Shown here: positions 1-64,000 of the stretch, piece after piece | Layout: the number at the start of each line of letters is the position of its first letter | Position numbering within the stretch: the first letter of the stretch is position 1 | Program-made: the position numbers and the translations under genes | Assembly: GCF_000315625.1 (NCBI RefSeq) | Contig: NW_005434583.1 | Location: 32,032-96,031, forward strand | Source: Guillardia theta CCMP2712 | Lineage: Eukaryota > Protista > Cryptophyta | Direction: 5' to 3' | Length of the DNA: 64,000 nt | The notes under the pieces: generated by a model | Database searches by the model: none | What the model was told of the DNA's origin: nothing | The model's input: the letters and a program-made list of their open reading frames with translations, nothing else

Positions 1-3000
1 GAGGGGAGGAAGAGTACTCACTGATGAAGAATTGTCCCAAGAAGGTCCCGTGGGTGACGGCGCTGTCCCTGGCCGACCAGCTCGTGTGGTGGACGAAGAC
101 GGCAAGACGCACAATCATTGTCCGCATGAGGGTGTTGAGGAGGAGGACGGTGAAGATCGCGAGCGTCTGCAGAGAGGTAGACCTGAGCATGCTGTCCACC
201 TGCTGCTTGCACGGGTTGTCGTTGCCTATCTGGAAGACCATGGACCCGACCTGCGCGTACCAGAGCGACGGGACGCTCTGCATCATGGCCGTGCAGAAGC
301 ACTTCATGCACTGGGAGGGGCCGTCGGGGAGGCTGTGGGAGATGGAGAAGTTGCTCCGTGAGAACCCAGCGAGCAGCAGGGAAGACCACTGGGAGGAGTT
401 GAGGAGAGCAGACTCCAGGCAAGAGGAGGAGAGCTGGGAAATGGGGAGGGGGGAGGAGCCGTCCTGGGAGAACCTGCAAGGCTGTCCATCGAGCATGTAG
501 AGAGAGCCGCTGGAGACGAGGGGGATCGAGGAGGAGAGGTTGAGGGAGGGATTCAGCAGCACGTCCGCCAGCCTGCACTGGCCCTGCTGGCTGCAGCCCG
601 GCGAGACTGAGTCCCATGCCAGCATGGCGTTGCAGGTCGACTGCAGCTGGGGGGAGAGGCAAACTTGCTCGTCCCCCTTGAGGTTGACCTGCGCGACCTT
701 GGCGAAGACGACGACAGCGAAGGTGACGACGATGAGGAGGAAGGTGAGGAGGAGGACGAGGATCGATCGACCGGCCCGGCTCAAGGAGGAGAACTCAATG
801 TTCTCCCACAGGATGTCCGAGGGCTCGAGTGCCCTCCTGACCCGGATCCGGACCCCCTGCAGCCTCAGCCTCCGAGGGTAGGAGCAGGGGGTCATCCCCC
901 TGTCCACCTTGCTGTACATCTCGAGGCAGGACATGGCAGCCAGTGGAGAGTTGAAGATGACGAAAGCGCTCCCCGCATGCTTCCCCGAGAAGAACCCTCC
1001 TCTCCTGACTCTGCTCTCCTCCTCCTCCCTCGCCTCCCTCAGCTTCTGCAGCTTCATCTCGACCTTCTCCCTCACCTTGGCTTCCGAGGAGGAGAGGATG
1101 AGCTTGTGGTACGCGGTCTCTCTGTCCAGCAGACGAGCTCTCCTCTTGAGGAAGGAGAGGAACGAGTTGGTTCGCCTCACGAGCACCACAGAAACAACCT
1201 CGTCCTCATTCTTCCCCTCCCCTTCCTCCTCCACCTTATGACCCTCCAGCAGTGAGTCCTCGTGCACGGAGCTGGTCATGTTTGATCTCGAGAGGCCCTC
1301 CTCTGCTCCCCTCGGCAGGGCTTCACCTGCCGCACCGTTCTCCTCCTTCCCGTCCTTGTCCATCCGCTTCCCGTGCTTCTTCTTCCTGGTCTTGTGGGTC
1401 AGGTCCAGTGGGTCCAACACCTGCCGGTTCATCATCGACTTCTCCGGAGAGAAGTTCAGCGACGAGGCGTTGTCCTCCTCCTCCACCTGCTGGGGAGTCA
1501 GAGGCAGCACGAGCTGGGGGTCAGCAGGGCATAACCGAGGATCCGAAATTCGATCCGTTGAGGGCCTGAGCGGCAGGAGAGGGATCGTACGGGTCGATCT
1601 TGTTCTTTCTTTCCCTCTTCTTCTTCTCACCAACATCAAGTCAGCGATCCTCCTCCCCACAACAACACCAGGCTCCCACCTTGGAGGGAGTCGAGCGCTT
1701 CGGCTCCGGCGAGCCGTCAGCGCGCTTCCTCGACGATCTCTTGGACCTCTTCAACGATTCTTCTCCTCTCCTCGACTGTGCCGCATCTTCCCCGTTCTCC
1801 TCCGCGGTCTTGGCATGCTCAGAGACATCGACAACCGTCGAGGCAAGCGAGCCGTCGAATCCATTCTGAACTCCGTTGTACGATCTGCGCAGTGAGCGTT
1901 AGACAGACGTTCGGACTCAAGCTCGTCAGTAGCGATGGATCGCTCAGGAGTACCCGTTGAGCTCGTTCCCGTTGTGCGATGAAAATCCATTGGCTGACAT
2001 GTCTGAGTCAGAGCGAAGCATGTCAAGGATGGAGCTGAGAACTATTACTGGATCCGTTGGCGTGCTGGTCGGCGCGATGAGTTTGTATCCGAGTAGCAAA
2101 GTGATTCTGACAGGAGAGAAGGTGAGAGGGTGAACGATGGCTTCATCAAGATAGTTTTCTACCTTGATCTGTGCTTCATCAATGTCTTCAGGTAGATTGG
2201 AAACCATGACTGTCTGCAAACAGCACATCAGATTTCAAATTTAGAGTCCAAGACAGTGAGAGAATGTGAGACGGCAGATTGCAAGATAGAGCAGACGGGA
2301 GGAAAGGCGGTGTGATGATATCAGAGCATACAAAGTCCGAGGGTGAGAATGACCAAGACTTTGAATTCTTGTCGATTTTCATCGCCCGTTTCCTGCTGAT
2401 TCCGTTGAGAAGGGCAGAGAAAGAGAAAGGGTGTCGAAAGACCAGATGAATGAAAGGAAGAAGAGGAAGTAGATGTAGGAAAATAAATCCAGGTAGGAGA
2501 TAGCTCGGATCGCATCTGTTCGTTCACAAGCGAGGTATCGGGGGGGAGGGGGAGAGAGAGTGGAGTAGGAGAGGGAGAAGCAAAGAGGGAGGAAGGAAAT
2601 AAGGGGGAGAGAGGCAGAATGAGAGGTGGGGAAGAGAGGCAGGGAAGAAGGGAGGGGAAGAGGGAGGGAAAGAAAGGAGAGAAACAGGGAGGGAGAGGGA
2701 GGGAACTATCAGTATCTGCCTACAACAGCGGAGAATCGAAAGAGAAGCACCGAGCGTGCTCATCTGGTAGGTCGCCGATCCTTGGCCGAACCTCAGCACG
2801 CATCTGACCAGGAGCATGAGGGTGAAGTGAGCGCCACATGATCTCACTTGTCATGGTCGCAGCCGCCGTTGGCCGTGTCGTTGCGAAAGATCCCCCCGAT
2901 GGTAAAGATCTTGCCCAACGTCAGGGCAGGCCTGGCCCACCTCCTCCCTCCGTCACCTTGAAGATCTGGTAGGGATCCCCTGTGTTGGTCGGGAAGAAGT

Positions 3001-3882
3001 CTTGGGCTGGAGTCACCAGGAACGCCAACTGCCCTGACAGCGTCAGGGCCCAGCAGGGAGTGGAGGAGAGAGTAGCTGACCACGAGAGACGGGGTATTGA
3101 GGATGAACATGGTGAACAGCAGCAGGCTGAGCGACAGCAGAGTGTCGAAGTAGATTGCTATGCCAGGTCCGAGATCTGACAGCAGCGTGCTCAGGGCAGG
3201 AGCAGGGAGGGAGGAGGGAGCAGGGAGGGAGGAGGGAGGAGGGAGGAGGGAGGAGGGAGGAGGGAGGAGGGAAGCTCTCGATGAGCATGCTACCTGCCAA
3301 AGTCGGATGCTCGTCACTAAGGCTAGGAGTGAAGAGGGAGTATTTCTTGCTCCTAGTGACTTTCTCGCCATCTCCTATCGTCATCCTCGGCTGATTCTCG
3401 TTGCGAAAAGCTCGGGCCTCCTTCAAAGCTGCCCATCGATCCTCCACGAAGATCGAACTCTTCGACCCCAGCAGCTCTAGCTGGCCCCCTTCCGCTCCTG
3501 CTGCTCCTTCTGCTGTTTCTGCTCCTTCTGCTGCTGCTGCACTACCAACATCGCCCCCTACAGTAGCAGCAACATCGCCCTCCTTCTCTGGATCCTCCTC
3601 CTCTCCTGCCACAGACGCTTCACTTGTCCCATGTCGGCTGCCATTCAGTTGCCCGGACTCGTCCAGCCCGTCCGCATGCTTCTCTTTGCTCCTGTGTCTC
3701 TTCTTCTCCTTCTTCTTGCCATGTTCTCCTTCTTCATCTGCGGACTTGTGCTTCCTGTGAGAGTGCTTCTTACTCCTTGGCCTGCTCTCCTTGGGCCCCT
3801 CGTCGCCTACATCGCCAGCCCCGTTGAGGCTGGCCTTGGCTCGGACGGCGTCCCCCTCCTCTGATTCTTGAGGCTCCTCCAT
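1..3882 (-). CDS. TMC/OSCA(TMEM63)/anoctamin-superfamily multi-pass membrane protein (putative mechanosensitive/Ca-permeable channel); multi-exon, 3' end runs off the window
   Basis: ATG at 3882 (MEEPQESEEG..., acidic/basic disordered N-terminus). Spliced minus-strand segments are LSDLGPGIAIYFDTLLSLSLLLFTMFILNTP (TMC-like first TM), TVMVSNLPEDIDEAQI (OSCA/CSC1-type cytosolic RRM-like strand) and LAIFTVLLLNTLMRTMIVRLAVFVHHTSWSARDSAVTHGTFLGQFFI (TM plus 'H.T.S' loop). Introns are short GT-AG. Confidence 0.6.
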
Positions 3883-4540
3883 TCGTTGCTGCCTATCTTA
3901 TGCGACCTCACTATCGCTCAGAGAAGAATGTTGCTAGATGCGCCATGCTTGCAGGCAGCTGCTATCTGAACACAAAGTGATTGAAATCAGTTGGAATCCA
4001 AGATCGAGCAAGGATGCGGAGCAAGAACTGGATGCAGCCTTGGAACAGGCAAACCAAGCTATGCAGGCTTGTTTCACATCAAACAAAAAATTCCTTCATC
4101 ACCCCAAGAGCAGCGGGGTTGATCCATGATCAAGAAACAACAAGAAACACAATCAAGTTTCTCTTAATTGAGAGCAATTCTGCAGTTCTATTCACAAGAA
4201 CGGTCTGCATCGTCTCTTCATATCACTTCTTTCCCATCTCCTCCCTTCCCTTCATCTTCCTCCCAGCCTGAGTCCCCCCTCCCCCCTCCTCTGATCTCCT
4301 TTCTCTCCTCACCTCCTACCATGATCTACCGCAATCTCTCCCCCCCCCCCATTGTGCGTTAAAAATTTCCCTTCCAAAATGACCCACCCTCTTATCTGTA
4401 AAACTGTTTTGATTCCACCCCTTATTTGGAGGTCAAATGAAGGGTCGTGGAGGGGGTAGGACAGGTGCCTAAACTCAAGTCTCAAACAGGTCAAGGAAAC
4501 AATGAAGATCTAGCCGCCTCACACGCGTTCCCTCCTGATT

Positions 4541-4761
4541 CCTCCTCCTCGTCCTCGTCCTCGTCCTCCTCGTCCTCCTCGTCCTCCTCGTCCTCCTCGT
4601 CCTCCTCGTCCTCCTCGTCCTCCTCGTCCTCCTCGTCCTCCTCCTCCTCGTCCTCCTCGTCCTCCTCGTCCTCCTCGTCCTCCTCGTCCTCCTCGTCCTC
4701 CTCGTCCTCGTCCTCGTCCTCGTCCTCCTCGTCCTCCTCGTCCTCCTCCTCGTCCTCGTCC

Positions 4762-4802
<41 letters not shown>

Positions 4803-4851
4803 CTCCCCGCCCTCCCGCCCCGCCCCTTTTCATCCTCCTCCTCCTCCTCCT
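4541..4851. repeat. compound (TCC/TCG)n microsatellite
   Basis: Directly visible tcctcg/tcctcctcg run of about 310 bp between two divergent genes. It produces the spurious poly-S and RG ORFs. Confidence 0.95.
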
Positions 4852-4908
4852 CCAGCTCCTCCTATCTCGCGTTCAATTCTGGTACTTGCAGTTTTCACCA
4901 GGGTCAGG

Positions 4909-5600
4909 ATGGCAGCCGGAGGTATCGGCATCAAGTTCCGCATGGATCCAAGCGGCCTGACTGTCACGGATCTTGTGAAGGCGAACTCATTCTTCTTCTT
5001 GCCATCTTATCGTATGGAAATGTTGTGTGATTGTTACATGCGGTGTATGCCCTATTTTGCGGGAGGATACATAAGGATGACGTGCTGGCGGAGGTCGACG
5101 TATCATGACAGGTCAACAGACAATGTGGAGCCTCCCTTAGTGGGACGGGTGGGCACACCAGTGAGTCGCACGTGAAATCGAGCCGCCATCGTCATGCCAA
5201 TAGCTTGACGCGCTAACGTTGTGATGGGGTTGATGAGAGACGGGTGTGAGACCATGATCTTCGTGAGGCTGGAGAGGGCCAACTTGTCGGAGCCGTCGCA
5301 TGGCGATGAGAAGGAAGAGAGGATTGGGACGCTGCTCCTGGACAACAGTGATCCGCCGGGTGTCATCACACCACCTGTTGATCCTCCCTCCAGGTCATGG
5401 CTCGAGACTGCTGGAGGACGTGATGAACCTCCTCGGCATGCCGTCCAGCCTCAACATCGTGCGGGATGAGGCAGGGGAAGATCCCGGGTACCCTCGTCCT
5501 ACAAGAATCAGAGGGCACTTGGTCGTCGGCCTCCTTTCGGTTGTGGACTTGTAGTGGTGTCGGACATCAGTGTCTCCTAGGGACAAGTGCAGGATGCCAA
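4909..5600 (+). CDS. small PDZ-domain protein, multi-exon (3' end uncertain)
   Basis: MAAGGIGIKFRMDPSGLTVTDLVK ... IHKDDVLAEVD ... VEPPLVGRVGTPV ... IFVRLER follows the GIGI carboxylate loop and the 'L.G..GT.V' C-terminal PDZ pattern. Downstream exons could not be resolved. Confidence 0.5.
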
Positions 5601-6894
5601 AGTTGCGCAGTGAGTCGAGATGGACGTGATGGGTTGATGGAGAGAGAGAGCAGATGGTGTTCAATCTCGAGAAAATTGTAGTGGGATGGCACAGACCCAG
5701 CAGACAAGTTGTTCGCCGAGGTATGGAGACGGTACCTTTGTCAGCGTCACTCAGATGCTTGCCAAGTTGCTCAGACTGTTAGTGCCATCAGCGACGAGTT
5801 GAGCGACAGGATGTTCATCCTTGTTTGTTCATGAGCCTGGTGGATTTGAGCCTGTTCCAAGCGCGGTGATAACGCAAACGCAAGATGTTTGTTCAAAGTA
5901 GAGAGAAATGTCTCTGTAACTCCTTCTCTCTTAGCTTTCTTGGAAGCCTATCCTCACTTCGTTCGCTGATTTGACTTCCTTTAACCTAATCAGGTAATCA
6001 GTCTCCTCCCCAGTTGAGGTCCATTCATCCTGCCAGCAGGCCCTCTACACATGATCGTGACCGAGCAGAGATACTGTTTCGGCTGATCTGTCTGTAGCGT
6101 AACGTCCCGCTCCCTTTTCGCCGCTGCATCAATGAAAGCGATCGGATCAGCGGCCGGGCTCGAGTGACCCTTCACCGTCACGGTATGAGGCGGCCGACTC
6201 GGCGGCGAGAGGCAAGGAGGCTTGACCAGGAACACGCCGCAGCGTCGCACAGCCTGGCAGCCACTGACAGCCTGGGCCATCCACTACCCCGGGCCGGTGG
6301 GCCCCGGGGACTCCAACTTGCGGCACTGACGCCGGGGCCCGGGCTAGGCCTTGTTCTTGTTTTTTTGGAGGGAAGGGGGTGTAGTAGGGCCCGAGGGAGG
6401 GTGGGAGGGTGGGTCCTTGTGAGACTCCCTCGCCCCGGGCCGGCCCCCGTGGGGATCGGTAGTTCCGGGAGGTGGGGTGCGACAGATTGTAAAAGGTTTC
6501 AACCCCATCGGTAATCCTCGGGAAGGCTGTAAAGAGGGGGTGGGGTGGATAAGTGAATTCTCTGTGGCAAGATGGGTGGGGTCAAGGAAATTACCAAATT
6601 GGCAATGGTAGTAAGGAGGGGTATTATGACAGGGGTAAGTAGGGGTAGAGGGAGCGACCTCCCAGTAGGGGTGTAACAACAGGTAAACTCCGGGCTCCGA
6701 GAATTTTCATTTAGAAGGTGGGGTGGTCACGTAGCAGCGACTAGGTGATAGGGGTAGTGGTAAGTACGCTATCATAGCAAACAGTAGCCTCGGGGATTGG
6801 ACAAGGGGGGTACTGGGTGTGGGATACTACCGGTGGTATGGGGTGAAATGTGTAGGGGTAGGCATTGGAGGATTTGGGGTGAGAGGGCCGGGGG

Positions 6895-9800
6895 ATGAGC
6901 GCGGGAAGTGATCGATGCGATCCCCGCGATGAGAGGAAAACGAAGCGAAATGCGGAGGAGCTGGTGCAGAGAAAGGAGCAGGAGCAGGAGGAAGCGCTAA
7001 GGGGTAATTGTAGGCTACATCGAGAAACTAGTGCCTTGAAAGTTGTGTGATGGTTGGCGGTGATTTTCATCACTCCTTCGATAAGCCGCAAGTTGTACAG
7101 GTAGAATACTACAGCTCAAAGAGAAAAATGGTAGGAGAATTGGAGGGGAAATCCAGCTGCTGGTATGCTATGAAAAGACGACAACACGTCAGACACGTTG
7201 AGAAGCTCAGCACACCTGAAGTTGAGAGTTGAGAGGATTCTGTGTGCCTTGAGATCTTTCTGTAAAATGATGAGAGGAGTGGATTCGTAGATTAAGTTGT
7301 GAAGTTTGAAAAGCAAATGGATTCGCAATTGATGTGGTCTTCACGTAGATGATAACGCGGATCAGTTCTCCTACAGCTGTCACGAACAGGTATGTTGCTA
7401 TTCGATTCGGAAGTTGAGTACCTGACATGGAAAGAGAAGCTGGAATAGGATGAATCAATCTGGACAGCACGACACTTCAGACGTGAACGGGCTCGACCGC
7501 AAACCAGCAGACACCAGGTGCTTTTTGAATTGCAAGGTGTGTAGATTCAAGGACTGAACGTCGAACTTTTCCAACTCAATCTAGTCATAAATCCTCTGCG
7601 ACTTCTCGGAGCGCGACCTCGGACATTGAGAGGCGGAAGAAGTTCTTCTTCGATTCCGATGATGACCTTCCTACACCCCAGAGAAGAGAAGAGAAGTCAG
7701 AGGTGAGTCAAGCTGAGTCTGAGTGACGAAAATAATCATCTCCATGGAAGAGGGGAACTCCGAAGAACCCCAGAGCTCAAAAGAAAGAAGATCGCAAGAA
7801 ACAAGCTTCGGAACTTTGGGGGGACGACGACGACGATAGCAATGACTCTGAGTTGAACACTTTCATATCTCCGATTTCAAGAGTGCAAAATGGAAAGATA
7901 TCAAACCAATCATCTAGGCAGCCCAATTCCGACAAGAAGGCGGTATGTCCCGAGGTGCATGTATACAGTGGAATCACGCTGTGAAACTCAGGAGGGATCT
8001 CCACATGAAATATCTTTCTCATGGCGTCAGCGGTCACCTATTCGGGGGCCAGGAACTCCGAGAAGCAAGGCAGATCAACCCTACGTCGTGCGCCCAGCAA
8101 GAAAATCTCATGTGACTAGAATAGATTTTGTATTGATGGATAACAAGGGTGACTTGTTGCTTGCAGCTACATGATTCTGATTCTTCGGACTCGGATGTAC
8201 CATCGGTGAAGCAGAATGACTCCAAAGTGCTCAATGATTCGATGTCAAATTCGTTCCTCTCCACAAGTGACAAGCAACAACAGGTGAGATCATGAAAATC
8301 GATCTGAGAGTGTTAGTTTTGATTGCCTTAACCTTGGTGGTCCAGAGGACGTATAGCAGGCACAATGCAAGCAAAAGGGGTAACGTTCTTGAAAAATCGT
8401 TCAGTCCATCGAAGCTCGACATCTCCAGGGGAGGACAGATTCACGCGTCGGTAAAGCACTTTGAGAGCGCAAAGATCTTAAATGACAATTTGTTGAAAAA
8501 GGAGTCGAGCAGTTCTGCGGATGAAAACACCATTCGTGCTTTACAAGTACTCTCTCTGATTCAGTACTTAAGGCGATCTTTCCTTAACATAGAATGTGGC
8601 AGGCCGAAATGATGACAATGAAAGAACAAATCGTAAAGCAACAGGAATACTTTGCCAAATATCAGAAGAGAATCAACGAGCAGGTACGACAAATGAATCT
8701 AGCATTTGTCAGAGAAATGAATGGCACGATCTCAGATTAAGGATCTTAGATCGACAATCATTGACCTGCAATCTGCAAAAGATGGAGAGGTATTTGAAGT
8801 TTCATGGGAAATGAAATCAGACTCAGATGTTGAATGCAGAAAAAGAGTCCAATATATGACAACGAGTCTTTTGCGGTAAATCGCACTCATAATGCATTGT
8901 TCTGTTGGAATGCCATGTTGAAAGAAGCAAAACAGAAGAAGGTGATCGCGCTGGACGATTCATCAGCAACTGTCTCAGCAGAGGTTGTCCTGAAAGAGGG
9001 CGAGGAATACAAGGTTCGTGAGATTTGGATCGTATCAGTGAACAACTTACATCTATCCAGCCCCTCCGCCTTCATCAAGGTAACTCTCCAGAAGCCACCG
9101 ATGAAATTTTCTTCCTTCAGGACAGGTGCGATGCCTTTCACACTGATGACCCACCCTTACTCTTGGGGCACAAAGATCTCCGCAGAACGACCTTTCAAAG
9201 TCAAAGGAAGACTTGAACGAGGTTTGTCTTTTTCCTTCTGCATGTGTATTCCTGCGAAAGAGGAATAACCCTTTTAACAGCCTCTTTCGCCCAATTCCCT
9301 CGAGAATTCTAGGGAGCAGCAGAAAATGACGGCCTGGTTGAAAGATGAGATTTCTCACCTTCACATGAACGAATCCGCGGAAGCTGGAGACTCATGGGAG
9401 AAGCGCTGTACGCCCCTGGCCCTCGAAAGCTTCATCAGCGATGGAGCATCTGTTCCACGAGGTGAGATCTCTAGGTGAAGTACTGGATGTTAGAACAACC
9501 TGAAGTGTGATAACAGGTCCATCCAGCATTCCAAGAAGAGAAATAAGTCTAAGCGGAGTGCTGGGGTCGAACTCAGTGTCATCTCCAACAGCAGATGAAA
9601 GGATGCCCCTTGGGGAAGGGATGGAGAGCGACGGGCGTAGAGAAGCTGAACAAGAGTTGACCGATGAGGCGCCTGAGGGCTTGACAGCTGCCAAGAGAGA
9701 CAAGGAGGATCCGCCAGAGACTTTGGCTGAGCGAATTTTGACACCTGAGAAAGGAACTCTAGAGGGTAACAACACGCCAGTGAAGTCTGGAACGAAGAAA

Positions 9801-10243
9801 ACCAAGACACACAAGCAAGTGCGGGTGACGCGGAAAGTGATCGGGTCGATGAACGAGGGCAAGGGAGCTGCAGGCATTGGGATCGCGATAGGAATGACGT
9901 CCAAGGGCGACATCTTCCTGACTGGCATGGCTCCCAAGGGACCTGCTGAGCAATCTAACGAACTGATCAAGGGAGATCAGCTGGTAAGGGGTTCTGATGC
10001 GCCGGACACGCAATGACATCTTTGAACCAGCTTGCGATCAATGGCGTGGAAATTAAAGGGAAAAAGATGAAGGAGGTGGTAGATATGATCGTCGGGGATG
10101 AGGTGCGTCATGCTATGGTTGACCAGAATGAGACTGACGATGTAGATAACAGAACACTGAAGTTTGCTTGGACATCATTCGTTTCTCATCGACGGAAGTC
10201 AGTTAGTCTTTACATCCCCAGACTATGCGAAGACACAAGGATA
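6895..10243 (+). CDS. multi-exon coiled-coil protein with C-terminal PDZ domain
   Basis: Likely start MSAGSDRCDPRDERKTKRNAEELVQRKEQEQEEALR, followed by acidic low-complexity exons. The C-terminal PDZ reads AAGIGIAIGMTSKGDIFLTGMAPKGPAEQSNELIKGDQL|LAINGVEIKGKKMKEVVDMIVGDE|NTEVCLDIIR. Start and internal exons are approximate. Confidence 0.55.
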
Positions 10244-10429
10244 ACAACACAACTGCCCTGATTCAGCAATTTGAAGCTTTGCATTTCAATGTTTTCCCGC
10301 ATCTTTACAAACCCTTAACTTGGGGATTCCGTAAAGTTATTTCAAGATAGATTTTAGAGCTCTCCACCTGAAACAGCTGTAAGACCGGGCATATTGAAAT
10401 CGACACAATCCATGGATAGCAAAACAACT

Positions 10430-11541
10430 ATCAATGCAAGCGGAGGGACTTTTACCTTGTTTCCTCTGTCGCTCTTCGATGTACCTGTTCACGAGGATCA
10501 GTCAAGCAACTTGAAAGAAGGACACCACTGACAGGGCTCCATGCTCCCTGAGAGCTTCGACCAGCTGGACCTGATGCGGCAACCCATCGTATTTCTACGA
10601 GACAGCGGCGAGGGAGCAAACCAAGAAGAAAGCATGAGAATGCGAGCAAAAGTTCTTTAGTTTCATACCCTCGAAGCTGCTCGACCCGAGCAAAGGTCCA
10701 GAGGCCTGTATCGGGCATTCAGAGGTACTCATCCTCCCCCTCTCTTCCTCCACTCACCCATGGCCGTTCTCATCAACCAAGTCCTTCACGTTTGCCCCGC
10801 GCTCGCTGCGCGTCCACTGGTTAGGGCTCACCACACGCGAGCAAGCAGAGCATACAGGAGAAGCATCGCGACGGCTGTGTTGTGCAGCTCTGAAGCCGTG
10901 AAGATCGGTGTATGGCCCTTCGCAGTCGCTGTGTTGATGTTTGCCCCGTTGTCCAACAGCATCCTGCATGCCTCCACCGCATTCCTTCCGGCACAGAAGT
11001 GCAAAGGAGCGAAGCCCTGTTCATCGACGGTGTTGGGAGAAGCTCCTTCCTTGAGCATGATCTCCAGGATCGTCGTGTCATTGTGACGAGCTGCCCAAGC
11101 GATAGGATACTGTCCGGCTCGGTTCCGGACGTTAACTGGAGCACCATGCTTGAGCAGCAGCTTCACAGCTTCCTTCTTGTTGAGCCAGGTGGCCAAGTGC
11201 AGAGGAGTGTTTCCACCGTCGTTTTTGTCATGGAGCGTAGGGTAGTCTTCGGGGTCATCGTACTCAAATGCTTTGAACCGAACATCGCGGAAGATTCCTG
11301 GCGTTCTCTCGAGGATCTTCTTCATGAACTCGATGTCTTCGTCTCGAGCCGCGTCGTGCAAGGGATTGTTCCCATAGGCAAGGTGAGCTTGGCTGGGATC
11401 ATCTTCATCCTTTGGGGCTTCTTGTCCCTTGGAAGACTTTGACTTGCTCTTAGCCTTCGCCCCGGCATTGGAGTTGATGCAAAGAAGCAAAACGACAGCA
11501 AACAGGCAGAAGCAGCTGATCTGCCTGGACGGTTGAAGCAT
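10430..11541 (-). CDS. ankyrin-repeat protein with N-terminal signal peptide
   Basis: Hydrophobic leader FCLFAVVLLLCINSNAGA, then ankyrin repeats GNNPLHDAA, GNTPLHLAT, GQYPIAWAA, GFAPLHFCA, GHTPIFTAS. The frame continues through short introns (ERGANVKDLVDENGHGPLDLC...VEALREHGA). 3' end approximate. Confidence 0.85.
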
Positions 11542-11817
11542 GGTCGGAGTTACTTCCGGCTCCGGACTGTGAAACAGAGATTTTAGAGCTTGATTTTGCG
11601 GGATGATAGCAGGTAGAGCTTAAGTTTTCCATTTTGAGCTCATGAGCAAGCAGACGGTCACGAGGAGCGGCATGACAGGCATGAACATGACAACATGTAC
11701 AAAGAAGATCTGGAACTAAAGCTCACAACACTCTTCATCCACTTGAATCAGGAGATTTTGGGTGGTTGCAAACACAGAAACATTGAGAATGCACAGCTGT
11801 ATAAGGTGTAGAGACTA

Positions 11818-11993
<176 letters not shown>

Positions 11994-12406
11994 TGCCGTG
12001 GCAGTTTGCAGTGTTACGGGGCGGGCCTGAAAATAAAACTAGTTTTTAGGGATGGATTGCTCTCGAACCAACCAAGACCCACCCTACCCGTTGGCTGGCC
12101 TACACCCTTTGGGAATACTTTTCGACTATTTCACAAACTTTCTCAAATTTGGTCCCAAATTCAGAAATATTCTTTTTAGTTTCAATAATTATCAAAACAC
12201 TGTTGATTCCTGTTGCTTTTTCACCCACAAAGAGCATTGCACACAGTACCCACCCACTTGGCTGAATTTCTGTGTACTGTCCACCCTCTGAAAACATGAG
12301 TACCCGTATGTTTCATAGTGATTTTCTTTCAATTGTACCCCTACTCTCCTACCCCTACCCTTATCAACATACACCCCTGCGTCGTACAAAGGTTTACCGC
12401 GCCATC

Positions 12407-13720
<1,314 letters not shown>

Positions 13721-14059
13721 GCTGTCGACTATGAGACAGTCCGAGGGTGTCCGCGGTTAGCGTTGCGATTCAAGATCGTGAATGGTTCGATAGGAACTCG
13801 GTGAGGGATGATGCTGGTAGAGAGGTTGAAAGAAAGTGGTCGTGACCATAAATAAAGACAAAAACGATCACAAGATCTCATCGTACATGAAACAACTCGT
13901 TTACTGTGTATTATCCAAACCTTACCAAACAAAACATCGACGAACAACAGAAAAAAATTAACTTGGCGTGTTCTTTTGTTGTTTTGGTTGCTGCTAACAG
14001 TCCTACATATGTACATTGATATGTCACAAATCCACCATCAATATCACTCTACACGGAAC

Positions 14060-15853
14060 TCAAGCCCCTTCCAGGTTAACCACAAAGCTGCCATTGCTCG
14101 ACCGACGTTCCTCCTCTTCGTTGGATTTTCTGCTTATCCCGGCGTACTCCACAACCTCAGGAGCCATCTCGACGTTGACCATCTCCTCAAACTTCTCGAT
14201 TCGCGCAGGACCATGCTCTTCTTCCTTCTCAGCCCCTAGGAACATGGAGCCAAACCCAGGCATCCAGATGATAGGGACCAACATCCCAGTGATCATTGCC
14301 AGCCAGCCCAGCATGCAGAACGCAGGCCTTCCTCCGATCCTCACCAAGAAATTGCCTCCTAGAGCTCCTGCCGTCCCTCCTGCTCCGACAAGCCCTGCCA
14401 CCCCTCCGATGGCTGAAGGCTCGACGAAAGGTACAACAGCGAAGCAAGCGCCTTCCGTCATGTTCGTCAGGGTTGCCCAGAAGAAGAGCGCTACTAGTGC
14501 GCCTGTGATGCCACTCGAACTCTGTGTGCAACTAGCGAAGGCAAGCAGGGATGAGCCCATTGCAATGGTACACAAAAACAGGGCCCACAGACGGCCACGG
14601 ACCCCAAAGAGTTTGAACATCTCGTCAGAGACAAAGCCGCCTAGCGGTCTTGCAAAGAGGTTGCACAGACCAAATAGCGAAGCTGCCATCCCACCCTGTG
14701 CCTGAGTCAGGGTGAAAGCTTGCGAGAGGTACAAGGGCATGTTGCTGTTCACGACCAGCTCTACTCCGAAGGAAAAAGCATAACAGGCGAAGAGAATCCA
14801 ACAGTTCCAATTCTTTGCTGCTAGAACCAGAGACTTCTGTGCAATGTTGGTTGGCTCCCCTCCAGATGCCAGTATTGCTTCTTCAGTCGTTAAGTTTTTC
14901 ACGCCATCACTCTTTCCATCCTTCGCTTTCTCCTCCTTGTCCTTTCGCATGTCGCAAAAATTCCCCTCCGGGGAGTCATCCGTGAAGAACAAGATAACAA
15001 TTCCCGTGATGAACAAGAGGGAAGGAGGCCATGCAAGTGTGTACTTCCATGCTTGATTGTTCGTGTAACCTTGCGACTTGAACGATGCAAATACAGTGCC
15101 CATGATTGCAAGCGACGCCCCTCCTCCAAGGTTTCCCCATCCTGCCGAGGTTGCGTTGGCAAGACCAACCACGTTGGTATGGAACATCAGGCTAGTCCAC
15201 AGCTGGGTGAGTACAAAGGAGCCGCCCACCAGTGAGATGAAGAACCTGACAGCAAGGAGCCCTGATAAGTTGGTCACTGCCGCAGCACAGAACCCTGGTA
15301 TGGACAAGAGGATCAGCAGCACAGAGTAGGTCCTCCTCACTCCATAGCTATCAGCAATGGGCCCAATGAAAATACGGATAATCAAGGTGCCTGACACGGA
15401 CATGACATTGGACGTCGTGATGTCCGAGGCGGACAGGCCCAGCCCTCCGCACCCTGCTCCCACACGGTCGTCGTAGGGGGCACACTGCGCGCAGATCTTG
15501 TCCTTCCCGAGAGCCAAGGGATCGGGGAAGTTGATAGCACACTGCTGGCAGACAGGGGAGTCTGCGCTCAGGCAGGGAGGCTTCTTGATGGTCACCATGA
15601 GCGGTGGGATAGCAAACCACATGGTGAAGCAAATAAAGAAGGCAAACCAAGAGGCGTGGAAAGCTCTCATGTGTGGTCGCTTGAGTGACAGCAGATCAAT
15701 CTTGGTCTTCCTGCCATTGACGTATCCTGGTCCATGGTGTGCTTGTCCTGACGTATCGTGGAAGATCGCATCCTCGTGCGTATGTTGTTCCTCAGTATCC
15801 GGAGAAGCCTTGCCCTCATGTTTCGCCTGTTCACGGTCTATTCTTTGATCCAT
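14060..15853 (-). CDS. NRT2: high-affinity nitrate/nitrite transporter NRT2 (MFS, NNP family), intronless, 597 aa
   Basis: RPHMRAFHASWFAFFICFTMWF, the nitrate signature VGLANATSAGWGNLGGG, and YAFSFGVEL, NLFARPLGG, GLVGAGG; about 12 TM segments. Confidence 0.96.
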   Translation of the reverse strand: MDQRIDREQAKHEGKASPDTEEQHTHEDAIFHDTSGQAHHGPGYVNGRKTKIDLLSLKRPHMRAFHASWFAFFICFTMWFAIPPLMVTIKKPPCLSADSPVCQQCAINFPDPLALGKDKICAQCAPYDDRVGAGCGGLGLSASDITTSNVMSVSGTLIIRIFIGPIADSYGVRRTYSVLLILLSIPGFCAAAVTNLSGLLAVRFFISLVGGSFVLTQLWTSLMFHTNVVGLANATSAGWGNLGGGASLAIMGTVFASFKSQGYTNNQAWKYTLAWPPSLLFITGIVILFFTDDSPEGNFCDMRKDKEEKAKDGKSDGVKNLTTEEAILASGGEPTNIAQKSLVLAAKNWNCWILFACYAFSFGVELVVNSNMPLYLSQAFTLTQAQGGMAASLFGLCNLFARPLGGFVSDEMFKLFGVRGRLWALFLCTIAMGSSLLAFASCTQSSSGITGALVALFFWATLTNMTEGACFAVVPFVEPSAIGGVAGLVGAGGTAGALGGNFLVRIGGRPAFCMLGWLAMITGMLVPIIWMPGFGSMFLGAEKEEEHGPARIEKFEEMVNVEMAPEVVEYAGISRKSNEEEERRSSNGSFVVNLEGA

Positions 15854-17039
15854 TGTGTCTGATGTGCACTAGCTCGACTTAGTTCCAGCAAGAGATACTC
15901 TCCACACAGTCAGCTCCAATGCCTATTGCTCTTCGTTCCTTTCTGTCAATACTTGAGTGCACCCAATGCGAACGGCATCCAAATACCACTGTTTGAGTTT
16001 CCTGTTTCAGAGTTTGAAGATAAAACAACACTTGCTTGTCACTGCCGCATTCTATATCTCATATCATCAGCATCTTGTCCCTTGAATCCATCGCTCCTCT
16101 CCTTTCTGTCTTGCACTTGTTCTCCTCCTTGCTCTGTCCCCTTCGCTCCCTCCTACGTACCAGGCTCATCCCTCCAATACAGAAAGGGTTGCTCGGAGGG
16201 GGTGGGGGTACAGGAAATCGTCGATGGCAGTCGAACGACACACCTCTATGGGTGGGTAGTCAAAGACTCTCTGTGGGGTGGGTGGTATTGCTTGAGTTGT
16301 CCGCAGGAAGGGGTTTGTATATCTGATAAAACCACCGGATATTGTGGGGTAGGGTCCTCCATTATCAGGTAAACGTGGGAGAGAGGGGTAGTGACTGGAA
16401 TTGGGTGGGTGGGGTTGATGGGCTGACAGTAGGGGTACTTGTTTTAGGTGCAACGAAACACAAATAAAACACAATTTTTTTAAAAAATATTTTTGACTTA
16501 AAATAAAACCGAATAATCACTAACAGTATACAAAATCATTTAAATATATATTAAATAGCTTTTAAAAATATCTGTCTTTGTAAAAATATTCTAAACCTAT
16601 GTACACGGGGACGAACTCCGAGGGCTTAGCTGCGTCTCCCAATCTATTGAAATTTCCTACCGAAATATGACCAACGTTTCTGAAAACTGAGGCAGAAATA
16701 TCAAATTGATTTCTGATCTCATGAAATACCGGCGGGCCGCAGCTTGACTTCGGCCGGCCATGCCAGGAGTAAAACTTAGCTCAGTTATCCGCTCAAATTT
16801 TACTCACCGGTACCACCATGGCTGGGCAGCCGGGGCCCGGGCAGTCCTGACACTGAGGAAGAAGAAAAGTTGAGACGCATCATGCCTGCTGAGCAGGCTG
16901 AAGATGGAGGAAGACTCCTAGGCTCGACGCCTGGGCTTGCTCATCTGAAGGGAATCATGCTTGAGGAAAGATCCACTGCTCGAGTGCAAGGCAGTCTGAA
17001 AGGATCCTTGCTCCGTCCCTGATAGTCGTTTCGGCATCG

Positions 17040-18685
17040 ATGCCTTGTTCGATGAATCGTGTGATCGCAATGTCAGGCGTACGTGGTTTCGCGAGCAGAA
17101 TCTGGTATTTCTTCGTGCTTTGTTTGCTTTCAGGCACTGTAGGAAGAGTAGAAGTAGGACCTGGACATGGGGTGGTACTGCTCCGTTTGAGAGGAGGGCA
17201 AACGGGGTTGAACAGAACTATCGTCGTTCCGAGCAAGGAATGCCCATCCATTCGGGATGGACTGGAAGAGGCCTGCATGATTGACGAGCTCAAGCTGAAG
17301 CAAGGGGTGCACAAACTTCCCTTCTCGTACCCCATAGTATCGAGGACTGTGCATGTTAAGGGAGAGGAAGAGACTTGGATCATCGGGAGGTGGAAGGTCT
17401 CGGAAGAGGGAGGGGGAAGGTGATGTCCCATCGCGGCGATGTTCATCTGACCCTGTTGCGACGCTTGCGACAGCTTCAGTCGGCTCAAGATCGCGGAAGC
17501 TCCATCAGCCAAGGCGCCGACAACAGAAGAAGACGATTGTGATCGCATTTCCTCCTCCTGCCCTCGAGCATCACTGACTTTCAACACGACTAGTGAGCAC
17601 GTTTGACATCTCCGACTCCAAGTGGTCTTTCTACAAAGTTTGTCTGCACAATATCCAGGGAGTTGCTGTGGGTTGCAAGAGCATCGGTCGAATCAGCGCT
17701 TACCATTAGCCCTGTAATGTGCAGATCCATGGAACTTCTGCAGCCAACGTGCTTATGGACAACTGTCTAGTAGGAGGCGGTTCCCCAGAGCCCAACGGGC
17801 AGGCAAAGTGAGGGAGAGGAGAGAATGCTTGGATATCCTCATGATCGCTTCTTCTGCTTGTACATTACATTGTTTTTTCGTTCTTTGTGCTTCCCTGGTC
17901 TTTGCTGTGCACTCTTCAGTGATTGTCGTGGCAGGATCGGTATCATCATGAGCAACAGATGCCGTCTGGAGCTCAACCAGAGCACTGTTTGCCTGCCTTG
18001 CTGCTCGACTAGCATCTCACCCCTTCCCCCAGATTGCCTGGTGCGAAAACTTTGGGGTTGACATCGATGCGCAGACGCACATGCAGCTCCTGCAATGCTC
18101 CGTCAGAGAAAACAGGCGAGACTTCAAGGGGGGAGGCTGAGGATGATGTTCCAGGGCTCGGCAGGATTGGAATTCAGGTCGGCGATGGCTGTGTCGCCGA
18201 CATCCAGGAATGTGAATTCGAAAATGCCGTATGCTCGCTGAGGTAGCTTCCCGATCTTCCTTCACCATTATGTGATGTCCGAGCTTCAAACCTGGCAGGA
18301 TCGACGAGAGGGCACGTTACACGTCGCAGATCTTCCTGCGCAACAGCTCCATGGATCGGAATGTGAGTCTGAATGCCGCCCAAAGGCCAACGTGTGGAGA
18401 CATGAGGAGCAAGGAATGAGCAGAGAGCAAACAGGGAGGGCAGGGGCAGGGGCAGGGGCAGGGGCAAGGGCAGGGGCAGGTGGTGGTTGAGTGAGTTGGA
18501 GTTGGAGCTTTGCTTCAAAGTTGATACAGTGCGTTGATGGGAATTTTCAGGTCTGGTTTGGAGGGAGAAGGCCTGTCCGCAACAGGAACGACCCTGAGGA
18601 TCTGGTGAAGGAGCACATGATGAAGTGCAGCGCTGACGGCATGACAAGGTGGGAGACAGCACCTGGTCCTCGGAGAATCAGGTGA
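17040..18685 (+). CDS. signal peptide + LRLRGG + right-handed beta-helix (pectin-lyase-like) protein, multi-exon
   Basis: Hydrophobic leader IWYFFVLCLLSGTVG, LRLRGG at 17181-17198, then TIVVPSKECPSIRDGLEEAC...LKQGVH...TVHVKGEE (typical beta-helix cap). Repeats such as VLMDNCLVGG, LELNQST, MQLLQCSVRENR and ADIQECEFEN follow. The start could be 17040, 17052 or 17070. Confidence 0.6.
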
Positions 18686-18959
18686 GAGAGAAGGAGAGGG
18701 TAAGGGGAGGCGCGAGTTGGGGCAGAGGAGAGAGTCTGAGATGTGAGGAAATGGAGGGGAGCGCGAGGAGGATGATGATGAGGGAGGGAAGGGAAGAGGA
18801 TGACGAGTCAGGTTTTCCTTTGATGAGTTTGACAGGAGGACCGATCGAATGTGTACCAGTACACGGATATCTCATACAATTATATGTGAGGGGAGAAGAA
18901 TGAAGATTGATGGAGATGTTGATGTTTTGCATGATTTCTCTCAACTTGACATGGTGGCG

Positions 18960-22378
<3,419 letters not shown>

Positions 22379-22459
22379 CCTCCTCCCGCGCCTGCATGTC
22401 AGAGTCAAAGCCCTGAGCTGTCGTTTCCTTCCTCCCCTTCCCTTGTCTTCCTTCACTTC

Positions 22460-22559
22460 NNNNNNNNNNNNNNNNNNNNNNNNNNNNNNNNNNNNNNNNN
22501 NNNNNNNNNNNNNNNNNNNNNNNNNNNNNNNNNNNNNNNNNNNNNNNNNNNNNNNNNNN
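22460..22559. other. assembly gap (100 N)
   Basis: Run of N. Confidence 1.
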
Positions 22560-22673
22560 GGGAGGGAAGCGTCACAGCTTTCCTCATTTTTAATACAACG
22601 AAACAGGAAGAATCTCCTCCTCCTCCTCCTCCTCCTCCTCCTCCTCCTCCCTGCTTCCCTCCTCCTTCACATC

Positions 22674-25600
22674 TCACCCCTTGAAGCCCGGAGGCGGTTC
22701 CCACTGCGACTGCCCCGTCCTTGTGTTGTGGTAGAAGGTCAGACCGCTGTCAGGGTCCAAGTGCGCCGTCCACTCGCTCCCCTCCTTGACCTGATCCTCA
22801 GGCTCAGCGCAGTCCTCGAACTCCTCCTTCTGGCTCTCCTCCTGCGGAAACTCCCACGTCGATCTCCCCGACGCAGCATGGTGATAAAAAGTCAGCCCGG
22901 ACTCCTCGTCATGGTGAGCCGTCCACCCTGCAGGAAGTTTCTCCGCCTCCTTCTTCCCTGCCTGCTGCTGGGGCTTCGGCTGCTGCTGGGGCTGCTGGGG
23001 CTGCTGGGGCTGTGACAGCCGCTGGTCGTGGTGAGGCTTGGAAGGGAGGGGCCTTCTTGGCGGCTCCTCCCGGGCCTGGAGCGCGTGGGGGCCAGCGGAG
23101 GGCAAGGAGCCTCGTCCCGTGCTGGCGGTCTGGTTGGCTGCCTCCTCCTGCTCGCTCCTTCGCGGGGGCTTCTCCTTGTGCATGTGCTTGGCGGCCTCGA
23201 TGAGGTCAGCGTTGATCTGGTTCCTCGCCTGCATCCTCCCTGCCATGTCCAGCGCGGAGATCCATCGATCCTTCTCCTCTGCCGTTGGGGCTGCGAGCAC
23301 GAGCTTGTGCGCGCGCTTGGGGGCGTGGAAGAACTCCTGGTTGAGGAGGACGGGGCTCTTGAAGTCGATGCGGAACGCGTACTTGCCTGCTCTCGCGCTC
23401 TTGCACTCCCTCACCTCGAAGCCAGCAGGGATCGGGAACCTCGCGTCCGGCCCCGAGTGCCAGCACGACACGTTGCCATGCGCGTCTAAGTTCATCCGGA
23501 CCCTCCGCCACTTACCCTTCCCCTCCTCGAAGTCGAGCCATCCGTCCTTGGGGTTGTACTGGTTAACGTCCTCCCAGCTCTTCTCCCCCCTCTTCGCGTG
23601 CTGCTGCTGCTGCTGTTGCTGCGCCTTCGGCTCTTCCTCCCCTCGAGGCTCGAACGATGCGTCCTGTGCCCTTAGGGCCTCGAAGGCTGCCTTCCAGCTC
23701 GACTCCGACCAGCCGCACGAGGCCGCAAACTTGTCGCTTGCAAGATCCCAAAGCTGGCCCACGGGCGCCTCGTGCCCCTCGACAGCGTGCAAGAGGCGGA
23801 GGGAGTTCACCACCCAGAAGCTTCCTCGCTTCCCTCCCGTCCCCGCATCGTCCCAGACGGGCTCAGGGCGCAGGTGAGCTTGCGAGCACCAGCTCTTGGG
23901 CACGCAGCGCATGCAGTCGAGGCGCGGGGGCTGGCTGGAGGTGGAGCAGACCATTCCCATGGCAACGAAGTCCTTGGTGGGAGGGACGGCCTTCCAGACG
24001 TACACCTTGACGCTGCCGGAGCACTTGGACCATGACATCTTGAACTTGACAGGGTGCGGGAGGAAGGAGTTGAGATGCTCCTCGTCCAGCCTCGGGCTCT
24101 TCGAGAGTGTCCCAACCTGCGCGTCTAGCAGCTCGAGGGTCATCGCCTTGAACTCTGCAGGAGGTCGGTTCATCCTCGGCCTCCCGATGCCGATGGCAGC
24201 GTAGTGTCCCAGTTGCACCTCAACTACGTTCCTCTTCAGGATCGACGGGTCCCACTTGGCATGCCAGATGCTCGTCTCCTTCCTCGCCCCCGAGTAGTCG
24301 CTGTTCCACACGTGCAGCCAGTGGTCCACCGCCTTCACCCTCACCTTAATCTGCTCCAGGTCTTTCCACGAAGGCGCCAGCCGCTGCCGCGTCTCCCGCA
24401 CCTCCTGGTCAAGGTAGAGCTCGTCGATGGGCTTCGGCCTGATGTCAGAGAAGTTCATCGCCTTGCCCAGCTGGGTGGTGGCCTCGTCTGCCGACTCATC
24501 CTCCACCTCGAAGGCTGCGTTGAAGTCCGCGAACCTGATCCTCCCATCGCCGCTCTTGTCCACGAAGCGGACGATGGCGTAGATGTCGTCGGGCGTCAGG
24601 CGCATGCCCAGCCACTCCAAGCCTCCCCACAGCTCCGAGCAGCTGCAGGCAGGAGAGTCAGAGAGAGTGAGGGGAGCGAAAGGAGTCGAGGGAGTAGATG
24701 GTGAGCAGGAGAGTACAAGAAGAGAGTCAAACATCGCACGAAAGTAGGACAAAGACAAAACCAGGAAGTTGAGGAGGAGGAGGAGGAGGAGGAGGAGGAG
24801 GAGGAGGCAGGGGGATGAGCAGCAGGAGACCTGAGGAGTCCATCGCGATCGTAGTCGAAGCCTCTGAAGACATCGAAGACCTTGAGGCCGTTCCTTCGGA
24901 TCGAGCTCCTGACTGCCGTGATGATGGATAGGAACTCCAGGTGGTGATACTCGTCAGGGGTGAGGAGCAAGCGCGATACCGGGCACTCCCTCCAGTCCTT
25001 GAGTGCTCGCCTCCTGCACATGCGAACCTCGTTGAAGAACGTCTGCCTCTCCTCCCGCGAGTTGTTCTGAATCGCCCGGATGGAGGTCCCTACGATCTTG
25101 TCCTCGAAGTAGAGCTGCGAGTCGAGGAAGCGGTAGGAGGTGACAGCGGTGAGGTGCTGGAGGGGAGGAGACGGCACGAAGCCCTTGCTGGTGTCCAGCA
25201 GGATGCCGCTCATCCCCTTGGTGATCATCCTGAGCCCGACAGAGCACAAGGCTCCTTCCTCCACCAGCCGACTCCCCTGCCGCTGATGGATGATCCCTCT
25301 AAGATGCTCCGCCTCGTCCAGTGCGATCGCCACGTAGAACCTCGGGCGGTGGACGGTGTTGAAGGCCTGGCTGACCATCATCCTGTCAACGTCCGCGAAC
25401 GAGGCGCGGAAGTCGCCGGGGGGGCTAGCGCGACTCTCGGAGACCCTGTGGACGAGCTTGCTGAAGCTATCGTCGGTGAGCGTCGGGTCGACGAGCTCGG
25501 CGAAGAGGCGGAACTCGTTAAGGGAGAGGTATCCCTTCCTGTCCACGTCGAAGAGGTCGAACGTCCGCTGCAGCCTCATCCTCCTATCGGGAGAGTCGAA

Positions 25601-25985
25601 CATGATCCCTACCTCCGACGCCGCCACCTCCTTCACCTCCGACACGTCCGGGATCCACTCGAGGATCACCGTGATGTTCTTCAGCCTCCTGTGCGCGCTC
25701 ATGCACCAGACCCGGTGGAAGTGATTCTCCGACATGAGCAGGTACGGGTGGAACTGGATCGGCTTGCCGCCCTCCTTGAATCCCAAGTCCTTGTACACAT
25801 AAAAGTCCGAGCAGGGATAGAAGGCTTTCTTCATCCCTTCGCTCCCCTGCGCCAGGCTCTTGACCGGCCATGGCGTGTGGGTCTGCCTCTTCGTTGAGAA
25901 CGGAAGCTTTCCGGTCCCTGCTTGCTCCAGCTCCATCGTCTCCTCCTCCATCTCCTTCTCTTGCTCTTGCTCTTGCTCCTGTTCT

Positions 25986-26026
<41 letters not shown>

Positions 26027-29000
26027 TGCTGACAGCGTCCGCTCTTCGATGAACTCACTCTCAGGTAACTGCGCAGGCCGTTCTTCACTCTTCTCGTCCG
26101 TCCACGTGGCGATCTTTTTGATATGATTGACCTGCTCCCGCTCCTCATCTCGTTCCAGCAGGTCGTTGTTCTGACGATGCATGTCCGCTAGCCTCTCCGA
26201 GAAAGTTCTCTCACGCGGGATTTCACTCTCAATCTTATGAAAGATGAGTCAGCCGCACAGGAGGAGAGAGGAGGAGGAGGAGGAGGAGGAGGAGTAAAGG
26301 AGTGAGGAGTGAGGAGTGAGGAGTGAGGGAGAAGAAGGAGGAAGGAGGAGGACGAGCCCAGTGGAGGGAATGAGAGGACGAGAGGAGGGAGGATGCGGTG
26401 TGGGACACAAAGGGGTAGGTGGCAAGAAGACAAGAGGGGGGAGGGGTGGGGTGGGTTTCAGACCTGGAAGTCGAGCCTCTCGAGGAAGGCATCGATACAG
26501 CGAACGAGCTTCTTGTCAGAGTCTGTAGTTCCCACGTCGTTGCACCGCCACACCAGGAAGTTGAAGGCGTTCTTCCTCCACACGTTGCGCATGTTCTGCT
26601 CGCACAGCATGTTGAACTGGACCTTCTCCGACCTCATGGAGTTCACGACGAGCCATGCGGAGACTCGCTCGAGCAAGTTCAGCTTCTCCTCCTGCGACTT
26701 CTGCGACTTGACGGCCTTGAGATTGTCGTCGATCAGCTGCTGCACTTCGGGGATGACGAAAAGTTGGATCGTCTGCCCCATCCCGATCCCTCGCATCCTG
26801 TACGCCCCCTGCGCGTAGTCGCGGAAGGTCATGTCCTTGCCGAGGGTGAGGACGGCCTTGGCGTTGAGGCAGTGCTGTATGTCCATCCCTGTGGTGTGAA
26901 CCTGATCGTAGAAGGCGAACCTTCTTGCCTTGTGGATGTCGCACTGGTTCAGGGGCACTACCTTGTGCCCGTCCCTCAGCAGGATCATCTTCCTATCCAG
27001 CTCATCGAGGAACACCACTCCCTCTGCCCAGCTGAGTCCGGCCTCGATCAGATAGCTCGCCACCTCCAGGTTCGTCATGCCTGTGATCAGGGCGCCGGTG
27101 TCGATGAGCGCGTGATACTGCGGGTCCGAGCTGCTGGCGATGAGGTCGAGGAGGCTCTTGACGCTCCAAGGGGACTCGATCATCTTGGAGCTGACGACTT
27201 TGGGGTCTGTCAGCACGTGCTGCAGCTTCCCGTCTGTCCCCCGGTCGTACCGACACTTGCCGAGCTCCAGAGGAAGGAGCTCCGATGGCGTCCCTGAGAA
27301 TCCCAGGCGCCGTTTGAAGAGCATGTCGCCTCCCAGCTCCTGCCCGGACGCCGACAGCTTCATGGCCTGATGCTTGAGCACGTCGGGGAATATGGTGTTG
27401 TGCAGGTAGTTGTGGATGAGCTGGGGGAGGCGGTGGAGGAGCTTGAAGAGAGGCTCGAACTGCTCAGGGTCGTCGAAGTCTATAAGGCGCAAAGGCCAAA
27501 CTTCCACAGGGTCGCTCCTCAGCTTCCTCACCCCGGGGACTTGGAGCATCTTCTGGTGCTCCTCTCGTGCGATCCCCCGGACGACCCCCCCGGCCAGGTA
27601 GACCCACTCCACGAATTGCCTCGAGCTCGGCCTCTTGGCGAATGGCCCTTCCTCGTCGAACATGGACTGCTGCAGGTCTTTCAGCAGGCCCTTCAGCTCG
27701 TAGTGTCGGAGCCCCTCGTAGCGGAAGGCTAGGATGGTGAGCGAGATAACGATGTCGGGGTGCGCGAACTCCGAGCGCTCGCTGGGCACATCCTTGCCAA
27801 CGAAGGGGACGGCGGTGATGGAGCGAGACTTGGGGACAAGGTACTCGGCGGACTTCTCTCTCTCGATCTGCTCGAGCGAGAGCAGCCCGTAGGAGACTCG
27901 GTCGATCTTGGCGAGGACGAACGGGATAACGGAGTGAATGAGCTCGTGGCAGAGGTTGAGCATCTTGAACACCTCGTCGTCCACCTTTTCCACGTTGATC
28001 CCGATCTTGGAGAATCGCTCGCTGCCCTCGCTGCTCGACTTCTCGACCGAAAGGTAGGAGATGATATGCGCATCGTCCACCCCCGACTTCCTCTGCATCG
28101 AAAACCAGAACACGGCCCACCTGATGAGAATCGGGCGGATCTTTTCGTTGTAGAACCTTCTGCTCAGCAGCACAAGGTGCGGAGTCCGCTGCAAGACCCT
28201 CAGGCTCGTCCCTTCCTCGATGACGACTTGGATCTCGCGCAAGACCTTCTCCGCCTCAGCGCTGCCATGCAGGGGCACGCTCATGGAGCCGGAGGTGGCG
28301 TAGAAGAGGGCGTCGAGGAGGTGGTACGGGATCTCCCACCGGAACCCCTTGCCCGTGTTGGTCTCGGTGAGATCCAGCGGCTCCTTCTTCCCGATGGGGA
28401 AGTTCAGCTCCGACTTGAGGGGATGAAGGACGAGGTCGACCTCGTCCATGAGCAGGGCTCCGGAGAAGAACAGCTCGAGGATCCGCACGCACAGCTTGGC
28501 CTGCGACCTCAAGTTCCCGACGTCGAGGTTCTGGCTCGAGGAGGCCGAGGGCGAGTGGTCGAGCATGTGGAGGATCTCGATGTACTTGAGGAAGAAAGCC
28601 TTGATGTCCACCGGAGTCGTGACCACCACTGCCTTGCTGTTCCTCGCCTTCACCAGCTTCCTGTACGTGTCCATCGTGACGTTGCGGAAGCGGTCGAACT
28701 TGAAGGTGTAGACGGGTTTCCGGATGAGCGCCGAGAACCTTTCTCTCATGATGTACCGCGAAAACTCCAGCAGGGCCCTGGGGACCACCTGGACAACCAG
28801 CCGCTTCCCATCTGCGAGCATGAGAGCCAGCAGCGGGCAGACGACCGTCGTCTTCCCTGCCCCCATGATCAGCTGCTGGCACGTCGACCCTCGCTTCGGG
28901 TCAGAGACGGCAGACATGAACTCCTGCACAAGGTCGACTTGCTGGTCCCTCAGCATGACGTTATGGATATACTCGAAGACCAGGAAGCGAGGGTCGAAAC

Positions 29001-32000
29001 TCATCTCCTCTTCTCTGTGCTGCTTCATGTACGTCCTCCTGATAGTCAGGGACTTCGCCACGAGGTTCGACTTGAGGATGAGCTCCTGCAGGATCGTCGG
29101 GTCCTCCCGCGCCTGCACTGCCGAAGTCTTCTGGAGGGCCTTCAAGCAGTCCAGCAGCTCCTTGGCGTCAGTCAGGCAGCGGCGCACGTGGCCGATCCGA
29201 ACGACGTGCAAGATGTGGTGAATGGTGAGGCTGACAACAAGTTCGGCCGACTCCCTGTCGAGGAAAGGGTTCCACGTCAGCAGCTCCTTGATCGCGTCTG
29301 TGCAGATCAGAAGGGTGACGAGGTGGTCGAGCTCGACGTAGGGCTCCTGCTTGCCCAGCCTCGCCATCTCATGGCGGAGGCCCGCCCAGGCATCATCCGA
29401 GGAGCCGGAGGCCTTCGACTGCGGCACCTGGTTGGCGAGGGAGAGGAGAATCTTGTGTGAGGTCTCGACCTTGACCTTGTCCTGAGCCTGCACTGACTGT
29501 AGGGACTTGATGAGCGATTGGATGCCCGAGATGACTTGTTCGAGCTCCTTGCACGTGGGGTCGTTGACATACTTCTTGATCTCATCGTCGTACAGCATCT
29601 TCATCTTCATAGTGATCCCCTTGTTCGCCTGTCAACCCACAGTCACTCGCAAATACAGTCTGCAAGGAGGAAAGACCTGCTCGGCATAACACTTGGCGTC
29701 GTCTTCCAGCCTGTGCAACATCGAGATCGCAATGTGCGACCTCGCGGCCTCGTGCTTGTTGAGGTTGAAAGAAAGCTTGTCCGACACCGGGGGCATCCCC
29801 TGCTCTTGGCGCGTCTGTGCTGACAGCAACTTGTCCAGTCCCAGGGCGAAGAGAGGGTTTCCACCGAAGACCTTGACGTCTTCGGGGGTCAGCCCAACCT
29901 CAGCGTTGCCAACTTTGATCTTCTTGGTTGGTTTCAACGTCCTCGAGTCGCAAGCATAGTCGGACACTCTTGTTGTGATGAGCTTGCGGGGGAGGGTGGA
30001 GAAGACTGGGATCTCCGTGGTGGACGGCAGGAGGATCTTGTCAAAGAAGGGGAAGCACCAGTCAATCTTATCCCGCTTCTTCTGAAGATAGGGCTGAACT
30101 TCCTTGCAGATGCGAGAGAACGGGTTGTCCATTCCCTTGAACATCATCTTGAAGACGCTGTTCGCCTGCTCCGGCGCAATCTTGGGGCATTCTCCAGCAT
30201 TCATCCCGATGCACAGGCTGGAGTTGCGCATGAAAGCGCGAAGGACGGACATGAGGAGTGAATGCTGCCTCCACTCTTTGTCTGGGAGCATGCGGATCAT
30301 GAGCGAAGCCATGTTGAACGTCTGGTCCTGCCCGAGGATCTTCACGTTGCACGTCCCCGTCATCATCTCGTAGAAGAAGAGGAAGCCGAGGTCGTCCTTC
30401 CCTCCCTTGAGCTTCATCCCATTGCTCAGCCACTTGTTCAGGCAAGCCACTGCTGCCGTCCCGATGGCGTCCGGCGGCCTCTTGTAACTGACGTTCTCAA
30501 ACTTGGACAGGAAGCCGTCCTGGTCTGAGTTGAGGCAGGACTTGTCGGACACGCTGTCAAACTCCTCCTGCAGAGACGGGCGGGTGGGATAGTGCAAGAG
30601 CAGCGAGGTCGAGCAGTCGGTAAGGGCTCGCAGGAACTGCTGCCTGTTGCCCAACTTGTAGTTGAGGGAGACGGTGACGTGATTCTGCAGGAGGTAGAGC
30701 TCCTCCTCCACCGATAGGCGGCAGGCGGCGGACACGTGCTCCAACTTGGAGAGGTAGTGAAGCATCTCCGAGTTGATGTCCCAGGGGGGGGTGATGTCCG
30801 AGTTGGAAGTCACCAGCGAGATCTTGAGGCGGCAGGCATGAGCGTCGGGGAACACGTCGTCCTCCAAGAAGCGAAGCTGCGACAGCAGAAGCTCCTCCTC
30901 GTGCGACAGCTTGGTGTCCGAGACACAGCAGTCAGCAAGCTTGAAGACATCCGTGTGCTGGAGGTTGAGGAAGCGCAGGAGGAGGAGGTTCAACGCTGAC
31001 GCGAAGGTCTGTGTGAAGAGGAACATGGAGGAGATGTGGACGGGGTAGATGTACTGCCTAACGCTCATGCAGCTCAAGCGCAGGTTGTCGTCCCTGTGGT
31101 TAAAGATGAGTTCTGTTGAGATCAGCTTCCCGTTCTGGTAGTTTCGTCTGAATGGCAAGCTGGCAGGAGTTATGATCGACACCTCTCCTTCCATGCTCTC
31201 CAACACGAGGCCGTGCGGGATTCCCCTTACAATCTTGTTGAGATGAACGTTGCGATTATGGCTTATGAAGAGCCCAGCATGGCTGCTGCTGAAGAGACGA
31301 GTCACCCCATCTGGACACACCTTAGAGAAGAAGGAGAGTTGTAGCCTTGGCAGCTCGATCAGGTCGATCGTACAGCCGTTGCTCTCACTTCCTGGTGGGA
31401 TCTTCGACTTGGTCCAGACGAGACAGTGAGAAAGGTTATCCATCTTCGACAGCATCTGTGCAAGTCGGTACATGACACTTCCCTCTGGGGAGTTGCACAA
31501 GTTCAGCAGGGTGTATCCCTCGTTGTCGGAGTACTCGAGCGACTTCTCTTCATTCCATTGCTGCTCGGCAACGATCAACGGGTATTGCGACGACCTCACG
31601 AAATGCTTTAGCGGAAATCTCTCCACGTGAGCCGCGGCATTGTCGCTCCGGCTCGAGTTCCGCACGAGCTTGATCTTGAGCACGTAGGAGCTCTGCATCT
31701 TCTGAGAGATCTCTGGCTTGTAGTAGCCCGTCAACGAGTCATCTTCGTTCTGCCAGAAAGTGTACTCGTCGATGATGGCGTCCGGCAGCAGACCCTTCAG
31801 CAGCAGCGTGGGGACGAAAGTCTGCAAGTCCTTGGGTGAAGTCCCCAGGTTCCTGGTGATGACGAGCGACTCGTGGGCCAGGACAGGCCGACTGATGGCC
31901 GGCCTGCCATCGCTGTTGCTCTCTGCTGAGGAGAACTTGCTGTAAACCCCTCCTGTCTCCAGCGGGTGGAGGGGGGGCATCTCGTGCATCGAGAAGTGCC

Positions 32001-35000
32001 AGTCCGAGGAGAAGACCAGCTGGCGATGGAAGCGACGGCCGTGCTCGACCACGTTGTAGATGTGCACCACCCTCTGTGCACGGAAGATGACGATCTCGAC
32101 GAGCGAAGTCTTAGGGGCCAGCGTGTCGATCCATTCCTCCTTCTCGGACCGATGGGAGGCCCGGAGGTGGAGGGTCCTGCCGGAGTTGGTGAGGATGTAG
32201 AATTCGTTGGGCGCGTCGGAGACCTCCCCGACCTCTCTGATGTCTGTCAACTTCACCGCAAGCTTCGGGTTCTTGCCCGAGTTGTAGTCCTTCTGACTCT
32301 CGTAGTAGGACACCTGACTCCCACTGAGGACGAACCAACGGCTGTTCCACTTGTTCAGCAGAGTCCCACCAAGCTTCTTTAGCTCTCCCTCCCTCAACAC
32401 GGTCGACTTGTCCTCTGTGATGACCTGGAAGCCGCACAGGCGCGCGAACGGGGACTTGGAATCGTACGAGTCTTCCAGGTAGATCTGCTGGACTCCAGGG
32501 AGCAAGTCGTTGTCACGGCGGCACTGGTCCCAGATCTCAGAGATCCAAGACTCCGAGTGATGGAGGGTCTCGGGATACTTGCGCTTGAAGCGGATCTTTG
32601 GTGCTCTCTCGTCAGGTTTCCATAGAATCAGGTCGTGGCGTCGGCCTATCAGCCTGTACCATAGCCTCCTCGTCGTCAGCTTGATCGCCGCACACTGCGC
32701 CATCTGACCCTCGCTGCCGAACATCTGCTCAAACTCGGGGAAGCAGGATATCCTCTCGTCCACTCCCTCCAGCCTGCTGGTGTTGAGGGAGAACGTTCCT
32801 AGTTGGATGTTGACTTCAATCTCTCCCACCTCTCGACCGCGGGTGTACTCCCTCTGCTCCTCGATCTCCTGCTGGTCCGACGGACTCCTCTGGTTCGAGC
32901 AGGGCACGAACCTTCCAATACAGTTGCGCCCGTCCATGCTCCTCCAGAACCGATTCTTGGCGTAGCTCTTGTCGATGCTGGCTGACGACGTCAGGGAAAC
33001 GATCCTTACGATCGCCTCCATCACTTCGTTGCGTCTTGCCGGGTCAGCGTCAAGCCACGACATGATCATCCCCCTCTGCTTCTGGAATATCTCAAACAGC
33101 TCCGATTGCAGGCCGTTCCCAAACATGTCTGCCTGCTCTACCTCGGTCTTCACCCGTTTCTGCGGCCCGAGACTGAACTCCTTGGTCTGAGACCTGAACC
33201 TTGTAGCAAGGAACAACTGACTTGACAGGAAGTTGATGACTACGTCATCGGTCAGCTCGTCCGGGGAGAGGTTCTGCCAAATAAAGACGCAGTGCGCGTA
33301 CAGGTAAGCCACTTTGCCCATCTCATTCTTCTTGATCGCAAAGGAGATCCAGCGATCAAGGATCGATCGAGCCTGCTGATTCACAATCTCTCTGATCTTC
33401 TTCCTTTCCACTTCGATCTTCTGCAGGGTCTCCTTGTCCGCTCCGAGGCCGTCGACACTGCACTTCCACCCGGGACCGATGCACGAGTCTCTCTTCTCCT
33501 CGTTATAACGGACAAGGAAAATCATGAAGCCCTCGATGCGAACGAGGAGGCGCAGGACGTAGAGGATGATGGCGGCTGACTGGTTGGTCCACCGGCCTGT
33601 GTCGAGCTCAAGGGCGAACTTCAAGACATTCTGCAAGGCACTGAGAATGCCCTGGGGGGCCTTGATGAGCTCGTTGAACAGCAGCCCGCAGTTGGTAGCC
33701 AAGTGGGAGCGGTCAGGGGCCGGGACGACATCGGGGACCACATGAACCTCTCTTGGCTGCCACAAACTTGGCTCGAACATGACCGAGTCGAGAACCTCCT
33801 GCATCTGAGCATTGGCGAGGACCCTGATGTTCTCGGGGGAGGCAAAGAAGTTGATCACGAGGGGGATGCGGATATAAGGGACGGTGAGGAAAGAGAGGAG
33901 GATCTCTGCGTTGGTTGGACTCAACTTTCCACCAAACGTCGGCAAGTCACGAACATGCAGGACATCTTCTTCCGACTCGATGCGAGTACCACACAGGGTG
34001 GTTGGATCGGCTCCCCCTCGGATGCTGCTCCTGGGTCGACTGCTGCGAAACAGCTGGATCAAGAAGTTTTCTTTCTTGGTCCCCTGCATCCCCTCCGGCA
34101 ACGAAAGCTTCATGTCCATACCGAAGATCTTTGCGCTGAACCTGTCGTCGACGACCCTCCATGAGATCTTCGCGTCTGCTGCCGTCCACTGCTTCACGTC
34201 AGGGAGACCCGACGGGGCGTTGAGAGTCATGAACTTGAACAGCGCGACGATGTCGCGGTAGAATGCTAATTCAGGATAGAAGTCCACAATGTCACACCTC
34301 TGGCCAGTGACGTAAAGGTACAAATCATCATTTACAAAGCCCATCTCCCAGCACATCTGCTTCATGAGCTGAGCACTCCCGCAGGGATGTTGATTTTGAC
34401 TCGCATCGGTGTCATAATACTCCATTGGGAACAGGACATGATCGTCCGGCACCTGCGATCTTACACCGGTAAGATACTCGAGGATGCTTGAACGACACGT
34501 GCAGAACTCTGGAGCGAACAACAACATGTCCTCTGTCACGACGACGTAGGCGCTGGCATCGATCCCAAAAGGGAATTGGTCGAAGGCAGCAGTAAGTGGA
34601 GCTTTGGCGTCGAAATGCAGGCTCAGCATGGAGGGAAAGTCAACAGCCCTCTTCCTCAGCACGGCGTCGGAGATGGCCATCATGCTTCCGAAAGTCAGGA
34701 GTCGAGCAGCTTCCAACGTCCTTGTGTGCGGCAGAGACATGATCGAAGCTGCGTAGAACCTGCTGATGTTGTGCACGAGGCGGAGGACATCAACTTGCGT
34801 CTCATATCTCATCGGCTTCTGCCAGATGCACTTGGAGCCATCGGGATGCTGAGAAGTTAGAGGGATGGGGAGGACGCGCAAGAAGACATGGTGGACAGCA
34901 ACAGCGAGGTGGAGGTTCATACTCCGAATCTGCTTCCCCTGATTTGAGAGGAGAAGGCAAATGTGCTCCAACTCTCTCAGTGCCTTAATAACATCCTGCA

Positions 35001-36543
35001 GTTCGACAACTTCATCCGGGATTCGTGTAAACTGGATAGGACGAAAGATTTGCTGCTCCGAGTCCAAGGGCCCTGCCAGCGCCTCAATGTCTTCGTCTCG
35101 GATGAACCCATCGAAGAAGTTGAAAGGTCGGTACTCTGCTTGGACTCCATTCTCTCCTGTGAGGTCAAGAACAGCTGGGAATTCCGAGTTAGAGGAGTCT
35201 AGCTCTTCAAGTCTGTTCTCGATTGAGTTGCAAACGCCCAGAATGGCCACGACATGTTCTCGCTGCAGGATGTTCTTCGGCAACGAAGTAACCTTCTGAC
35301 AAAAGGAAGCCAGCTCCTTGCAAGCATAGCGACACACCCTGGCATGCGACGAGTCCAGACTCTTCGCACTCTCCAGCTCTTGTCCAAGGTGCCTGCAAGA
35401 GTGCCACCTGACGAAGAGCTCCCAAGTCATCTGCTGCTCGTAGCTCAAGCCTTGACGAGCCAGCACAAACTTACAAGCTTCAAGTATACAATGAATGAAC
35501 GACGGGTCCCCACCCTGAGGTGGGACTGTCCAACCCGTGTTAAGAATATCGTCCTTGTCATTCAGAGCCTGGGTCGCCAACAGCGGCCGCAAGTTGAGAT
35601 GAGGTAGGAAAGTTTCGTAGAGGAGCTTCGCCTTGTTCTCTTCGTTGGGCCACACCAACATCCGGCTCAGCATAAACCAGAAAGACGAATCTGTCAACTT
35701 GTTCTCTGGAATTTCTTGGAACACCATGGTCATCTTATACTGCATGTTTGCTGATTCGGTTACGTTTGCACGGATAGGATGATAGCTGAGCCCGTCTGGT
35801 CCAGTATTACAGATAGCTACGTTGAGAACGTCAGACGAGATCCGCTCGATGACGATCAGAACTGCATAATCTTCTTTGCCATCAGCCCATCCGGCAGGAA
35901 TAAAAGTGAAGGCTTTAGAAGGCAGAGCCTTGATTCTGGTCACAATCCCGTTTATGTATTCGAGCGCAGACTGCTCATTCTTGGATCCTGTTGGCACATT
36001 GCTGCTGAGATCAGCAAAGTCCTTAACAATCGACATCAAGGAATCAATCTTCGACGTCACCCCCAGTTGATCGAGTGAGTCTCGCCACTCAGTCGTCACG
36101 TCAGGGAGCGAAGTCATCAAAAGACTCGCAGCATCCTTCGCGAATGTTTTCTGTATCCCATGCTTCTTGTGAGGAAAACAGCCATCAAGAAACAAGTCCA
36201 GAAAAGCCGTATTTTCCCAGACTGGCATGTTGGTGCTAGATTTGAAGAATGAGTTGGTGATCGCGGACAATTTGCCTGCCTTTGATTCCTTATCTGACGT
36301 TGTCCCTGTCGGTTGAGATGACTTAGATTGTGCGAAATCGGGAATGGAGTTGGCAATCTTTGCACCAGCTGCCTGCTTGGCTTGCTCGATGATATGTGCG
36401 GCAAGCGCATTGGTCACGGTGGTTGGCTCTTCGGGTCGTTCCCACTGAGACTTCCCAGTCTCAGCATTGAAGTAGAAGGTAAGTTTGGTCTCGGGGTCTT
36501 GGTGCGAGGACCATCCCTTTGGCAGAGGCTGTTTGTCCGACAT
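22674..36543 (-). CDS. giant (~4,470 aa) multidomain protein: WW - thiol-enzyme-like region - PH - DUF3638/DUF3645 SF2/SecA-like ATPase - EF-hands - Vps62/DUF946-like - PH - WW - WW
   Basis: Exons 36543-29677, 29628-26464, 26233-24831 and 24642-22674 join in frame through GT-AG introns. WW: LPKGWSSHQDPETKLTFYFNAETGKSQWERP. PH: LREGELKKLGG...WNSRWFVL...EKEEWIDTL. DUF3638: QQLIMGAGKTTVVCPLLA. Walker B: LLMDEVD. DUF3645: AVPFVGKDVPSERSEFAHPD. EF-hands: DVDRKGYLSLNE, DYDRDGLLSCSE, DKSGDGRIRFAD. Vps62-like: YVWKAVPPTKDFVAMGMVC. Two C-terminal WW domains. Confidence 0.9.
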
Positions 36544-37369
36544 GCCGCGTTCAGCAGAGCTCTTTCCCCTTGATGTACTCCAGAGGTGCCCTCCCTCACC
36601 CTGAATGCACGGTGAAGAACATTCAACAATAGACACAAGAAACCACACCTTCAGAGGTTTTCAGACAGCAGAGACATGCAGGAACACTAAAACACAACAA
36701 TGTCAGCCTGGTTGATAGCGCTCAAGTGGAAACAGAGAAAATCCAAGTTTAGCTTCAAGATACAATCTGGGAGGCGCTGGATAATCGCGAGAGATGTGCC
36801 AGGGAGAGCAGGGCGATGAGAGATCATGGTATGTAATCAAGAGTAGACATATGAGCAGGGGTAACACGCATGCAGGTGAACAGTATCGTCAAGGCATCCG
36901 TTCGACCCAGAAACTCTGGTGACATCAGCACACGGAAAGGTACTTCGAACCCACATCATGCAGGTCACAAGAAGACAGGAATGAGCGAGGAACAGCATAT
37001 ACAATGTTATGCAAAATAGAGAGTATTGAGCTGATCCAACCAGCTCGCATGAGGTATGAAGAATATCGAACACAGAAACCCACGCTTTTCTCGGGGATTA
37101 CGGCGAGGGCAGGAGAAAGGAGGAAGAGAGCAGATCAGATTCTTGATCGGAAGGGAGAGGACAGGGAGGAGGGTCAGGAGAGAGCAGGAGAGAACATGGA
37201 GGGTCGACATGCAGCTCCGTTGCACACGTTTGCATGCTGCTCTTGCCTTTTCTAGCCCTGGGGGCGCATGGCGCGTCAGACTCCGTTACAGCTCTCAAAA
37301 AAATGTAACGTCTTGCAACCAGGCTCCGACTTTTCAAGTAGTGACTACTGCTGCTGAAGGACACTCAGC

Positions 37370-38080
37370 AGTGAACCGTTCGGAGTTCGTGACTCAGTGA
37401 GAGTCGGAGGCCCGAGCCCGGCCACTGTGAGGCCCGGCCGCGCCCGGGTAAGGGGCATCGTAATGCACTGTATGCACTGCACGCCCCGCCAAAGGCGCTG
37501 GATGGCGAGTCCGACGGTCTCTCGGTTCGAGTCGTCGCGGCTCAAGGCCTCGGGCCTGTACGGTCCTTTGCTGCCATCACCGGGGGCCGGTAGTATGCGC
37601 CGTCTCATTCCGAACTGAGTTCCTCGGCGGCCGGGGCACAGCGATACCGCTGGCATGGCTCGTGGGGGGAATGACGGTCCTGCACAGTTGACTACGGTTA
37701 AGTGAAGGTATCAGCGCCGTTTCAAAGTTTGGCCTGTGCGTCGGAGAGTGTCAGGGTCAAGCCTCCTCGACTAAACTTGACTTTGAGTAAAGGTAAGCCT
37801 TGAGGCTGGCTGAGTGGCAGTAATGTTTACTCGGATCACCCCGATCCCGGGCCACTGATTTCCCCCCTGCAGTGAGTCGGAGTCCCGGACGGCGGTCGCC
37901 GGGCCAACTTCCCGCCCCCGCGGCGAGCCCGTCACCCGAGCCGCCTTGAGGGTTTGAGTCACTTGAAACGGAGGAGCCTGCCGCGTGCGTGACTGCGCCG
38001 GGCATCGGATCGTTGAAGTTGAGTGACACCGCCGAGCGTACCTTGGACCCGGAGGCCGCCGGCGGCGGGCCGGTCTGACC
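37370..38080. promoter_or_regulatory. GC-rich motif island in divergent intergenic region (putative bidirectional promoter)
   Basis: Dense CCGG/GGCC/GAGTC/CAGT words with no credible ORF, between the 5' ends of the giant gene and the rubredoxin gene. Similar islands precede other genes. Function is inferred. Confidence 0.4.
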
Positions 38081-38840
38081 GTGACAAAAACCCGAAAGTT
38101 TTCCTTTGGTACAAATCATCGTACAGGTTTTCCTACTCAAAACTGTACTGCCAGCAATCAATAGTAGTTTGTTATAGAAATAATAATATTATTTAATTCA
38201 ATCATGGTACTGATCAAATGCCCAAAACAAGATTTGTATTGAATTATTTGGATAATGTCATTATTAAATTTCTACCAAGCTTCTCCTTAAGCTGTAAATC
38301 TATTTTATAGTCGTGCCGGCCGCCGTTCGTGCGGTGGGATGGGAGAGGAAGGAGGATGGCAAGGAGCTGCTGAAGGGGCCAGGACCTGAGCACGAAGATC
38401 ACCGGAAGCACGATGATCAGTAGGCGGGGAAGACCGGCAGGATTTTGAGGTTATGGGGCTGGGAAATTAGCAGAGCAAGAGGAGCGGATGTGACTTGTGG
38501 AGGCGATACGGAACGATGAAGTCAGGTAGATTTCGCTAAGGAAAGCTTGGATTGAAGCTCTGAACAAGTGAAGAGAGCAACTTTAGAAGATTTGATGCCC
38601 TGTTGAGTGCATCTTAATACTCAGACTGTAAGATTTGGTGACTCAGATGGAGTCACGTTTGAGGAGTAGTGTGTGACGCGCAAAGACTGTCCGAGAGACT
38701 CAGGGGAAGATTTCAGTGCAACAGATTATGATTGTCTCATCTCACCTTTCACATCATTTGCTGATTCTTTCTCTTCTTCTCTTTTCATTGTTGCATTTTG
38801 CTGTGCACTTACGAGACATTTAGGCAGGTTCATTCCAATC

Positions 38841-40289
38841 ATGCACGGAAGTTCTGCTCTCCGAGCGTTGGCCATCTTTCTCGCACTCTCCGATGCCCTG
38901 TGCTTCACTCCTTCACTCTTCTTGAAGCACGGTCAACGTCACCTGCAGCTGGCAAGAGTGTCCGCGAAGATTCAGAACAGGCGGCATGCTCAATTGAGAA
39001 TGGAGGCCGAAGGCCCGGGTCTCGAAGGAAAGTCGGTAAGTCCAGAGCTCTAGCAGCCGTCTCTTGCTCATTCTCGCGGCAGGTCGTCATCGTTGCAAGA
39101 GACGTCGCCGTTGCACGCGGTCCTCCTCAACGTCAACAGGAGCAGCAGTGAGTACAGAATAGAACGTTGTCAGGTCTTCTCAAAGGGTTGAACAGGTACT
39201 ACGAGGAGCAGCCAACGCCCATGGGAGAGATGCAGATGTCCAAGTCTGGTGTCAACACGGTAACCTGCTTGCTTGACACGCAATGTGGCGACTGAGGCTT
39301 GCGGGCAGATGGTTCTTGTCTCCGGCGCTGTGGCTGCCGCTGCCGGCGGATACTTCGGCGTGAAGGCTTACAAGGCCCGTCAGCAGAGGCTCGTGGAGGA
39401 GTTTGGCTACTCCATGATGATGTACTGGGGAGATGCCAAGACCTCGCAGGAGACTGTCAAGGAGTACTTTGGCAAGGTTGGCCCGGTGATCAACATGTTC
39501 CACAAAGCCGACATGTTCCGTGAGTACAGCAAGCGCCTGGCTCAGGACAAGGCCCTCAGCATCACCTCCCTCAATGACTTCACTGCTGTCACCAAGATGA
39601 TGGGCGTCTCCTCTGGTATGGCTTCAAAGCAGATCGCCAAGGCAGCGGAGGAGCTCGTTCCCTACCCCAACCCTACGGAGACCTGGGAGCGCAATGCCAA
39701 CAAACCCTCTGTGCTCGGAAAGCTCCTGTGGCTCACGGAGCGCTGCTTTCCCGACCCCACGACGATCCAGAAGCTGCGCTCAAGGTTCCCCAAGTCTTAC
39801 AACGATGACGTCATCAACGTTCTTCAGAACACTCTGACCGAGCAGGCGTATAAGGACATCCTGAACGCCAATGGCGGGCCTGAGAATGGACTGCAGCCTG
39901 GATACGACGTGCTCGGTCTCTCGAAGGGAGACGCAGAGGCCCTCATTGAGAAGATCTTGGAAGAGAAGAGGCTGGCGGAGGAGGAAGCCGCTCGTATCGC
40001 CGCTGAGAAGGCTGAGGAGGAGCGCGTCTTGAAGATCAGGGAGGCTGCATGGAAGGGACAGCAGGAGAAGCTGAACTTGAAGGATGGCAAGGTAAAGACG
40101 CACGGAGAGGAGCCCAAGAAGGACGAGCCGGTGCAGAGGGCGGAAGGGACCCACGAGTACGAGTGCACTGTGTGCGGCTACACCCTCTTCGTGGCCAAGG
40201 GACGCGAGTTCAAGTTCTTCGGCGATAACTTCAAGTGCCCCCAGTGCGGAGCAGGGAAGCAGTACTTCAAGGACAACGCTGCGGAGTGA
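38841..40289 (+). CDS. plastid-targeted membrane-anchored protein with C-terminal rubredoxin-like domain
   Basis: Bipartite leader MHGSSALRALAIFLALSDALC-FTPSLF (Phe at +1, as in red-lineage complex plastid stromal targeting) followed by a basic transit peptide. TM segment MVLVSGAVAAAAGGYFG. C-terminus HEYECTVCGYTLFVAKGREFKFFGDNFKCPQCGAGKQYF (CxxCGY...F.CPxCG). Confidence 0.85.
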
Positions 40290-40488
40290 GGGTCATGAGG
40301 AGGCGGAGCGGAAGGGGAGACGACCCTGCCGATGGTGCCGGAGGAGCTTCGGTGGCTGCGGGGGACCTGACGGTCGGGTCGAGAGGGTGCGAGAGACTTT
40401 TTGTTAGCAGCTATTTATTTTGAATGAAATTAATCGATCTCGGTGAACCCTCAGGAGCCGGAGCAGCCGCTACCCTCCTCCCTGCCCA

Positions 40489-41703
40489 TCATGTCCTGTA
40501 GTTGATCGGGCAGATCTTGCCCTCAACCACGATCTTGTGTATGTCCTCCTTGGTGAGGAAACCGTCCTTGTCCTGCAACGTCCTTGAGAGGGGAGAACAG
40601 CGGGGAAACGAATCCAAGACCTGGTCGAAGAGCACCAGCATGTCTTCCACCTCCGTCCCGCTGATCTTCATCTTCCCCTTCTCTTGCGCCTCAGCCACGG
40701 CCTGCAGGAGGATCACAGACGAAGTCTCATCCCAACACCATCACCGTCACGATGCTCGTGAGATCGATTCGCCCCTGCCACAAGTCAACGCTCGGAAGCT
40801 CTTCCCTCCCACTCCCCAGTGATAAACCATACGTTCTTCTCCCGATCGAGCATCGCGAAGAGCTTGTTTGCATAATCCTTCTCCCTCTCGTCATCGCTGA
40901 ACAGCTGCGACCAACTTTCAACCCCCTCCCGACCTTCTCCACCTCCCACCTTGCCGCCCTCCGCTGCATGCCTCTGGCTCGACCCTTCCCCGCCAGACGG
41001 ACGTGCATCGTTCTTCTTCGCTTGGCTCTTGGACGTGGGTTGCAAGAAGTTGATGTCATCGATGACCACCGTGTCTGCGTTAGAGTCGAGGTTGGGATCC
41101 TTCTTCCTTGGCCGTCCTACTTTCCCTCCCTTGCCCTTCTTCTTCTTCTTCTTCGCCTCATCAAACTGCTCAGAACAGCATCACTCCTTCCTCCCCGTCC
41201 GCCCAGGAGCAGAAGTCGTTACATCTTCGTCAGATGCTGCATCGTTCGTCGACTGAACTTCCCACTGGCGGCAACCACGAGTCAGAGCTGTTGAGGCTCC
41301 GATGCAACCAACAGCACTCACGTCCTCGTCCTCCGATCGATCCTGGTCTCTAGACCCTAGGAATTGCCAAGGCAACAGAAACATCCATAATTAGACCAAC
41401 TTGGCAATTCACAAAGTGAACCAACTTTTCTTGCTGTTGGATGGCGATGTGCCTGAACGATGGAAGCAGAGGCTGTCAGGGAAAGCGCATTCAAATGAAC
41501 AACTCTCACCCTTCTTGGCAATGCTTTTTCTCTCAATAGTCTTGGTCGCCTTTGAAATAGGATAAATCATCATCCCCCCGTCTCAGCTCGAAAGCTCAGG
41601 CACCTTCTTGGGACCTTCCTCGTGATTGGCGTCTCCTCGCAACGTCGTCACATAGGAGGGTGCTCCCCCCTGCCACCCATCATCACGTCCCCTGCACTCC
41701 ATG
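40489..41703 (-). CDS. EF-hand protein with basic low-complexity N-terminal region, multi-exon (start uncertain)
   Basis: KKKKKKGKGGKVGRPRKK (NLS/AT-hook-like GRP), LFAMLDREKN|GRIDLTSI and VEDMLVLFDQ|DKDGFLTKEDIHKIV (EF-hand pair split by introns). Stop at 40489. Confidence 0.6.
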
Positions 41704-42509
41704 ATGCTGCAATCGAACTTGACGAGAATCTACTCCCTCGCCCTCCGACCTCGCCGCCTGCCGTGAGAGTTTGACTTGCGAAAATCGCATCCCACATCCG
41801 CGCAGTTTACCTGATCATCGCCAGCTTCCTTGGACCGGGCTGACGAGAATGTAAGTCACCGACCCACAAACAGTCCCTTCCGATCAACCTGCTGCTGTCA
41901 AGCTGTCTGAACCCAACTGCCAGCACTTCAGCTCAGGTCGCGAAAGAGCAAACAGCGTACAGTGAACATGTCTGACGAAGCATCACCCATCCTGGTTGTG
42001 CGGAATGTTTCTGAGGAGACCATCCCCTCGAAAGGCTGTGAATCCTGGACTGATAGACACGTTATCTTTCCTCTGGACCAGCTTGTGGTCCCATCGCCCT
42101 CACCATCATCGTTGTCCCCGTCGCTGTCCATCGCAGCACCGCCTGCTCCTTGTTTACCATCGAGTCCATTCATTACGTCACTCGTCATCAAACTATCTTT
42201 CACTCGTCATCAAACTATCTTTCACCTCTTTCTGGGACTGCAACCTGACTGCTGACATACCTTAATCCCCCATCTCATCACAACTTATCGTTTCTTGTCT
42301 CCTCTCGTCTCGCCGCTTCTGCTCTCCTCTGCTCTCCTCTGCTCTCCTCTGCTCTGCTCTCCTCTCCTCTCCTCTCCTCTGCTCGTATATCTGCCATGAT
42401 CTCCTCTCCTCTCATCATGTATCATCTCATCTCCTCTGCTCTGTCATGTCCTGCTCTGATCTCCGTCCGGTCCCCTTCCCTCCCATTATTCTTCTCATCC
42501 TGCGGTAGT

Positions 42510-42810
42510 CTTTCCCGGCCCGCCTCAATGAAGCCAAATCCCGGCGGCCAGCAGCGGCAGGGGCCCGGGTCAGCGCGGCGGCGAAGCCCGGCCCGCGGGC
42601 CGGGGCCGCTCAGGCCACTCAGCCTGGCAGCCTCGGACTCGCGGGGCCGGGCTCCCGACCGAGTCAGTCCGGGCTCCGAGCCTGGGCTCGGACGACGGTC
42701 CCAGTGGCTCCGTCTCCGACTGGCCCCGGGCCGCAGTGCCAGACTCAGAGCCGCCGCAAGGCCCGGGGACTCCGAGACCAATAGAGTATCCGAGTGACTG
42801 ACTCCGGGCC
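42510..42810. promoter_or_regulatory. GC-rich motif island in divergent intergenic region (putative promoter)
   Basis: Same CCGGG/GGCCC/GACTC vocabulary followed by poly-T/poly-A, about 100 nt upstream of the K+ channel ATG and head-to-head with the EF-hand gene. Confidence 0.4.
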
Positions 42811-42916
42811 AATCTTTTTTTATCTTTTTTTATCAGGCTTTTTTTTTTGGGACAAAAAAAAAAGGTCAAAAACTGGCTGGGCGAACATCAAGTCTCATGA
42901 GGCAGGGGGTTGCAGG

Positions 42917-45900
42917 ATGACGACAGAGTTCAGCAGGTCGGCGATGCAGCCGCTGAACCGGGGGAAGACGAGCCCTCACAAGGAGGTAGCAGAGGAGCTC
43001 TCAGGGCAGCCCTGGCTCACCTGCCTTGCAGGTGCACTGCCTTGTGTCGGCAGCCCGGTGGGTCGACAAATACGTCTCCAAAGTGACCGGGGGCAACAAC
43101 AGGTTGAGGAACCGACTGGCAGAGAATCTGAGCGGTGTAGCACATCCCCTCGAGCGACCTCAGGCGGTCCCCTGACTTGCCGCATGCAGGGACGTGGGGA
43201 GTCTGGCTGGACATCGCGAATGCGATTGCTAGCTTCACTTGTGTGGTTCTTTATATCCTCCAGACATACCTGGATACCTCAACGAGTGAAAGCGCGATAA
43301 ACATGGTGAATCAGATAGATTCGTACCAGACTATGATCAACTTCGTGTTCCTCGTCGATTTCTGCATCAACCTGTGAGCTGCGCAGCTGATCAAGATGTC
43401 AAGGGGCTAACTCCATGTGAAGGTATGCTGCGGAAGACAGGAAGCGCCATCTTGAACATCCCCTGGTCATGATAGACATCATCACCATTTTCCCAGAATT
43501 CATCACCTTCTTGGTTGCCCTGGTTTGTCACACATATACTTGATGGGGCCGTTGAGAGTTCTTCTGCCAGCAACCGCAATTCACAAGGAAGTATTTGCGT
43601 GATCAGTACGGGGCTTACGTTCAGGTTGTTTCATGTGGACCTTGCACAATCTCCTTCGGTAACTGTACAACCAGCCAAGTTTCTTGCGTATAGCTCGACT
43701 TCTGAGATTGATGCGCATTCTATCACTGTTCAGGTCCATTCTGCCGCGCTTTCCATTCCTTTTGATTTCATTCACGCAGGATGACGAGTGGGAGGTACTC
43801 CGTGAACTCGCTACAGGATGTCTCAAAGAGAATCCTGCAAGTTCTTCTCACCTTCTTCTCCATTCTCCTCTGCTTCACAGGTGCTAGTCGCTTCAAAAGC
43901 GACAGCCAATGACGCCTGCTCCTGGTAGGCGTGTACCTAGCCTTCGAGGCCCAGAGTGACGTGTGGGTTGAGCCTTTGCGGTTCCATGATTGCCTCTACT
44001 TCACCATTGTCACCATTGCCACCGTTGGCTACGGAGACTTCAGCCCAGTCACCCTTGCAGGGAAGATCATCTCTGCTGCCATGATCCTGTTTGCCCTCGT
44101 TGTGCTGGGAGATCAGGTGGGGAACGTGCTAAAGCTCGCATGCAGCCGGTGATCCGATGGGTCCGTTTGCAGATCAACGAGTTGCTGAAGCTGATCCACT
44201 CGACCTCTCCGTTCTCCCGGGCCGTGTACAAGTGCCGCAAGGCGTTCCAGCATATCGTGGTGTCGGGGGATCTGTCGCAGGAGAGCGTCCGGGAGCTGCT
44301 AGTTGAACTTTTCCACGAGGACCATGGCGTGAACAGCGTATTTCACGTTGTCTTCCTGTCGCCAGAAGAGCCGTCCTTTACCCTTCAGAAGCTCCTGGGT
44401 AGCCCCGAGTACCTTCAGAACACCTTGTACGTCCAGGGTTCTCCTTTCGATGAGCGGGATCTCAACAGGGCCTGTGTAACAAAGGCTCTTGCCGTCCTCT
44501 TCCTCTGCGACAAGGTGACTTGAGACGTCTCTGTCTTCCTCTAAGGTTGACTCTCGTTTGCTGCGCGAAGGATTCCGTGGAGCCGAAGCTTATGGATCAA
44601 CGAACGGTGGGACAGTTTCGTCTTTTGGGAAGCTCTTGGGGAGGCTGACTGGCAGCCCCGCAGATTTTCCGGGTCGTTGCAGTGAACCAGTACTTGACCA
44701 AGATGAAGACAGAAGTGCCTGTACGCCCGCCTCAGTCTCTAGTCCTCCCTTCCAGCAACGTTTTGGCTTCCTCCTCGTCGTCCTTCCTCCTCCTCCTACT
44801 TCTTTCTCGACTTCTTTCCTCCTCCTTGTTTGTCCACTTTCTTCTTGCTTCTTCCTTTTCCTATCTCCTCTACCTCCTCCTTCGGCTCCTCTTCCAGCCT
44901 TTGACGATTGCATTGCAGATCTTGTTTCAGCTGATCAAGCCGGAGTCTGCTGCTAACTACATCAACTCTTCCTTCCGCGTCCCCCTGAACCAGATCGTCT
45001 GCATAGATGAGATCAAGATGCATCTCCTTGCCAAGAACTGCATCTGTCCCGGAGTGGCCACCCTCGTCTGCAAGTAGAGGAGGAGGAGGAGGAGGAGGAG
45101 GAGGACGAGGAGGAGGACGAGGAGGAGGTGGAGGTGGAGGTGGAGGTGGAGCGGAGGGAGCGAGAGGAGAGGGAACGGGTGGGGGAGGAGGTCAGCGGAT
45201 AAGGAAGAGGGAAGGAGTCTCGGAACCTGACACAGCTGGCAGCCTGATCCGGACCTCTGACCAGAGGCGATCTCGCACCATGGACTCGTGGGAACAGGAG
45301 TATGTTGTCGGGACCAACAAGGAAGTCTACAGGACCAAGTTGTCACCCAAGTTCGCCGGCATGACTTTCGGGCAGATTGCAAACCGGTAGACATGTTTGA
45401 TGGGACTCCTCCTCCTGCTCCTCCTCCTCTTCTGCTTCCTCTTGAGTTTCGAGTTTTTCGTTTACTGCTACCGTTTCTCCTTCCCACTCTCTTGCTCTTC
45501 TACCTGCTTATCCCCTCCTATCACCATGCTCCTGCAAACCCCCCAGTCTTCCTCTTTCTTCTTCTCAACATCATCATCATCCTCCTCCTCGTCCTTACCC
45601 CAATCCTCCAGGATATTCCAGGAATGCGAGTGCATCGCGTTTGCCATCGAGATCATCGACGTCTTCGGCGATCGCCGGGTGGTTCTCAACCCTTCGAGGT
45701 ACGAGATCCCTTCGGGCGTTCACTTCGTCTACGCCATCGCCAACGACCTCTCGGAGGCCGACACCATAACCTCCTTCGGTCTCGAACTCGTGCCCTCCGG
45801 CAGCCAGCCGGACCTCGCACTCTATGAGTCCCCGAAGCCCGCCGACAGCATCGGCAATCAGATCTCCTCCCTTCACCGCGAAAAGGCTGACGTCAAGTCG

Positions 45901-47105
45901 GGAGGAAGCGACGGGTCCGTCGGGAGGTGCGAGCCCATGGCGGCTCGCTTGTCGCGCATGAAGCAGGTAGAGGATGAGGGTGAGGATGAGGGTGAGGGTG
46001 AGGGTGAGGAGGAAGGGGGAAGGGGGAGAGCAAGGAGGAGGAGGAGGAGAATGGATGAGAATGGAAGAGGAGGAGTAGGAAGGAGGAGGGAGGAGGAGCT
46101 GCGAGCCTGACGTCCGTCCTCTTTGCAGGCGTTCAACATCACGGAGCAGCCGAGGACGAAGGAGGAGATGACTGTGGAGTCGGTGGAGAAGCTAGTCAAG
46201 GGTCACATCCTAGTGTGCGGGGAGATCGGCAGCGTCTACAACTTCATCGAGACGCTGAGGTACAAGCACGTGACGCTGGCACCCATTGTCATCCTCTCCA
46301 ACAAGCCTCTGTCGGAGGAGGTGAGCAGGGGAGGGAGAGGAAGCGGAAGGGGAAGAGTGAAGGAGACAGGGAGAGCAAGATGTTTGAGGACGAGATGAGG
46401 GGAGCCGAGGAGAGGACGACAGGGGGAGAGAGGAGGAGAAGGAGACGGGAGGAGGAGGAGGAGGAGGGAGGAGTTACCTATGCCTTCTCCTGATTTTCAA
46501 TCGTGCAGATCTACAAGAAGATCTGTTTCTTCCCCGAGGTCTTCTATGTGTACGGTACCCCGATGCAGCAGAAGGACCTGCTGAGGGCTGGAATCCTTTC
46601 CCTCAACACGGCTGTGATCTTCTCCTCCTCTACCGATAATTCCTCCCAGCAGAACGACGACTCGTCCCGCAGGCTCTTTGACGCCGACGCTATCCTCATC
46701 TTCCAGAGCATCCGAAAGTGCCGACCGACCGCCAAGATCACCTGCCAGCTCAAGTTCAAGGAGAACATGATGTTCTTCACAGAGTGCATGGAGAACAGCG
46801 ACGTTACCCTTAGCCCCTCCTTCGCCGCCGGCCATGTCTTCATCTCCACCATGCTCGACCGGCTGCTCGTGCAGTCCTTCTACAACCCCAGCATCATCAC
46901 CATCCTCTACGAGCTCATCGCCTCCTCCGGCTCCCTGAACGCCGAGTACGCCTCCAGCATCGTACATCCCTCCACCTTGTCCAGCGCCCCCGTCCCCCCC
47001 AACTTCGTCGGCAAGAAGTTCAAGGACTTGTTTCAGTACCTCAACTCCAAGAGGGGCATGCTGGTCATCGGGTTGTACAGGTATGCTCCACTCCTACTGC
47101 TGCTG

Positions 47106-47140
<35 letters not shown>

Positions 47141-48533
47141 CTGCTGCTGCTGCTGCTGCTGCTTCCTTGCTCCTCTCCTTGTGCCTTCCATATCCCACTC
47201 CTGCCTGCTCTTCAATCTCTTTCTCTTCTTGTGCTGCACTCCATCTTTACGTCTGAACATTCTATCTTTTGATTTATCCTCTTCCTCTTTCTCCCTTTCT
47301 CTCCTCCCTTTCTCCTCCCTAACTCTTGTACCTCCTCTCCCTTCCTCCTAATCCTCTGCACCCTTCCTCCTCCTCTCACTTCCTCTCCCTTCCTCTCCCG
47401 TCATGTCTTCACTTCCTCCTCCTACAGGGTCAACCCGGTGGACAACGAGGCCCCTCTCCCCTACGTCGTCACTGCTCCTCCTCACAACACCATCCTCAAC
47501 AAAGACGACTCCATGTTTCTCCTCTCCTCCCCCTTCGAGCCCTCTACTGCTCCCCGCGGCATGCTGAGCTTGAAAGTGATCGAGGCGGAGCTGAAGTGGA
47601 GCGAGGAGGCAAAGAAAAGCAAGGGACAGGTCGTCTGCTCCATCGTCTGTCAGGGAGAGCAGTTCTTCTCCGACCCTTGCGTCAACCAGGCCAACCCTCA
47701 CTTCAACTTCAAGTCCTCCTTCCAAATCATCGAGACTGAAGGATCGTAAGGCTTCCTCCTCACCCCCTTCTCTCTCCTTGCGCTCTATCCTTCCCCTTCG
47801 TTTCTCTCTTTCTCTCTACTTCTTCCTGTTCCTCGTTCCCCTCTTCCTCCTCACGCTCTCTCTGCTTCTTCTCTCCCGCTCCCCCTATCTCTTCCTTCTC
47901 CTCTCCCCCCTCCTTCTCCTTCTCCCTCTCTCTCCTTCTCTCACCCTCTCCCCATTTCCCTCCTCGTCCTCGTTCCACTTTTCTCGCCCCTCCTTTGCTA
48001 GCTTCTCCAACTCCCTTGCTCTTCCCCTTCCCTTCTGTCCTCCCTGCTCTCCTCCCTCCTCCCTGAAACTCTCCTCGCAGGGTCGAGCTCAGCGTCTTGG
48101 TCAAGTACAAGGAGGACAGATTCTCCGAATCTTCCGACAAGGCTCGTTCCACTCCTCGTCGTCAGGTCATCTGCAAGACTGAGATTCCCGTCCACTACCT
48201 CCTCACCTGCGCCAGCGAGCATGAGGCCAAGACTGGGGTGATCGGAGTCGACAGGTACCTGACCCTGCTGCTGCTGCTGCCGCCACCGCCGCTCCTCCTG
48301 CTCCTCCTCCCTCCTCCCTCCACCCCCCTCCCCCNNNNNNNNNNNNNNNNNNNNNNNNNNNNNNNNNNNNNNNNNNNNNNNNNNNNNNNNNNNNNNNNNN
48401 NNNNNNNNNNNNNNNNNNNNNNNNNNNNNNNNNNGTGAAGACGAGGAGAGTCTCGATGCTGTTGAGCGCAAGGATCAGAATCAATTTCGCATGGAACACG
48501 GTCGACGGAGGAAAAGTCATTGACGAGTGGTGA
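42917..48533 (+). CDS. Slo/BK-family voltage-gated potassium channel alpha subunit (6TM + two RCK domains) with C-terminal C2-like domain
   Basis: S4 FLRIARLLRLMRILSLFR, pore FTIVTIATVGYGDFSP (TVGYGD 44021-44038), RCK1 HIVVSGD...ELFHEDH...YVQGSP, DEIKMHLLAKNCICPG, RCK2 GHILVCG...PIVILS, PSFAAGHVFISTMLDRLLVQSFYN, PYVVTAPP. The tail reads RGMLSLKVIEAEL...NPHFNFKSSF...RIRINFAW. There is an N gap near the 3' end. Confidence 0.9.
48335..48434. other. assembly gap (100 N)
   Basis: Run of N inside the last intron region of the K+ channel gene. Confidence 1.
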
Positions 48534-48593
48534 GGAGAGGAGGAGAAAGTTTGAAGTTCAGATTCATCTTAAATGTCAAAGTCTTCACCGATC

Positions 48594-48789
<196 letters not shown>

Positions 48790-49036
48790 GATATCATCCT
48801 CGGTCCTTCAAGAACGTTTTCAAAACTCATTGTATTCGATTCAACCACTCTAGTTTTCCGCTGGTTCCGTGGGGGATAGCTTGTACTCCCATCATTCACA
48901 GGGTATATCGAGTCTTCATTCATATATCCACACGAAAATAATCCGCATACATCCCCGACACCATATCATCTTTGGCAAAATATCATCTTTGATACAATAT
49001 CAACCTTCATTCACCTCACTTGTTCATCTCACTTGT

Positions 49037-54339
<5,303 letters not shown>

Positions 54340-54857
54340 TTACTGGAAGCCCATGAGGCTATGCAGGAGCAAGGGAGTGCTATGCTATGCTGGGCGGGAA
54401 AGTTCGAGCATTCTCCTCGGGTTCTCCTGCTCTCCTGCTCAACATCTCCTCCTGGGCAACAGATGCGTCCACTCGTCAGTGGATCCCTACTACTAGTGTC
54501 CTGACTCATCACTCAGCAATGCTCGGCGCCGCCGGGCCCGTCCCGGCTCTCCGGGTCACGGTCCGGGATCGGACCAGCAGTACGACTGAGGGCCGGTCGT
54601 GTGAAATCTAGTGGCCTGACATGTGACAAGAGGGCCCCGAGCAGTCACTAGTAGCCTGTGTGATTACTGATGTCAACCTTGCGGTGTCATCTTATTCCGG
54701 CGACGATCCGTTACAGAATTCAATGATATAAGACAATTTTTCGGTCAAGAATGAATAGAGTCGATTGACGATTAAACCCTCGTCTTTCGGCAGCAGCAGC
54801 AGCAGCCGCTCCTGTTGATGTACTCGCCAAGCACCTGCCCCTCCAACGCGCTTTCCC

Positions 54858-57243
54858 TTAAGGTTCCCACACAGCAACCGTTCCATCCCAGCTTGACGTG
54901 ACCAACTGAGGAAGGAACGGGTGCCAGGAGCACTCACGGACGAGTTCGCGATGACCGGGAAGGATGGCAACACGGTTGCCACTGGACGTCAAGTCAGCAC
55001 CTTTCAAGCACACAAGTCCCTCACCTTTCAACGTCCCAGATGAACGTGGAGCCATCTGATGAGCCGCTGTAGACGAACCTCTGCCCCGTGCCCTCCTCGG
55101 ACGAGAAGCCGCATCGAATCAGCGTCGTCTTCACCTCATGGCCTGTGAAGCAGCAGACAAGCGGGTAGCGGGAGCAGCCGCTGCTGCCACCGTACTTCCT
55201 GAGATCCCAGAGCAACATGTTGCCTTCCTTGCCGTTTGAGAGCAGCCAGTTCCCGTCTCCCTTTGAATTGATACAGGTGATCCCACTAAGGTGCCCTTGG
55301 AGGCAAGCGACTGGCACAGGCTTGTCTCTCTCAGAGCATCCGCCATTGACCCTCCTGTCCCAGATGCGAATGAAGTTGTCATCAGCTGCTGAGGCTATCA
55401 AGTTGTCAGACTGTGCATCGACGAAGCATGTTGAGTTGACATCCTCAACGTGGGCTCGAATGTGTAGCAATTTCTTCTTAGTCTCGATGTCCTGATAGAC
55501 AATGTATCCATGATTCACCGCTGCAAGTAAGTGACTTGTTACATGATTGAAGTGCACTTGAAAGATTCCTGCGTGGAAACCCAAATCCAGACACATCTCT
55601 TCATGAGAGCTGTCGGCCAGTTTGCACAGCTGGACATTGTGGGTCCACGAAGAGTATGCACAAAACCTTTCATCCCGGGAAATGTCCATGTCCAGAACAC
55701 TCCAACCGAGCGATCGGCAAACAATAGATTTCTGTAACCTCTTTCCCAGCCCATCATATACCAGTATCTTTCCGCATTGCGATGCGGTTAACAAAACACC
55801 TCCCTTACAGCCGATTTTGCAGCAATAAATTCTGTGAGTGTGCCTTTCGATCTAAAAGTAGAATCAAGTCAGCACATACAAGATCGCTGGTTTCAAAACA
55901 TCGACCCACCTCTCTCCGCGATCTCAAACATATAGTAGCCAGTTGAGCATTGATCCTTTCCGCCTTTCCCCAACAACTTGAAACTCCATGCCTCACACAA
56001 CATCCTGTTGCGTTGGTTCGCAACCAAGCAGGATAGTCTTGCAGGGTGACTTCTGGGTGCGATTGCTCCGGACTCGAGTCAGATAGCTTTAGCGATCCTA
56101 GCTCGTTGCTTCCTTCATGTTGGAACATTCTTGGCTCACGGTGAGGATTGGTGGTATCATTGATACCATCTAAATCAGCGACATATCCGAAGGAGTCAAG
56201 AACGAGGTTCTTGTTTTTCACTGCGTTACAAGTCCCTTGTGAACATGCATTCACAACCCTCCGTTCTAGCTTCCGTTTGCATGATAGCGTCTGCCCACAT
56301 TCACGGTTCCGGAGCATGTGAACGATTGAGACGTAATTTTGTGACACAGCATCGCATGACAACGAATCCTCACCAGTGTTATCGCAATCCTCTGAAGCAC
56401 CTGGTGCAGATTCGCTCCAATCGGTGCAATCAAACCTGCAATCATTGTTGCTTTCTGATTCATCATCCTCTTGAAGAAATGCATGTCTGCATCGGCCTTC
56501 AACGCAACCAACTGCACAGAAACGAATGAGGAATTTAGGAAGAGGTCTTAAATAGATACCTGCTAGTGTAGACAAGTTCATAATGATCAATTCATCAGCA
56601 GTTCCATACGCCACATCTTCGTTTCCACGAAATTGATTCGGGACTGCAAAACCTGTCTGTCTTGCAGCAACCAACATCCTTCCGTCCTTGTTCGGACACC
56701 TCGAGCAGCAAGACTTCGGCCCCTCCACCAAATAGCGATCCACCGACATCAAGTTTTGAGGCAACAACCTCAAGAAATCCGGAATTGTAGTGAATTGATT
56801 CCTTTCCAGAGAAAGCCTCTGTAGGTTCTGAAGTTCTGTAATGTCATATGGGAGGCAACCAAGTCTGTTCCCACAAAGATGCAAATTCTGAAGCCTTGCC
56901 AACCTACCAATTCCAGGGGGGAGTTCGTCCAACAAATTGTCACTGAGGTTCAGCATGACGAGGCTGTAAATATCACACAGCTCTTGAGGAATCCTGAGAA
57001 CAAATATTAGAACAGATGCGCGAACCCCATGCTATAATACCGCACTAAATAATTCTTCGACAGATCAAGGTGCACAAGAATTGGATCCCCATTCATCGGT
57101 GCGATCGATATTGACGTGATTTCCCTTCGGCTCGCATCCAGGGTCAGTCCATTGATTCTATCTTCCGAGATGACTTGTAGTTCAACGTGCTTTCTCTCAG
57201 GGAACATGACTTTCTCCTGAAAAGCAGACGAGGCAATGCCCAT
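54858..57243 (-). CDS. LRR + WD40 protein, WD40 part DCAF11/WDR23/LEC14B-like
   Basis: LRRs: LVHLDLSKNYL, LNLSDNLLDELPPGIGRLARLQNLHLCGNRL, LSLERNQF. WD40 part: GWSVLDMDISRDERFCAYSSW, IRIWDRR, LLSNGKEGNMLLWDLRK, GHEVKTTLIRCGFS..TGQRFVYSGSSDG, VRECSWHP..LVTSSWDG. The two parts are joined in frame by intron 55852-55909. Confidence 0.85.
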
Positions 57244-59370
57244 GCCTCAGCACGGTGGAAGCTCAGGATCGGATACTCCAAAAGAGTGGAGTCACACGAA
57301 ATCGAGAAGAGAAAGCCTTAGCCGATAGTCTGCTTGGCAGTAAGTGATGAGCCGCGTTAGAAAGGTATCCAGTATTGTGTGTTATCACGGTGAGATCCTT
57401 TCTACATCACCAACACTACCACACCAGTAGCGTTCAATGGGAAAAACTGCATCATATCATACAACAACAAAAACACACAAACCAATATCGCACAGCATGG
57501 CATTGGTGGAATGGACAAACAAGACACGCTGCCAGGATACCGCAGCCACTCCTCCATCTCAATAACGCACATCCAACATTTCAAACAATGCACCCTCCCT
57601 CCTCCGCCCACACTCATATCCATCTATATATCTGCATCTTTCTCACCTGTACAATTGGCGCGTCTACCAGCCTCCTCCTCCTCCTCCTCCTCCTCTCCCT
57701 TCCACGCCGCCGTCAGGCGTCCACGACCATTGCCACCAGCGTCCACGGTTCTCTGTTCCAGGTACAAAATAAAATATTGTATATGTTAATAACAATTTAT
57801 CACAACTAATCTCTAAAAGGAAAAATCCAATTTCATACAAAGCATGCATCAACTTTACCAATTCCGTACAGGTTTACAACTCAAGGATAGAATATAATGC
57901 ATTTATAGTCAAATCAGGTAGAAACATTTTTGATAATGTTTTTTAAAAAGGCAAGTGCTTTACATGGGGAGATAGGGCTACTAGACGCTTTTCTGCTTGG
58001 CTTTTCCGCCCACCTCAAGGGGTAGGTAAATAACGGGTAGGGTTGGTAGATGAGGGGTAGCGTACGTAGGTAGATAGGGGTACAAGGTTTATAAGTAGGG
58101 GTAGTCGAAACGACTACAATCCCTTGGTACCTATATTTGGAGGTGATCTCTCCTCCGCAGGGGCGGGGTAGGTCGTGGTGTCTTATTTGGGGGTGGGGTA
58201 GCAGGATAAAGTGTAAAACCGGGCGGTGCTAGTGGAAAAACTCATTTTTAAAAGTTGCCATGGAGTAGGGGTGTCGGCCCATGTCAGGCTGTTTCACTCT
58301 GTTGCAGAAGGGGGTGGAAGAGACAGATGTGAGGGGCAGTCACACAATAATACCTACCCTACCCCATCGATACCATTTTAAAGGCCTTAGCAACCCCCCC
58401 CCCCCCTTTTGTTCCTGAACCCGCATCCCCGCACGTGTCCAACAGTTCCCCCCCCCCCGCCCCCCGGCAGATTTGCCTCCATTGGCCTCTCGGCAATCTT
58501 CGTTGCGAGACCCCCACGCACAGCTCGCACAAAAAAAAAAGGCGTCTTAAAATGTTTTAATGAAAATATTACTGCACGGTGCATGGAACCCGAGCACATC
58601 CACAAAAATGAATTCTAAAGCTTCTGTACGGGGAAAACATTAGTTATCTTTCTGTCAAAAAGGAAATTTTTAAAAAAACAACTCCCGGTGGGTCATGCGA
58701 CCCAAGCCAGCTGTTGTAAAATGTGTAGTAAGGGATGTAACCTCTTGATAAAATCAGTCGGTTTAATTCGCCGGAGTCCAACTACTCAATCGATTCGAGT
58801 CATATTGAACTGAATCGAATACATTCAGCGCTCAAGATTTAATCCAATTTGAATCATGTCAAAGATTTGTGGATCGGAAGTTTTCACTCGGAGAGTTCTG
58901 GTTTTCGCAAGCGGGCAAGGGAGGAGGAGGAGGGGGAGGAGGAGGCACACCAGCAGCAGCAGCAGCAGCAGCAGCAAGGAGGTGTTATAGAGGTGCTTTC
59001 AGTAAGAGGAGCTTAAGGCGGAGCTATTTCGACATGATCATGACGCGGTGGGATGTGTTTTCTACTGTCCACTTTTCCTGGGAAGTTCTGGTGGGTAGGT
59101 GGGGATAGAGGCATGTTGCTCCTATCATTTGTGTCTTGTGTGACCTGGTTGTGCATCATTCGCATGTTATTCATTGATGGATATGCTTGATCACCTTCGT
59201 TGTGTCGATCCCTTCCTGAAACCCTTGTTGTCTTGGGCTAAAGGGTGATATCAGCTTACAATGTTTCAAAGGCATCAACCTGCTTTGTTTGTCTGAGCCC
59301 TGACTTGACATACAGCTCGGGATCGGCGTTGCTACCCTTCATATTTCTGCAAGGATATCTCTGCCAGGCA

Positions 59371-62300
59371 ATGGTGAGCTGCATGCCCGACGCGTCCCTG
59401 GCACGGAATAGCTGGCGGGGGCTGTTGAGGCACCCTCCTCCTCTGCCCTTCGATGTCCACAAGGCTGCACAGGTGCCGTGGACGATCGATCGAGTTGGAG
59501 ACTTATCAGGGCTGCAGGCAACTTCTGCGAGACTGGAGGAGAGAGAGATATGCCTCGATCGGACCAACATTCAGCGGGTCTCTCTAAAAGCAGGAGAGCT
59601 CCTGGAAACCTTCATCCCTCTGAAGCAAGCTATCATGGAGAGATACAGGCAAGCTTCACAAGAGGGAAGAAGATGCCTTGTCGGGCTGGCAGGCCCTCCC
59701 GCTGCAGGTTTCGCCTGTCTCCTTGCTAGTCTGTTCGAGCTTGCTGATGTAATCCGGGCCCCAAGGAAAAAGCACCTTTGCTCAGCTGCTGAAAATCATT
59801 TGCGAGACTTCCATCCCATGCAGGAATGCAGAGATGTCTGTAAAGGTCTCCTCTCCCTCCCTCCCTACCTACCTACCTACCTACCTACCTACCTACCTAC
59901 CTACCTACCTGCCTGCCTGCCTGCCTACCTGCCTGCCTGCCTGCCTACCTACCTCCCCCCGCTCTCTCCCTCCCTCCCTCCTAGATCATGTGATGTTGGA
60001 GCAGGCAGCGGTTTTGAGCATGGACGGGTATCACATGTACAACGCGCAGATCGCCTCGGAGTTTCAACCTTCAAGTATGGTTTAAGTTTATCGTGCTCTG
60101 TCAGCTCGCGTCTACCATCCACAAGAATTTTGAGCCTCTGACACTTTACCAACTCCAGTGAAAGGCCTTCCCTCCACCTTCGCTGCTCGAGATCTGAAGA
60201 GAGACCTGGCTGCATTGCGGGAGGTGATTCTCTCCCCTCCTCTTCACAGCATCCCTGACATGTCTACAGTTCAATGACGTCCTCTGCCCCGAGTACGATC
60301 GCACTCTCCATGAACCTGTTCAAGATGCAATCTCCATCACCAAGGAGTTCCCGTGAGACAAGGCCTGGCCTCAGCTGCCATGGTGCATGACGGTCTGGTA
60401 CATGCTCAGGATCGTCATTGTAGAGGGCAACTATCTGTTCCTCGATGAGGTCCGTGCTCGCCTCTGCGCTCCCTCTCGTGCCTGAAGCATGAGCGTCTAG
60501 GGCGACTGGAGCGACCTGAAGGGGATGTTTGACCTCAAGCTGTTCATCAGCTGCTCGGCGGACGCCAGCTGCAGCCGCGTGACGAAGAGGAAGGTAGTGG
60601 ATAGACTTGTAAGTGATCCCCTCGTTCACTCTCATCCCTCAGACCCGAAATGGAGCGAGCGCGGCAGAGATAGAGGGCGCCGTTCCCTACGTGCGTCAGA
60701 TGGCGGAGATAGCTGAGAGGACGGCGGGGAACGCAGATGCGAGGATCACATTCACTGTGAGTAGTTGCTGCTCATGAGTCCGCAGTGAAAAGCTGAGGGT
60801 CAAGTCGTAGGACGGGGAGACGTCTGAGAGCCTTTCGTACCTGCTGAAGGATGTGCAAGTCCACCAAGAGGAGCGGGAACCTTATCTGTTGGCTGTCGGC
60901 TTGAACCCCGCGTTCCAGAAGACTCTCGTGTTCGATGATATCAAGTTTGGAGACGTCAACAGGTTTCTACCTCCGTCTGTGCCCTTTCTGTCTGCTCATA
61001 GACTGCAAAAGGGCGCAGAAGGCGTATCGTACGGTCGGAGGGAAAGGGCAGCACGTAGCGATAGCAGCGAACAGGATCGATGTCGGGTCCGTGCGCGTTG
61101 CTCATTTCCTTGGTATCATTGCAGTGTGTTGGGTATAGGACCTTGACTGACTGTTGTCTTTCCTTCTGAAGGGGACGAGCAAGAACAAGGTAGATTCATC
61201 CACCAGCACCTGAAGGATCGGAGCATAGATCAGCTGGTGCAGTGGTGGGGAGAAATCTTTTCCAGCTTGTCAAACCTCAGCTTGTTTCCGCAGGGTCCCG
61301 TCATCGACCAGGACGTGCACAACCTTACTGGACATGAAGACAGGGAAGATGACCGAGCTTATTGAACCTTCGGATCAGGTGAGCAGCTGACGTGAGTTTC
61401 AAGGAGGATCGCAAGGAGGGAGGGAGGTGGAGAAGAGTCCCAACAGAGGGAGGGATGAGCGGACGTAGGAAGAGGGAGAGACGACATACAGGAGGGACGA
61501 AGGAGGAGCGGAGGAGCGGAGGAGGTACCAATCGACCCACAGATATCACCGGAGGATGTGAAGTCCATGATCGACAAGATCGTCCCTGCTGCGCAGGGCT
61601 GCAGAGGCAAGCGGGCCAGTTAGTCTTCGTTGACTTCTCAGCTTACACATTGCAGGCGTCGCCCTGTGCGGCACGTTCCCTCCTGGTGTGACAGAGGAGG
61701 TGTATGCAAGTGAGTGGACGTGGCGAGGGAGGAGGGGAGCTGATGGGTTGTCCTACCAGCGCTCGCCCGAAGTCTGCCGCAGGACTGCAAGCTTGTTCTT
61801 GACGGGTGCGAGGAGGCAGGGCATGCCTGCATAGTCTCTCAGCCGCCCATGGCAGGTGGAAGGGGGTCAACGCAACGCTCCAGACGCGGCGGGTGGACGT
61901 GCTCAAGATCAACTCGGACGAGCTACTGTGGCTGATGGGAGGTGGCCCTGCGGTCTACCTCTTGTTCTCACAGTCCGTTGAAGCCTCCTGGTGGTGCAGG
62001 AAAGGACTTGGATGCCGCTGCAAAGGACTGTCTAGAACGGTTGGGCCCCTGCTCGCTCCTCCCGTTCCTCCATGACAGATTCTGGCAGATATCTCTCCCC
62101 TCGCGCTGTCCTCGCCATAACAAGCGGCAGCTGTACGTCCTCTGTCATCCTTCAACAGTCAAGATGCAAATGCTGACTCGCCTCCACTTTCTCCGCCTTC
62201 CTCTCTGCCCCCCTTCTTCCCTTCCAATCCCTCCCTTCTCTGACTGCCTCCCGCTGTCCCTGCAGCAAGCGCCTTCTTGTACCGCAAGGAAGCAGTAGAG

Positions 62301-62727
62301 GGCCGAGGGGAGCAGCAGAGCGCAGCAGTGGTCGTGACTGAGTTCACAATCCCTCAGCTGGAGGCTGTAAACCCTATTGGGGCAGGAGACACTTGTACCG
62401 CAGGTCCCTCCTTGCCTCATCCTTGAGCTTGCACTCTCTGACTGCCACCTCCCCTCTCTCAGGCTTGCTGCACGGGATCGTACACGACTACCCCGTCGAG
62501 GAAGCCTTCGCCTACGCTCTGGCCTGTGCAAGGTTCGTCCTCCTGCGCTGCTGGTGCTGGTGCTGACTGCTGAGCAGTGCGAGTTGCCTTCACTTGGAGG
62601 GAGCGAACTTTGACCTGCGAGGTATCAGCACCGGGAGGGGAGAGGGAGGAGAACCAAGTGACTCGTTCGTGCAGAGACTCTACAGCTCTATGATAAGATC
62701 ACGTACGAGGTTGTAAGAAAGATCTGA
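59371..62727 (+). CDS. fusion of YggC/FrcK/PanK-like P-loop kinase and PfkB-family (1-phosphofructokinase/tagatose-6-P kinase-like) sugar kinase
   Basis: N-half: LVGLAGPPAAG|KSTF, LSMDGYH, PEYDRTLHEP, IVEGNYL, FDLKLFI. C-half: GLNPAFQKTL, GGKGQHVA, TRTCTTL, TELIEP, LKINSDEL, VNPIGAGDT. The halves are linked in frame by intron 60757-60810. Confidence 0.8.
59863..59955. repeat. (CCTA)n/(CCTG)n tetranucleotide array, intronic
   Basis: Directly visible. Confidence 0.93.
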
Positions 62728-63062
62728 TCGACGGTCAGTAGGCTAATGCCAGTAATCATGAGCACACGAGCTGCACCGTACGGTCCGCGCTGCCGCAGTG
62801 CTTTCCGGGCCCGGACCCGGGGCCGCAGTGCTGCCAGTCACTGAAGGCACTGCCCCCGAGTACTGGCCCTACTAGGCTACTGAGAGGCTTCCAGAGCTGC
62901 TACCAGAGAGGCTACGGGCAGTCACGGATCGGACGGTGGGCTCACGGTAAAGCGACCGTACGGTCCGATCGACCGTACTGTGACGGCGGCTGCTAGCTGT
63001 GCTGCAGTGTGCTGCTAGTAATAAGTCAGAAAGGGCAAGGGTGGGGAATAGAGGACCGTATA

Positions 63063-64000
63063 ATGGCGGATGGGGCGCAGCTCGAAGAAGGGGAGGAGAT
63101 GCTGCAAGGAGAGGGAGACTCGCTCCTTGGAGGGGAGGGAGAGGAGGCCCAACGGCCGCAGATGGCGGCAGGTAACCATGAAGGATACAGGAAGAAGAGG
63201 TTGGAAGTGAAGACCGATTTGGCACAGAGCGCGGGAAGCAGAGGCAACGCCGGGGCCGCACACCGCCACCCTCACGAGATCACGGGAGGATCGGAGGAGC
63301 TGCAACGGATAGAGAGAGGAGATGAAGGCTGGGGATGCGATCCTAGTGACCAGGACCTCACAGGGGAGGGGGGGGCTCTGACCCCGAGCTCGAGGGATAG
63401 GTATGCCAGAATGGTGAAGTTGGCGCTGAACCTGTCTCTGGTCCTCAACGTCCTGCTGATGCTCTCGAAGGTCTTTGCATACTGGAAGTCCAACTCGAAG
63501 TCCGTGCTTGCTACTCTGGCAGACTCCTTCGTCGACCTGCTGTCTCAGCTAGTGATCGCCATCGCCGAATGGAGCATGGCCAGGTACGATCCCCGCTACC
63601 CGGTGGGCAAGACGAGGCTCGAGACCATCGGTGTCATAATCTCCGCCGCCATCATGTCGGCAGCGTCCATCGAAGTGATGCAGTCATCTGTGATGGAGCT
63701 GTTGAGCTCCGAGCACGAGATCTCTCTGGACATCTACACGTACGTCATCCTTGGCTCGACCATTGTTCTCAAGATCTTCCTCTTCTTCTACTGCTACCAG
63801 CTGCGTGAGGTCTCTGGTTCCGCGCTTGCAGTCGCGGAAGATCACTTCAACGACATCATTTCCAACTCGGGGGCAATCATGACGGCTGCTCTTGCCAGCG
63901 AGCGCGCAGACCTGTGGTGGATGGACCCTGTGGGAGGAGGGTTGATCGCTGTGTACATAGTGTTCCGGTGGATTATCCTGGCGAAGAACCACATCGACAA
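63063..64000 (+). CDS. cation diffusion facilitator, Mn-CDF/MTP8-11 type; 3' end runs off the window
   Basis: Open frame from ATG 63063 (missing from the ORF track because it has no stop in the window). It contains SLVLNVLLMLSKVFA, TM2 DSFVD, YPVGKTRLE, TM5 DHFND and WWMDPVGG. DxxxD in both TM2 and TM5 is the Mn-CDF signature. Confidence 0.92.
   Translation, partial: MADGAQLEEGEEMLQGEGDSLLGGEGEEAQRPQMAAGNHEGYRKKRLEVKTDLAQSAGSRGNAGAAHRHPHEITGGSEELQRIERGDEGWGCDPSDQDLTGEGGALTPSSRDRYARMVKLALNLSLVLNVLLMLSKVFAYWKSNSKSVLATLADSFVDLLSQLVIAIAEWSMARYDPRYPVGKTRLETIGVIISAAIMSAASIEVMQSSVMELLSSEHEISLDIYTYVILGSTIVLKIFLFFYCYQLREVSGSALAVAEDHFNDIISNSGAIMTAALASERADLWWMDPVGGGLIAVYIVFRWIILAKNHID

What the first reader, a model, noticed from the sequence alone, without database searches (positions are those of the whole stretch)
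17040..17260. Isolated ubiquitin tail LRLRGG between a signal peptide and the mature domain: candidate DUB-cleaved targeting leader
Seen: MSGVRGFASRIWYFFVLCLLSGTVG-RVEVGPGHGVVL-LRLRGG-QTGLNRTIVVP. The exact six C-terminal residues of ubiquitin (17181-17198) sit at the boundary between a bipartite-looking leader and the first strand of the beta-helix domain, with no ubiquitin fold before them and with different codons from the true ubiquitin 4 kb upstream. Established: LRLRGG is the recognition/cleavage sequence of deubiquitinases and the activation site for E1, and import into the cryptophyte periplastid compartment uses the ubiquitin-dependent ERAD-derived SELMA system. Inference: a ubiquitin-mimic processing signal, in which a DUB-like peptidase acts as the transit-peptide peptidase or the motif engages SELMA. 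With Ub-NiSOD, this gives two uses of the ubiquitin tail as a maturation site in this window, and it is my best candidate for an under-described system.
Basis: partly seen in the sequence, partly recalled or inferred. Interest (0 to 1): 0.75.

Follow-up and report, generated by a model that had tools for sequence, protein, structure and literature searches.

The report
Ubiquitin-tail LRGG ends a periplastid leader
This Guillardia theta gene makes a beta-helix protein whose import leader ends in ubiquitin's last six residues, and that ending is a conserved, apparently undescribed mark of proteins sent to the relict cytoplasm around the plastid, most likely the site where the leader is cut off.

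Summary
LRLRGG is encoded at 17181-17198, residues 48-53 of an RNA-supported 339-aa protein. A signal peptide and a 12-residue spacer precede it. A right-handed beta-helix domain starts five residues after it.

It is not chance.
- Eight homologue lineages below 50% identity all keep L-[RK]-G-G before the domain, while the rest of the leader is unalignable.
- In this genome, 34 of 73 sampled exact LRLRGG sites follow an in-frame Met plus hydrophobic stretch. The reversed peptide gives 1 of 25 and arbitrary frames give 12 of 532.
- All six G. theta leaders that published GFP work places in the periplastid compartment (PPC) end in LRGG just before the mature protein. F-type stromal leaders lack it. 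Diatom PPC proteins show a looser xRGG.

Best reading: this is a PPC-targeting leader whose ubiquitin-tail ending is the maturation site. Cleavage and the enzyme are inferred only. One USP-type deubiquitinase gene carries the same leader.

I found no description of the motif in the searchable literature, but the original 2006 and 2012 papers were not readable here. The scan has already reported this leader class on other pieces of this genome. The public gene model splices out the signal peptide.

The parts
16872..18889 (+). Transcribed gene from the 5' end of the RNA contigs to the stop codon (GUITHDRAFT_116051, re-modelled: 11 exons, 339 aa)
   Evidence: The spliced RNA contigs of runs X1, X2 and X4 and the raw RNA-seq joints of X18. 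The translation is collinear end to end with the Hanusia phi orthologue P0015, 219 of 339 identical.
16882..17022 (+). Upstream ORF in the 5' UTR (47 codons from the first AUG of the mRNA), ending 18 nt before the main start codon
   Evidence: Sequence and ORF list. It lies inside the RNA contigs. Its function was not tested.
17040..17144 (+). Signal peptide (residues 1-35). The hydrophobic core IWYFFVLCLLSG is at 17100-17135. An alternative start Met11 at 17070 aligns with Met1 of the Hanusia orthologue.
   Evidence: Hydrophobicity maximum of 2.5 over 9 residues. The orthologue model has a helix at residues 11-21. The cleavage site after TVG is my estimate; no signal-peptide predictor was available.
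17145..17180 (+). Short variable spacer (RVEVGPGHGVVL), the transit-peptide-like part of the leader
   Evidence: It is not conserved against Hanusia (RIQRTTGKGRGIF) or the environmental homologues. The distance from the hydrophobic core to the motif is 15 residues, inside the 10-49 range of the sampled class.
17181..17198 (+). LRLRGG, identical to ubiquitin residues 71-76. It is the conserved end of the leader and the proposed maturation site (cut after Gly53, before Gln54).
   Evidence: L, G and G are invariant and R/K is conserved in alignment A1.
17199..17419 (+). Start of the mature protein in exon 1. The first conserved residues (R-T-I-V-V-P-S, from 17214) form the first strand of the right-handed beta-helix.
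   Evidence: Alignment A1. In the AF2 model of the orthologue, pLDDT rises to 94 from residue 50. Pfam Beta_helix PF13229 scores 33.5 bits in the orthologue.
17474..18115 (+). Coding exons 2 to 6a: 17474-17538, 17594-17667, 17725-17807, 17935-17986, 18033-18115
   Evidence: GT..AG joints in the RNA contigs. The frame was checked.
18116..18164 (+). 49-nt GC-AG intron. It is spliced in run X4 and retained in X1 and X2, where it brings a stop and gives the 253-aa product P0001.
   Evidence: Joint 18112>18162 with 4 shiftable bases. The donor GCGAGA and acceptor CAG are shown. P0001 ends in ...RRDFKGGG.
18165..18889 (+). Coding exons 6b to 10: 18165-18242, 18299-18362, 18551-18604, 18649-18681, 18836-18889 (including the TGA stop)
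   Evidence: Joints. The translation ends ...YTDISYNYM*, matching the Hanusia ending ...YTDISYSYL.

Best explanation
The gene encodes a preprotein with a bipartite leader of the kind that cryptophytes use for the periplastid compartment (PPC), the relict cytoplasm of the red-algal endosymbiont. The leader has an ER signal peptide, then a short variable transit-peptide-like spacer without an aromatic residue at its start, and it ends in LRLRGG. The proposed path has four steps. (1) The protein is inserted co-translationally into the ER/chloroplast-ER lumen and the signal peptide is removed. (2) It crosses the periplastid membrane through the ERAD-derived SELMA machinery. (3) In the PPC, a protease that reads the ubiquitin tail (L-R-G-G, then any residue except perhaps Pro) cuts after Gly53. 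(4) This releases a roughly 286-residue right-handed beta-helix protein starting at Gln54. What is shown: the anatomy; that the motif is conserved while the rest of the leader drifts; that the motif is tied genome-wide to signal peptides; and that it ends every published GFP-localised G. theta PPC leader directly before the mature protein. What is inferred: that this particular protein goes to the PPC, that the bond after GG is cut, and that the enzyme is a deubiquitinase-type cysteine protease. One candidate is a USP gene that carries the same leader. The function of the beta-helix cargo is unknown; the fold suggests a carbohydrate-binding or carbohydrate-modifying role, and this is speculative.
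For: Anatomy and transcription.

Conservation: phmmer against 1.84 billion representatives found only 13 proteins. Every true homologue that includes its N-terminus has L-[RK]-G-G 5 to about 40 residues before the conserved R-x-x-x-VPS start. The variants are FRLRGG, LALRGG, VRLRGG, SHLRGG, RRLRGG, FALRGG and TRLKGG. In alignment A1, L, G and G are the only invariant leader columns.

Genome-wide test: 73 of the first 100 DNA-pattern hits encode exact LRLRGG, where chance predicts 32%. Of these, 34 of 73 have an in-frame Met plus a strongly hydrophobic stretch 20-100 residues upstream. The reversed peptide GGRLRL gives 1 of 25 (Fisher p = 6e-5) and arbitrary frames give 12 of 532. Leader length has a median of 52.5 residues and is 53 in this gene. 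Spacers are rich in S, A, P and R and poor in acidic residues. No Pro occurs at P1' in 34 cases.

Cargo after the motif: the eEF1A N-terminus (GG|GKEKHH), a SAM methyltransferase, a RETICULATA-like protein and a weak CBM20 match.

Literature anchor: in the PPC reference set of ASAFind 2.0 (PMC12136025, Appendices S2 and S3), all six G. theta leaders localised to the PPC by GFP end in LRGG directly before the mature protein. They are ugg-t MSLRGG, EF-1alpha MLRLRGG, 14-3-3 ALRLRGG, RRM1 PLRLRGG, CyP ALRLRGG and Ubc8 IPLRGG. PPC Cdc48 (MRLRGG) does the same. Two of these are loci of my own blind sample (L017/L122 and L059).

Negative set: in the 23 cryptophyte plastid entries read, the F-type stromal leaders lack LRGG. 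The single exception (XP_005839318, ALRLRGG) has no Phe at +1, while its F-type paralogue has no LRGG.

A periplastid activity that cuts after RGG is needed in any case. PPC ubiquitin gt_155024 is made as signal peptide + degenerate Ubl ending RVRGG + ubiquitin + SY. A USP gene on contig C13 carries MKCVMSRVACFVTFFLLGSLV...SLLS|LRGG|DD upstream of its Cys box.
Against: No experiment or proteomic N-terminus shows cleavage after GG for this or any other protein. Deubiquitinases usually need the folded ubiquitin body and cut bare LRGG peptides poorly (established knowledge). In Toxoplasma PUBL, an RGG placed before the ubiquitin-like domain is apparently not processed (PMC5487736). The spacer here is only 12 residues, contains a Glu and is short for a transit peptide. 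Beta-helix proteins are typically extracellular, and nothing about the cargo itself points to the PPC. The signal-peptide calls rest on a hydrophobicity heuristic, not on a trained predictor. The leader-bearing USP could simply be the Ubp6-like partner of the periplastid proteasome, and its leader ORF and catalytic exons were not joined by RNA evidence. Quick scans found no leader on the three UCH genes or the five OTU genes. No set of ordinary secreted G. theta proteins was available as a second negative control.
Confidence: 0.6

Rival explanations
1. LRGG is a recognition element rather than a cut site. As a ubiquitin-tail mimic on the transit peptide, it would be bound by the periplastid ubiquitin machinery (E1/E2/E3, Ufd1-Npl4-Cdc48 or a UBX/PUB adaptor). 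It would license or drive SELMA translocation or retention in the PPC, and the leader would be removed elsewhere or not at all.
For: The link to PPC proteins and the ubiquitin-like sequence fit this reading equally well. SELMA is ubiquitin-dependent, and cryptophytes lack the ptDUP clade found in other lineages (PMC12412216). In Toxoplasma, an RGG upstream of PUBL is not processed.
Against: The motif always sits at the very end of the leader. It lies directly against native N-termini: GG|GKEK of eEF1A, GG|MKLFTHNLL of a Trm112-like protein, and GG + 5 residues before this beta-helix. That is what a cut site predicts; a binding tag could sit anywhere. Ubiquitin-binding factors mostly read the folded surface (the Ile44 patch), not the tail (established knowledge).
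Confidence: 0.15
2. The motif is a propeptide site for a non-deubiquitinase endopeptidase (for example a subtilisin/kexin-like, S1P-like or M16 enzyme), acting either in the PPC or in the endomembrane system. This beta-helix protein may be an ordinary secreted or ER protein.
For: Beta-helix proteins are typical secreted enzymes; Foldseek's best, weak matches are polysaccharide lyases and pectin methylesterases. Short linear motifs behind signal peptides are cut by non-DUB proteases in other protists (PEXEL/TEXEL, the diatom RXL site; established knowledge). No UCH or OTU gene with a leader was found.
Against: Class members are cytosolic-type proteins (eEF1A, 14-3-3, Ubc8, Cdc48, cyclophilin, an RRM protein) whose leaders were localised to the PPC, not to the secretory route. 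The conserved core is exactly the P4-P1 of ubiquitin, NEDD8 and ISG15. Variants such as LALRGG (the NEDD8 tail) and LRLRGG (ubiquitin and ISG15) recur.
Confidence: 0.15
3. The motif is a worn-down remnant of an ancestral N-terminal ubiquitin fusion (as in ubiquitin-NiSOD 4 kb upstream), kept by inertia.
For: A ubiquitin-NiSOD fusion lies in the same window. PPC ubiquitin gt_155024 does carry a degenerate Ubl before the real ubiquitin. By eye, one environmental leader (P0019) has IQD...EDGR...RLRGG.
Against: Pfam finds no ubiquitin domain in any of six leaders, even at E<=10, and BLASTP of the P0019 leader against the window's ubiquitin C-terminal half finds nothing. The leaders are too short, begin with signal peptides, and are unrelated to each other except for LRGG. 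The same ending sits on dozens of unrelated genes.
Confidence: 0.04
4. Chance occurrence of a hexapeptide in a low-complexity linker.
For: About 1.4 chance LRLRGG are expected in a proteome of 10 million residues (my estimate from amino-acid frequencies). This was my starting view.
Against: Conservation across eight lineages has a chance of about 0.002 per lineage. 73% of DNA-pattern hits encode the exact peptide against an expected 32%. The association with signal peptides is 47% against 2-4%.
Confidence: 0.02

Closest known systems
Bipartite targeting signals of periplastid-compartment proteins in cryptophytes and diatoms (signal peptide + transit-peptide-like sequence without an aromatic +1 residue; Gould et al. 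2006; scored in ASAFind 2.0, PMC12136025)
   Same: A signal peptide is followed by a variable, S/A/P/R-rich, acid-poor stretch. The residue after the presumed signal-peptide cut is non-aromatic. The same published proteins carry the motif.
   Different: Published descriptions and predictors look only at the 25 residues around the signal-peptide cut. A conserved LRGG at the far end of the leader is not mentioned in any text I could search.
Linear ubiquitin fusion precursors cut by deubiquitinases (polyubiquitin, ubiquitin-ribosomal protein fusions, ubiquitin-NiSOD at 13152-13169 of this window)
   Same: The junction is identical (LRLRGG, then the first residue of the mature protein). It gives a native N-terminus whatever the next residue is.
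   Different: There is no ubiquitin fold upstream, only a signal peptide and 12 unstructured residues. The precursor is made on the ER, so it is out of reach of host cytosolic deubiquitinases.
Viral papain-like proteases that double as deubiquitinases (coronavirus PLpro, LXGG sites; tymovirus protease)
   Same: They recognise a short linear L-x-G-G motif in a polyprotein without a ubiquitin body. This shows that such specificity is enzymatically feasible (established knowledge; PMC11819560 was listed).
   Different: These are viral enzymes acting in the host cytosol. No homologue was sought or found here.
PEXEL/TEXEL export motifs of apicomplexans (RxLxE/Q/D, cut by plasmepsin V / ASP5)
   Same: A short linear motif a few tens of residues behind a signal peptide. 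It is cut in transit and marks cargo for a further translocation step.
   Different: The sequence, protease class (aspartic), compartment (ER/Golgi) and destination (host cell) all differ.
[quoted passage not shown]
   Same: An RGG inside an apicoplast/periplastid leader that the authors noted as a potential deubiquitinase site.
   Different: There it precedes a ubiquitin-like protein, as expected of a ubiquitin precursor. It was dispensable and apparently uncut, and it was not generalised to unrelated cargo.

Membership tests
LRGG-ended periplastid leader class of G. theta | L-R-G-G lies 34-90 residues from the start Met, behind a hydrophobic signal-peptide core | tested here: met
   LRLRGG is at residues 48-53 and the hydrophobic core at 21-32. 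The class range comes from 34 sampled loci and 7 published proteins.
LRGG-ended periplastid leader class of G. theta | The motif is conserved in orthologues while the rest of the leader drifts | tested here: met
   L, G and G are invariant and R/K is conserved across 9 sequences from 8 lineages. The spacers are unalignable.
LRGG-ended periplastid leader class of G. theta | The motif abuts the start of the mature, conserved or folded part | tested here: met
   The first conserved residue is 5 residues after GG. AF2 confidence jumps from below 50 to 94 at the equivalent position of the orthologue.
Cryptophyte PPC bipartite targeting signal (Gould et al. 2006) | A cleavable ER signal peptide | tested here: inconclusive
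   A hydrophobicity heuristic and the predicted helix support it. No SignalP or TargetP was available, and the cleavage site is estimated by eye.
Cryptophyte PPC bipartite targeting signal (Gould et al. 2006) | A non-aromatic residue at +1 of the transit-peptide-like part (an aromatic residue would send it on to the stroma) | tested here: inconclusive
   There is no F, Y or W between the hydrophobic core and LRLRGG (GTVGRVEVGPGHGVVL), so any plausible cut gives a non-aromatic +1. The exact site is not known.
Cryptophyte PPC bipartite targeting signal (Gould et al. 2006) | Experimental localisation in the periplastid compartment | not testable with these tools
   This needs a GFP fusion or immunogold labelling.
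Ubiquitin / ubiquitin-like domain fusion | A beta-grasp ubiquitin fold directly upstream of the GG | tested here: not met
   Pfam finds nothing in residues 1-53 or in five homologous leaders at E<=10. BLASTP finds nothing. The leader of the model has low pLDDT.
Right-handed parallel beta-helix proteins (Pfam PF13229 Beta_helix) | Profile match above the curated cut-off, and a stacked three-strand coil architecture | tested here: met
   The orthologue P0015 scores 33.5 bits against a cut-off of 25.9. The mis-spliced public model P0014 scores only 16 bits. AF2 gives regular short strands through residues 50-285. Foldseek matches only beta-helix folds, all weaker than E = 1e-3. The window's own exons are too short to score singly.
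Deubiquitinase substrate | Hydrolysis of the peptide bond after Gly-Gly by a UCH, USP, OTU or related enzyme | not testable with these tools
   Only circumstantial: a USP gene with the same leader and a PPC ubiquitin precursor that needs such an activity.

The most novel reading that the evidence does not exclude
The long-sought maturase that removes the transit-peptide-like leader of periplastid proteins is a deubiquitinase-type protease. On this reading, algae with red complex plastids (strict LRGG in cryptophytes, looser xRGG in diatoms) have built a natural ubiquitin-fusion trick without ubiquitin. A four-residue ubiquitin tail placed at the end of the import leader lets a resident enzyme release any cargo with its native N-terminus. 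This beta-helix protein would then be a so far unrecognised resident of the cryptophyte periplastid compartment.
Probability: 0.35. Interest if true: 0.85.

Novelty: new variant of a known kind. Interest (0 to 1): 0.72.

Why it matters
How leaders of periplastid proteins are removed, and what apart from the missing phenylalanine marks them, is an open point in the cell biology of complex plastids. Papers speak of an unknown protease or peripheral maturase (PMC5487736). They also note that cryptophytes lack the ptDUP deubiquitinase clade (PMC12412216). A four-residue mark that ends 6 of 6 validated leaders gives three things.
1. A simple, testable cut-site hypothesis: GG-to-AA mutants, N-terminomics, and LRGG-AMC assays with periplastid deubiquitinases.
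2. A much sharper predictor of the periplastid and nucleomorph proteome than the current 25-residue window.
3. A link between SELMA's ubiquitin ancestry and leader processing.

For this gene it also corrects the public model, which lacks the signal peptide. It places a small, taxonomically narrow beta-helix family in the periplastid compartment.

Tried and rejected
- **Chance:** this was my first reading. It was rejected by homologue conservation and the enrichment test.
- **Degenerate ubiquitin remnant:** Pfam and BLASTP on six leaders found nothing.
- **Exon-by-exon Pfam scan of the window's own exons:** no hits, because the exons are 21-27 residues long. The first two attempts failed on frame errors.
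- **Joined spliced 339-aa model:** The Hanusia phi orthologue P0015 served as a stand-in for Pfam, AF2 and Foldseek.
- **Paralogues:** none; the gene is single-copy in G000.
- **Wider family search with a profile:** it returned the same small set.
- **Taxon of the environmental homologues:** unresolved. The neighbouring RlmF-like gene on the Tara contig L001 has unnamed best hits, and bacterial and diatom hits at about 45% identity.
- **Function of the mature protein:** Foldseek against the PDB gave only generic beta-helix matches, all weaker than E = 1e-3.
- **Candidate proteases:** three UCH genes and five OTU genes show no signal peptide + LRGG within 1.5 kb. That scan misses leaders further upstream.
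- **Literature:** the searches LRGG + signal peptide, LRGG + plastid, RGG + periplastid and others found no description. Gould et al. 2006 (MBE) and Curtis et al. 2012 are not held, so I could not confirm that they are silent on the motif.
Full report
**Observation.** The + strand ORF 17040-17423 reads MPCSMNRVIAMSGVRGFASRIWYFFVLCLLSGTVGRVEVGPGHGVVLLRLRGGQTGLNRTIVVPS.... The genome is 87.1 Mb in 669 contigs. The locus is annotated as GUITHDRAFT_116051 of Guillardia theta CCMP2712.

**Gene model.**
- Spliced contigs of three public runs, plus a few raw RNA-seq reads, define exon 1 as 16872-17419 with no joint inside it. They show ten downstream exons with GT-AG introns of 44-188 nt.
- One 49-nt GC-AG intron (18116-18164) is spliced in one run and retained in two. 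Retention gives a premature stop and explains the 253-aa MMETSP product P0001.
- The fully spliced CDS (17040-18889) encodes 339 residues. It is collinear to the last residue with the Hanusia phi orthologue P0015, 219 of 339 identical.
- The public model P0014 (288 aa) wrongly removes the hydrophobic core of the signal peptide and two other stretches as introns. Targeting predictions made on it would miss this protein.
- The exons searched one by one gave no Pfam hit. P0015 was used as a stand-in.

**Family and conservation.**
- phmmer of exon 1 against 1.84 billion representatives found 13 proteins. The true homologues are Guillardia, Hanusia and six groups of marine environmental sequences at 30-45% identity.
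- Every one that includes its N-terminus has a hydrophobic N-terminal core, an unalignable spacer of 12 to about 160 residues, then L-[RK]-G-G. The variants are LRLRGG, FRLRGG, LALRGG, VRLRGG, LSLRGG/SHLRGG, RRLRGG, FALRGG, SHLRGG and TRLKGG.
- After 5 to about 40 variable residues comes the conserved start R-x-x-x-V-P-S-x-x-C-P-x-L-Q-D-G-L.
- In alignment A1 the only invariant leader columns are L, G and G.
- A four-residue match in a 45-residue stretch has a chance of about 0.002 per lineage, so this is selection, not chance. My initial 80% bet on chance was wrong.
- The gene is single-copy in the genome.

- A degenerate DNA pattern for LRLRGG hits 353 places.
- Of the first 100 listed, 73 encode the exact peptide, where chance gives 32%. 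Their codons vary freely, so selection acts on the protein.
- I fetched all 73. None is a true ubiquitin.
- 34 of 73 have, in the same open frame 20-100 residues upstream, a Met followed by a 9-residue window of mean Kyte-Doolittle hydropathy of at least 2.4. The reversed peptide GGRLRL gives 1 of 25 and arbitrary positions in other frames give 12 of 532 (Fisher p = 6e-5 against the reversed peptide).
- The true fraction is probably higher, because introns interrupt some leaders.
- Leaders measure 34-88 residues (median 52.5; this gene 53). Spacers are rich in S, A, L, P, R and G and poor in D and E. P1' is never Pro in the 34 cases, and P2' is often acidic.
- Directly after GG come recognisable cytosolic-type starts: GKEKHHCSIVVIGHVDSGKS (eEF1A, Pfam GTP_EFTU), MKLFTHNLL (Trm112-like by eye), a class I methyltransferase, a RETICULATA-like protein and a weak CBM20 match.

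**Literature anchor.**
- The supplement of ASAFind 2.0 (PMC12136025) lists the reference set of periplastid proteins with full sequences.
- All six G. theta proteins whose leaders were localised to the periplastid compartment as GFP fusions in Phaeodactylum (Gould et al. 2006) end their leader in LRGG immediately before the mature protein:
  - starch synthase ugg-t ...MSLRGG|AGSD
  - EF-1alpha ...MLRLRGG|GKEK
  - 14-3-3 ...ALRLRGG|VDGE
  - RRM1 ...PLRLRGG|FRGD
  - cyclophilin ...ALRLRGG|GLPY
  - Ubc8 ...IPLRGG|ANPT
- Periplastid Cdc48 does the same (...MRLRGG|NVAM).
- Two of these proteins are loci that my blind genome sample had already picked up (L017/L122 and L059).
- Periplastid ubiquitin gt_155024 is made as signal peptide + degenerate ubiquitin-like domain ending RVRGG + true ubiquitin + SY. 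The compartment must therefore hold an activity that cuts after RGG.
- In the part of the cryptophyte stromal set that I read (23 entries), F-type leaders lack LRGG. The one LRGG leader, XP_005839318 (...ALRLRGG|SAATHV), has no Phe at +1, whereas its paralogue with ASAF has no LRGG.
- Thalassiosira homologues of diatom periplastid proteins show a looser form: Der1-1 FDLRGG, sSec14 FQIRGG, TrxH LSLRGG, sCdc48-2 IGRGG and sCdc48 SARGG.

**The cargo.**
- Pfam places the orthologue in Beta_helix PF13229 (33.5 bits).
- AF2 on the nine-sequence alignment (mean pLDDT 66) gives a helix for the signal-peptide core and low confidence through residue 45, including LRGG. A regular right-handed beta-helix follows from residue 50 to about 285, with a disordered acidic tail.
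- Foldseek finds only generic beta-helix enzymes (PL6 and PL9 lyases, pectin methylesterases, GH87), all weaker than E = 1e-3.
- The function is unknown. A carbohydrate-related role in a compartment that stores starch is a guess.

**Mechanism.** The best-supported reading is that this is a periplastid-targeting leader whose ubiquitin-tail ending is the maturation site. What is shown and what is inferred is set out under Best explanation.
- Among deubiquitinase families, one USP gene (contig C13) has a signal peptide + ...SLLS|LRGG|DD leader upstream of its Cys box. Pfam UCH scores 70 bits on the catalytic exon.
- That USP is a candidate, but it may just be a proteasome-associated Ubp6-like enzyme. 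Its leader ORF and catalytic exons were not joined by RNA evidence.
- Three UCH genes and five OTU genes show no leader within 1.5 kb. C48 peptidases could not be examined.
- A 2025 phylogeny notes that cryptophytes lack the ptDUP clade and must use another enzyme (PMC12412216).

**Rivals.**
- A binding tag for the SELMA ubiquitin machinery fits the association. It fits less well the strict placement at the leader's very end.
- A non-deubiquitinase protease cannot be excluded.
- A worn-down ubiquitin fusion is not supported.
- Chance is refuted.

**Novelty.**
- Full-text searches for LRGG or RGG together with signal peptide, plastid, periplastid or cryptophyte terms found no description of the motif.
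- ASAFind 2.0 scores only 25 residues at the signal-peptide cut, and its text never mentions the motif. Moog et al. 2011 does not mention it either.
- The nearest statement is the RGG before the ubiquitin-like domain of Toxoplasma PUBL.
- The original 2006 papers and Curtis et al. 2012 are not held, so prior mention there cannot be excluded.
- This scan has already reported the same leader class on other pieces of this genome: 63 notes mention LRGG. I reused the periplastid reading from those notes and the lead that published localised proteins carry the mark, and I tested both here.

**Limits.**
- No signal-peptide predictor was available.
- The enrichment sample covers contigs C1-C22 only.
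- There was no negative set of ordinary secretory proteins.
- The taxa of the environmental homologues are unresolved.
- There is no protein-level evidence of cleavage.

Noticed in passing
window 17085-17132 and 17304-17357 (relative to public model P0014): The public protein model GUITHDRAFT_116051 (288 aa) treats the hydrophobic core of the signal peptide and two further coding stretches as introns. RNA contigs show exon 1 is continuous. Genome-wide targeting predictions based on that catalogue would miss this leader.
   Followed up: yes
window 18116-18164: A 49-nt GC-AG intron is retained in two of three RNA assemblies, giving a premature stop and a 253-aa product that is also in MMETSP. 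This could be inefficient splicing of a weak donor or regulated retention.
   Followed up: partly
window 16882-17022: A 47-codon upstream ORF starts at the first AUG of the mRNA, and a second short one starts at 16903. The first ends 18 nt before the main start codon. This may control translation by reinitiation.
   Followed up: no
window 13083-13200: A true ubiquitin C-terminus (...[14 protein letters not shown]) runs directly into [12 protein letters not shown], the nickel-hook start of Ni superoxide dismutase.
   Followed up: partly
window 18836-19550: The RNA contigs run from the + strand gene straight into a convergent - strand gene, whose introns at 19006-19189 and 19307-19450 read CT..AC. 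The two 3' ends therefore overlap or abut.
   Followed up: no
window 19613-19770: A perfect (CAG)n tract of about 50 units lies inside the region of the convergent gene, and a run of N (an assembly gap) lies near 22480-22590.
   Followed up: no
L154 (G000:C13:4682-9475), leader at locus 72-239, USP Cys box near locus 1500-1800: A USP-type deubiquitinase gene appears to begin with signal peptide + ...SLLS|LRGG|DD and a ubiquitin-like-looking stretch (VIDIFVKWKLETLELS). It is a predicted periplastid deubiquitinase and a candidate leader peptidase or Ubp6-like proteasome partner.
   Followed up: partly
PMC12136025 Appendix S3 (gt_155024) and Appendix S9 (XP_005839318 vs XP_005821930): Periplastid ubiquitin of G. 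theta is encoded as signal peptide + degenerate ubiquitin-like domain ending RVRGG + ubiquitin + SY. Separately, two FBPase-like paralogues differ neatly: ASAF without LRGG, against no Phe with ALRLRGG.
   Followed up: partly
PMC12136025 Appendix S3, Thalassiosira pseudonana entries: Diatom periplastid-set proteins carry a looser xRGG at the leader end (Der1-1 FDLRGG, sSec14 FQIRGG, TrxH LSLRGG, sCdc48-2 IGRGG, sCdc48 SARGG). The mark may therefore predate the split of cryptophytes and ochrophytes, or it may have travelled with the plastid.
   Followed up: partly
L137 (G000:C274:17633-21055): A UCH-family gene lies on a small contig with a markedly AT-rich-looking coding style (N-, K- and I-rich translation) and no leader. 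I did not check whether this contig is of nucleomorph or other origin.
   Followed up: no
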